Source of the DNA: the human T2T-CHM13v2.0 reference genome, Homo sapiens
Assembly (NCBI RefSeq): GCF_009914755.1
Contig: NC_060939.1
Reading direction: 5' to 3' (one strand)
Length of the DNA stretch: 64,000 bases
The notes beneath the pieces are model-generated. The model had not been told where the DNA came from. It ran no database searches and saw only the letters and a program-made list of their open reading frames with translations. Made by a program: the position numbers and the translations under genes. Below, piece by piece: positions 1 to 64,000 of the stretch. Position 1 is the first letter of the stretch; each line of letters opens with the position of its first letter.

Positions 1-1200
1 GTAAGTTTCTTATAGATTGCATATAGTTGGATCATTTTTTGGGTAACAAGTTTGACAGTCTTTATCTTTTAAATGTTGTGACATGATCATTTACATTTAA
101 TGTAATTATAGATATGCTAGAATTTAAATTTGTTATGATATTATTTGTTTTTTATTTGTTTACCTCTGTTTTTCTTTTCTCTTTTTTCTTTCCTGACTAC
201 CTCTGGGTTGCTTGAACATATTTTAGTATTCTGTTTTGATTTTTCTGTACTTTGCTTTGTGTCTATATGCTCTAGGATTACAAAATCCATACTTAAAATG
301 TCTGTCTGTTTTTAGAAACATTTCACCCCTTCATGTGTAATATAGAAAGCTTTAGTTTCTTTTCCCCACATCCCTTTACAATATAAACATCTTAAATGTT
401 ACTTTTATATACATTTTATAAAACCACCAATATTATGGCTTTTTGCTTTCAACCTTTAAACAAAATTTAAAACACTAAAGAAGAGATGAATAATCTGTAT
501 TTTTTAGTTAGTCATATTTATTATATCTACTCCTTTGTATATATTAGGAAAGATCAGTGGAAAGTGTATGGGCATGTGTTTCCTTAATCGTTCTTAATAT
601 ATACATTGATCTTTTTTCCACTGCTTTTTCTTGATTACTGATGTTCCAAATTTTCCTTTATTATTTTTTTCTGCCAGAAAAATTTGGTTTAATTTATTCT
701 CTCAGAGAAAGTCTGCTGCTGACAAATACTTTTAATTTACCTCATTTTTTTAAATCTGTGAACATATTTATTTTACTCATATTTCTAAAGGATAATTTTA
801 GAGGTTTAAAATTTTGTATCAACTGTCCTGTTTTTATTAAACTTGAAAAAATTTTGTGCCACTTTTTTCTGGTCTGCGTCCTGATGAGTAATCTGCCTTG
901 TTTGAATTGTTGTTTCCTACAGGTAAGGTGTTATTTTTCTCTAGCTGTTTTTAAGTATTTTCCTTATTTTAGGTTTATAAAATTTGGTTATAATGTGTCT
1001 GGCCATACACTTTCTTAGGCTTATCCTGTTTAGGATTCACTTGGCTACTTGAATCTGTAAGTTTTTGTTTTTCATCACATTTTGGAAGTTATTATTGCTT
1101 CTAATATTCTTCATCTGTATGCTTCCCTCTCTTTCTTGGACTCTGTTGACATAAATGTTAGATCTTTGTTAGTTCCTCACTGAGACTGTGTCTTTGTTAA
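1..1200 (-). mobile_element. Highly decayed old L1M fragment(s), ORF1/inter-ORF region
   Basis: T-rich sequence with L1M antisense motifs (tttacatttaatgtaattatagatat; gtctgctgctgacaaat; gataattttagagg); boundaries approximate. Confidence 0.6.
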
Positions 1201-1224
1201 TTTTCTGTATATTTTCTGATGTTT

Positions 1225-1760
1225 TTAAATAGACTTTGTTTTCTAGTTTTTAAAAATAAATTTTATCATGTCTATTTGAGGTCTACAACATGATGTTATG
1301 AAATACAAATAGATAATAAAATGGTTACTATAGTGAAATAGATGAACATATCTATTATCTCACATACATTTTGCAACAAGAGCAGCTAAAATCTACTTAT
1401 TTAAGAAAAATCCCAAATACAGTACAATTTTATTGACTTTAGTCTTTATAGATTTTATTTTTAGACCCATTTCAGGTTTACAAACTGAGGAGAAAGTACA
1501 GAGGGTTTCCATATATCTTCTCTCACACATGCACAATCTCTCCCACTATCAACATCCTGCACCTAAGTGTTACATTCATTATAATCTATGAACCTATTTT
1601 TTACATGTTATTATCACCCAAGGTCTATAGTTTATATTCGGGTTCACTCTTGGACGTGTATATTCTATGTTGTTTTTTTTTTTTTTTTTGACAAAGTTAT
1701 ATTGACTTGTATCCACCATTATAGTATCATGTAGAATAGTCCCAGTGCCCTAAAAACTCT
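1225..1760 (-). mobile_element. L1MC-type 3' end, interrupted by a short L1MA 3' end (~1247-1447)
   Basis: ttcaggtttacaaactgaggagaaagtacagaggg...ggttcactcttgg resembles the 3' end at 8230; 1260-1440 resembles the L1MA 3' ends at 26150 and 45370. Confidence 0.6.
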
Positions 1761-1799
1761 GTGTTTGTGCTAGACATATCATAGAATCATATTTTCAAT

Positions 1800-2132
1800 C
1801 CTCAAACCTCTTGAGATTGGGTATGGCCATGTGACTTGATTTGGCCAGAGAAATGTAAGCAAAAGTGAAATGTGTCATTTGTGGGCAAAACTTAAACAGC
1901 TGGTGGTTTCCTGCTCTCTCTTTCTGCCCTGGCTATTGGCTGGGTTCTGAGTAGTAGATGCTATATCAACCTGTTTCCTGATAAGGATGGCATGAACAAA
2001 CACCTTAACCTACACATAAACATGTGATGTACTTGTGCTGTGTGTAAGAAATAACCCTAGTTGTTTGAGGCCACTGTGGTTTTTAATTTATGGATTACTA
2101 CGATATAACTTTAACCAATTGTGAGTGATACA
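1800..2132. mobile_element. MLT1 (ERVL-MaLR) solo LTR remnant
   Basis: ggccatgtgacttgatttggccagagaaatgtaagcaaaagtg...gaaataaccctagttgtttgaggccactg motifs typical of MLT1. Confidence 0.6.
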
Positions 2133-3084
2133 AAGAGTTTGTGCATGTGAGCATATGTTCTCAGGGTTTCTGTGACATAAAAGTGCTCAAAAATTAACTC
2201 TATGAGGGCTAATATTAATACTAGGCACCTAAGGGAATAGAATTTTAAAAGCATATATCACTTTTCCTTGTGTAGTATTTTTACTCCTGGTGACAGAATC
2301 TCATTCTCTCTTCAAAACATATGCTCTTCCTTTCCATTGTGGGCCTGCTGATATTGAAGATAAAAGTGCTCATGCATGCATCCTAATCAGAGTAGTAGGC
2401 ATTTAAACTGGACTGAGTCGATCATAGAAAATTATCTTACCTGGCAGAGATACATGTGTGGGTAAGCATCTTACCCAACCTAGGCCAATTAGACTCTTGC
2501 AGAAACGTGAACCTTGTGCAGTGTTCAGGAGGTGGCTAACACCAAGCCAGAGCCCTGGCAGCTCTCTTCAATTTCTGTATTGAGATTACTCTTGTTGTCT
2601 TCTCTCCTATTCTCCCTAAGTCATATTTGCTTAACTTTAATTTTGTAACTAGTCAGTGCCCTTTAAAAATGTTTCCTTTCTCTATCTGCTTAAAATAATC
2701 AGCATTAGTTTCTGTTGCTTATTTATAAAGACCCACATTTCATAGAAGTAGACAATGATTTGTCTTTTATTGATTAGTTTAAAGATTAGTCCTTGGAATT
2801 ACCCATCTCTTCTAATTAATTTCTACACGTATGAATACCAAATTTTCCTGATACTTTCCCTTTGTTTACTTTATTATATTTTCTCACCCTCTGAAGCAAA
2901 TGCTTATTAATAATACTTTCTTTTGCTTGTCTAGAATTGCACACTTTAATGATTATGAAATTTCTTCTGAGTACTTTTGGATTTGCCATATACTTGTATA
3001 TTTTAGTGTTTATATTATATTTCTTTCTGAATATTCTTTAATTTTGAATTTTATTTCCAATTTATCAAAAACTTGAGAATTTAA

Positions 3085-4040
3085 TATTTTTTATTTGTGT
3101 AAATTTAATAGGTAGAAGTCCAGTTTTGTAACATGGATATATTGCATGGCAGTGAAGTCTGGACTTTAAGTGTAATCATCACCTGAATGTAGGCCCTACC
3201 CGTTAAGTAACTTCTCCCTTTTGCCCCAATGTCCTGACACCCTTTCAAGTCTTCAGTGTCTGTTATTTCACACTCTATGTCCATGTGTACACTTTATTTA
3301 CTTTCTAATTATAAATGATAACACGCAGCATTTGACTTTGTTTCTGAGTTGTTTCACTTAAGTTTATGCCCCCCAATTCCATCCATGTTGTGGCAAAATA
3401 TATGATTTCATTCTTTTTTATGCCTGAATAGTATTCCATTGTGTATATATACCATAGTTTCCTTATCCATTCAACTGTTGGTGGACACTTTGATTGATTC
3501 CAAATCTTTACTATTGTGAATAGTACTGTGATGAACATGAGAATATAAATGTCTTTTTGATATAATTATTTATTTTTCCTTTGGGAAGATACCCAGTAGT
3601 GGTATTTTATTGCTGGATGGAATGGTAGCTCTATTGTAGTTATTTGAGTAATCTCCATACTGTCTTTGATAGAGGTTGTGCTAACTCAGATTCCCACCAA
3701 CAATATATAAGTGTTTCCTTTTCTCTGCATCCTTGCCAACACCTGTTGATTTTTACTTTTTAATAACAGCCTTTCTGACTGGTGTAGGATGGTATCTGAC
3801 TGTGATTTTAATTTGCACTTCTCTGGTTATTATGTTGAGCACTTTTTCATATGCTTTTTGGCCATTCACGTTTTCTTTTGAAAAATATCTATTCATGTTT
3901 TTTGCTTACATATTAGTGAGGCTATTTGAGGGTTTTTTGTTGTTGTTGTTGAGTTGTTTGAGTTCCTTGTAAGTTCGTAATATCAGTCCCCTGTCAGATC
4001 ATAGTTTGCAAATATTTTCTCCCATTCTGCAATTGGTTTA
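3085..4040 (-). mobile_element. L1PB/L1MA-type 3' end (ORF2 C-terminus + 3'UTR), 5'-truncated
   Basis: ORF 3305-3538(-) reads LFTIVKIWNQSKCP..WIRKLWYIYTMEYY, homologous to the ORF2p C-terminus. Confidence 0.85.
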
Positions 4041-5859
4041 CTTCCTTTTCCAGTTTTGTTTTTGTTTTCATTTTTGTTTTATTGTGATCTGAATATTGAC
4101 TTATACCATTTTTACCTTTTATAATTTATTGAAGTTATCTGCAGTGTAATATATTAGTAAAATCAGATGATATTTTATTCCATGGACATTTTAGAAGAAG
4201 GTGTATTGTAGTTTTAGGCTATGAATGGCATCCATTTTATTTGTCTCATAAATGATTCTTTAATTCCCTATGGCTATAATCTTTTGTGTGCTTGCACTAA
4301 GTCCAACATGGACAGAGGCAGATTAGTTCTTTTTCTACTAAGATTTTTATTATTTATTGTTCTATGCCTTTGGATTATAAATATTTGGTGATTTTTTTAA
4401 TGCAGAAAAAAATGTATGCATACATGTCCTAACTTCAGTGTGAATTGTATATTTTGTGTTATAAAGTTCTCTTGCATGTCACGATTTATGAATGTGGTTC
4501 TATTCTGTGAAGGGCAAAGCTGCTCAGTGACCGATGACAAGAAATTTTAGGTCATTCTCCTCAGTCAGGAATTTATAGTAGAAATTACTGATAAAATAAA
4601 ATTTGTAACAGTATTAGGTAAAAACAGAATAAATAGAATAATCATAATGTTTGTTCCTTATAACAAAATAAATTCTAGGAGAGATGAATAAATCTTAATA
4701 AGTAATTTAGAAAACATTATATAATTCTAAAACGAAGAAAGACTTCCTAATTATGATGTGAAACCCAGAAACTCTTAACAGGGAAGATTGTCAAATGTGC
4801 ATATATTATAGGTCAATTATGAATCCTAAAAAATAAAAAGATTTTAATGTTAAAAAATCACAAATAAAGTTCAATTACATAGGCCAAAATGTATGAATAT
4901 ATACTACAAGAGAAGGAAAAATAATCTATGAATGTTTCCTGTCAAGATATGTGAAAGGACAAATAACCCAAAAGAAAAATGGCCAAGAGTCTAAATAGAT
5001 ATTTCACAACAGAAAAAAAATACAAATAGCCAAAAACATGTAAGAAGAATGTACAACATAATTAGTAATAATGCAAATGCTAAAAAAATAGCAGCATGTA
5101 ATATTTTCTATAATGATTCCTATAATAATTTCACACTGTAATGGGTGAAGTGTTGGGTAATTGATACTTACTTTTACTAACGATGGGTGTGTCAGTTAGT
5201 ACATTTCTATTTCAAGCAACCAAATTTTAAAATATGTATACCCTTCTCCACCTAGAAATTAATCTTGATTTTAAAAAACTCACAAGATTTGTTTACATAT
5301 TTATAATGAAAACATCTTGGAGGCTATCTGAAGGACTTAACAATAAAAGAATATGTCAAATCAATATAATGAAATGTTAGGCAAATGATTTAGACATGAG
5401 ATTAATGTATATATTCATGGTATCAAAAATTGTCCCAGATATATTGCTTAAAGATGAAAGATATATAGAATATTATGCAAATTGTAAGTTAATTGTTTTT
5501 GAAATAAGGCGTGTATGCAGTTCAGGAAAACATTTCAAATGTTTGTCTGTAAAGCATTAATAATAGTTCCTCCTGGGATGGGTCTATGACTAAAAATAAA
5601 ATAAATTGCAGGAATGTGTGGTTAAGAATGATGAATTAAAGGGGTTTTTAATCCCGCACTCTTCTCTGAAGCCAACTGGAAAAAATAAAAGCATAGTGGA
5701 ATTACTCATGGTAAATGAAACTAGAAAGGAGTTCCCACAAGCCATGGAGTAAAAGAAATAGCTGCCAAATATAGTGAGGTCAGAATCAAAACAAAGGAAG
5801 ACACAGCCATTTTTACATGATTAAATAAATAAATAAATAAATAAATTGGGATAAAGAGA

Positions 5860-6530
5860 CAAATCTCTAGTGCAGTAAATTCCAAATAAATTCTGTAGCT
5901 ATTGGCCCCTCAGGTATGTGGTAGGTATCTTCCTATCCCTTAATTGTGGGCTCCACATCCAACATTTTTTCCAAAGAGTACACATCAAAAGAGAGAAAGA
6001 AGTAATTTACCCTACAGAATCTTGAAAAACCTCAGCCATGTGACCAAGGTCAACACCAACTATTATTATAAGTCATGTTGATAGCATGGATCTTTATATG
6101 GTATGATAAAAATGTCACCTTACCTCTTTAGTCTTCCTCCCCAAAAGCATACAACTCCACTCTAACCATGAAAAAGTTATCAGAGAAGCCCACACTGATG
6201 GGCATTCTATAAGATGCTTGACCAGTACTTCTCAAAGTGGTTAATGTCATCCAAAACAAGGAATGTCTGAGAAATGATCACAACCCAGGGAAAACTGAGA
6301 AGAGGCATGATGCCAACATGTGATGTGGTACCTAATGCAGTTTCCTAATGATCTTTTTCCAGGATAGGTTCCTGGGGTAGAAAAAGGTCATTAGGAAAAA
6401 AATATTTATAATCTGAATAAAATATGAACTTTAGTTAATATATTAATATTAGTCTATTAGTTCAACAGGAGGAACTCGTGTCGGGTATATGGAAGCTCTC
6501 TGTAGTATCTATCACATCTTTCATATATTA
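5860..6530 (+). mobile_element. Old L1MC/MD 3'UTR fragment
   Basis: gtcatgttgatagcatgg, gggcattctataagatgcttgaccagtacttctcaaagt, gggtatatggaagctctctgta motifs. Confidence 0.6.
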
Positions 6531-6784
6531 GATATACATTTGATACTTACAAAATATCACTAAATGAAAAAAATAGACTTTTTTTCTGTCCTTTAAAGAG
6601 AAAACGTGGAAACAATTGGCATAAGCTTGTAGGAGGCACATTTTAGTTCTATAAAATTTGTATTTTTTAATAATCTGAGCTGCGTGCAGGGGTAATGCAG
6701 CAGTGGAGGTAATCAAATTATAGTTGGGGAAACATTTGTTAGAGATTTGGAGAAGTAGATTAAAGCATCTGATAAGGTTTAAAC

Positions 6785-6970
6785 TGTATAATAATAAAGA
6801 TAACACCCATTGAACAATATAATGTTCTTCGCACGATACAATCCTCACAACACACCACTTTAGAGACAGGAAACTGAGACCCATGAGGGCCCAGACAGTA
6901 CACAGCCCATACAGAAACCATCTCTGTCCCAAGCCAAAGCCCATGGCCTTTCCACTCAGATGACTGCCTT
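6785..6970 (-). mobile_element. MIR SINE fragment
   Basis: aatcctcacaac...acaggaaactgagaccca MIR core motif. Confidence 0.65.
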
Positions 6971-9476
6971 CTGAGGTAGGTCTTCAAGATGTGTCTAAGA
7001 AAAAAGGTTGATTCAAGAAGAAAGAATTTCACTGAAAGAAAAAAATGGCAAAGTGGCAAACTGAAGAGCTAGGAAAAATGCTTAGAACCAGAACAGAAAC
7101 TAGAAGAGTTATTAATTGTGGGCTCCAGGTTATATGTGAAACAAAAAATAAAATAAAATAAAATTCATCTGAAGATACTTAATCCCCTTTAAATTATTTT
7201 TTTTCCCTCCACTATGAAATATCACCAGTTGACAGGAGATACAGATATTTAACCAAGTAAAACTCTAAAACGTTGGCTTTCAATCCACTCTTTCATACGA
7301 TGGACACAACCAGGTGTGTTTATTGAACGCTGCAGGATACTCTAGATCTAGCAATGAGCAGAAGCAAGGTTCACATTGGAGGCATTCTGTGCTATGATAA
7401 AACATATTTATCATGAGGGAGAAAAGGAATGTATTGTGGTCAGCCAATTGTGTGGAAAAGAATATATGTAATAGACTTCATAGGATTTTGCAGTGTATAT
7501 GTGTAGTTATTTGAGAAAATTGCCTGGGGCTTGTTTTCATTCACACTTATCTTCACCTCTTCTACCACCATGCTTTCCTCCAAGTAATCAGTAAGCAGAA
7601 ATGAAATAGTTGGAATCAGCAGCATTCCGAGTTAAAGATGTGAGCATTTTATGTGTAAAGGGTCAGTTGTATTAAAAATCTTGAAATCTGTTCTGGGTGA
7701 CTGTGGGCTATTGATCTCCCCATTGTGGAATGCATCCTAGTTGAAGGTTAGCCAGAGATCTTCACAATAGTGTTTCTGCAGGCAAAGCCGCCTTCCTCTG
7801 TTCGCGAGGAAACTGTTTAATTCATAAAGCTTTGATGCTTAAACTGTTTCTGACCTTCTGTGAGCACTTCAAAGGGGAAAATTAGCTGCCTGGAAAAATA
7901 TAATGACCTAAATCCAGCAATTTGGGACACACATGTTTTAGTCTGTTGAACTCATGTTGACTATTTATACTGTGTTTCTTTTTGGAACAGATTGCCTTGC
8001 AGGCCTATAATTGGATAAAGGTGCTAATTTGGAGAGTTTGAAAATGACTAGGTATCGATTTCTCATTTAAGTGCCATTCCTATTAGAATCTTAGCTCAGA
8101 AGCAAGATGTAAGAATCTGTGCTTAAAGTTTCTTTCTCTCTATTTACGCTTTTTTTATTATTTGCATTTCTTAAAGTAAAATTATATTCATGATAAATAT
8201 ATAAAGAAGCAGCAATACATTTTTTCTTTTCGATTATTAACTTGATTTTTTAAAAGAAATTTTGTGTTCACAGAAAAATTGAGCAGAAAGTATAAAGTTT
8301 CCATATGCCCCTTGTCCCTACACATGACAACCCTCTTCATTATTGACATCCCTTACCACAGTGGTACATTTATTACAATTGATGAACTTACATTGACATA
8401 TCACTACCACTCAGAGCCCATAGTATACATTAGGGTTTACTCTGGATGTTGTACGTTCTGTGGGTTTGGACAACCTTATAATGACATATATCCATTGCAA
8501 TATCATACAGAATGATTTTACTGCCCTAAACATCCTCCAGTTTCCGCCTGTTTTCTCCTTTTGATCAATCCATGAGAACTGACAATCGTATTACTGTCCC
8601 TGTAATTTTGCCTTTTCTAGAATGTCATAGAGTAGTTGGAATCATACAGTATTGGATTATTTCACTTAGTGATATACATTTAAGATTCCTTTATATCTTT
8701 TCATGGCTTGATAGCCAATTTCTTTTTAGAGCTCAATCTACTGTCAGATGTACCACAGTTTATCCATTCACCTACTAAAGAACATCTTGTTTCTTCCAAG
8801 TTTTGGCAACTATAGATAAAGCTGTGTGCCGGTTTTTGTGTGAGCATGAGTTTTCAACTCATTTGAGTAAATACCAAAGAGCACGATTGCTGGATCATAA
8901 GGTAAGAGTATGTTTAGTTTGGTTAAAAAAAAATTGTCTTTCAAAGTAGTGATACCATTTTGAATTCTTACCAGAAATAACTGTGTGTTCCTCACCAGCA
9001 TTTGGTACCTTCAGTATTTTGTAATTCTGTGAAGAATGTTGTTGGTATTGTGATAGGATACACTGAATCTGTAGATCACTTTGGGTAGTATGGGTAGTAT
9101 GTACATTTTAACAATACTGTCTCTACCAACCCATGAACATGGGATATCTTTCCATGCACTTGTGTTCTTTTCAATGTCCTTTATCAGTGTTTTATAGTTT
9201 TCAGTGGAGAGATTTTTCACCTTCTTGGTCACATTTATTTTTAGGTATCTTATTTTTTTTATTTTATTATTATTACACTTTAAGTTTTAGGGTACATGTG
9301 CACAATGTGCAGGTTAGTTACATATGTATACATGTGCCATGCTGGTGTGCTGCACCCATTAACTCGTCATTTAGCATTAGGTATATCTCCTAATGCTATC
9401 CCTCCCCCCTCCCCCCACCCCACAACAGTCCCCAGAGTGTGATGTTCCTCTTCCTGTGTCCATGTGTTCTCATTGT

Positions 9477-13302
<3,826 letters not shown>

Positions 13303-13365
13303 TATGATATTAGCTGGTTATTTTGCTCGTTAGTTGATGCAGTTTCTTCCTAGCCTTGATGGTCT

Positions 13366-14382
13366 TTACAACTTGGCATGATTTTGCAGTGGCTGGTACC
13401 GGTTGTTCCTTTCCATGTTTAGTGCTTCCTTCAGGAGCTCTTTTAGGGCAGGCCTGGTGGTGACAAAATCTCTCAGCATTTGCTTGTCTGTAAAGTATTT
13501 TATTTCTCCTTCACTTATGAAGCTTAGTTTGGCTGGATATGAAATTCTGGGTTGAAAATTCTTTTCTTTAAGAATGTTGAATATTGGCCCCCACTCTCTT
13601 CTGGCTTGTAGAGTTTCTGACAAGAGATCCGCTGTTAGTCTGATGGGCTTCCCTTTGTGGGTAACCCGACCTTTCTCTCTGGCTGCCCTTAACATTTTTT
13701 CCTTCATTTCAACTTTGGTGAATCTGACAATTATGTGTCTTGGAGTTGCTCTTCTCGAGGAGTATCTTTGTGGCGTTCTCTGTACTTCCTGAATCTGAAT
13801 GTTGGCCTGCCTTGCTAGATTGGGGAAGTTCTCCTGCATAATATCCTGCAGAGTGTTTTCCAACTTGGTTCCATTCTCCCCATCACTTTCAGGTACACCT
13901 ATCAGACGTAGATTTGTTCTTTTCACATAGTCCCATATTTCTTGGAGACTTTGTTCGTTTCTTTTTATTCTTTTTTCTCTAAACTTCTGTTCTCACTTCA
14001 TTTCATTCATTTCATCTTCCATCACTGATACCGTTTCTTCCAGTTGATGGCATCGTTTCCTGAGGCTTCTGCATTCTTCACGGTGTTCTCGAGCCTTGGC
14101 TTTCAGCTCCATCAGCTCCTTTAAGCACTTCTCTGTATTGGTTATTCTAGTTATACATTCGTCTAAATTTTTTTCAAAGTTTTTAACTTCTTTGCCTTTG
14201 GTTTGAATTTCCTCCTGTAGCTCAGAGTAGTTTGATCATCTGAAGCCTTCTTCTCTCAACTCATCAAAGTCATTCTCTGTCCAGCTTTGTTCCGTTGCTG
14301 GTGAGGAACTACATTCCTGTGGAGGAGGAGAGGCGCTCTGCTTTTTAGAGTTTCCAGTTTTGCTGCTCTGTTTTTTCCCCAT
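13366..14382 (-). pseudogene. L1 ORF1p, 1017-nt span with premature stop
   Basis: ATG at 14382, TAA at 13366; in-frame TGA at 13995-13993 (codon 130, MK*EQKF where consensus has Arg, a CGA>TGA CpG decay); C-terminal 186 aa match ORF1p. Confidence 0.95.
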
Positions 14383-15413
14383 CTTTGTGGTTTTATCTAC
14401 TTTTGGTCTTTGATGATGGTGATGTACAGATGGGTTTTTGGTGTGGATGTCCTGTTTGTTAGTTTTCCTTCTAACAGACAGGACCCTCAGCTGCAGGTCT
14501 GTTGGCGTTTGCTAGAGGTTCACTCCAGACCCTGTTTGCCTGGGTACCAGCAGTGGTGTCTGCAGTACAGTGGATTTTTCTGAACCGCGAATGTTGCTGT
14601 CTGATCATTCCTCTGGAAGTTTTGTCTCAGAGGAGTACCGGGCCGTGTGAGGTGTCAGTGTGCCCCTGCTGGGGGGTGCCTCCCAGTTAGGCTGCTCGGG
14701 GTTCAGGGGTCAGGGACCCACTTGAGGAGGCAGTCTGCCGGTTCTCAGATCTCCAGCTGCGTGCTGGGAGAACCACTGCTCTCTTCAAAGCTGTCAGACA
14801 GGGACATTTAAGTCTGCAGAGGTTACTGCTGTCTTTTTGTTTGTCTGTGCCCTGCCCCCAGAGGTGGAGCCTACAGAGGCAGGCAGGCCTCCTTGAGCTG
14901 TGGTGGGCTCCACCCAGTTCGAGCTTCCAGGCTGCTTTGTTTACCTAAGCAAGCCTGGGCAATGGTGGGCGCCCCTCCCCCAGCCTCGCTGCCGCCTTGC
15001 AGTTTGATCTCAGACTGCTGTGCTAGCAATTAGCAAGACTCCGTGGGCGTAGGACCCTCCGAGCCAGGTGCGGGTTATAATCTACTGGTGCGCCGTGTTT
15101 TAAGCCCGTGGAAAAGCGCAGTATTAGGGTGGGAGTGACCCGATTTTCCAGGTGCCGTCGGTCACCCCTTTCTTTGACTAGGAAAGGGAACTCCCTGACC
15201 CCTTGCGCTTCCCGAGTGAGGCAATGTCTCGCCCTGCTTTGGCTCGCGCATGGTGCGCTGCACCCACTGTCCTGCGCCCTCTGTCTGGCACTCCCTAGTG
15301 AGATGAACGCGGTACCTCAGATGGAAATGCAGAAATCACCTGTCTTCTGCGTCACTCATGCTGGGAGCTGTAGACCGGAGCTGTTCCTATTCGTCCATCT
15401 TGGCTGTAATCCC
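14383..15413 (-). promoter_or_regulatory. L1 5'UTR with sense (minus) and antisense (plus) promoter regions
   Basis: CpG-rich L1PA 5'UTR sequence; retains the ~129-bp segment at 14506-14633; activity not shown. Confidence 0.8.
14962..15178 (+). pseudogene. L1 ORF0 (antisense), disrupted
   Basis: ATGGTGGGCGCCCCTCCCCCAGCC start at 14962; CAG>TAG stop at 15031-15033 (codon 24). Confidence 0.8.
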
Positions 15414-18400
15414 AGGTATCTTATTTTGTTGTTGTTGTTGTAGCTACTGCTAATGGGATTGTTTTCCTGATTTATTTTTCAGATAGTTTACTATTAGCAT
15501 ATAGAAATACTACTGATTTGTGTGTGTTGATTTCATATCCTGCAGCTTTATTGAATTTATTCATTTTTTCATGGAGTAATTAGAAATCTAATTTCTTTTG
15601 CTTACTGAATTGCTCTGGGTAAGACTTCCACTACAGTATTGTGTAGAAGTGGTGAAAGTGGGCATCCTTCTCTAGTTCCAGACCTTATAGAAAAAGCTTT
15701 CAACTTTTCTCTGTCCAGTATAATGTTAGCTGTGAATTTGTTATATACGGCCTTTATTGTGGTGAGATACATTCCTTCTATACCTAATTTGTTGAGGGTT
15801 TTTCATGAATGTTGTTGAATTTTGTCAAATGCTTTTTCTGCATCTATGAAAATTATCATATGGTTTTTGTCCTTAATTCCATTAATGTCATGCAAATGTT
15901 TTTTGATTTGTGTATGTTGAGCCATCCTTGCATCCGTGGGGTGAATCCCACTTTGTCATAATGAATGATTTATTAAAATGTGCTATTGAATTTAGTTTGC
16001 CAGTATTTTGTAGAGGATTTCTGCATCTGTTAATCAGGGATATTGACCTGTAGTGTTGTTGCTGTTGTGTCCTTGTCTAGGTATCACAGTAGTGCTTGCT
16101 TCTAAGATGAGTTTGGAAGAATTTTCTCCTCTTTATTTTTCTAGGAGTAGTTTGAGAAGAATTGGTATTAGTTGTTCTCAAAATGTTTGATGGAATTCAG
16201 CAGGGAAGCCATCAGGCCCTCAGCTTTCCTTTAATGGAAGACTTTTTATTACTGAGTCAATCTAATTACTCATTAATAGTCTGGTCATGTTTCCTAATTA
16301 TTTTCATGATTCAATATTAATAGGTTGTGTATGTCCAGGGATTTATTCATTTTGTCCAGGTTTTACAATTTGTTAGCATATTGGTGTTCATAATATTTTT
16401 GTATTAGTCTTCGTATTTCTGTGGTATATTATTGTTTCCTTTTGTGTTTGTGATTTCGTTTAGTTTTCCCTTTTTTGTAGTTACTTTGGCTAAAGGATTT
16501 ATAGTTCTAGATTTTATTTTTTAAAAAAACAAATCTTTGTCATGTTGATCTTTTCTATTAGTTTAGTCTTTATTTCATTTATTTCTGCTCTGATCTTTAT
16601 TATTATGTTTTCCTTCTCTTAATTTTGGGATTACTTTGTTCTTGTTTTATAGTTCTTTGAAGTGAAACTTTAGGTTTATTTTTTTAGATCTTTTTCTTTT
16701 TTGATGTGGGCATTTATTGCTATAAAGTTTTCTCTGAGTTCTGAGTATGCTGGGTCCCACAGGTTTTGGTATGTTGTGTTTTTATTTTTAATTATCTCTA
16801 GAAATTTTTAAATTTTACTTTTAATTGCTTTATTGAACTAATGGGTGTTCAGAAACATGATGTGGAATTTCCATATATTTGCATATTTTCTAAAGCCTTT
16901 CCTGTTATTTATTTCTAGTTTCATACAATAGTGGTCAGAAAGAACACTTGATATGATTTTGATTTTTAAAAATGTGTTAAGACTTATTTTGTGGACTGTT
17001 ATATGGTCTATTCTGGGGAGAGTTGCATGTGTACATGAAGGAAGAATGTGTATTCTGCTGCTGTTGGATGGACATTCTGTATATATCTCATAGTTCTATT
17101 TTGTCTCTAGTGCAATTCAATTCCACTCTTCCTTTATTAATTTTCTCTCTTGTTGATGGGTACATTGTTGAGGATGAGGTACTGATCTCACCTATTATTA
17201 TTGTATTTCTATCTATTTCTCTCTTCATGTCCATTAAGATTTATTTTTTATTTATTTAGATTTATTTAGGAGCTTTGATCTTGGGTGTGTATGTAGTTAC
17301 AATTGTTATGTCTTCTTAATGAATTGAGCCCTTTATAATTAAATAATGACCTTCTTTGTTTCCTGTAACAGGTTTTCACCTGATGTATATTTTATCTGTT
17401 AAAAGTATAACAACTCTTGCTTTATTTTGGTTACTATTTGCATGAAATATCTTCTTCTATCCCTTTATTTTCAGCCTATGTGTGTCCTTAGGGCTAAAGT
17501 GCATCTCTCATAGGAAGCACATAATTGGATATTGTCCATTTTAAACCCATTCAGTCACTCTATTTCTTTTGACTGGATAATTTAATTCATTTATTTTCAG
17601 TCATTATTGATACATAAGGACTACTACTGCCATTTTGTTAATTGTTTTCTGGTTGTTTTGTAAATCCTTTATTTCATCCTCCCTCTCTTGTTGTTTATCT
17701 TTTTCACTTGTTTTTTTTTAGTACTGAGTTTTGATTCCTTCTTTCCTTGAATACAGTTTTTTGCTTCGGTGTTACCATAAGGTTTGCATAAAATACCTTA
17801 TAGTTATAATAGACTATTTTATGCTGCTAACAACTTAACTTCATTTGTATACAAAAACTCTAGACTTTTACCCTCCTCGTTGTAATTTATTTTTTTGATG
17901 TCCCAATATATACCTTTTTATATTATGGTTTTCTTAACAACTTAATGTAGCCATCATTATTTTTTACTGTTTTGACTTTTAACCTTCATACTAGAGAAAA
18001 ATGTGAACGAAAGCACCATAACAGTATTGGGATATTTGAAATTTGACTATATATTTATCTTGACTTGTAAGTTTTATACTTTTATATGTTTTTATGTTAG
18101 TAATTATCATCTTTTTGTTTTGACTTAAATAATTTCTTTAAGCATTTTGTGTAATACGAGTATAGTGGTGACAAATTTTCTTTTGCTTGTCTGAGAAAAA
18201 CTTTATTTCTCCTGCGTTTCTGAAGAACGGCTTTGTATTTCTATTTGTTTTCTTGTACAGCAGTTGTTGTTGTTGTTTCTTTTGCCTGTTTGAAAATATT
18301 ATCCCATTATCTCCTAGACTGTAGGGGTTTCTGTTACAAAATTTACTGATAGTCTAACAGAAATTCCCTTATATATGATCTGATACTTTTCGCTTGCTGC

Positions 18401-20247
18401 TTTAAAAATTTTCTTTTTATCTTTGGCTTTTGACAGCTTAATAATAATGTGCCTTGGTGATGATCTCTTTTTTTGGTTGAATATGTTTGGGGACTTCTGC
18501 AGTTCGTGTGTTTGGATGTCCATTTCACTTTCAAGCCTTGGGAAGTTTTCAGGAATTATTTTATTAAATCAGCTGTTTTTATCTTCGTGTCTAAGTCTTT
18601 TAAAATTTCCCTAATGCAAAAGGTTGATTGTTTAATGGTGTCCTATAAGTCTTGCAGTTGTCTTTGCTCTTTTTCATTCTTTTTTTCTTTTTTTTTCTCT
18701 TCAACTGGGTAATTTATTTTGTTGTTGGTATCTTAGTTTATTCAATTCAATAAACATTTCTTGAATATATAATGTACTTTGATAAGTCCTGCAGTTACCA
18801 AGATGAAGGATGGGATAATTTCAAAAGACCTATCTTCAAGTTCAGAGATTCTTTCTTCTGTTTAATCTAGTCTGCTGTTGAAGCTCATTATTGCATTTTT
18901 ATTTCAATCATTAAATTTTGCATCTCCAAGTGTTTTGTTTCCTTCTAATAATATCTCTTTGTTAAATTTATCATTCAGATCATGAATTTTTTTCCTGATG
19001 TTCTTGAATTGTGCATTTGTATTTTCTTGTATCTCACTGAGTTATCTTAAGATCATTATTCTGAATTCCTTTTCAGGCAATTTGTAAACTTCCTTTTCTT
19101 TGTGGAGAATCATTGTGTTCCTTTGATAGTGTCATAATCTCTTGCTTTTTCATAGTTGTCCTGTCCCTGCAATGATTTATGTGCATCTCATGAAAAAAAT
19201 TACTTCTTCCAAACTTTACCAAGTAGCTTTTGTACAGAAGGACTTTAACCTGCAGTTGGGTCTTCATGCGCCAATGGGGAAAAGTATGGTGGCTCTCGTT
19301 CCAAGTAGATACAGGAGAATAGCTTCTATGCAGCATCTTCAGCTGTGATCAATGTCAGTGATGACTGTGAATGCCTCTGTGGCCTAGGCTGTATGAGTTT
19401 GTGGCAGCAGCAGCATAGGTTTTTAGGGTCCTAGATGGCAAAGATGTTTGAGGTCTTCTTATTCTCAATTTCCCTCCCTATAAGGAGACTTAGCCAAAGG
19501 CATCCCTCCGGTGTTGGGTCTGACACTGCCATAAGCAGCTGTAGTAGCTCTGGGTTTTAGAGTACAGGTGCTAGAGTGGCGTGGAGCCAGGGACCAAGGC
19601 TCAGAATCTTGTGAACCAATTGTGGCACCTGAGTCTTGGAGTTCAGGTTAACTCTGTGAGTAACAAGTGGATGTAGATTGCCCACAGAACTTGGGTATCT
19701 GTGACTCTGAGGCACCCCTTAGCAGCTTGGGCCTAGAAACCCAGGTAGTAGCTGTGACTGTAATCATGAGAGGCAGGGGAACAAGTTATAGCATTGGCCA
19801 AGCTTTGGAGAAAAAGGAATGTTCTGGAGGTTTGGGCCCAGGGGGCAGAGTACAGTTGTAATTTGGCAACCAGAGCCAATAGGGCACAGTGGCAACTCAG
19901 TCTCTGGCAATGAGGCATCATGTCATGGTGACTCTGAACCCTGGGACGACAGAATACATCAATATCCCAGACTCTGTGAGGCCAGGTGGAGTGGCAACAC
20001 TGAATGGGGGAATATAGCTGTCTCTTGTGACCTAGAGGGTAAGGAGCAGCACAGTGATTACTCCAGTCTCTATAAAGGAGGTATCACAGCAGTTCAGACA
20101 CTAGGGAGTTAGTCCAGTTCTAGAAAAACAGAGCACTAAGGTTGTTTGGTCTGTATGGCAGAGTGTCTCAACTCAGCCGATGCTGTTTCCCTAGGTTACA
20201 GATTATTACATCTGACCGTCCCTAGGATGCAGAGCTGCTTGGCTTAG

Positions 20248-20532
20248 CCAAGGCATTAATTACCCAGGAGGTGATGTGCTGATTCAGCTCAAACCCAGGG
20301 GATGTGACTGCTCTGGGTGGCCAAGCCAGTTTTTCCCTAAGATGCAAGGCACTGCTTCCGCTAAAGCGCAGGGGAGCATGGCTGCTCTAGATGGCCAAGG
20401 CACCATTTCTCAGGAGGCAGGGTACAGATTCAACTCACACACTGGAGGAGCATGACTGCTCTGGGTGGCCAAGGTACTGTTTTTCCAGGAGGCAGGTTGC
20501 CACTTCAGCTCAGCCACAAGGGGCAGGGTGTG
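20248..20532. repeat. Degenerate ~74-bp tandem monomers in the old L1M 5'UTR
   Basis: CCAAGG/CCAAGC...CAGGAGG-like units start at 20248, 20321, 20395, 20469. Confidence 0.7.
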
Positions 20533-20697
20533 ACCAGGTGTTTAATTCTGTTCTCTGTGGCCGTCCTGGGTTTCTGTGCTTTGCAGGATTTCTGCTACTC
20601 CTTTAATGTACTCAAGTGCTCTCCTTTGGTTACTTTAATCAAAATGTAGTTGTTTATTGTTTTGACTGTCTTTCTGAGGTAAGGAGACCAGAACTAA
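20533..20697 (+). repeat. Direct copy of 21182-21346
   Basis: About 11 mismatches in ~164 bp by manual alignment. Confidence 0.95.
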
Positions 20698-22377
20698 AAA
20701 CCCTAGAAGAAAACCTAGGCAATACCATTGCCTAGGTAGATGGAGTGGCTCTGCCAGGGCACCATTTTCCCAGGAGGCATTGCATGCTTCAGCCCTGGTC
20801 CCGAGGGGCAGGTCACAGCTGTAACTGGGAGAGGTACATGTGGTGGCTCCATTGCAACTTGGCCCCATGGAAGAGGATGTAGCAGCAGTTTGGCTCATTG
20901 ATGGTGGTCCACTAGGCAGGGGTGGTTGAGCACTGGAATGGAAGGGTACTGCAGCCACTCATCCCTGGAGCAGGACACTCTCTAGCAGTAGTTCCAGTTC
21001 CAAGAAGGCATAGCACAGTAGCTGTGTTGACCACAGTGGGTGAGGTACAGTGTCAGCTCCTGTTGTGGGGGAAGCACAGCTGTGTAGACTCAACTGGCTT
21101 ACTGCCTGTGAGGACATTTTCTCACATGGGGAAGTCCCTCCTGGTTCCAGCTGCTCCTGGATGGGAAATGGGGTGGTGGAGGCCAGGTGTTTACTTCTGT
21201 TCTCTGTGGCCATCCTGGGTTTCTGTGCTTTACAGGGTTCCTGCTACTCCTTTGAGGTACTCAAGTGTTCTCCTTTGGTTACTTTAATCAAAATGTAGTT
21301 GTTTATTGTTTTGACTGTCTTTCTGGGGTGAGAAGACCAGAACTAAGCGCTTCTAGTTGGCTGTCTTGCTAACATTACTCTCGAATTGCAGTATTTTGAA
21401 TTTGGGCCATTCTAATAGGTGAGTAGTGATGTCTCATTTTTATTTAAATTTTCAATTGCATAATGGCCTGTGGTATTGAACATCTTTTCATATCCTTACT
21501 TGCCATCTGTGTATCTTGGGTGAGATGTATGTTCATGTATTTATTTTATTTTTTACCACTTTTTTATTATTATACTTTAAGTTCTGGGATACATGTATTT
21601 CTCCTAATGCTATCCCTCCCTCAGCCTCCCCACCCCCGACAGGCCCCAGTGTGTGATGTTCCCCTCCCTGTGTCCATGTGTTCTCATTGTTCAGCTCCCA
21701 CTTATGAGTGAGAACATGCAGTGTTTGGTTTTCTGTTCCTGTGTTAGTTTGCTGAGAATGATGGTTTCCAGCTTCATCCATGTCCCTGCAAAGGACATGA
21801 ACTCATTTTTTTATGCCTGCATACTATTCCATGGTGTATATGTGCCACATTTTCTTTATCCAGTCTATCATTGATGGGCATTTGGGTTGGTTCCAAATCT
21901 TTGCTATTGTGAACAGTGCTGCAAAAAACATACGTGTGCATGTGTCTTTATAGTAGAATGATTTATAATCTTTTGGGTATATACCCAGTAATGGGATGAC
22001 TGGGTCAAATGGTATTTCTGGTTCTAAATCCTTGAGGAATCGCCACACTGTCTTCCACAATGGTGAACTAATTTATACTCCCACCAACAGTATAAAAGCA
22101 TTCCTATTTCTCCACATCCTCTCCAGTACCTATTATTTCCTGACTTCTTTTTAATGATTGCCATTCTAACTGGCATGAGATGGTATCTCATTGTGGTTTT
22201 GGTTTGCATTTCTCTAATGACCAGTGATGATGAGCTTTTTTTTTTGTCATATGTCTGTTGGCCGCATAAATGTCTTCTTTTGAGAAGTGTCTGTTCATAT
22301 CCTTCGCCCACTTTTTGATGGGGTTGTTTGTTTTTTTTTCTTGTCAATTTGTTAAAGTTCCTTGTAGATTCTGGATA

Positions 22378-22764
22378 ACAGAAATCCAGGATGGCCACAG
22401 AGAACAGAAGTAAACACCTGGCCTCCACCACCCCATTTCCCATCCAGGAGCAGCTAGAACCAGGAGGGACTTCCCCATGCAGGAAAATGTCCTCACAGGC
22501 AGTAAGCCCAGTTGAGTCCACACAGCTGTGCTTCCCCCAGAATAGGAGCTGACACTGTACCTCACCCACTGTGGTCAAACAGCTACTGTATTATGCCTTC
22601 TTGGAACTGGAACTACTGCTAGAGGGTGTCCTGCTCCAGGGATGAGTGGCTGCAGTACCCTTCCATTCCAGTGCTCAAGCACCCCTGCCTGGTGGACCAC
22701 CATCAATGAGCCAAACTGCTGCTACATCCTCTTCCATGGGGCCAAGTTGCAATGGAGCCATCAC
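22378..22764 (-). repeat. Inverted copy of 20840-21226
   Basis: About 14 substitutions + 2 single-base indels in 387 bp; ORF 22024-22578(-) repeats peptides seen in + ORFs 20922-21287 and 21050-21298. Confidence 0.97.
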
Positions 22765-23014
22765 CTTTTTTTTTTTTTTTAATTTAGATGTTCAATTGTC
22801 CCACCATTTGTTGAAATGACTATTGCATTGCTTTTGCTCCTTGGTCAATTATCATTTCCATGTCCATGGGATCAATGATCTGTTGAATATATTGATGTGG
22901 ATGTACTTCTGGGCTTTCTGTTTTGTTCCATTGATCTATTTGTCTGTTGTTTCACCAACACTTCACCATCTCGATTAATAAAGATTTATAGTAAGCCTTG
23001 AATTCAGGTAGCAT
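22762..23014 (+). repeat. Direct copy of 23940-24189
   Basis: About 15-17 substitutions, including a shared T-run and aatttagatgttca...aggtag. Confidence 0.97.
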
Positions 23015-23028
23015 TTCAACAGGGAGTC

Positions 23029-23107
23029 TACCTCTCCCAGTTACAGCTGTGCCCTACCCCTCGGGACCTGGGCTGAAGCAAGCAATGCCTCCTGGGAAGA
23101 TGGTACC
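23029..23107 (-). repeat. Inverted copy of 20758-20836
   Basis: 6 mismatches in 79 bp. Confidence 0.95.
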
Positions 23108-25689
23108 AAAACAGATATATAGACCAATAGAACAGAACAGAGGCCTCAGAAATAACACCACACATCTACAACCATCTGATCTTTGACAAACCTGACAAAA
23201 ACAAGCAATGGGGAAAGGATTTCCTATTTAATAAATGGTGTTAGGAAAACTGGCTAGCCATATGCAGAAAACTGAAACTGGGCCCCTTCTTACACCTTAT
23301 ACAAAAATTCACTCAAGTTGTATTAAAGACTAAAATGTAAGACCTAAAACTACAAAAACCCTAGAAGAAAATCTAGGCAATACCATTCAGGACATAGGCA
23401 TGGGCAAAGACTTCATGACTAAAACACCAAAAGCAATGGTAGCAATAGCCAAAATTGACAAAAGGGATCTAATTAAACTGAAGAGCTTCTGCACAGCAAA
23501 AGAAACTATCATCAGAGTGAACAGACAACCTACAGAATGGGAGAAAATTTTTTGTTCAGGTCTTTTCCCATTTTGAAATTGGGTTGTTTGCTTTCTTACT
23601 GTTGAATTTTAAGAGTTCTTTGTATATTTTGGACAACTGTCCTTTATTATATACATATTTTGTAAGTATTTTATCCCCGTCTTTGCCTTTTCTTCTCATT
23701 CTCTTCACTTATTTCACAGAGCAGAAGTTTTTAATTTTTATTAAGTTCAGCCTATCAGTTTTCTTTCTTGTGTCATGGCTTTAATGTTGTACCTAAAACG
23801 TCATTCCCCTACCCAACATCACCTTGATTTTCTCCTATACTTTCTTATAGGAATTCTACAGTTTTGCATTTTACTTTAGTTTTATGATCCATTATGAGCT
23901 AATTATTGTGAAGGGTGTGGAGGTGTGGGTTTGTCCCCACACCTTTTTTTTTTTTAATTTAGATGTTCATTTGTCCCACCATTTGTTGAAATGACTGTTG
24001 CATTGCTTTTGTTCCTTGGTCAATTATCATTTCCATGTCCATGGAATCAATGATCATTTGAATATATTGATGTGGATGTACTTCTGGGCTTTCTGTTTTG
24101 TTCCATTGATCTATTTGTCTGTTGTTTCACCAATACTTCACTGTCTTAATTAATAAAGATTTATACTAAGTCTTGAAGTGAGGTAGTGTCAGTAATCCAA
24201 CTTTATTCTCCTTCACTTTTGAGTTGGCTATACTGTTTTATTTATTTATTTATTTGTTGCCTTTCTCTATGAACTTTGAGATCACTTTGTGGATATTCAG
24301 AAAATTACTTGAAGAGATTTTGGTGGCAATTAGGTTGAATCTATAGACCTAGTTTGGAAAAAATGGTATCTTGACTATTTGCTCTATTGATAAATGTGGA
24401 CTCTCTCTCCATTTATTTAGTCTTTGACAGCTTTCATCAGAGTTTTGTATTATTTCTCATATTGTATATATATCTTGTTAGATTTATACCTAAGTATTTA
24501 ATTTTGAGGATGGTAATGTAAATAATATTGTGTTTTAATTTCAAGTTCCATTTGTTTATTGCTGATTTATAAAAAAGCAGTTGACTTTTGGAGTATGAAC
24601 ATTGTATTCTGCAACCTTGCTATAATTGCCTATTAGTTCCAGGTGTTTTTTAATAGATCCTTCTAGACTATCTACATAGAAAATAATGTTATCTGCAAAC
24701 AGTTTATTTCTTTCTAATGCTTTTTCTTCATCTATTTATATAATCATGTGCTTCTTTTTTCTTTTTTAGCTTTTTGATATAATTAATTATAATAATCGAT
24801 TCTCTAGTGATGAACCAGCCTTGCATACTTGGGAAAAATCGTATCTGGTTGTGGGTATAATTCCTTTTATACTTTGTTGGATTTAATTTGCTTACATTTT
24901 ACTGAGGATTTTTGAATCTATGTTTATGAGAGATATTAGCCTGTTATTTTCTTTTCTTAAAATATCTTTGGCTGGTTTTGATATTATGTAATGTTGAATT
25001 CATAGAGTGATTTAGGAAGTATTCCATCTTCTTCTGTCTTCTTGAAGTAATTATAGAGAATTGGTACAATTTTCTTCTGAAGTATATAATGGAATTTACC
25101 AGTGAACTTATCTGAATACAATGCTTTCTGTTTGGGAAGTTTATTAATGTTTAATAAATTTCTTTAATAGATATTGGTTTATTCAGATTGTTTCTTTTTG
25201 TATGAATTGGTCTATTTCATCTAGTTTTTCAAATTTGTGAAATTCTAAATTTGTGCAATTAGATTTGTTTATAGTATTCCTTTATTATCCTTTCCATGTC
25301 CATTGGATCTGTAGTAATGACTTATCTTTTATTTCTGATATTAGTAATTTGTGTTTTCTCTCTCTTACCCTTCAACCCCACAGTTATCATGGCTAAAAGT
25401 TTATAACTTTTATTGATCTACTCAAATAAACAGCTTTTGGTTTTATTGATTTTCTGTTGTTTCATTAATTTCTGGTTTAATTTTTATTATTTCCTTTCTG
25501 CTGCTTACTTTGGACTTAATTACTCTTCTTTTTCTAATTTCCTAAGGTAGAAACTTGGAGTATTGATCTAAGATCTTTCTCATTTTCTGGTAAAAGTATT
25601 CAATGCTATAAATTTCTAAGCACTGCTTTCACTGTATCCCACAAATGTTGATTAGTTGCATTTTCATTTTCATTTAGTTCAAAATATTT

Positions 25690-26495
25690 AAAAAATTTTC
25701 CCAGCTTTACTGACATATGTCATCTTTTTTATGTTGCTATAACAGTACACCAGAGACTGGGTAATTTATAAATAAAATATATGTATTTGGCACACAATTC
25801 TGATGGTTCAGATTTCAAGATTGGGCATCTGTATTTGGTGAGGGCCTCTTGCTGCTTCAGCTTATAGCAGAAAGTGGAAAGGGAGTGGGCATGTGCAAAG
25901 AGATCACATGGCAGATGAGAGAGGAAGCCAAACTCACTTTTATAACGATGCACTTTCTAGTAACTTATTCAGTCCTATGAGAATGACAACTCACTCCTAG
26001 AAAAGGGCACTAATCTATGTATAAGGAATCTGCCTCTATGATCCAAACATCTACCACTGGGCCCCATCTCCCAACGTACCACACTGGGGATCAAATTCCA
26101 ACATATGTTTTTGGTAGGGTCAAACTATACCCAAACCTTTAGCAACATATAATTGAAAATTATTGTATAAGTTCAGAGTGTATAACATGACATTTTTGGA
26201 TGTGTATACACAGAAAATGATTATCAAAATCAAGCTAATTGATATATCCATCACCTTAAATAGCTATCTTTTTCGTATTTGTGAGTCTGGTGAGAATACC
26301 TAAGATCTACCCTCTTAGTAAGATATAAGTATACAATATATTATTATTAACTATTGTCACCATGACAGATACTTGGTCTCTTTTATTCAACTTATATTAA
26401 TAACCAAAGTTTGTCCTCTTCGACCAACATCTACCCATTTTCCAACCCCCAACCTCTGGTAACCACCCTTCTGCTCTCTGTTTCTATGAATTTAA
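25690..26495 (-). mobile_element. L1MA-type 3' end, interrupted by an MST LTR
   Basis: cccagctttactgacata|taattgaaaattattgtata...caagctaattgatatatccatcacct...ctctggtaaccacccttctgctctctgtttctatgaa. Confidence 0.75.
25718..26144 (-). mobile_element. MST (ERVL-MaLR) solo LTR
   Basis: TG...CA termini; exact 5-bp TSD ACATA at 25713-25717 and 26145-26149; gttgctataacagtacaccagagactgggtaatttata motif. Confidence 0.85.
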
Positions 26496-27074
26496 TTTTT
26501 ATAGAAAGTTTTAAAAAATATTTTAATATCCCTTAAGATTTCTTCATTGACCCATGTGGTATTTAGAAGTGGGTTGTTTACTCTCAAAATATTTGAGGAT
26601 TTTCTAGCTGTCTTTCTATTACTGATTTCTAGCTTAATTTCATTGTGGTCTGAAATAAGACAATGTGTGATTTTTATTCTTTTAAAATTGTTAAGGTGTG
26701 TTTTATTGCCCAGAATGTGGCCTGTGTTGATGAATGCTCGGTGCAAGCTTGAGAAGTACATGTGATCTGCTGCTATTGGATATAGCAGAGCATAAATGAC
26801 AATTATATCTAGTTGACTGATGGTAGTGTTGATTCTAACTATGTCTTTACTATTAATAATATTCTGCTTTCTGGATCTGTCCATTTTGAATAGAGGAGGT
26901 TTAAAGTCTCCAACTATAATAGTGGGTTTAACTTTTTCTCCTTATAGTTCTATCAGTTTTTATTTTATATTTTTGATGCTCTGTTTTTAAGTGCCTAAAC
27001 ATTAAGGATGGTTATACCTTCTTACTATATTGACCTTTTTACCATTATGTAATACCCCCACTTATCCCGAATAA

Positions 27075-27506
<432 letters not shown>

Positions 27507-27868
27507 TTTTTTCTTTTAAATAGTTGAGCATGGTATATCTTTCTTCAACCTTTACTTTCAATGCATATGTGTATTATTTAACATAGGTTTCTTGTAGAAA
27601 ACATATAGCTGAGACTTCTTTTTGATTCTCAGTCATTACTACTTCAAATATTGCTTCTATTCTTTTCTCTATTTATTCTCCTGATAGTCTTATTACACAT
27701 ATGTTACACTTTTTGTAACTGTCTTACAGTTTCTAGTCTGTTTTTTCAAAAAAAATTTTTTCAGTTTTGAAAATTTCTATTACAATATCCCCAAGCTCAT
27801 AAATTCTTTCAACTGTGTCCAGTCTACTAATGAGCCCATCAAAGAGATTCTTTATGTTTGTCACAGTG

Positions 27869-28270
27869 TGCTGTTGTTTAAATGTTTGTTTCCACCAAAG
27901 CTCATGGTGAAACTTAATCTCTATTGTAATAGAATTAAGGGGTGGGAAATACGACTATGGTATTCACTAAGTGGGACCTTTGGGAGGTAATTAGGATTAG
28001 AGGAGGTCATGAGGAGGGGTGGTATTAGTGGCTTTATAGGACTAGAAAGAGAAACCTGAGCCAGCACACTCAGCCTCCTCACCACATGTTGCCCTGTACC
28101 ACCTCAGCCCTCTGCATTGTGTCCCCATCAGCAAGAAGGCCCTCGCCAAATGTGCCCCACTTGACCTTGGACTTCCCAGCCCCCAGAACTGTAAGAAATA
28201 TATGACTTTTCTTTGTAAATTTGCCAGTCTCTCCAAGTATTCAGTTATAGCAACAAAAAACTAGTAGACA
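27869..28270 (+). mobile_element. MST (ERVL-MaLR) solo LTR
   Basis: tgctgttgtttaaatgtttg..ctcatggtgaaacttaatc...gaccttggacttcccagcccccagaactgtaagaaata...gttatagcaaca. Confidence 0.85.
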
Positions 28271-31200
28271 CGACGTCTTTGATCTCTTGCATTTCTTTTG
28301 GATTTTTGATTATTTCTTAAAATTTTCGTGTCTCTGCTTACATTATGCATCTGTTCTTGCATGTTGTCTATTTTTTAAATAAAAAGCCTGAGCCCATTAT
28401 TCATAGTTTTGTTTGTTTGTTTAAATTTCTGGTTGGTTAATGCTAACATTCCTTCCATATCTGATCCTGGTTCTGATGCTTGTTCAATCTCTTCAAACTA
28501 TCTATTTTTCCTTTTAGTCTGCATTGCAATTTTTTGTTGAGAAGTGAACATGGTGTTTTAGGAAAAAAAGGAGCTGCAGTAAACATGTCTTTTTTAAAGT
28601 AGTAGTAAGATGTGTGGAAAAGAAAGTATATTATAGTCCTATGATTTGGTTTCAGCCTTTAGATGAGTTTATGTCCCTGGTTGTGAATTTCACTAGTAAA
28701 TAGCAAGATTTGTCCCCTCTTAGGTGGGGCCAAATGGCTAGAGTGAGCTAAAATTGGGTATCTTTCTTCCTCCACGTGGAAAGATGTAGCAGGCTGGAAC
28801 TGGATATTTTTCTTCTCCGAGGTAGGGTAGTCTCTGAGAAAGTCACAGCAGCTTAGAGTCTAATAATAGTTTATCTTGGAGGGCAGGCCTTGACTAGAAG
28901 AACAGGATGCTCTGGCATATTTCAAAGTGGTTCCTTTCCCCTCCTCCTGCTGGAAGCATAAGGGGATTTTTCTCTGATATTTACTGTGTGGGGTTCCTCC
29001 TATGACTGAGTCCATCCCCTGATTTTTAACCCTCAGAGTTATTCACACTGAGTTTCCAAAAATCCACCAATCACAGTTTAGGTTTTCCTACCCAGGCACA
29101 TGTTCCCATGGAGGTTTCTGTTCATGGATTTCTCCTCTAATAAATTACAATTCTCTTTACTTGCCTGTCTGCCTTTCTAATTTGTACAGGCAGCAATATT
29201 CCCTGTGATCTTACTCTCTGATGTATTTAAGAAGAGTTGAACATTTTTAAAGTTTGTTTATTTTTAACTTATTGTTAGCATAGTGTGGCAAATTTCAAGC
29301 ATCTAATATGCAGGTCCAGAAAGTCCAGCCATAAAACTTTAAGTTAAAGGTCTCTTTGCTTTCGGTAACATTTGAAAGCAGTTATGCTCAATAATCTTTA
29401 TACATAAGTTACTTTTAAATTAAATTAACTTCATATATATTTCACTTTTGACATTAATTAGTGAATAATATCTTCATAATCACCACAATCAGACTAATAC
29501 ACAGTTACCAATTGCAAATATTAAGACACAGTTTACAAAATGCTAATTGAAGCCCTAGAGTTCTGGGATTAAAACCAAAAAGATGCTATTAAAAAGGGAC
29601 AAGAGGAGTATGTATCTGGAAAGAAATGCAGTTTGCAGAGATGAGCAAAATTGAATTCCTATTATCCAAGTTAATGATGGCATGCATGGATCTTCTAGAA
29701 TGATAAAGGGTTATAAAAAAATTGATGGACAATAATTAGCATAATCCTATGTTTCAGTGTGTCAGGAACAGTCCCAGTCTGCACCTGTTTCTTAAGCATA
29801 TTTATTAATAGCATCCCTGATTTGATTTATACTTTAAATTTTAGGATTACCTTAGTAACAGTTGACACCTATAAAATAATAACCTAGTGTCATGAAACCC
29901 ATTTTTATGAAAGACTACAGAAGAAAGTAAGTGTTGATATATTAGAGAAACTATTAATTCTGTAGGTTAATGGAGCATGTTTTGGGGTGATTTCAGTATC
30001 TTCCATCCGTTTCAGTAACATCAGCTGCTGCTGATGAACAAAGATACATCATCTATTATTTTTGAGCTATCGATCCAGTTTTCTAGTTGCTTCCTGGACA
30101 TTTTCACTTTGATGTTTTACAGCATCACTGATACTAAGTCCCAAAGGAGTATTTTTTTCCCATATTTGCCTTCATTATTACTGTTAATGTCATTATCATT
30201 CATTACCCACTTAAACTATTGTGTGGCACGTGAACTTCTCCCTGTCTCTCTCCCTTAGAACAAAAGGATCACTATGCCTTTACTCTAAAATGTCTCAGAA
30301 CTGCTTTTGTTTAGACCCTCGTTTTTTTGTCCCAAAACGTAGATTTTTTTCTACATCTTCCTAACTCTACCACCAATTCCATATATTACATAACTTTCTA
30401 AAATAGATCATATCATACTCCTACTGGAAATCTTGAATATTTTCCCATTGCTTTTAGCATCTTAAGCCATACTCCTGGGAACAGCATAGCAGGTCCTTCA
30501 TAATATGGCCCAAACCCATTTTCATCTTGTACCTCTTCCCACTGCCCACAGCTCTCACAAAACAGAGCTGCAATTATTCTCAAGAAAAGATTCACATTTT
30601 CATGTCTATGCTTCTATCCACATGGAAATTGATCCTGGATATGACACCCGTTTCTCCAACTAACAATGTTATTTCATCCACCAAATATATTCTTGTTTAG
30701 GAAGAATTTCCCTAACACTGCCAGCTGACTTTGTCTCTTCCTTGTGCATGGTCTCCTAGTACAGTATTCATAATTTTGCCATCGTTGTTAGCTCACTGTA
30801 TTGTATTTATTTACTTACTCATTCTGCTTCCTCAGAGACAAAGGCAGCCTCACAAGTGATGTGAGCTTCATTTTTGTCTTCAGCAATTGACATAGTGTCT
30901 AACCATAAGCAGGTTGTCAATGAAGTTCTTTATTATTAAAATAAATTAATCTTCATTGTTTTATTGTTTACATAATAACATAAAATTGAAAGGCTAGGAC
31001 AGTTGCTGGAAGGTTAACTGGAGGTTCATAATGACCTTTCAAAGGTTCACACTGCTTACCTTGTACAAGGAAAGAACCAGAAGAAAGTTCTACATTGTTG
31101 ATAAGAAGCAAGAAATCAGGATTCTTTCTAATCTCCTACTGTGGATAAGAATTACAAAAGGTTCGTGTAGCATGATATCCAGGACATAAAGGATACTCAC

Positions 31201-34200
31201 TACATGGCAGCCAAGAGAAACTTTTAAAAACTAGAGCCTAGGTTAAATCATTGATTATTGGCAGATATGATTTCAAATTATATTTTTAGGCAACAGATGC
31301 AACTTATTAATAATTTAATGCTGTAGCAAAGAACTACTGAAAATGAATCAAACAGAAACTCACCCCCTTAGGGTATAATCTAGGGTTGGTATATATTTAG
31401 CTCAGTCTGCTTTCTCTAACCACAGAATCTTTAATATTTCTATAATGCTCTATGCTAACCAAAGTGTACGCATGTTTCTTTGCAAAGGTGAACCTCTTGA
31501 CAGCTTTGGAAAGTGGCTAGGACAAGTGTAACTTTCTTGGTTAGAAGGGAACTGAGTCACAACACAGGAAAAGCTCAAGATCACAGAGCAAGCGAATGAC
31601 AAAATTGGGAAAAGTGCTTATCTTGTTTTTATTCCAATTTCCTTTCTTCATTTAATGTTATTTCATTCAAAATAACAAAAAAAAGAGCTTTTACAAAATG
31701 ATGAGCCATTTAAAAAACTTCGCTTTTGCTTGCAGTGTCTAAGAGAGGAAACAGGATTAATACATATAAGTCATGTTTAAACTACAGATGTTTTTAAAAA
31801 GGGCATTTTGGATGACTCTCAGTTAAACTAAAAATTCAGTTAAAGTAATCTATTCTGGCTGGTTATGTTTTTACAGTAATAACAACTACAATAAGACCTG
31901 ACCTTGAATTTCCACAGTGTCTTTCTTTTCCAGAGTTCGAAATGCCATCACAAAAGTGATCTGACATGCTAGTGAGGGGACTGAGAGCATTTGTTGTAGA
32001 GAATATCTATTCAGAGTAGGCTGGGCCTGCTATTGACTCTTAAAATTAAGATAATCAATGAATCTGCATTGTGGCTCATTCACTGTCATGCTCAGCAGCA
32101 ACCTTCATCTGGAGGCATTTAATTCATTTAGTGTTCTAAATATATCATATGCTGTACAAGCCATTTTATAAAAGGAATTCTATGAACTCTACATTAAGCC
32201 TTATATTCCTACCAATGCAATATAAATATTAAGGATTTTCTTCCTACTTGTCATGCTAAAGCTAGTGCTAAATGCTTTAGCTAGCAAGTAATATTGAGAC
32301 ACCAAAACACTTAATTTACTACAGGTAACCTTATTTCCTGAGATACTAAACACAGATAAACTTTTCTTTTAACCCCTCAGCTAATTCTTTCTGCCACCCA
32401 TTCTAACCAGGGAGCATATTAATTACTCTCATTCATCATAAGTTTGGCCTTATGAATAAATAATACATCTACTTTTCTCTAAAAAATGTAATAACTTTTA
32501 AGTCTTTCCAAGAAGAGGGTTCCCATCCTTCCTTTAGTTGGAGACACAACCCCATTGACTTAGACGGAAGATCCTAGTGTAACAGGCACATTGTGTTCAT
32601 TGACTTGCTTGGCCAACTGAACAATCCTTCGCATTCATCAAGCAAACTTGGCCTCTACGTGAATATGGGCACCAGCAAACCTGGCCTCTGTGGAGGATTA
32701 TAAGGGAATTTCAGATGATTGGTACTCTGCTTCAGTTTAATCGCATCGCTGTAGTTTGGAGGTCAGGTCCTGAGTCAATTAAATTACTTTTGCAAAGTCA
32801 CAGAAACTGTAGATTTTTTTCCCAAGATTTAAAATAGTGCTGACTACAGAGTAACTAAATAGGAAATAAGTTGTAATAACAATAACAAACTGAGAATTGG
32901 AGTGAGGAATGAGTGAAAAATGCAACTAAATAATCAGGCATTCAAGCAGCAGTTTTAAAAATAAAATCGTATGGCCATTTTATATGCCCATTTCATTCTT
33001 CTTTGCAGCTATCATTACATATATTTCTGTTATATAAAATATTGGTCACATGGAAAACACGTATATACATTTAAACATATAATATGTTTGAAATAAAATT
33101 TAATGAAGTCCCAGAAAATGTTTTATCAGATTCTGAGGCTTTTGGAAGTGTATTCCCAGTGGGAAAGGAAGATGTTAGAAGGCTTTTTGTTTAAACTGTT
33201 AAAATTCCAGGATTCTTTCATGAAATGACAGCTAGAACTTTGAACAGAGCTCAGATTTCTTGGCAGAATCTTCAAACTGGAATATGCCTGGGAAGTTCCC
33301 TTGATAGCAAAAGTTGTAACCGATCTTGTGACTGAATTTCTGAGAGTTTAAAATATATTTGCTGAGTGTTATTGTCTGTACCGACAATATTATTGAGATA
33401 TGGCAAGTTTATAACTAGATTAAATTCTAGAATAGAAAGACCTGCAAGTGGCAAAAATCACTGTCCATGATCAGTTTCAAAAAAAGTTTGTTTAAAATTA
33501 CCTCCTGCTTTAATCATTTAAAAGAAATGAGAGGATAGCAAAGGAAAGGAAAGAGGAAAAAGTACCCATAAGCCAGAAATGTATCCATAAGTTTGATTAG
33601 CTATTTCACAGCCATATTATTGCTTCCCTTAATGCTAGTCATAAAAATGAAGAAAGTTGCTTTCCTTGTGGTGTAGTTCAATAGTCAAAATTTGTACCCT
33701 CTCAATTTAAATTTATAATTGTTATTTAATCCTAAAAACTTATCTATGGTTACAAAATTGAGGAATACTGCATCACCACTAAGAATATTTTTGATTATCA
33801 TCATTAGTACCATTGTCATTATTTTCTATCTGGTGAGATGGAGGAAGTAGCACTGCATAAAATCATAAAAGGACCTCTTTATGCTTTCTATTTCTCCTAG
33901 GCAGGTATTTATTATAATAAACTGGACTTGCATATACAAACAGAAATCAACATCCTCTTAAAGATATCAATAAGAAAATCTATCATTAATCTGCTTTAGA
34001 CCAATTATTCTCTATCAAATAGCATGTGAGCAATGCTGTGTTTTCATCACTTAGATTTTTTCATAGTCTGGGTTGGATCCTGTTCTAATCTTGCACAGTT
34101 AGAAGTTTTAATGGTTTCCTTATTATTGGTGCCATACATCTTTTCTCTTTTTCTTACTACCCTCCTTTAAAATAAAAAGTTACATCTGTTTATGATATTT

Positions 34201-34794
34201 ATTGATATATAGGCACACATTTATATATAAATATATTATGAGAAATAAAAATAGTTAAACTATCCATGTGGCATAAAATTTAGAAGATACAAAAGGATAT
34301 TTATTAGAAAATAAGTCTATTTTTCTCCTTGCTCACCAGGCATCCAGATTCCCAGAAACTGTCATAAGTTTCTTGGATAATTTTTTTTAAAACTTTCAAT
34401 GCATTTGCAAGCATAAATGTGTATGTAGTTATAGGTGAGTTTATACATTTTTAATACTCTCAGGCATTACACAGTTTTCAGTAATGTGTATGTGTGTGTA
34501 ATCATAGACACAGATTTTAGAGATGATTCCCTAAAACAATCTAAAGATTTGTCTCATTATTTTTAAAGTTGGCACAGCATTCCAATGTAACTATAACCTC
34601 AGTATTTTAAAGTGCTTTCATTTGTCTCATGATTCTTGCCCTAAATCCAGTCTTTCTTAAATTAAGACTATGATTATTTTGTTTGCCCTATCTTTATAGA
34701 GGATCTCCCTCCAAATTGAATAAACTAATAGTTGTATTTTTATTCTTAGATTTAAGGATTTACTGAGCATAAACTTTCATGTTGTTGAATATAT

Positions 34795-35250
34795 TGTTGG
34801 TTGTCTACCCAATGGCCATCCCCTACCCCTTTTATTTCCTTTGTCTCATGATAGAAGCAGAAAATTCTGGCTACTCCTCTCTAGATTCCTGTAGGGCAGA
34901 AGTTAGCTATGTGAGCAAGCAAGTCCCAGTAAAAAGAATGTCTTCCAGGAAAGTTCTGGGAAGCACTGTTTTCAAAGCTAAATGAAATGGTGTGCATGAG
35001 GAAATCCATGATGATCTTATTTCTTTGAAAGATGCATGTGAATGAAATGCTTGGAACTACCTTGCATCCTTGATGTGACAAGGCTGCAGATAGCATGATA
35101 AGGGTGTCTGTGTGAAAAGAGGAACAAAGTTCTCTTTGAGTCACAATTCCACATTCATTTATCTCCAGATTTCTTGTTATGTGTGAAAAATAAACTTTAT
35201 ATGACTTTTAGTTGGACATTTTGTTACTAGCAAAGACATTTGAACTGACA
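34795..35250. mobile_element. MLT1 LTR remnant
   Basis: atctccagatttcttgttatgtgtgaaaaataaac...ttttgttactagc terminal motif. Confidence 0.55.
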
Positions 35251-35349
35251 ATGTCTCTAACATACTGCTAAGCACTGTGCATATGCTCTTTGTATCTGTT
35301 TAAGATAGACACCATATTTTTCTGTATTACTCTTGCAGTTGTTTACTTG

Positions 35350-35813
35350 TTGAGTGTTGTTGTCTATTTTTTTGTTGTTGTTGTTGCTATCAAGGAATAC
35401 CTGAATCTGGGTAATATATTTTTAAAAAGTGGCTTATTTGGCTTATAGTTCTGCAAGCTGTATAAAATACATGGCACCAGCCTCTGCTTGATTTCTGGTG
35501 AGGGCCTCAGGCTGCTTCCACTCATGGTAGAAGGCAAAGTGGAGCTGGCTGTGCAGAGATCACATGGTAAGAGAGGAAGCAAGCGAGATGGGGTTAGGTG
35601 CCAGACTCCTTTCAACAAACAGCTCTCTAGAGAGCACTTAGAGAACTAATAGCGGGAGAATGCACTCACCTCCAACAAGAAAGGGCATTAATCAATCTGT
35701 CACTGAGAGATCCAGTTCCATGACTCACACACCTCCCATTAGGCCTCACCTCCAATTTTGGGAATTAAATTTCAACATGAGATTCGGAGGGAATAAACAT
35801 CTAAAGTATAGCA
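35350..35813 (-). mobile_element. MST (MSTB-like) solo LTR
   Basis: gttgctatcaaggaatacctgaatctgggtaat...ggtgagggcctcaggctgcttccactcatgg...tttcaacatgagatt...tatagca. Confidence 0.85.
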
Positions 35814-37812
35814 TTACCTAACAGACATTTTTACTGGAATCTTGTGTTAAAAGTTACTTTGGTTATGATCGCTTATAACCATTAGTGAATAATATCTGTC
35901 TTTATACTCTGTGATAAAATAAAGATAATAGCTATTAGCAGAACTACTGATGACTTTTTAATAACAGACTTTAAAATTCAAAAAATATTTATGAATAGGA
36001 GTAAAATATTGCTACATAAAATTTCATTCTCCCTAATTCTCTTTATCTTGGCAAAAAGGCTGATTTCCTTTGTGAAATGAAAATGCCTAAGAAGCATAAA
36101 AGACCATAATGACATGGCTTTTTAAAATTGTGTTTTATGATACTAATGCATTAAGTGCAAGATAAGCTGCATTTATGGGGTTTCTTTTAGTATTTTGGAG
36201 AGACAATACTCATTAAAGGTCAATAACATTGCTTGTTTTTTAAAATAATAGAATGTATTTTATGTCAGTCTTTTTCTTAAGAAATGGAATGAAGATATTA
36301 AGAAAAAATGTGATTTCAGTAAAAGTATATCTGACTTCTGTCTCCTGAATACCTATAGACTTTGGAAGGGATACCGAGCAGTGATTTGGCCAGAAGTTCT
36401 GGCTAGGTACTCTCCAGCATGATGATATAAAACAGGAAGTGCTGACATGGCAAACCCCAGACAAGTCTTTTGGAAAAAGAAGAGTCAAGTCTCAGCCACA
36501 AAAATCAGCACATAGCATAAGGGCAGGGGCATCTGGATTTCTCCAAGAAGCCATGGCCAACCTCAGACAAGATTTGAATGGGGTATAGGTCAGAAACAAG
36601 AAAGTATGTCCTGGATGTTTACTGTGAATAATTCTATCTGCAGGCGCGTAGATGGCAAATGAACATGCTAGAGTGCAATAACAAAACACAGTCTAAGCAA
36701 AAAGGAATTCTGCATTCAGAAATTGACTTACGAAAGGATCATGCTTTATGGATAATTCTTCAGACCCTCACTTTATTCTGTTCTCTGAAATGGTAGAGAT
36801 AAACAGTGAAACAAAGCAAAATACAAGGAAATATATACCATATCTTATAATAAAAGTCAAAGTGAATAGCTACTCTACAAGATCCACTTCATGAGGAGCT
36901 GGATGGTAGCCTCTCCATCTAGAAAGAGGTCAGATGTAAACAACAAGGATTGTTGGATAAAAGTGCCATTGAATAATTTTAAAGGAAGAATTAGATGGGA
37001 CTAATGCAGTCACTTCGTATTTGTTTGATAGTCATGAAGCTGTAAAATTCACTGAGAAAGAATGCACAAACATTCTATTGCAGTTAATTATGTAGCAGTA
37101 CTATGAAAATAACTATTAAATTTTAGAGTCATAAATATTTTTACTGCTACAATTAGACAGTGGAAAAGAATTGTTACTATTCACTGGCATTCTTCAAAGT
37201 TAATCTCCATGATTCTGTTTTATAATGCATTTATGACAGCATAATCTCATCTCCACTATGTAAATTGAGTTGGATCTTATTTTCTTCTTTCATTTGCGGC
37301 ACATTTTGCTGGTGGTGGCTGGATGAATGTTTAGGGGAAAGATGGTTTTGTTGCCCTCCAGCCCTTGAATGTCTGGTATAGCACAATCAGGGAATCGGTG
37401 TCACATTAAAGCAATTCTTATAATATAATCAAAGTTCTCGTGTTGTACTCTCCTTCAGATGAAACAAACTAATGAAATATATTGACCCTGTTCACGCACT
37501 TCTGAAGCAAAATGACTAAGAGGTATCGAGACGACATGAAATACATTGACATTGATTGTGAAGTCGGCATTTCCCAGTCACATTGGGGGCTGATTAAAGT
37601 GTCACATTGACAACGTAGCCCCTTTTGAACAGGAAATTAATACCAGCTTGGTGGCAAAAAGATTCTTCTTCCAAAAGGAAACTTGCATCGTCTTTAATGC
37701 TTCTTAGTAGAAAAAAAAAAAAAAAAAGAGGTCACATATTTTACACTAGCGTGGCCTTCAGTTTTCTTGTTATGAAATAATAATCAGGAATGTCAACACT
37801 GTAGTTACGTTA

Positions 37813-38151
<339 letters not shown>

Positions 38152-39472
38152 TTATTTTGGTTATGAATAATACTAACAAATGAAGAGACAAAATAGAAAT
38201 TTTTGAATCTTTCACTAACTCATTTGAGTGGGAATTTAGTTTAAATGCTAAAAGATTAAAACATGAATATTATGTAAATATGTAAGCTTTATTTCTTATA
38301 TATAGGATAAGAAAAGAACATACGTAATAATTCTTAAATTCTGGTTGTTTGATGTTGTAGCCACACATTTAATTTCATTGGCAGTAAATTTCTGTTTGTA
38401 GAAGCTACCACTTACCACTGTTCTAGAATTCATAATGTAAAAGAATCTCCAAGATAAAGATCAAAGTGTGGACACACCTGATTTGCTAAGCGCTAACATC
38501 CTGTTCCCCCTTGTCGGGGGGAAGGAAATTATTACTCTAAGTTTCAGGTTTTCCATTGCTTCATTAATTTCCCTTCCACCCTTGTTTAATAATTCACTCA
38601 GTAGATAATACAATGTTGGCATACCTTACCTTAGTAGATGAGTAACTGTTGGTTGTGTACGAGAGGCATTTTGCTAGGTGCTCTCTGGCAGAAGTCGTAT
38701 GGGAGGGATGAGACAGATGAAAAAGGTGGGATGAGGAGGCGTGTGACTAGGGCTGTCTTTCTGAAAGTCCAGCCATGGTAAAATCAAAAAGTAGGCATGC
38801 AGGCCTGAGCTCCTGTTGCCTGAATCAGAACCCAGATTCAGCATTGTTCCTACATTATTTACCTTCCCCTTTGCTGACCTTTTGTCGCCGTCACTACTGT
38901 GCTACAAAAATTGGATGGCAGTTTCCATCTGTGGTTGTTCTCTTCTCTTGCCCTTTCCCGCAAAATGGCCTCTGGTTATAATTTGATAGTTTTTGTCACT
39001 GCGTGTAATAACGAAGAGAGTAAGTATTAGGAATCAATATTTCAGTCCACCCCCAGCCCCATTACAATTGCTCTCCACTTTGAGTAGATTTTATTTGGAC
39101 CTCCCTGCTTCTCTTCTTACTAATTTGCTTTAAAAGCTCACTGTCTAGCTGATAAAAATGCCTGCTCTACTTCTAAATGCACACACATAAGCACAGAGAG
39201 CTGTTTTCTTCATCTGCTAATTTGTAATACTAGAGAGAAAATGAAAAATGATAAAAAAGAAAAAAACTCAAAGGAAATACAGCTTCTTATTCTAGTTATG
39301 CCTTCAATACTTCCAGCCTTCAGAATTTAGATTCCACTAACACATAAGTTCAGGCTTCCCAGTATGAGTTGAGAGAATATAGTTTGTTTTTTTTTTTAAA
39401 GTGCAGTACAGCTGCTGTGAGGAGTGATACTAAAATATTCTGATAGTTATCCTTAGCTCTGACAGTTAAAAC

Positions 39473-40560
39473 AAAATTTATTGTTGAGTTTCAGGAGTTC
39501 TCTATATGCTCTGAATATTAATCTATTTTCTGATGTGTGAACTGCAAATATTATTATCTCCCATTCTGTGGCTTGCCTGTTTACTCTGTTGATATTGTCT
39601 TTTGATGTATAATTTTTAAAAGTTTTCATGAAGTTCAATCTGTCTATTTTTTTCTTTGGTTGCCTGCACTTTTGGTGTCATAGCCAAGATCTCATTGTTA
39701 AATCTAATGACATGAAGCTTTCCCCCTGTGTTTTCTTCTAAGTCTTTTATAATTTAGCTCTTAGGAGCTAAATTAGGCTGTGGATCTGTTTTGTGGACAA
39801 AGGACTTGATTAGTTGTTTCTCCAAACATATACAAACAGCCAGTGAAGATACAAAAAGATGCTCAAAAACCACTAATCATGGGGGAATGCAAATCAAAAC
39901 TATAAGATCCTACTTCATATACATTAGGATTGCTATCATAAAAAACACATAAAATAACAAGAGTTTCTGAGAACATGGAGAACTTGCAACCCTTATGCAA
40001 TGCTGTTGGGAATGAACAATGGTACAGCTGGGATGGAAAGCAGTATGGTGGTTTCTCAAAACATTTAAATTAGAATTACCACATGATCCCTAATTTTCAC
40101 CCCATAACCAAAAGTATTAAAATCAGGGACACTATATTTGTACCACTGTGTTCATAGCAGCATTATTAGCAATAGCTGAAGGTAGAAGCAACCCAGGTGT
40201 CTGTCAGAAGATGAATAGATAAACAAAATGTGATCGTAGATAAAGTGGAATATTATACAGCCATAAAAAAGAAGGAAATTCTGACACATGCTACAATGTA
40301 GATGAAGCTCGAAGACATTGGGAAAAGTTAAATAAGCCAGGGACAAATGTGGATGATAGCACCAAATGAAGTATTTGGAGTAAAGTCAGAAAGAGAAAGC
40401 AGAAGGGTGGTAGCTAGGAACTAGGGGAAACGTAATAAGAATTTATTGCTTAGTGGGTACAGAGATTCAGTTTTGTGAATGCACTTCATGCCATTGAGCT
40501 GTGTACTTAAAAATGATTAAAATGGTGAATTTTGTGTAACGTGTCTTTTAACACAATTTT
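39473..40560 (+). mobile_element. L1MB-type 3' portion with 5' inversion (39473-39791 antisense, 39794-40560 sense)
   Basis: ORF 39453-39638(-) NRVNRQATEWE..YRELLKLNNK; sense part tggacaaaggacttga... through gtacttaaaaatgattaaaatggtgaattt. Confidence 0.8.
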
Positions 40561-40854
40561 AGAAATAAGCTGCAATTTAGATTTTGACGAATTCTAGGGC
40601 AGGAGAAAGGTTAGCTCTTTGGTTAATTAATCAATCAATAAATTCATTCTGTACTCATTATTTATATTACTAGATACGCTAAATATAAAGAATTTAAAGT
40701 GTGAGATAAAATTGCTGTGCTCTGGGTCTTATACTCTGAAGAAGAATCAAGTAAAGAAGCAGTTACTAAATATAAAATTTGAAGATTATGGTATATACAC
40801 TCCAGAGGCCCCTGTAAAAGATGATCTGTTGATATAATAGAAATCCTATCTTAA

Positions 40855-41625
40855 TTTATTTTTAATATAATTTTTATATATAACTCATATATCATGTAAT
40901 TCACCCATTCAATGTGTAATATTTTCAGTATATTCAGAGTTAAGCAACCATCACCACACTCAATTTTAGAACATTTTCACACCAAAAAGACATTTTCTAC
41001 TCATTTGCAGCTGCTGTTCATTTTCCTTAACCCTACCTCCGTCCCTGGCACAGACATAGGTAACCTCCAAACAACTTTCTGCCTCTATCTACTTTCTATT
41101 TCTTTAGATTTGCTTATACTGGACATTTCACATAAATGAACTCATCCTGTATATGGTCTTTTGTGACCAGCATCTTCTACTTCGCATATTTTTAAGTTTT
41201 ATCCACATTGTAACATGCATGTGTACTTTATTCCTTTTATTGCTAAATAATATTCTATTGAAAATACTACATTGGATTTATTCATTCATCAGTTGATGAT
41301 CATTTGGACTTTTTCCCACTTTTTGGCTATTACTAATAATATCTCTATACACATTCATGTATAAGGCTTTTCGTATGGACATATGGTGTCAATTCTCTTA
41401 TGTGTGTACTTAGGAATGATAACTGTATGCTTATCCTTTGAAGAACTGCCAGATTATATTCCAAGTGGCCTCATCATTTTACATTTCTACCAGCAAAGGA
41501 TGAGGGTTCCAATTCTCTATATCTTTGATAGTACTTGCAGTTACCTGTCTTTTTTATTATTGTCATCCTAATGGGTATGAAGTGGCATCACATTGTGGTT
41601 TTGATTCGCATTTCCCTCTGATTCA
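40855..41625 (-). mobile_element. L1MB-type 3' end
   Basis: taattcacccatt...caattttagaacattttca...cattgtggttttgattcgcatttccct. Confidence 0.8.
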
Positions 41626-42545
41626 TTTTCATGAATCCTTTAACATTTATTTTCTTGTGGAACTTTTTAATTAAACAGAATGCTTTGACGTAGTAATACA
41701 TGTGTGTTTTAGGTGTATGTGTTTGTGTGATAAAGATGCATAATCAAAACTCTTCATTGATGTGTTGTATGATTAAAAATTTGGAGAATGAGAAACTAAG
41801 CAGTGAGCGTTCAATATTAAGGAAACTGAGAGTATGGTGAAAATAGCAATAAAAGAGTTCCTAGAGGAAGTTATTCTGGGTGGATATGTACCTGTCAGGC
41901 AGTGGAGGAAGACAAGGAAACATTACAGGATAAATGGGTAACATTTAAAAATATCAACAGAAATGTGAGATAATTTGTCAGCCTTGGTGAATTTCAAATA
42001 TTCTGAAATTACTTGGAAGTGCACAATGCGCTGTAGGGAGTGATAATGTGTGATTCTGCAAGGGAAAGCGGGACCTGTGTGTGAGAGTTCATTCATGTTC
42101 TGCTCTCCTCACGTGCAAAAGGGAGGCTGAAGATATTGAGGCTGAGAATGACACTATTTTATTAAAAATTATCCCCACAACTGTTTCGAAAATAATAAAT
42201 GATGGTTAGTCCAAAGGCAGAGTTATCAATTCAGATGAGAAATAATTAGGACTCAAACAATGTTAGTGCTTTATTATTACTTAGGTTTTAAGTTCTCCTC
42301 CATTAAAAATCTTCATCTTGACCTTTGTTGATTTCTAAGCCATTTCTCACTTGTTTTACTATATTACTTGTAATAGGTTTTATTATTAATTTCTACATAA
42401 ATATGTATCTTTTTGAAAAGTATGTTGTAATTGAAACATCAGAACTTTCCACAGTACTTATTTACAGATAAGGGATGGGGAGTTAATGGGTGGGCACCAG
42501 GGAGCCTATATATTTCCTAACATTGTATGCAAATGTGTTTATTTT

Positions 42546-42833
42546 TTATTTATTTATTTTTTGAGATGAAGTCTCACTTTGTCACCCAGGCTGGAGTGCA
42601 GTGGCATGATCTTGGCTCACTGCAACCAGGTTCAAGCAATTCTCCTGCCTCAGCCTCCCATGTAGCTGGGACTACAGGGGTGCGCCACCACATCCGCTAA
42701 TTTTTGTAGTTTTAGTAGAGATAGGGTTTCACTACGTTGACCAGGCTGGTCTTGAACTTCTGATCTGAGGTGATACACCCATCTTGGCTTCCCAAAGTGT
42801 TGGAATTACAGGCGTGAGCCACCACGCCTAGCC
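42546..42833 (-). mobile_element. AluS with ~11-nt internal deletion
   Basis: Dimeric Alu; TSD CAAATGT(G/A)TTTATTTT at 42530-42545 and 42835-42850. Confidence 0.95.
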
Positions 42834-45361
42834 ACAAATGTATTTATTTTGTGTGTGGACTCGGATGCTTTTCTGAGCAAAGGGCTCATAATTTCTCTTT
42901 AGCTCTCAGAGGGATCCTTCATCACTGATAAGGATGAAAGAGCTTCACTGCCCTCATACAAATTAAGAAAAAGGGGCCCAGATTTAGACTGGAGGTAAGA
43001 ATGCTGAGCACTGCTCTGTCATTTCAAAGGAGTTTATAATGTTCTCATTCTTCAGAAACTTTAAGAAAAGAACAGCTACCACCACCCATGTTCTAATTTA
43101 CAATGTGTACCAATTAGCAAGATACTGAATTAAGAAATATGGGGTTTTCAACTTGCTATCTGGACTTCTATGTTGACTTTGCATAAAGTGATTAAATCTG
43201 ATGCTCTCGCATGGACTCCTGGGGCTCCCTTATTGTGAAATGGACAAGCACCATAAGGATTGGCAGAGAAGTGGGATGGGAGGTGGATAAAGGATACTGG
43301 GTTCCTGTAAAACAGCAAACATCTGGGCATAGAAGGACTTCTCATTATTATATATAATGGCAGATAGTGGCTTTATAGGTTGCAGATAAAATACAACAAA
43401 ATATTAGGAAGTCACAGAGATAATGCTCTTTTTTTTCCTGATGAGAATGAAATAAAGAAAAGGCATTTTTACATTTGTTGTGATAGATACTTCTTTGTAT
43501 TACACTTGTAAAATATAATTTCTATCTAGGATTTTCCTTTCTGGAATGGGGTATGGGGAGGACAGGCAGATCCGTAATTTCTTAGAGGAAAATTTTCAAT
43601 GAATGTTTGTTTCTTTAAGACATAATCATTGCCTTTCACTATAACACGAGTTAATTCAGTGGTCAAAGGCAATATTTGTAAAATATTTATTTTACCATGT
43701 AATGCCAAACCATTGGTCTGGTATTACAGTCATTGATCCAGATGGCTGAATTTGCCATATGGTTTCTTACTACTTACAACATTCCTGGAAAGGTGGCTAT
43801 TTCATCCAAATGAGCCTTCAACTACTGCAGTGTCCAAGTTTCATGCAAGGGGCCTGCTACCATTACCTGATAGCTCTTGGAAGCAATGCTCAAATCAACA
43901 GATCTTTTGTAGTTCTCTTTAATGGAGCCTGGATGATGAATTTACATCTATCTATCAGAAACATTGTCTTCTGCCCTACATTACTAATGACAGAAAATTG
44001 TCTCTATATAATTCATCAAAGTATGTCTATAGACTCACTCCTTTATTATCTTTTCTCTTGCAAACTGTATAATTCCCCCTTCATTCCACGTCAGGGGAGA
44101 CCTTTAATCTTGCTTGGGTGCATTCTGTAGGGCTTTCTACATTAAAGAGACTGAACAGGTGCCACTGGAGGCAACAAGAATGGGAGCAAACCACGATGAG
44201 GACGGTCCTAGGGTAGTGACTTAGTAAATGGCTAGACAGAAAACATTTTCTAAGAGATCACAGCCTCAGGAAAAGGAGTTTTAAATGTTTATTTGACAAA
44301 AAATAACTTATTCATATTTACATATCTCTTTACTTTTCCTGCAGAATGGTCACCCTATAATATTGATTTACCCTTGAAGAACATTTGCAATTTGATGTAT
44401 CCCTGACACACATACTTTAATTCTTTGTCCTCTTTAATAACAGAGACTAAAATGAGTGAAATTCTGATAACCTAATCATGGTATTTCTATTTCAGTGTCA
44501 TAATGGGATCCTTCAAAATGACTGACAATATTATATGATTCACAAACCTAAGCCTTTGATGTCTCAATGCTTTTTCTATTCCTGTCTTAGATTTTGCTCC
44601 AGTGATGTATGGTGGGGAGGTAGGACTGAAGTGAACTCTTTTCCCAAGGGCAGATGTTCCATTGGAAAATGTGTTAGAAATAATGACTTAATATAGAGAA
44701 ATACAGTGAAAGGACAAAATCAAAAACTTTTAGGTAAAATAAAAGCACAGAGATTTTAAATATGGATTTAAGATCCTACAGTATGAGTTGAATACATGAT
44801 GGGAAGTTTTACTCCTCGGTCTGGTATACGCTTCTGGTATATACATGAAGACCAGACTCAACATGAGTAGAGATTTTCTGACAAGGGTATAGTAGATCTG
44901 CTTTTAGCTTTGAAAAACAGTAATGAAATAAATTGTCTGAAGAATAATTGAGAAAAAGATGAGAACTATAACAGAGACTGGCTTACATTTCTCTTTATCT
45001 TCCCAACATGCAATGAAGTGCTGGACACAAAGTAGCTGTTCAATAAATTGTGCCAGGATTGAGAGGGGATGATGCAAGTTAGTGGGCTTTTCTGATTTTA
45101 CTTTTTTTAATTTATAGATCAACTCTACCCTAAGCTCTGGAGTCATACAGTAGAGAGTGCCAATCCTAACTGCCCATTAACTATCTCTAAAATGCAACCA
45201 AAACGAGATTTCCCAGGATTCTTTTCCCTGTGTAGACCTGTATTAGAGATGGTCTTAAGAGATTTTGTTTCTTTTTTTTTTTATCTTCAGTGAAGTTGAG
45301 GCTGTTAAGCCCCAAAGATGTAAGATTGTTTTTTTTTAATTGTTTTGCATTGCAATTGATA

Positions 45362-45414
45362 TTTTTAATTGATAAATAAAAATTGTATATATTTATGATA
45401 TACAGCATGGTGTT

Positions 45415-45452
<38 letters not shown>

Positions 45453-45715
45453 TACATACACACATTGTGATATGGCTAAATCAAGCAAATTAACATATAC
45501 ATTACCTCACATACTTAATCTTGTGTGTGTGTAGTGAGAACATTTAAAATCTATTCTCCTAGCAATTTTCAAGAATACAACGTATTGTTATTAACTACAC
45601 TCACCATGATGTCATGATGTAAGTAGATCCTTTAAACTTAATGCTCCTAACTGAAATTTTGCCTTATTTGACTAACATGCCCCTAACCCCCCAGCCCACA
45701 GCCTCTTGTAACCAC
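45362..45715 (-). mobile_element. 5'-truncated L1MA 3' end containing a (TA)n(CA)n microsatellite
   Basis: aattgataaataaaaattgtatatatttatg...gctaaatcaagcaaattaacat...gcctcttgtaaccac; TSD TCTTAAGAGATTTT at 45253-45266 and 45726-45739. Confidence 0.85.
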
Positions 45716-45759
45716 TTAAGAATTCTCTTAAGAGATTTTTGTATGAGATTTGGGTTGTG

Positions 45760-47629
45760 AAGTATCTGCTGCCATTGCACATTTCATTTAAAGTAAGGAT
45801 AATGGGATTTGATTGACTTTCTAAGTGTAGTAGAGAATTTGAAGACCCACAGAGTCTACATTTATGAAAACTAACTGAAAGTCTATTTCTGTGGGTAACT
45901 TAATTATATTTGATATAGATTTCACAACCATGCAAAATCATATGAACTTTGGACACGAATTGAGAAGGAATGAGACCCTGAAACTTAAGATAGGGTCATA
46001 TGGACAGGTTCCAATGAAGGTGAGGTCCGTGAATGTCTAAAGTCTGCCAATTTTTCTTTCCAATATAAGCAATATTTCCTCTCCTCAGTAGATCATTCTC
46101 CCTTCCTTGAAAAACCTATAGCTGGCTCCTTCCTGGTAGCTTTCTTGAAGGGGAGTACTAAACTCCTCAGCATCTAACTCAATCTCCTCTCATTCCTTCT
46201 GGACCTATAACCAGAGAAGTGTTGTCAGAGAACAACAAAATTGCATGATTTTCCAATTTATATTGAAATACCCTGGGATATATGAGTAGAAATGGATTCT
46301 AGGGAGGTTGCTTATGAGTTAAAAAAATAATGTCAGATCTAGTCAATTTATAGATAAGGTTGCACTAAACAGAGTGACTAAAGTGTTTAACAGTTTGCTT
46401 GCTTGGATGGTTGAAATATGGAACTATATGTGGACTGAATGAAATTGAAATACCAGCAAATTTATTCTGTGAGACCTGCTTACTAATCCCCTATGTCCTC
46501 CAAAAGAGGCTAGAGAAGCTTTTCTTCATGAAAGCTTTGAGAAATACATTTGTGAGCAGAGTGACAGCATCCTTAAAGAGCTCTCTGGTGGCTATTCCCT
46601 GCAGGCCAAAAACAAGAGTGACAAACAGGGTTCCTAGAATTCAACAAAGATGATGGAAACTTAAGGTTGCAGGGCTTAAGTGAAAGTACTTAATCACCAG
46701 AGACAAGATGTATGCGGTGACCAAAAGGGACAGCAGAGCCATCGTAGTAATCAAAAGGATTCGACCCTCAGAGATCTTTGGTATTGGCTGATTGATCAAG
46801 GCATTCTTATAAATTAAATAGTTGTGCATCGCTCTACTGTTTTACTTTATGCTTATAAGTAGAAAATCTCCATGTCTGATGAAAAGAAGTATGAATGAAT
46901 CACCCACTTAAGAGACATGGCATTTCCACAAAATCCTCAGACATGAACCAGTTCACAGTCCCAGTGTAAAATTGCATAAAGGTAGGGGACAAGGGAATCA
47001 AGTACTCTTTAGGAAGGATCTGACTACACTACCAAAAAGGTATAGCATAATCCTTTCTCCCAGCATTCTCCGGAGGTACCTGAACCTCTTTACCAGGGTG
47101 AAGTCCACCAACAAGGGGTAAATAACCAGACTTTTCAGGGGTTGCTGGGCACTGAGCTGATACTAATTACAGAGACCCCAAAACACCACCATTGGTATGG
47201 GTGCTTATTGAGGTTGGGAGATCAGTGGAGTTTTGGCTTCTGTTCTTCTCACAGTGAGCTCAGTAGGACCATGGCTTCATGCTGGGGTTACTCCCCAGTT
47301 TCAGAAACCATAGTTAAAATAGGCATACTTAGAAACTAGAAAAATTTCTATATTGGGTCCCTGATCTTTGGAGTGAAGTTTATTATGATAGGAAGAGGAA
47401 AGTGGAAGGCATTAAAGCTGCCTTTAGCTACCATGGTATTAAGCAGAAATAGACATTTCTGGAGTGATTACAGAGATTCCTGACATGACCAAGAATTTGA
47501 ACTATCCAAGGTGGTGATTCCCATTTCATCCCCTTCAACTCAGCTTCATGATGCCTCTGTCCTATACAGCTTCACGGTGTCTTCTGAGGCATCATCGTTG
47601 ATCAGAAGCAATGCCTTGGAATATATCTG

Positions 47630-47672
<43 letters not shown>

Positions 47673-47930
47673 AAGAGAGAGTGAAAAAAGTCATATTCAT
47701 TAACTCACTAGTCTTAACCATGTTTTTCATCACACTGAAACAGGTGGCCTATTACCATAGTGAGGTGGACTTTTGAGGCAAGGTAGGCAGCATCACCAAG
47801 CCTAGGATAATGTTGTCCACAACGTGTTTGATGGTCTACATCACTGGTCAACATATAATATTGTTTCTGACATAGCAAAGGCTCATGGATTTGGGAATCA
47901 AGGGATGGAACAGGGCTCTTCTTTTACTGT
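45760..47930 (+). mobile_element. Decayed ERVL-class internal region (gag/pro/pol remnants)
   Basis: 47142-47195 reads LLGTELILITETPKHH (ERVL protease-like LLDTGSELTLIPGDPK); ~47350-47422 reads IGSLIFGVKFIMIGRGKWKALKLP (ERVL pol N-terminus-like); boundaries approximate. Confidence 0.75.
47632..47669. repeat. (GT)19 microsatellite
   Basis: Perfect dinucleotide run. Confidence 0.97.
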
Positions 47931-48075
47931 CAATGATACATTTCTGGACTCAGCTCACATATTAGGAAGGATGGAAAAATCATCTTTTGAAACTTGCTAA
48001 AGATTATTGCACTTCTTAACTTGGAATCTACAGATGGAATTTAGGAGTTTAATGCGCCCTCTAAATAGTATGTAA

Positions 48076-48394
<319 letters not shown>

Positions 48395-49964
48395 TTATGT
48401 ATATATGATTTTTATGAGGAGAAGGTCTATATCATTTATCACGTTTCCAGTGGCTCATAACTTAAGAGTTTTATAACCAGGGCCCCACCTGAAACTGTAT
48501 TTAACACCAGAGCAAGTAGATGAGGTGAATGACTATTTGGGGGTCACCATTTTTATCCTTAAGCTATGGCCTCCCCAAATTATTATTGCCCATTGTTCAA
48601 TTATAATGACTTTAAGCATTTTAACCACCACTGTTACTAAAATGAGCTTAATTTTTATTTGTAACCCAGAAGTATACACGTAATTTAATCTTATTAGAGA
48701 ACCACAAGTATTAGGACATGGTATGAAATAAAATGTATCAAGTAAAGCTTATCCCAGATTCATAGAAAAATGAAGATAAATGCAGACACATTGAATATTT
48801 TCTCATCTTGCTGTTCCCTCTAGATGATTTTATTTACCTTCATGGTTTCGGCTCCAGCTCAAATGCAAGTGACTCCAACACCTGTGGGTTCATGAGGAGT
48901 CTCCTTAAATGTCCCCTGACAGGTGAATTGCCATTGACTTTAAGACCTCTGCTGAAAGAAGTGGCCTACACACAAGCAGCTACAGTTAGAAAATAAATCA
49001 ACATATATTTGTATACACATGCACACGAAGAGTAGGTAGAAATGGTCTTCCAAGGGATGCCCACCGCAGTCCTCCTGATTTAAGAAGTATAGATGTAGAG
49101 TTCATAGTAGCCATGTCATCTGCTAAAACATAACTGCCCTTCGGTGCCTTAGTGTAAGAAAACGCTGTGCCCATAGCTTGCTTGTAAGGAAATAACATTT
49201 TCTTTTCTTGCAGTGGACTGCATAGGTTTTCTTCCGTTTTCCCACTCCATTCCCTGCATTGCCTCTTCCTTGTTGCTCCACTGTTTCTGAACCACAAAGC
49301 AAGTAGGCCATTTACAAAACACCAGCTGATTAGGATGAATCTGCTCTGGGCCCATGCATAAAAAACTTGAAAGTAGAAAAAAAAATTGAAAAGGATAAGA
49401 GCTTTTCAATCAATTTGATAAAAAATTTAAGTTAATTAAAGGAAGACTCTATTTTTCCCTAGAAGGCGATGCTGATCTTTATTATTAATGCATACCAGCA
49501 TTCCATAGCTGTGCATAATGATGGCCTGTAACATCAGGAGCAGTTTCATCTGGAGCCTAATTTGTCATAAAATCTTTTCTAGTATTCTTAAAGTGTGGCC
49601 TCTGCCACTGCCTCCCTCCCGCTCCAGGGTTAGTTCTGAACTCTGAGATAATGTCTTCCTTGCTGCCATCACCTGAGAATTAATTTGCAAGATTGTTTTT
49701 AGTTTTAAAGTAGTTTTCCAACCTTCCAAAAAAATCATTTATAGGATTTTCACTTTGCTTTCATTTTTTCTTTAGATTCTATTAATAGAAACCCTTGTCA
49801 AAACATCATACACATGCAATATTCTTTTCTGTAAGAACAGCCCTAGCAGAGAGGGAGGAAAGAGAAAGGAGATTAAAAGGTGCCACATTTGAATTCAGAT
49901 ATTGCTGTTTTAGAAGATTAAAATATTTCTCCAAACAGGAGTATCAAGTTTAATTGAGTCATTC

Positions 49965-50050
49965 ATTCCTACATTCATTCATCTGGATACACGTGAATTG
50001 AGCACTTCCTATATGCCAGGCACTGTATTAGACATTGGGAAGACAAATAT
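49965..50050. mobile_element. L2 terminal fragment
   Basis: cattcattc...ttgagcacttcctatatgccaggcactgt. Confidence 0.65.
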
Positions 50051-50766
50051 GCTTCATGTAGTTTTGCAGCTAAGGGGATTAATGTATTTCATAACCTTAT
50101 ACTTATTGTCCTAGATACCATGAGGGTAAAAAAAATTAAGTTACACTTCCAAGTTTCAAGGGATTACTATTTCATACAAACATACCAATTAGAGCCTAAC
50201 ATAAAACATTGTTCCAGCCTGTGTGTAAGTAAGAGGTGTCAGATGTGAAAGCCCATGTGGGTCACAGGGTTCGGAGGAGACTCTGTGAGGGAGGTGGATC
50301 CAAGAAGGGTGGACTGAAATCATGGCGCATTAATACTGTATAATATTGTGCAGCTAGTTTAACAAATGAGTTAGATTAATAAGTATTCATGATAAACTAC
50401 TGAGTATGAAAAACAAAGTTCCAGAAAAACAGACATATTGTAATTCATTATTTGTAAAAATAAAAATAAAAAACTTCTAAAAAATTAGAATGATGGGCTG
50501 AATTTGGATAGGCAGTGAGAAGGAAGGGACATGAAAACATGACAGACAGTAAACATTTTTTACAGCCATATAGTGTCCAGGGACAGGGAAGAGAGTGGCT
50601 GTCTGTGGCATATATGGGGTAACCATTTCAAGAGAGAAATAAGACAATGTGGGAAGAGATTTATGCTCTGTTTTATAATCTGAAAACCAAGAGCTGCAAT
50701 CAATGTAGCTATCTTTTCTTGAAAAAGGCCAATAGGTAGGCCCCAGCACCGATTCAGGACAGATGG

Positions 50767-53028
50767 TGACATGGTTTGGCTATGTCCCCGCTCAAATCTC
50801 ATCTTGGATTGTAATTCCCATAATCCCCACATGTCATGGGAGGGAGTCAATGGAGGGTAATGGAATCGTGGGGACAGTTTCCCTCATGCCGTTCTCGTCA
50901 TAGTGAGTTCTCAAGAGATCTGATGGTTTTATAAACGTCTGGCATTTCCTCTGCTGGCACTTTTTCTCCAGTCGCCCTGTGAAGAGGTGTCTTGTGCCAT
51001 GATTGCAAGTTTACTGAGGCCTTCCAAACCATGCAGAACTGTGAGTCAATTAAACCTCTTTTCTTTATAGGTTACTTGGTCTTGGGTATTCCTTCATAGC
51101 AGTGGTGAGACTGAAATAATACAGTAAATTGGTATGGGCAGTGGGGCACTGCTGTAAAAATACCCAAAAATGTGGAAGTGACTTTGGAACTAGGTAACAG
51201 GCAGAGGTTGAAACAGTTTGGAGGGATCAGAAGAAGACAGGAAAATGTGGGAAACTTTGAAACTTCCTAGAGACTTGGAGGGCTCAGAAGACAGGAAGAT
51301 ATGGGAAAGTTTGGAACTTCCTAGAGACTTGTTGAATGGTTTCGACCAAAATGCTGATAGCGTTATGGACAATGAAGTCCAAGCTGAGGTGGTCTCAGAT
51401 GGAGATGAGGATCGTGTTGGGAACTGGAGCAAAGGTGACACTTGCAATGTGTTAGTAAAGAGACTGGCAGCATTTTGCCCTTGCCCTAGAGATCTTTGGA
51501 ACTTTGAACTTAAGAGAGATATTTAGGGTATCTGGTGGAAGAAATTTCTAAGCAAAGCATTCAAGAGGAAGCAGAGCATAAAAGTTTGAAAAATTTACAG
51601 CCTGACAATGCAATAGAAAAGAAAAACCCATTTTCTGGGAAGAAATTTAAGCCTGCTGCAAAAATTTGCATAAGTAAGAGTAGCTGAATGTTATTCACCA
51701 AGAAAATGAACAAAATGTCTCCAGGACATGTCAGAGACCTTCACAGCAGCCCCTCCAATCAGCCCTTCCCAGGGGGCTAGAAGGAACAAATGGTCCCCCT
51801 GCTGTGTGCAGCCTAGGGACTTGGAGCCCTACATCCTAGCCGCTTCAGCCATGGCTAAAAGGGACCAAGGTACAGCTCAGGCAGTGGTTTCAGAGGGTGT
51901 AAGCCCCAAACCTTGGCAGCTTCCACATGGTGTTGAGCCCATGGGTGCACAGAAGTCAAGAATTGAGGTTTGGGAACCTCCACCTGGATTTCAGAGGGTA
52001 TATGGAAACACCTGGATGTTCAGGTAGAAATTTGATGCAGGGGTGGAGCCCTCATGGAGAACAGAACCTCTACTAGGGCAGCGTAGAAGGGAAATGTGGA
52101 TTTGGAGTTCCCCCTGGAGCACTGCCTTGTGTAGCTGTGAGAAGAGGGCCACTGTCCTCCAGAACCAATAATTGTAGATCCACCGACAGCTTGCACTGTG
52201 TGCCTGGAGAAGCTGCAGACATTCAGTGCCAGCCCATGAAAAACAGCTAGGAAACGAGTTGTACCCTGCAAAGCCACAGGTCATGGGAGATCACCTCTTG
52301 CATCACTTTGACCTGGATATGAGACATGGAGTCAAAGGAGATTATTTCAGAGCGTTAAGATTTAATTACTGCCTCAATGGATTTCGAACTTGCATGGGAC
52401 CTTTGCCCCTTTGTTTTGGCCAATTTCTCCCATTTTTAATGGGTGTATTTACCCAATGCCTGTACCTCTAGTGTATCTAATAAGTAACTAACTTGCTTTT
52501 GATTTTACAGGCTGGTAGGCCGAAGGGGCTTGCCTTGTGTCAGATGAGACTTTGGATTTGGAGTTTTGGATTAATATTGGAATGACTTACGATTTGGGGA
52601 GACTGTTGGGAAGACATAATTGTGTTTTCAAATGTGAGGACATGAGATTTGTGATGGGCCGGGATGGAATTATATGGTTTGACTGTGTCCCCACCCAAAT
52701 CCCATTTTGAATTGTAATTCCCATAATTCCCACATGTCATGGGAGGGACCTGGTAGTAATTGAATTATTGAGGCAGTTTCCTCATGCTGTTCTGGTGGCA
52801 GTGAGTGAGTTCTGACAAGAACTGATGGTTTTATAAGCATCTGGCATTTCCCCTGCTGACACTCATTCTCTCTTCTGCTGCCCTGTGAATAGGTGCCTTC
52901 TGCCATGATTGTAAGTTTCATGAGGCCTCCACAGCCATGCAGAACTGTGAGTCTATTAATCCTCTTTTTTTAATAAATTACCCAGTCTTGGGTATTTCTT
53001 CACAGCAGCATAAGAATGGATTAATACA
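50767..53028 (+). mobile_element. Complete THE1 (THE1C-like) MaLR: LTR 50767-51123, internal 51124-52669, LTR 52670-53028
   Basis: Two homologous ~360-bp LTRs (tgacatggtttggc..aataca); internal part starts gtaaattggta; degenerate TSD GATGG/GACTG. Confidence 0.95.
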
Positions 53029-53799
53029 GACTGGAAGTGCCCAAGCTAGAAGACTACATACCTCCTTTGTAAAAGAAATTCTAGAGAAAATACTAAGCTA
53101 CTGAGAAGAAATGAATCCATGGGACAGAGGAGGTTGCTTATGGTCATAGATAACAGGAAGTTATCCAGAGATTGAATACCAAATATCTCTAAAAATATGT
53201 CAACATAGTATTCAAAATTCTAAACAGGAAATGTATTCCCATTCTCCAGTAAAAAGCAGAAAAGAGAAGAAAAAAAGATTTAGGAATTGATTTAATGCCC
53301 AGACAGAAGCAGGATAGGGGGAGAAAAGAAGAGAAAGAAAAGTGACCAACAAAACTATATCCAGTTTAGAGAAGTGGAAGCAAAAAGGATGTAAAATGAA
53401 GACCAAATGAGAATCAAAGAGAAAAACGTTTCCTGTGCTACCCGGCAAGGGAAATGGGCCCTCTTCAAGGCTGAAAGGAGGGAGAGGAGGGGGAGAGCAA
53501 ACTAGAACTTCTCCCACTCCAGCTTTCTTATCCAATTTATCCTGTGGAGAGAAGATCTACTAATAAAAGAGGAAATTAAATAGCCTGAATCATTAGTTTT
53601 CCCCGTACCAGCTCATTGGTGACATAGCCCACTATCTCCAAGTTGGCCAACCCTCAGTAATTCTAACAGTGAGGGTAAGGGGAGTGGAAAGAGATGAACT
53701 ACAGGTATAAGGATCATTTAGCCAGCAAACTCTTGCTAAAGACTAACAATACAGTAACATTGCACTTTGCCTGTGAATTAGTTCCTAATGTAAATGTCT

Positions 53800-56130
<2,331 letters not shown>

Positions 56131-56964
56131 TATTCCTTATCTCTCTCTATATAGTAATGTATATATCGTAAATATATGCTCACATATAATGTATATGGTA
56201 GTATACAGTACGCAGTTGAGTGTACAGCCCATTATATTTTTATTTTTTAAGAGAGAGAAACGGATACAAATAACAGAGTAATAGAGTGTGTATTCTAGAA
56301 TTTGCATAAGTTAAATGGTAGTATATTGCTACTAGACCATTGTTTTCTTCTAGACAAATAAATTATTGATATTCCTTTATATGACCTACAATAATTAATA
56401 AATCACCAACTTCAATTCTTTTTTCTGGGTTCTTGCCCTTAATTCTGATATCAAACCCCCCCCCTTGTTTTTTTTACATCTGAGATGTCATTTAACAAAC
56501 ATTTTTGGGCTGTAGTTTTCTTGGCTAACAACAAGAATTTGGACTATACTGTCTCTGAATGTCTGCCAGCTATACATCTTGTGTTTTGATTTTATTGGTA
56601 TCAGAGCTAGCTCTTCTTTTCCTGAGTCTCTGGTTTGTCCTTGCCTTGTAGAACCTATAGATATGGTAAGCAGTGGTGCTTCCTTCTTCCCAAAAGCATC
56701 TTATGCTCTGATAATCTGCCCCTCATTTGTTTCTCGGAATGCCTTTCCTTAACCTTTTTACCCGTGGATGCTGAGGACCTAGCAATGAACCAGATCATTT
56801 AAGTCTCTTCGTAATGTAGATTAAATTCATAGATCTGCAAGTGGCTTCTGTCAAGTGCATAAGACACCATCAATATATTATGCACAAATAAGATTTTTGT
56901 TCCAAATTATTAACCTAGCTTCATTTTCCCTTGCAACTCATTTTATGGGTTTTTAAAAATGCTA

Positions 56965-57965
56965 CTGAATGGTAAAAACTCAGATTGTTTTTTCTCTGCT
57001 CTCACCCCACAACAATCAACATAGAAGACTTCTGTGACCAAATATATGTAGGGCTTTCCCCACCAGCAGGCAGCCCATCAGTCTGCACTGGGCACCAGGT
57101 GAGTGCCTTCTAATTTAATTCTGACACTGTCTACCTGGAGATTGTGTTAGATCCCACAGGTTGAGGGCCCAGTCCTCAAGACTGCCGCACAATCCCCTCG
57201 CTTCCAATGCCCATTGCAAGCCTCAAGTTATTTTGCCTGTGCTTCTGACTGACTGACTTATAAATCAGGATTCCCATGACCCCCTCCTTCAATTCCATTG
57301 ATTTGCTAAAGTGTTTCACACAACTCAGGGAACTACTGGTTTATTATAAAGGATATAACAAAGGATACAGATGAAGAGATTCATAGGGCGAGGCATGGGA
57401 AGGGGCACAGAGCTTCCATGCCCTCTCCAGGCACCACCCTCCCAGTATCTCCACCTGTTTGTCTATCTGAAGCTCCCCAAACTCAGTTTTTTGGGGTTTT
57501 ATGGAGGCTTCATTCCATAAGCATGATTGATTAAATCATTTAGCATTGATGACCAGTAGACAATGATCAATTCATTGGCCATTGACTATATATGTGGGTG
57601 TGGTTTTTTTTTTTTAGAACTTATAAGACCATATTTCAGTATTTTTCGGCCTCCATTTTTTCTAATGGAGAGTAAATTATAGTTTTTTTTCTAAATATGA
57701 TGACATTTTTCTCAGTCATGTTTAAGATTGAGCCTGCAGCCCCTCTCCCCTCTTTGAAAGTTGGAGTTGAATGTCCCAATCCTCTAGCTCTGCTTAGGTC
57801 ATTCATTCAGAAGACCAACCCCCATCCTGAAGCTGCCCAGGGACCGCCAGCTGTCAGTCAACTCATTACTGTAAAGAAAACACCACTTTGGAGATTCTAA
57901 GGATTTTAGAAATTGTATTGCCAGAAACAGGGTAAAAGGCCAAATATATATTTTACAATATCATA
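56965..57965 (-). mobile_element. MER21-family solo LTR with an internal foreign patch
   Basis: ctgacactgtctacctggagattgtgttagatcccacaggttgagggcccagtcc...ccactttggagattctaaggattttag motifs. Confidence 0.75.
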
Positions 57966-58089
57966 GCTATATAATATATATCTTTGAAATGTTCTTTATA
58001 TTTTCTTGGGACATTTCACAGATTAATAAATGAATAACAAGCTCACAGAATAATTCAGACGTATACTCAAAAATCTTCATTGATTCCCT

Positions 58090-60500
58090 GCATCTTGTGT
58101 ATTTACCATTTCCATTTATACATTTCCAGTGACTTCTTTTTTATTCAACTCTAAATATGCAGTTTTCTATCTGGCATAATTTCCTTTCTGCCTGAAGAGC
58201 TTTACTTTTTTTATAGCATAATTCTGCTTGTGACTAATCTCTTAATCTTCTTTGATTTGGAAGTGTATTAATTTTGTTTTTACTCTTAAAAAATATTTTC
58301 ACTGCCTGTAGATTTCTGGGTTGATATATATATGTATATAAATATATATGTGTGTGTACGTATTTTTTTTTCTTCTAGAACTTTTAAGACAGTATTCCAT
58401 GATTTTCTAGACTCCAATTTTTCTAATAGAGAGCCAATGATAATTTGTCTTTTTTTCTAAACATGATGACATTTCTCTCAGCCAGGTTTAGGAGTTTGTC
58501 TTTTTCTTTGGTTTTCAGCAGTCTAACGCTTATGAGAAAAGATGGGGTATTATTTGTATGTACCCTATATGAGCATCATTGAGCTTATGAAAACTATGAC
58601 TTTGAGAAATTTTTGGTCATCACTTCCGCAAATACTTTTTCCTACTTAATGGTTTATTTTTGTTTTCTGGGACACCAATAATGTGTACGTTAAAGCTTTT
58701 TATATTCCCCCATAGGTTTTGTTACCAAACCAAAGTGGGTCCACTCATCCAGTGGGGTAAAACCAAATATCCACACTGAGGTTTGCCACTGCAGAAAGCA
58801 GGGCATTTATTTGCAGGGAACCAGGCAAGGAGAATGGGGCAATGCACACTTTAGACCCATCTTCTCAGTGGCTTGCAAGCAAGGGTCTTTAAAGGTATGG
58901 GTAACTTTCAAGAAGGCAGAAGTTACAGGCAAAATCATACCTCAATACATGGAGGTTAGTCATTGCTTTGGTCTAAAAAGGTGGGGTATCTTGAAGCGGA
59001 GGCTTACAGGTCATAAGTAGATTCCAAGATTTTCTGATTTGCAGTTGGTTAAGGAAGAGTAGTTTTGTTTAAAAATTTTGGGACAGCAGAAAGATATGTA
59101 AGTTCTGGCTTATAAACGTGACTTCTTCCAGGAACCTTAGGAAGACCTTTAGAAAAATTTAGTCCTCAGTTCCCCCTTATCACTCCTGTTTCTGAAAAAC
59201 AAACAAAACGAAACAACAACAACAAAACAGGTGGGACATATGTTAAGATATTATTTTTAGTTTCTATCAAGAACCAAACATCTCATGACTCTAACTTCCT
59301 TGGCTTTTGTTTTAAGTTATTATTACTTTCTTGCTTATCAGGTTGCTCATTTACTTCTCAAGGCTTGCTGGGTGCCTGGAATTTCCCTTGAAGGAACTCA
59401 ACATTCTCCATTATTTCTGTGCTGGGGACATGGGTTTTGGGGTAGAATGTTGGGAAGGGTGCCCAGTAGGCTCCTAAGGGGGTTCCTACTCCCTTTCAAT
59501 TTCTGAAGCTTTGTTCATTTTTTTTTCAGTATCAGCTGTATCTTTAGATTGAATACCTCCCACTGATTTATCTTCACATTCACTGAATTCCTTCTGTCAT
59601 CTCCATTTTTCTATTAAATCCATTCCACTCTAGTAATTTTCTTTACATATTTCAGATATTTACTTTTTTATTTCTAGGACTTATCTGCTGAGATTCACTA
59701 TCGTTTAGCTTATTATAAGCATATTTTCTTTAACTTTATTCAGCATAGTTATGAAAACTGCTTTAGAATTTGTGTCTGCTAATTCCAACATCTGGGTCAC
59801 CTGGGAATTGGAAACCGATCATTTTCTTTTCTATTTAAAATAGGTATTATAAGCCTATTTCTTTTTATGTGAAATATCTTATTCTGAATATATTAAATAA
59901 CATGTTGTAGAGATTCTGGATTCTGTTATGTTCTTTCAAAGAATGCTGAGTATTTTTAAAGCTGTTAGTTAACTTGGCTGAACTTAAACTAGAAACTCTG
60001 TCTGCCTTGCGTTTGATAGTCTGTTCTCAGGCTTGTTCCTTAACTTTAGCTGTGCTGCTTGGAATTCACTTTGTACAGGCATAATTCAGGATTCATTCAG
60101 ATATTGGGGCAGAGTTGATTCATGGAACTTGGGGATTTCTGTCTCTTGTTTTATCCTTTCCAGGATTTCTCCCCACTTTCTGTTGGCTGTAGTTGTCCTA
60201 AGCTCAATCCTCTCATTCTTCAGACTAGTAATACTGTAGGCTTCTTATTGGAGTTTTACATACTTGATGTGATATGCAGTCTGGGACTTGCCTTCTATAA
60301 AATAATCTCTGAAAATGGGATATTCATAGAGAACTATTCCCTTTTTTAAGTGACAATTCTTCTCCAGCATCTGCCTCTATTATTCACTGCCCAGTGTATT
60401 TGGGTAGTTGCTTTTCATATTTTTTTTCCAGAGTTGATGATTATTTTCTCTGAGTTTGTCTTAATAAGAGCTATTTGCTATTACTGGATGCAATTCTCAC
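58090..60500 (-). mobile_element. Old L1M(E) 5' region, interrupted by an ERV1-type LTR
   Basis: ataatttcctttctgcctgaagagctt...cccataggttt|ctgaagctttgttcattt reads continuously across the LTR. Confidence 0.6.
58720..59498 (-). mobile_element. ERV1-class (MER4-group-like) solo LTR
   Basis: TG...CA termini; 4-bp flanks GTTT/ATTT; minus strand begins TGAAAGGGAGTAGGAACCCC; AATAAA(-) at ~58806. Confidence 0.75.
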
Positions 60501-61060
60501 ATATCCACTCCCATCATTTGCATATAAGTTAATGGCTACATTGCTCACTCTGGCATTCCATACTCTGCACAATATGGCCCTAACTTCATTTTTAACCTTC
60601 ATTTTACACTTCCCCCTTATATAACTACCTCCTTACATATTGGAATCTGCTATGTCTCACTCAGTCATTGAGCAAGAGGTTTTTGAGTTCTTTCTATGTA
60701 TCAGGCAGCTGAGAATAAAACCAGTATTTTCCTTGCTGCCTTGGAGCTGATAGCCTGAGACTTCCGACTGTGCTAGATGATTACTGCCCTGAACATTTTC
60801 TTATGCTCATTTACCTCCCCTCTATTTTAATTTCCTCATATTATCTTCTATCCTTTCTACCTATCAACGCTATCATCCCCAAATTCTGTTTCATCACACC
60901 CTATAGAAACTATATTTATTACATTTTCTTCTTTCAGTGTGGAAACTAAAGAATGTTATGGATTTAGTGCACTTTTATTGTGCTACAATGTTCCTCCCAC
61001 TGTGGGTGTACAGAAATGCTTAGTGCATGAATTAGTTAAGCCGTTGACTGCCTCCTTATT

Positions 61061-61100
61061 TAATTTATAATTTATAATTTTATAATTTTTAATTTATAAT
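61061..61100. repeat. (TAATTTA)n heptamer-like AT repeat
   Basis: taatttataatttataatttt..aatttataat. Confidence 0.8.
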
Positions 61101-62329
61101 TATTTAGTGAATGTTAGTTGCTGATAGAACAAGTGATTAAAGGCCATAACATTTCAATCCATAAAGGAAACTGGACTTTAAAATAACTTTCAAAACATTT
61201 TGATGTTTTCATGCATTGAAAATGTCTTACCTGCATTCTTTCCATACTAATATGAACCATCAGCACCTCAAGGATGAAATCATCAGCATTTTACATTGAT
61301 GTTTCACTCTTAATTAAATTGTTTGATTCCCTCTATCATGATGATGTTTGAAATGCTTTTGCAGTAACTTTCATGTTCTTTCAACCCAGGAGTAAATAAG
61401 GAGAATCTGAAGGTCAAGGAGGAACATTCTCTTTATTTTAACTCTTTGCATGTCTCATTTTATCTCTTCTCCCACCTGCCAACCAAGAGTGGCCTCACAG
61501 GTTAGTGGGGCAGTGGAGCTATTCATGTCATGTAGAATGGTTCAAATTCAACAGAGGTCCAGAGAACAGTTTTTGATACTTGAAACCCTGTCTTTACTTA
61601 AAATTTATTGCATATGCATTAGTACCATTCTCTTAAAAAAAAAAAAAAAAAAAAGAGAAACACATATGTTCATGTTCAGATAAAAACTAAATCACTGTTA
61701 TCTATCCTATGGGATTCTGTCTCCTGAGCCACAAATCTGAAAGCTGACAAAGGTTTCTATACCACTGTTGAGTGTAAAAGGATGTCTGTGAAATAGAGGT
61801 TATGTAATGAAATGCCAGAATTTCAGAATAGTCCAACGACTAACAGAGCTAGAATCAGAATCAGAACTGCCTAGAAACATCCAAAGCACGAGACCCTCGC
61901 AGATGATTCATTTTAATACAGAAGTGATGGTCTCTATCTAGTGCACTCTCAGGATTTGGAATTTCTTGATAGCAAGTTTGTATCTTATTTTGGATCTATC
62001 ATTGCACATTGTGCAACCTTGAAAGCATATGGAAAGGGCTGACATTCAACTCCAATATGGCCAAAACAATGGTGTAGCTACTATCTGTTCTGATTGCCAG
62101 TGTCTATACCATAGCAATTGCTAAATATTTTTATAACATATTCTCTCTCTCTTTTTTTTTTTTAACGGAGTCTCGCACACAAAGGAGATGAGTGTTTTAT
62201 ATTTTAGTGTGCTGATTGATTTTGACAGATTTTCCTTTGAGGAAATAAAAACTTTACAGAAATGAGATAAGATTATATATTTTAGCACACCAAATGAATG
62301 TTTCTTCTAGATTTTATAGGGAGTTGATA

Positions 62330-62517
62330 GGTAGTATGTATATATGCACGCATATATACATATTGATGTATATATACATATAAGTATAAATATAAATATG
62401 TCATATACATACCAGAACAAACATATATGTATATGATACATATGTGTTCTAGAGTGTATATATACATATATCATACATATAAATGTTTATGTATACATAC
62501 GGATACATACTATATAT
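62330..62517. repeat. (TA/TG/CA) low-complexity tract
   Basis: Alternating purine-pyrimidine tatata/tacata sequence. Confidence 0.85.
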
Positions 62518-62549
62518 CACCTCTCTACTGGGTTTATGTGCTCTTGTTC

Positions 62550-63125
62550 ACACAAATAATTTTCAGAATTTTTTTTCTGATACACAACCATGTGTGTACT
62601 TGTGACTCTAGTTCATTTTCATGGTTAAAAACATCCTATTCTGTGAACCCACCACAACTTTTTCAGTTTTCTGCTGATGAATGTGTATTGTTTTCAATGT
62701 TATTATTTTATAAGCAGTGCTTCACTGAGCTTTCTTTGTTATGCCTGCTATTAATAGTATATATATATGCAAAAGTTTATTTAGCATATGTACTGAGGAA
62801 CAAAATTGCTAGGTGATAAAATATAGGCATCTTCAACTTTACTGGATATTGACCAATCATTTTTCAAATAGTTTAAATCAATTTATGTCACCAGCAATGG
62901 GTAACAGTTCTTTTGTTCCACATCCTTGTTAACACTTGACATTGTCTAACTTTTCATTTTTTCTTATCTTAATGGGGTAAAAATGTATCTCATTAATTTT
63001 TTATTTTATTTCTCTGATTTAAATTCATGTGGTAGAGAATATTTTCATATATTTATAGTTCATTTGCATTTTCTCTTCTATGAATTGCTTTTTCAAATCT
63101 TCTGCCCAGTTTTCTATTAGGTTTG
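62550..63125 (-). mobile_element. L1ME-type 3' fragment
   Basis: caatttatgtcaccagcaatgg...tcccacatccttgttaacacttg...catttgcattttctcttctatgaattgc. Confidence 0.7.
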
Positions 63126-64000
63126 GGTTACTCCTTAGAATATTATTTTTCTCAAAGAGCATTCCAAAAGAAAGTAATTGAAAGCATGTCTTCATCATGA
63201 ATAGAACTGAGAATATATAATGTGAACTTCAATGTGGCGGCCAGACACTGCTTATTCTCTGAAAAGATAAAAACACTAAGGTAACATTCATTGCTGGACC
63301 ATAATAGTACTTGGATTCCTGCTTAATTACAAATTGGGCATTGAGAAGGGCTTCTTTCCTGTCAGTAATTATACTGGAGGGGTTGCCTTGATAGTAGTGG
63401 TCTTCTGGTCTGAAAAGAAATCATGTGCAGCTATGTGAGAGTGCCCCTTATGTGTCCAGGGAACACACTGTGAAGAGTCTGAGTCCAACTCTTATTCACT
63501 TTGACTTATCTCACTGATTACAGAACAAGGCTGCCGTCCAGACCCTACGGTTCTTCCAAGCAGATGTGCACAGGTGGCCTGCAATCTCAAGTGCTCTTCT
63601 ATAAATAAAGTTTATTGGGGGATTAAGTGATCACTTGTCAATCTTGAAAGGAGTGGACTGGACCCATGAGCGTGGCTGCTTTAAGATCTGAGGGATGCCC
63701 TGGCATCTCCTTGTTCAAGGAAGCTTTCTTTTCTAGGTCTTTCTGTGCCTCTGTGCCTCTGTACCTCTAGAGATTTCTGGGAATTTTTTTTACAAAATAA
63801 CACAGCCCATAAGCGATGTAATGTATTAGATTATGTAGGGCATAATAAAGCATTCATGTTTTCCTTCCTCAACATATAGAAAACAGATGTGTTTCTAAAG
63901 CTGCTCAGAAAGTGAAGGTGTAAGGAAGAAAAAATCATATTTTGCAGCCAAGAAAATGAAAGAACTATATTTTCAGGCTAGGGTCATGATGTGCATATGG

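What the first reader, a model, noticed from the sequence alone, without database searches (positions are those of the whole stretch)
20533..20737. Compound patch 0.8 kb outside the TSD: local duplication + 35-nt L1PA piece + fold-back
Seen: the old L1M 5'UTR is interrupted by a copy of 21182-21346 (~93%). This joins through TAA microhomology to TAAAAACCCTAGAAGAAAACCTAGGCAATACCATT (20695-20729), 33/35 identical to 23353-23387 in the inverted L1PA7 arm. It has CAATACC like that arm, not CATTACC as in the L1PA3 at ~10350. The junction is a perfect 11-bp hairpin: ACCTAGGCAAT (20713-20723)-ACC-ATTGCCTAGGT (20727-20737). It lies ~20 bp from the end (20758) of the template used inside the L1. Inference: a second break was repaired in the same event using L1 cDNA/RNA and snap-back synthesis, so sequence moved both ways between insert and flank.
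Basis: partly seen in the sequence, partly recalled or inferred. Interest (0 to 1): 0.75.

Follow-up and report, generated by a model that had tools for sequence, protein, structure and literature searches.

The report
Repair scar beside a LINE-1 insertion
A 200-base patch in a human intron joins a copy of nearby DNA, a 35-base scrap of a LINE-1 jumping gene and a small fold-back; it is likely the scar of a second DNA break, likely mended while the neighbouring LINE-1 was inserting, and it has no sign of a function.

Summary
The patch is real. 20534-20697 copies 21183-21346 (153/164), followed by a 35-nt L1 ORF2 piece and a fold-back. None of 26 paralogous old-L1 5' ends has the duplication, and about a dozen bases are lost with no TSD.

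- Only 4 nt of the 11-bp hairpin arm are new; 3 are L1-native and 4 are flank microhomology. This is a textbook snap-back (SD-MMEJ) join.
- The L1 piece cannot be traced to the neighbouring arm. It is 33/35 to that arm, 34/35 to a younger L1 in the window, and its 33-nt core has 6,147 exact copies in the genome.
- Strand polarity favours cDNA/DNA, not RNA, as template.

The link to the L1 is circumstantial. Three flank copies (20758-20838, 20840-21226, 21183-21346) tile the interval between the patch and the TSD, starting 24 nt from the patch. Their ages agree, both junctions carry snap-backs, and no free-standing patch occurs in about 250 kb of controls.

Odds: same event 0.6; later break provoked by the inverted repeat 0.2; independent capture 0.15. 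Primate orthologs were not available. All ingredients are known, so this is a good germline fossil, not a new system.

The parts
20534..20697 (+). Piece D: direct copy of 21183-21346 (near the 5' end of the old host L1); left junction has about 1 nt of microhomology plus loose G-rich likeness
   Evidence: 153/164 identical, 9 transitions and 2 transversions; absent as a second copy in 0 of 26 paralogs
20695..20729 (+). 35-nt L1PA ORF2 piece (positions 5017-5051 of the young L1 in the window), joined to D through TAA
   Evidence: 33/35 to the arm, 34/35 to 10345-10379; exact in 3 of 22 siblings; 33-nt core has 6,147 exact genome copies
20730..20733 (+). The only new fold-back bases (GCCT), copied from 20717-20720 after the L1-native AAT/ATT pair (loop ACC) snapped back (inferred)
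20734..20737 (+). AGGT microhomology: end of the fold-back and first native bases of the right flank
   Evidence: paralog alignment
20758..20838 (+). Origin of piece C; its copy lies inverted at 23027-23107 inside the L1
   Evidence: 73/79 over 20758-20836; extension to 20838 supported by G at 20837 in 8 of 13 aligned paralog rows, as in the copy
20840..21226 (+). Origin of piece A; its copy lies inverted at 22378-22764 inside the L1; abuts C with a gap of 1-4 nt
   Evidence: 372/386 aligned columns identical
21183..21346 (+). Origin of piece D; overlaps the origin of A by 44 nt and ends 184 nt before the TSD
21530..21542 (+). Left target-site duplication of the neighbouring L1
   Evidence: 11/13 to 23553-23565; the host L1 is collinear across the insertion
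21543..22377 (-). 3' segment of the L1PA7-like element (poly-A end to ORF2 end; first-primed cDNA)
   Evidence: young-L1 positions 5244-6150; 30/767 from the majority of 29 siblings
22378..22764 (-). Copy A, joined bluntly to the first cDNA
22765..23011 (+). Copy B of the right flank (about 23941-24186), joined to A through a 3-nt microhomology
   Evidence: 228/243 over 22769-23011
23012..23026 (.). Junction filler made of two further fold-backs: a 10-nt inverted copy of 22809-22818 or 23984-23993, and a 5-bp (8 of 9) hairpin onto the end of C
   Evidence: 10-mer expected by chance 0.05; z -3.3, 2 of 200 shuffles as good
23027..23107 (-). Copy C, joined to the inverted arm through a 6-of-7 microhomology
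23101..23551 (+). Inverted L1 arm (twin priming; about 30 nt lost at the inversion point); candidate donor 23353-23387 lies inside it
   Evidence: young-L1 positions 4765-5214; 18/451 from the majority of 22 siblings
23553..23565 (+). Right target-site duplication

Best explanation
The patch is a 200-nt insertion made of a local copy, an L1 piece and a fold-back, and it is likely the scar of a second DNA break 0.8 kb from a twin-primed L1 insertion, likely repaired in the same event by polymerase-theta-type end joining. Shown: the three pieces, their junction microhomologies, the small loss of host bases without a TSD, and the tiling of flank copies C, A and D between the patch and the TSD. 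Inferred steps: (1) a break near 20533/20734 was resected on its right side, exposing the minus strand. (2) Plus-strand copies or fragments of that exposed stretch (C, A, D) were made and shared between two junctions: C and A at the L1 inversion point, D at the patch. (3) The left end, extended through D, annealed by TAA to antisense L1 DNA, most simply the single-stranded second cDNA of this L1, and copied 35 nt. (4) Its 3' end folded back on a 3-bp stem, added 8 nt, and so created the AGGT that annealed to the right end. The scar is likely neutral.
For: Tiling: C starts 24 nt from the patch's right junction, A abuts C with a 1-4 nt gap, and D continues to 184 nt before the TSD. This matches the pattern of short insertions tiled next to 5' break ends and scattered over several junctions (PMC12807874, section 13 read). 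Age: D differs by 11/164 (6.7%, CI 3.4-11.7), against 7.9% expected from twice the L1's distance to its sibling majority (48/1218; binomial p 0.67). The four copies are not heterogeneous (chi-square p 0.26; patch versus pooled p 0.34). A rough joint estimate puts the patch at 0.76-1.0 of the L1's age, with a lower 5% bound of 0.48-0.59. The L1 piece lies within the 451 of 6,219 L1 positions held by the arm, in the same orientation, and carries family-majority letters where the arm has private changes. Snap-backs are present at both junctions. Background: the only 4 local duplications in the 64-kb window belong to this cluster; 3 of 55 control loci (190,758 nt) had hits, none a free-standing patch. 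A 3-nt primer repeat, 3-nt loop and 4-nt microhomology fit the SD-MMEJ preference (PMC5728401, passages).
Against: The donor of the 35-mer is not identifiable: 6,147 exact 33-nt copies, and a better match (34/35) to another L1 in the window. Copy A is less diverged than expected (14/386; p 0.001-0.003), and so are all four copies pooled (46/872; p 0.003-0.012). Either the clock is overestimated or the inverted arms were homogenised later, which would show that the inverted repeat does pair. D overlaps A by 44 nt and B comes from the other flank, so the tiling is not strict. The left junction has only about 1 nt of microhomology. The TSD is 11/13 and the endonuclease site is imperfect. The coincidences were noted after the fact. 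There is no ortholog evidence.
Confidence: 0.6

Rival explanations
1. The patch came later but was caused by the L1. Copies A and C form a long inverted repeat with their origins (outer edges 20758 and 23107). Pairing of that repeat would stall a fork or cause a break just outside the stem base. Repair would then copy the nearest single strands: the loop start (21183-21346) and the L1 arm beyond the stem.
For: It explains the same coincidences: the patch is 24 nt from the stem edge, D straddles the stem top at 21226, and the donor lies 250 nt beyond the other edge. Copy A's low divergence fits later pairing and conversion. Timing allows the patch to be up to about half as old as the L1.
Against: The arms are separated by a 1.15-kb loop and interrupted by B. 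The patch lacks both arm-private changes, and D is no less diverged than B or C. The likelihood ratio for the same age against half the age is 1.5-15. It does not explain why C begins where it does.
Confidence: 0.2
2. An independent double-strand break was repaired by templated insertion. It captured a scrap of L1 cDNA or genomic L1 from elsewhere (endonuclease-independent, NCLI-like), and its closeness to the complex L1 is chance.
For: All four NCLI criteria are met: 3' truncation, no TSD, no poly-A, no endonuclease site. NCLI loci range from 34 bp and often carry non-L1 filler and deletions (PMC1920257, passages). Thousands of equally good donors exist. The same snap-back arose in an unrelated L1 body on contig C1, so it is no signature of this event.
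Against: No free-standing patch in about 250 kb of control sequence. This rival needs chance agreement of position (24 nt from a tile edge), template (overlapping A), L1 coordinate (within the arm) and age.
Confidence: 0.15
3. The 42 nt of L1 piece plus fold-back were copied ready-made from the L1 on contig C1 (L061), which has the same hairpin, so no snap-back happened here.
For: L061 matches patch 20695-20736 at 42/42. It was the only other site among the 2 candidates of a junction-centred genome search.
Against: It is one specific donor among more than 6,000 copies on another chromosome. The patch's fold-back runs one base further along the hairpin template (11 versus 10), although that base is also native flank. 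The variant is not an amplified L1 lineage: no third copy among the 40 of 309 candidates scored.
Confidence: 0.03

Closest known systems
Synthesis-dependent MMEJ, snap-back type / polymerase theta templated insertions (PMC5728401, passages read; PMC11292364, abstract and outline read)
   Same: Inverted primer repeat of 3 nt with a 3-nt loop, short synthesis that creates a 4-nt microhomology, small deletion; the insert becomes part of a longer inverted repeat.
   Different: Preceded by a 164-nt template from 650 nt away and a 35-nt L1 piece, longer than the junctions discussed in the passages read; the enzyme is not testable from sequence.
Tiled short insertions from resected break ends (breakage-replication/fusion, PMC12807874, section 13 and passages read)
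   Same: Pieces of 81-387 nt (their median 184) map next to a 5' break end, abut with little gap, and end up in different junctions, in both orientations, with microhomology or filler.
   Different: Described in chromothriptic clones and tumours. Here there is no net rearrangement, there are only two junctions, D overlaps A by 44 nt, and the scar is old and germline.
L1 templated insertions and local remodelling at TPRT ends (bioRxiv 2024.08.27.596794, passages; bioRxiv 2024.12.14.628481, section 9 and passages; its version 1 PMC11702581, passages)
   Same: Twin-primed L1 with TSD and poly-A that holds duplicated flank DNA, including inverted copies, a blunt cDNA-to-genome join and small-hairpin priming.
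   Different: Those templates are typically under 250 bp and within 15 bp of the site (22 of 3,598 insertions). Here they lie 300-770 nt away, come from both flanks, sit at the inversion point, and a second junction outside the TSD carries L1 sequence.
Non-classical, endonuclease-independent L1 insertion (NCLI; PMC1920257, passages; L1 at Cas9 breaks, PMC9237045, passages)
   Same: Short internal L1 fragment without poly-A or TSD, with a target deletion, non-L1 filler and microhomology.
   Different: The filler is a long local duplication, the polarity favours a DNA/cDNA template over RNA bridging, and a likely donor lies 2.7 kb away.

Membership tests
SD-MMEJ snap-back junction | Inverted primer repeats within one strand, close to the end | tested here: met
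   AAT 20721-20723 and ATT 20727-20729, loop 3 nt, both native to L1
SD-MMEJ snap-back junction | Synthesised bases (insert plus new microhomology) copy the strand next to the distal primer repeat | tested here: met
   20730-20737 is the exact reverse complement of 20713-20720; chance 1.8e-5
SD-MMEJ snap-back junction | [quoted passage not shown] | tested here: met
   AGGT is native flank by paralog alignment; an ortholog would be a stronger test
SD-MMEJ snap-back junction | Dependence on polymerase theta | not testable with these tools
   Ancient event; other polymerases can extend stem-loops (PMC11292364 abstract)
NCLI (endonuclease-independent L1 insertion) | 3' truncation and no poly-A | tested here: met
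   35-nt internal ORF2 piece at positions 5017-5051 of 6,219
NCLI (endonuclease-independent L1 insertion) | No TSD; usually a target-site deletion | tested here: met
   No duplication at the borders. Extra bases in the 8 of 25 collinear paralogs: -16, 1, 5, 12, 14, 14, 23, 204; size uncertain because the host is a tandem array (one search gave -87 to +279)
NCLI (endonuclease-independent L1 insertion) | Site diverges from the L1 endonuclease consensus | tested here: met
   G-rich junction without a T/A tract; judged by eye, not scored
NCLI (endonuclease-independent L1 insertion) | Pre-insertion state verified in an outgroup genome | not testable with these tools
   No relatives held; only paralogs were used
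NCLI (endonuclease-independent L1 insertion) | L1 RNA reverse-transcribed at the break | tested here: inconclusive
   Snap-back polarity implies a plus-strand primer copying antisense L1, i.e. cDNA/DNA; a minus-strand route with a cross-strand switch cannot be excluded (inference)
Tiled insertions from a resected break end | Origins line up with little gap or overlap | tested here: inconclusive
   C to A gap 1-4 nt (met); A and D overlap by 44 nt; B lies in the other flank
Tiled insertions from a resected break end | Tile begins next to a breakpoint from a 5' end | tested here: met
   C starts 24 nt right of the junction at 20734, the left edge of the retained plus strand
Tiled insertions from a resected break end | Pieces are distributed over different destination junctions | tested here: met
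   C and A in the L1 inversion point, D in the patch; assumes one event
Twin-primed L1 insertion (neighbour) | TSD, poly-A end, inverted 5' arm adjacent in L1 coordinates, microhomology at the arm's outer junction | tested here: met
   TSD 11/13; arm 4765-5214 and 3' part 5244-6150; T-run shared at the outer junction
L1PA7 subfamily (neighbour and 35-mer) | Diagnostic positions of the subfamily consensus | not testable with these tools
No repeat library; only 88% to the young L1 and 91-92% to best genome siblings.

The most novel reading that the evidence does not exclude
This is a germline fossil of one L1 integration that involved two breaks 0.8 kb apart. The intervening fragment's resected strand was copied in tiles shared between both junctions, while the L1's second cDNA served as template for the distant break. 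Sequence thus moved both ways across the TSD with no net rearrangement. If such scars are common beside old inverted L1s, short L1 scraps now counted as separate or endonuclease-independent insertions are partly by-products of a neighbouring insertion, and the tiling model from tumours applies to the primate germ line.
Probability: 0.5. Interest if true: 0.5.

Novelty: new member of a known kind. Interest (0 to 1): 0.32.

Why it matters
The patch itself is very likely neutral: it is intronic in two lncRNA genes and inside a decayed L1. Its value is as a readable record of repair. It suggests that L1 integration intermediates can stay open long enough to exchange templates with a break outside the target-site duplication, and that the tiled-insertion pattern described in tumour and cell-line genomes also occurred in the germ line. 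It also shows that a native 3-bp mini-hairpin in L1 ORF2 has seeded the same snap-back at two unrelated places. It suggests a cheap genome-wide test: are short TSD-less L1 scraps enriched within about 1 kb of inverted L1s that hold the same L1 positions?

Tried and rejected
- Duplication as part of the host family: rejected, 0 of 26 paralog loci have two copies. These are 25 distinct places, several of them apparently segmental copies of one another.
- The younger L1 at 9177-15395 as donor: it matches 34/35 but differs at the letter that makes the primer repeat, so it could not give this snap-back; set aside.
- Tracing the donor by private letters: failed. The patch has family-majority letters at both differing sites. 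The arm's ACTA just upstream (0 of 22 siblings) resembles the end of D, but D explains those letters itself.
- Exact deletion size: separate long-anchor alignments slipped between tandem units (6 of 26 usable, -87 to +279). One alignment through the site was collinear in 8 of 25 loci, median 13.
- An amplified L1 variant carrying the hairpin: not found (only 40 of 222 and 40 of 309 candidates were scored).
- Polarising the three-way overlap 21183-21226: the patch and copy A share no derived letter, which is uninformative.
- Literature: 7 searches listed no description of this locus, or of a second junction outside an L1 TSD that carries the same L1's sequence. Only listings were seen for most papers. 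The 10 of 30 LINC02253 papers listed concern expression or gene nesting. Supplements of the two bioRxiv L1 preprints and of PMC12807874 were not read and may hold similar cases.

Full report
1. Observation. The window shows, on the plus strand: host flank to 20533; a direct copy of 21183-21346 at 20534-20697 (153/164, no gaps); a 35-nt L1 ORF2 piece at 20695-20729 that shares TAA with the end of the copy; and a perfect 11-bp hairpin at 20713-20737. The host is a decayed minus-strand L1 whose ORF1 and ORF2 remnants lie at 18559-18326 and 17660-15405. A search of the window's own genome gave 26 paralogous host 5' ends. These are 25 distinct places, and several look like segmental copies of one another.

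2. Empty site. In the paralogs the host continues into the letters at 20734 onward. The hairpin's right arm therefore has three parts: ATT is L1-native, GCCT is new, and AGGT is shared with the flank. Eight of 25 paralogs aligned collinearly through the site, with -16, 1, 5, 12, 14, 14, 23 and 204 extra bases. A loss of about a dozen bases is the best reading, but the host is a 74-nt tandem array and separate anchors gave -87 to +279. There is no TSD. The chance that the 8 letters after the L1 piece copy the stem is 1.8e-5, and 0.0036 for the 4 new letters alone. Perfect hairpins of this size occur at 3 sites in the window. Before extension the stem is only 3 bp and is not the predicted fold. 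Polymerase theta extends stem-loops from two terminal pairs (PMC11292364, abstract). SD-MMEJ prefers 3-4 nt primer repeats less than 10 nt apart (PMC5728401, passages).

3. Source of the L1 piece. It is 33/35 to the neighbouring arm but 34/35 to the younger L1 at 10345-10379. The younger copy differs at the letter that forms the primer repeat, so it is an unlikely donor. At both positions where the arm differs, 21 of 22 sibling L1s have the patch's letter, and 3 of 22 match all 35. The 33-nt core occurs exactly 6,147 times in the genome. Sequence therefore places the piece in the family but not in this copy. A junction-centred search found only one other site with the same fold-back (2 of 2 candidates). 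It is an otherwise continuous L1 body on contig C1 (L061), where the hairpin is followed by a return into L1. I read it as an independent snap-back at a native mini-hairpin. If the snap-back was made by the plus-strand end, the template was antisense L1, that is cDNA or DNA and not mRNA. This is inference: a minus-strand route with a switch between the strands of an RNA:cDNA hybrid needs as many steps and is not excluded.

4. The neighbour. Between TSDs at 21530-21542 and 23553-23565 (11/13) lies a twin-primed L1. In order it holds the 3' part (21543-22377), copy A (inverted 20840-21226), copy B (direct, right flank about 23941-24186), a 15-nt filler, copy C (inverted 20758-20838) and the inverted arm (23101-23551). 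C extends two bases further than BLAST shows, because 8 of 13 paralog rows have the copy's G at 20837. C and A thus abut with a 1-4 nt gap. The filler is itself two fold-backs: a 10-nt inverted copy from within B (0.05 expected by chance) and a short hairpin on C. The origins of C, A and D cover 20758-21346, starting 24 nt from the patch's right junction and ending 184 nt before the TSD.

5. Timing. The L1 is 48/1218 (3.9%) from the majority of its best genome siblings, whose medians are 4.7% and 5.3% (best hits, so biased low). Copies made at insertion should then differ by about 7.9%. D (11/164), B (15/243) and C (6/79) fit. A (14/386) is too low (p 0.001-0.003), as is the pool of all four (46/872; p 0.003-0.012). 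The four are not heterogeneous among themselves (p 0.26). A simple likelihood that combines D's divergence with the absence of both arm-private changes, and assumes the arm was the donor, gives a patch age of 0.76-1.0 of the L1's, lower bound 0.48-0.59. An absolute age near 30 million years for L1PA7 is recalled, not from a call.

6. Background. Local duplications of 60 nt or more at 88% or more occur 4 times in the 64-kb window, all in this cluster, and in 3 of 55 control loci (190,758 nt). L040 is two L1 copies overlapping in L1 coordinates. L046 is a tandem duplication inside an L1. L056 is a 127-nt inverted flank copy at an L1's 5' junction. So free-standing patches are rare, while L1-associated flank copies are not exceptional (1 of 29 siblings).

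7. Mechanism. Most likely (0.6), a second break near 20533/20734 shared a repair centre with the L1 intermediate. Resection exposed the minus strand from 20734. Pieces C, A and D were copied or released from it and distributed over two junctions. The left end read D, then 35 nt of the single-stranded second cDNA, snapped back, and sealed on AGGT. The pieces and junctions are shown; their order, the donor, the enzyme and the simultaneity are inferred. The main rival (0.2) is a later break or fork stall at the base of the long inverted repeat that A and C created. It explains the same positional coincidences and A's low divergence, but fits the dating less well. Independent NCLI-like capture gets 0.15, and a ready-made copy from L061 gets 0.03.

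8. Comparison with what is known. The right junction meets every sequence criterion of snap-back SD-MMEJ. The L1 scrap meets the four NCLI criteria, and NCLI loci as short as 34 bp with filler and deletions are described (PMC1920257, passages); L1 also enters Cas9 breaks by short microhomology (PMC9237045, passages). Templated flank copies inside L1s (22 of 3,598 tumour insertions, typically under 250 bp and within 15 bp; bioRxiv 2024.08.27.596794, passages) and inverted duplications by small hairpins at L1 ends (bioRxiv 2024.12.14.628481, section 9 and passages; version 1 passages) are described. So are tiled insertions next to 5' break ends that land in different junctions (PMC12807874, section 13 and passages). 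Seven searches listed no report of this locus or of this exact two-way arrangement. Supplements were not read, and subscription papers are mostly outside the library.

9. Verdict. It is a new instance of known repair chemistry with an unusual, possibly reciprocal layout, and there is no evidence of function. Interest 0.32; 0.5 if the single-event, two-way reading is confirmed and proves general.

Noticed in passing
L061:908-978 (G000:C1:93113907-93113977): An otherwise continuous L1 carries the same snap-back at the same ORF2 mini-hairpin (10-bp arm), then returns into L1 with a net gain of 8 nt. It was the only other such site found.
   Followed up: yes
L056:618-744 and 3440-3566: A sibling L1 has a 127-nt inverted copy of its 3' flank (about 1 kb beyond the poly-A) at its 5' junction, 91% identical: another L1-associated templated insertion.
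   Followed up: partly
L046:2113-2437: 163-nt head-to-tail duplication inside an L1 body, 91% identical.
   Followed up: no
L044:199-1225 and 1235-2409: Sibling L1 with an inverted 1-kb piece from L1 positions 1404-2439, far from the forward part (4968-6155): an inversion with a 2.5-kb internal gap.
   Followed up: no
window 23012-23026: The filler inside the L1's inversion junction is explained by two fold-backs, one onto copy B and one onto copy C.
   Followed up: yes
window 20840-21226 and 22378-22764: This inverted pair is less diverged (3.6%) than the L1's age predicts; its first 170 nt have only 3 differences, which may reflect conversion between the arms.
   Followed up: partly
window 21596-21597: The L1's 3' UTR lacks about 80 nt here relative to the young L1 (positions 6015 to 6097).
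   Followed up: no
window 9177-15395: A full-length (6,219 nt) younger L1 on the minus strand interrupts ORF2 of the same old L1 that hosts the patch; RefSeq enhancers and a LINC02253 exon overlap its 5' end.
   Followed up: no
window 25110-25188: Imperfect 38-bp inverted repeat with a 3-nt loop (71% complementary) in old L1 sequence.
   Followed up: no
window 39750-39775: Perfect 11-bp hairpin with a 4-nt loop in non-repetitive-looking sequence; possibly another snap-back scar.
   Followed up: no

What the first reader, a model, noticed from the sequence alone, without database searches (positions are those of the whole stretch)
21530..23565. Twin-primed L1PA7 whose inversion junction holds ~720 bp copied from both flanks
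Seen, left to right: TSD; L1 3' part (21543-22377, -); inverted copy of 21226-20840; direct copy of 23940-24189 (CAC microhomology at 22762-22764); ~14-nt filler; inverted copy of 20836-20758; TGGT(A/G)CC microhomology into the inverted L1 part (23101-23552, +); TSD. The third piece resumes only 3 nt from where the first stopped, so synthesis appears to have left the upstream template, crossed the insertion site, copied ~250 bp and returned. The two L1 parts are nearly adjacent in L1 coordinates (~30-nt gap). Established: that geometry is the twin-priming signature, and such junctions normally carry only microhomology or a few extra bases. Inference: the two cDNA ends were bridged by serial DNA-templated switching (MMBIR/FoSTeS- or Pol-theta-like). 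Copy divergence of 4-8% argues against an assembly artefact.
Basis: partly seen in the sequence, partly recalled or inferred. Interest (0 to 1): 0.85.

Follow-up and report, generated by a model that had tools for sequence, protein, structure and literature searches.

The report
Inverted L1 with flank-copied junction DNA
An old L1 jumping-gene insertion on human chromosome 15 carries, at the point where its two halves meet, about 720 bases copied from the DNA on both sides of the insertion site; it is an unusually elaborate fixed example of a repair outcome already reported for new L1 insertions in tumours and cultured cells.

Summary
A 5'-inverted (twin-primed) L1 sits at 21530-23565. Its two parts lie 28 nt apart in L1 coordinates. 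It is bounded by a 13-bp target-site duplication that paralogous empty sites carry once. Between the parts lie an inverted copy of 20840-21226 (96%), a direct copy of 23944-24186 (94%), a 17-nt filler and an inverted copy of 20758-20836 (92%). The donors belong to an older antisense L1. Their other genomic relatives are 66-87% identical, so these are true local duplications.

New here: a second patch at 20534-20729, made of a direct copy of 21183-21346 plus a 35-45-nt L1 piece, inserted into the host repeat.

Copy divergence (pooled 5.3%) roughly matches twice the L1's own branch (3.3-3.9%). The e/e' pair (20840-21226 and its copy) is lower. Left-flank copies are inverted and the right-flank copy is direct. 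That is what one growing strand copying the two resected 3' tails would give.

Best reading (about 0.7): serial DNA-templated switching during L1 integration. Templated insertions at L1 integration sites are already in print, so this is a new member of a known kind. Primate orthologs, which could not be examined here, would decide the timing.

The parts
20534..20697 (+). Patch segment a: a direct copy of 21183-21346, inserted into the host repeat.
   Evidence: 93.3% identity (11 mismatches in 164). Absent at this place from 4 independent family members.
20695..20729 (+). Patch segment b: a sense-strand L1 ORF2 piece of 35-45 nt. It is joined to a through the imperfect homology AGACC.AACTA.
   Evidence: Matches 23351-23387 and ruler L065 6313-6347 at 94%. 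It carries the family state at both B-private positions. It is also 34 of 35 identical to another L1 at 10345-10379.
20758..20836 (+). Donor d in the host repeat.
   Evidence: Contiguous with e in family members (query 435-792).
20840..21226 (+). Donor e in the host repeat.
21183..21346 (+). Donor f. It overlaps e by 44 nt.
   Evidence: Collinear in family members (query 815-1088).
21530..21542 (.). Left target-site duplication, TGTTCATGTATTT.
21543..22377 (-). L1 3' part (C). The A-rich tail is at 21543-21595 and the L1 body at 21596-22377. This is the first cDNA, primed from the left end.
   Evidence: 90-92% identity to the best L1 copies. Matches ruler 7310-6541. Tail sequence.
22378..22764 (+). 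e': an inverted copy of 20840-21226. It is joined to the L1 with 0 nt of microhomology.
22765..23011 (+). h': a direct copy of 23944-24186. The CAC microhomology is at 22762-22764. The T run is 15 nt here against 12 nt in the donor.
23012..23028 (+). 17-nt filler. Its first 10 nt are the reverse complement of 22809-22818 and 23984-23993, which suggests a snap-back copy.
23029..23107 (+). d': an inverted copy of 20758-20836. It overlaps the L1 through TGGT(A/G)CC.
23101..23552 (+). Inverted L1 part (B), with no tail. This is the second cDNA, primed from the right end.
   Evidence: 92.5% identity to ruler 6060-6511. Ends 28 nt before C starts in L1 coordinates.
23553..23565 (.). Right target-site duplication, TGTTCAGGTCTTT.
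23944..24186 (+). Donor h, inside the antisense host L1.
   Evidence: Lies within the collinear alignment 23543-24702 to ruler 6629-5487.

Best explanation
A mid-aged primate L1 RNA integrated by twin priming into an older L1 that lies in the same orientation.

Shown: the L1 geometry, the target-site duplication, the intact target, which segments are donors and which are copies, and their orientations.

Inferred:
1. The first cDNA, primed from the left end, stalled 28 nt short of the site where the second cDNA had been primed.
2. Both broken ends were resected 5' to 3' for at least about 0.6-0.8 kb.
3. The 3' end of the first cDNA folded back onto its own strand 316 nt upstream of the nick and copied it (21226 to 20840), giving the inverted copy e'.
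4. The tip then left, annealed by CAC to the exposed strand of the right end and copied 23944-24186, giving the direct copy h'.
5. It added a short snap-back and filler.
6. It returned to the left template 3 nt beyond where it had left and copied 20836-20758, giving d'. The e'/e duplex probably acted as a tether.
7. It finally paired through TGGT..CC with the 3' end of the second cDNA. Fill-in and ligation finished the insertion.

The patch at 20534-20729 lies 28 nt beyond the leftmost copied base. It is most simply a scar of the same event, formed where fill-in synthesis met the resected 5' end and switched templates twice more: to an L1 strand, then to 21346-21183.

The polymerase is unknown. 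It could be ORF2p acting on DNA, Pol theta, or a replicative polymerase.
For: - Geometry: the two parts are 28 nt apart; the tail and the 13-bp TSD are present and single-copy paralogs show no target loss; the family encodes an RT (RVT_1, E = 1.6e-19 in relative L024) and has more than 11,000 candidate copies.
- Donors are ancestral. d-e-f are collinear in family members, and h lies in a collinear 1.2-kb alignment to an L1 ruler. The copies lie only between the two L1 halves.
- Polarity: both left-flank copies are inverted and the right-flank copy is direct. That matches one growing strand using the two strands that survive resection.
- Placement: the insert fills exactly the gap between the two cDNA 3' ends.
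- Age: pooled divergence is 46 of 872 = 5.3% (95% CI 3.9-7.0). The four pairs are homogeneous (chi-square p = 0.26), and three of them (32 of 486 = 6.6%) match twice the L1 branch, 5.8-7.8%. Mismatches lie on both members of each pair: 15 source-derived, 21 copy-derived, 10 ambiguous.
- Piece b carries the family state at 2 of 2 positions where B has private changes.
- Precedent: cDNA self-annealing after long resection, and genomic DNA templated into L1 insertions (passages of PMC11702581; passages of bioRxiv 10.1101/2024.08.27.596794).
Against: - e/e' is less diverged (14 of 386 = 3.6%) than twice the L1 branch predicts (P = 0.036 to 0.0006 across the branch range). Either gene conversion between the inverted arms or a later origin must be invoked.
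- Against the upper branch estimates, the pooled divergence is also low (P = 0.014 at a branch of 3.6%, P = 0.002 at 3.9%).
- The first switch (cDNA to e') has 0 nt of microhomology, and the return to d has 0-1 nt. That is awkward for annealing-primed synthesis.
- The opposite strand order gives the same sequence: growth from the second cDNA with a blunt final join.
- b is not specific to this L1; it is 34 of 35 identical to another L1 in the window. Linking the a-b patch to the same event therefore rests on proximity, shared donor territory and similar divergence only.
- The filler 10-mer is weak evidence: 149 of 20000 random fillers do as well within h/h', but 488 of 5000 do so anywhere in 20-26 kb.
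- No ortholog, polymorphism or read data were available.
Confidence: 0.7

Rival explanations
1. The event was coupled to integration, but with a different strand order or different templates. [quoted passage not shown] It copied duplex or sister-chromatid DNA in an MMBIR/FoSTeS-like way, and was finally joined blunt to the first cDNA by end-joining.
For: - The only junction without microhomology (C|e', 0 nt) would then be the last one, an end-joining step. The 7-nt TGGT(A/G)CC would be the priming step.
- End-joining is proposed to resolve 5'-inverted insertions (passages of PMC11702581).
Against: - The templates would be the strands that resection removes, so invasion of a duplex or sister chromatid on 3-7 nt of homology is needed.
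- Resumption 3 nt from the point of departure is less easily explained without a tether.
- The sequence alone cannot separate the two orders.
Confidence: 0.15
2. The events came later and were independent. An ordinary twin-primed L1 with a plain junction was hit afterwards by one or more double-strand breaks. These were repaired by capture of nearby DNA (repair-mediated duplications), one of them happening to fall on the inversion junction.
For: - Proximal repair-mediated duplications exist in primate genomes. Pace et al. report 824 probable cases with donors under 5 kb away, mean length 162 bp and maximum 619 bp; 20 of their acceptor sequences were chimeras of two different sequences (passages of PMC2671141).
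- The a-b patch looks just like one.
- e/e' and the pooled divergence sit on the low side of twice the L1 branch.
Against: - A later break would have to fall within a few tens of bases of the inversion junction, about 1-2% of the locus.
- Two or three such rare events would have to fall within 3 kb and use overlapping donor territory.
- h/h' is not younger than e/e' (6.2% against 3.6%).
- b lacks both private changes of B.
Confidence: 0.1
3. There was no rearrangement at all. The look-alike segments are independent copies of dispersed repeats, or a misassembly.
For: All the segments lie in an ancient dispersed repeat with more than 1000 genomic candidates.
Against: - Non-local relatives are 66-87% identical, against 92-96% for the local pairs.
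- The boundaries are sharp and carry microhomology.
- Mismatches are spread over both members of each pair.
- The assembly is telomere-to-telomere.
Confidence: 0.02

Closest known systems
Twin priming (5'-inverted L1 insertion; Ostertag and Kazazian 2001, seen only as a reference entry and as described in PMC2912911 and PMC11702581)
   Same: A tail-bearing 3' part and an untailed inverted part. A flanking TSD of typical length. The inner end of the 3' part lies next to the TSD-side end of the inverted part in L1 coordinates.
   Different: - In cell clones the gap or overlap is reported as 1-10 bp in 32 of 32 cases (passage); here it is 28 nt.
- The junction normally shows microhomology only; here it holds 723 bp of non-L1 DNA.
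Templated insertions during L1 integration (bioRxiv 10.1101/2024.08.27.596794, 22 tumour cases among 3,598 insertions; PMC11702581, 3 insertions with sequence templated from near the integration site; SDSA-like model credited there to earlier cell-culture work)
   Same: Non-L1 genomic DNA from close to the target is copied into the insertion, the donor is kept, and the whole is bounded by TPRT hallmarks.
   Different: - Reported cases are said to involve templates typically under 250 bp (passage). Here there are three tracts of 387, 243 and 79 bp from both flanks, alternating, plus a snap-back and probably a second patch 0.8-1.0 kb away.
- This one is germline-fixed and tens of millions of years old.
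- I could not see the supplementary figures (bioRxiv supplements are closed), so I cannot say whether any reported case sits at an inversion junction or uses both flanks.
L1-associated fold-back by self-annealing of the cDNA 3' end after long 5' resection (PMC11702581, Fig. 6 text)
   Same: The first step proposed here is the same: the cDNA tip pairs with its own strand upstream of the nick, which gives an inverted copy of the flank.
   Different: In the published cases the hairpin is ligated and replicated into a chromosomal fold-back. Here synthesis went on, switched templates and rejoined the other end, so the outcome is a local insertion.
Repair-mediated duplications by capture of proximal DNA (Pace et al. 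2009, PMC2671141, passages)
   Same: The donor is under 5 kb away, the tracts are of about 150 bp scale, and there are chimeric acceptors, microhomology, filler and small deletions. The 20534-20729 patch fits in every respect.
   Different: That class was defined so as to exclude retrotransposition hallmarks. Here the main acceptor is inside an L1 insertion, and one piece of the second patch is L1 sequence.
Variant twin priming with 'filler' DNA in primate L1 loci (PMC2837659, passages)
   Same: Fixed primate L1 insertions of twin-priming type that carry extra non-L1 sequence.
   Different: In that paper the extra sequence was called filler, with no origin given in the passages I saw. Here every tract except 7 nt is traced to a local donor.

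Membership tests
Twin-primed (5'-inverted) L1 insertion | Both parts are L1 sequence (an RT-encoding LINE family). | tested here: met
   11,063 genomic candidates, the best at 90-92% identity. Parts B and C align at 92.5% and 91.5% to ruler L065. The upstream ORF of relative L024 hits RVT_1 at E = 1.6e-19. Two ORFs from the window's own parts gave no Pfam hit.
Twin-primed (5'-inverted) L1 insertion | The 3' part ends in an A-rich tail next to one TSD, and the inverted part has no tail and abuts the other TSD. | tested here: met
Twin-primed (5'-inverted) L1 insertion | The TSD-side end of the inverted part and the inner end of the 3' part are adjacent in L1 coordinates. | tested here: met
   A 28-nt gap in the 20 relatives that carry both parts collinear. 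This is larger than the 1-10 bp reported for 32 cell-clone cases.
Twin-primed (5'-inverted) L1 insertion | A target-site duplication of about 7-20 bp flanks the whole, and the target is otherwise intact. | tested here: met
   13 bp, 11 of 13 identical. Two paralogs carry it once. Ruler coordinates overlap across the site.
Twin-primed (5'-inverted) L1 insertion | An L1 endonuclease-type nick site (TTTT/A-like). | tested here: inconclusive
   The inferred nick is ...GGTCTTT/TCCC: T-rich before the nick, but no A after it. The consensus is taken from passages.
L1 integration-coupled templated insertion | Non-L1 genomic DNA lies inside the TSD-bounded insertion, copied from a retained donor near the target. 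| tested here: met
   Donors lie 316-784 nt left and 391-633 nt right of the priming ends, at 92-96% identity.
L1 integration-coupled templated insertion | The copying took place during integration, not later. | tested here: inconclusive
   The clock is compatible (5.3% against an expected 5.8-7.8%; three of four pairs fit), but e/e' is low. Placement is exactly between the two cDNA ends. No orthologs were available.
Repair-mediated duplication (Pace et al. 2009), for the 20534-20729 patch | The acceptor lies inside a repeat, the donor is under 5 kb away, there is microhomology, filler or deletion at the breakpoints, and there is no poly(A). | tested here: met
   The patch is absent from 4 independent family members and replaces about 16 nt. 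The donor lies 650 nt away, and the a|b joint has imperfect homology.
MMBIR / FoSTeS | Replication-fork-based serial template switching primed by microhomology. | not testable with these tools
   Serial switching is seen (at least 4 switches, with 0, 3, 0-1 and 4-7 nt of microhomology). Whether a replication fork was involved cannot be read from the sequence.
Pol theta-mediated end joining with templated insertion | Short templated or snap-back inserts, with 2-6 nt of microhomology. | tested here: inconclusive
   A 10-nt inverted copy of the nascent h' in the filler fits a snap-back. Tracts of 79-387 nt are much longer than I recall as typical for this pathway; that typical length comes from memory, not from a call.

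The most novel reading that the evidence does not exclude
A single germline L1 integration left a readable fossil of its repair intermediate.

- Both broken ends were resected for at least 0.6-0.8 kb.
- One growing strand ping-ponged between the two exposed 3' tails while staying tethered to the first template, resuming 3 nt from where it left.
- The far limits of resection are marked by scars: the a-b patch at -0.8 to -1.0 kb, and possibly the locus-specific 265-nt deletion at +1.14 kb.

If this is general, old 5'-inverted L1s could be mined genome-wide to measure resection lengths and polymerase switching at L1 integration sites in the germline.
Probability: 0.3. Interest if true: 0.6.

Novelty: new member of a known kind. 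Interest (0 to 1): 0.4.

Why it matters
The locus shows that the complex outcomes of L1 integration now being found in tumours and engineered cells also became fixed in the primate germline. These outcomes include fold-back of the cDNA onto its own resected strand and copying of nearby genomic DNA. Here they reach at least four template switches that use both flanks.

Nearly every base is traceable to a donor. The locus therefore gives concrete numbers for the intermediate: template positions 316-784 nt from the left priming end and 391-633 nt from the right one, and microhomologies of 0-7 nt. It also gives a simple polarity rule, left copies inverted and right copies direct, that a genome-wide screen of 5'-inverted L1s could test.

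It has no evident functional consequence. It lies in introns of two lncRNA genes, according to the hub's annotation.

Tried and rejected
- Independent repeat copies: rejected. Non-local relatives are 66-87% identical, against 92-96% for the local pairs.
- Homeology between the young L1 and the host L1 as the guide for template choice. Donor h spans the host position equivalent to the inner end of the inverted part (ruler about 5990-6240 against 6060). However, host and young L1 are only about 60% identical there, and the strands that would have to pair have the same sense. I treat this as coincidence.
- An excess of changes on the copies, as a sign of error-prone synthesis: 21 copy-derived against 15 source-derived, not significant.
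- CpG decay as the reason for the uneven divergence: the pairs hold 0-2 CpG-context sites each, so no.
- Assigning b to this particular L1: not possible, since it is equally close to another L1 in the window.
- Pfam on the window's own L1 ORF fragments: 0 families for 2 fragments.
- Ostertag and Kazazian 2001 and Gilbert et al. 2005 are not held, so statements about them rest on how other papers cite them.
- No primate genomes, repeat library, read data or other human assemblies were on hand.
- No genome-wide screen of inverted L1s was run.
- In what I read from them (search listings with abstract starts, and passages of five papers) I saw no description of flank DNA from both sides at an inversion junction. 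Supplements of the two preprints could not be seen.
Full report
**1. What is there**

On the + strand, left to right:

| Coordinates | Element |
|---|---|
| 21530-21542 | TSD |
| 21543-21595 | T-rich tail |
| 21596-22377 | Antisense L1 body (part C) |
| 22378-22764 | e', inverted copy of 20840-21226: 14 mismatches and 2 one-nt gaps in 388 columns |
| 22765-23011 | h', direct copy of 23944-24186: 15 of 243 mismatched; T run 15 against 12 |
| 23012-23028 | 17-nt filler |
| 23029-23107 | d', inverted copy of 20758-20836: 6 of 79 mismatched |
| 23101-23552 | Sense L1 (part B) |
| 23553-23565 | TSD |

**2. The L1 and its geometry**

- Part C finds 11,063 candidates in the assembly. The 40 scored reach 90-92% identity.
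- In 20 of the 29 fetched relatives, B and C are both complete and collinear. In these, B ends 28 nt before C begins. The other 9 were truncated or interrupted within B and were left out.
- An upstream ORF of relative L024 is a reverse transcriptase (RVT_1, E = 1.6e-19).
- The TSD is TGTTCATGTATTT on the left and TGTTCAGGTCTTT on the right. Two paralogs of the host element carry that stretch once and align to both flanks across it. So the duplication is real and no target DNA was lost.
- This is the twin-priming layout as described in the passages read. The gap of 28 nt is larger than the 1-10 bp reported for cell clones.
- The subfamily name L1PA7 could not be tested.

**3. What the flanks are**

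- Both flanks belong to one older L1 lying antisense. 21394-21554 and 23543-25453 align collinearly to an L1 ruler at 59-63% identity.
- The region left of about 21390 is the same element's 3' region. Many family members match it at 66-83%.
- In those members d, e and f are contiguous and in the same order. They are therefore the donors, and the pieces inside the young L1 are the copies.
- Non-local relatives of the junction pieces are 69-87% identical, so independent repeat insertions cannot explain 92-96% identity.

**4. A second patch**

- 20534-20697 is a direct copy of 21183-21346 (11 of 164 mismatched).
- It runs, through the imperfect homology AGACC.AACTA, into a 35-45-nt sense L1 piece ending at 20729.
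- Four independent family members (five rows, two of them from one locus) pass from about 20530 to about 20736 with only about 16-25 nt between. The patch is therefore an insertion that replaced about 16 nt.
- Its right edge is 28 nt from the leftmost base copied into the junction (20758).
- Its donor overlaps donor e by 44 nt.
- The L1 piece has the family state at both positions where part B has private changes (19 of 20 relatives at each). It was therefore not copied from B in its present form.
- It is, however, equally close (34 of 35) to another L1 at 10345-10379, so its source is not proven.

**5. Junction details**

| Junction | Microhomology |
|---|---|
| C \| e' | 0 nt |
| e' \| h' | CAC |
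| h' \| filler | none evident |
| filler \| d' | 0-1 nt |
| d' \| B | TGGT, then one mismatch, then CC |

- The first 10 nt of the filler are the reverse complement of a 10-mer inside h' and h.
- 149 of 20000 random fillers do as well within h/h', but 488 of 5000 do so anywhere in 20-26 kb. This is suggestive only.
- d' resumes at 20836, after e' stopped at 20840.

**6. Age**

- Three-point branch lengths give this L1 copy 3.3-3.5% overall. Part B, which was not used to choose the relatives, gives 3.8-3.9%. Part C gives 2.9-3.2%. Private differences are 45 of 1212.
- Copies made at integration should then differ by about 5.8-7.8%.
- Observed: e 3.6%, h 6.2%, a/f 6.7%, d 7.6%. Pooled: 46 of 872 = 5.3% (CI 3.9-7.0).
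- The four pairs are not significantly heterogeneous (p = 0.26). Three of them fit well (32 of 486).
- e/e' alone is low (P = 0.036 to 0.0006), and the pooled value is low against the upper branch estimates.
- The L1 branch also includes differences that were already present in its source, which narrows the gap. Gene conversion between the inverted arms could lower e/e'.
- Polarised with outgroups, changes lie on both sides: 15 on donors, 21 on copies, 10 undecided. That is what old, independently drifting duplicates should show.
- The clock therefore allows a single event at integration but does not prove one.

**7. Mechanism**

- The orientations obey a simple rule: copies of the left flank are inverted and the copy of the right flank is direct.
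- The first step, the cDNA tip pairing with its own resected strand, has been proposed for L1-associated fold-backs in cell clones (passages).
- Resumption 3 nt from the departure point with almost no microhomology suggests that the e'/e duplex stayed paired while the tip made its excursion.
- The upstream patch can be read as the place where fill-in of the resected strand ended.
- The reverse order, with growth from the second cDNA and a blunt last join, yields the same sequence. It needs less natural templates, and I give it about 0.15.
- Later independent repair duplications (the class described in PMC2671141) need a break right at the inversion junction and several rare events within 3 kb. 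I give that about 0.1.

**8. Known or new**

- Genomic DNA templated into L1 insertions is reported for 22 tumour insertions. The templates are typically under 250 bp and close to the target, and an SDSA-like model is cited (passage).
- It is also reported for 3 insertions in cell clones (passage).
- Extra 'filler' in variant twin-priming loci of primates is mentioned in PMC2837659.
- I found no description of alternating copies from both flanks at an inversion junction in what I read from searches (listings with abstract starts, and passages of five papers).
- I therefore file this as a new, unusually elaborate and fully traceable germline member of a known kind.

**9. Verdict**

- Interest is moderate (0.4).
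- Orthologous primate sequence would settle the timing.

Noticed in passing
window 24702-24715: The host L1 lacks about 265 nt here relative to the L1 ruler. Paralogs that match both sides carry about 190-275 extra nt at this point, and a shared stretch of about 13 nt occurs at both edges. The deletion is therefore specific to this locus. It lies 516 nt beyond donor h. Whether it belongs to the same event is unknown.
   Followed up: partly
window 27092-27162: An isolated 71-nt young-L1-like piece lies antisense here. It is 91.5% identical to 22247-22317 and 88.9% identical to the ruler, has no tail, and sits between two older repeat segments. Its origin is unexplained. It may be unrelated to the finding.
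   Followed up: partly
window 20247-20512: The 3' region of the host element contains degenerate tandem units: 20279-20437 matches 20352-20512 at 72%, and 20247-20336 matches 20394-20486 at 74%. This homeology may have eased the template switch at the left edge of the a-b patch.
   Followed up: no
window 9381-10631: Another young L1 lies on the minus strand, 88-90% identical to the two parts studied here. It is part of the long masked block 9177-15395 and was not examined further.
   Followed up: no
window 22766-22780 vs 23947-23958: The T run at the start of the direct copy has 15 T, against 12 T in the donor. This could be slippage at or after copying.
   Followed up: no
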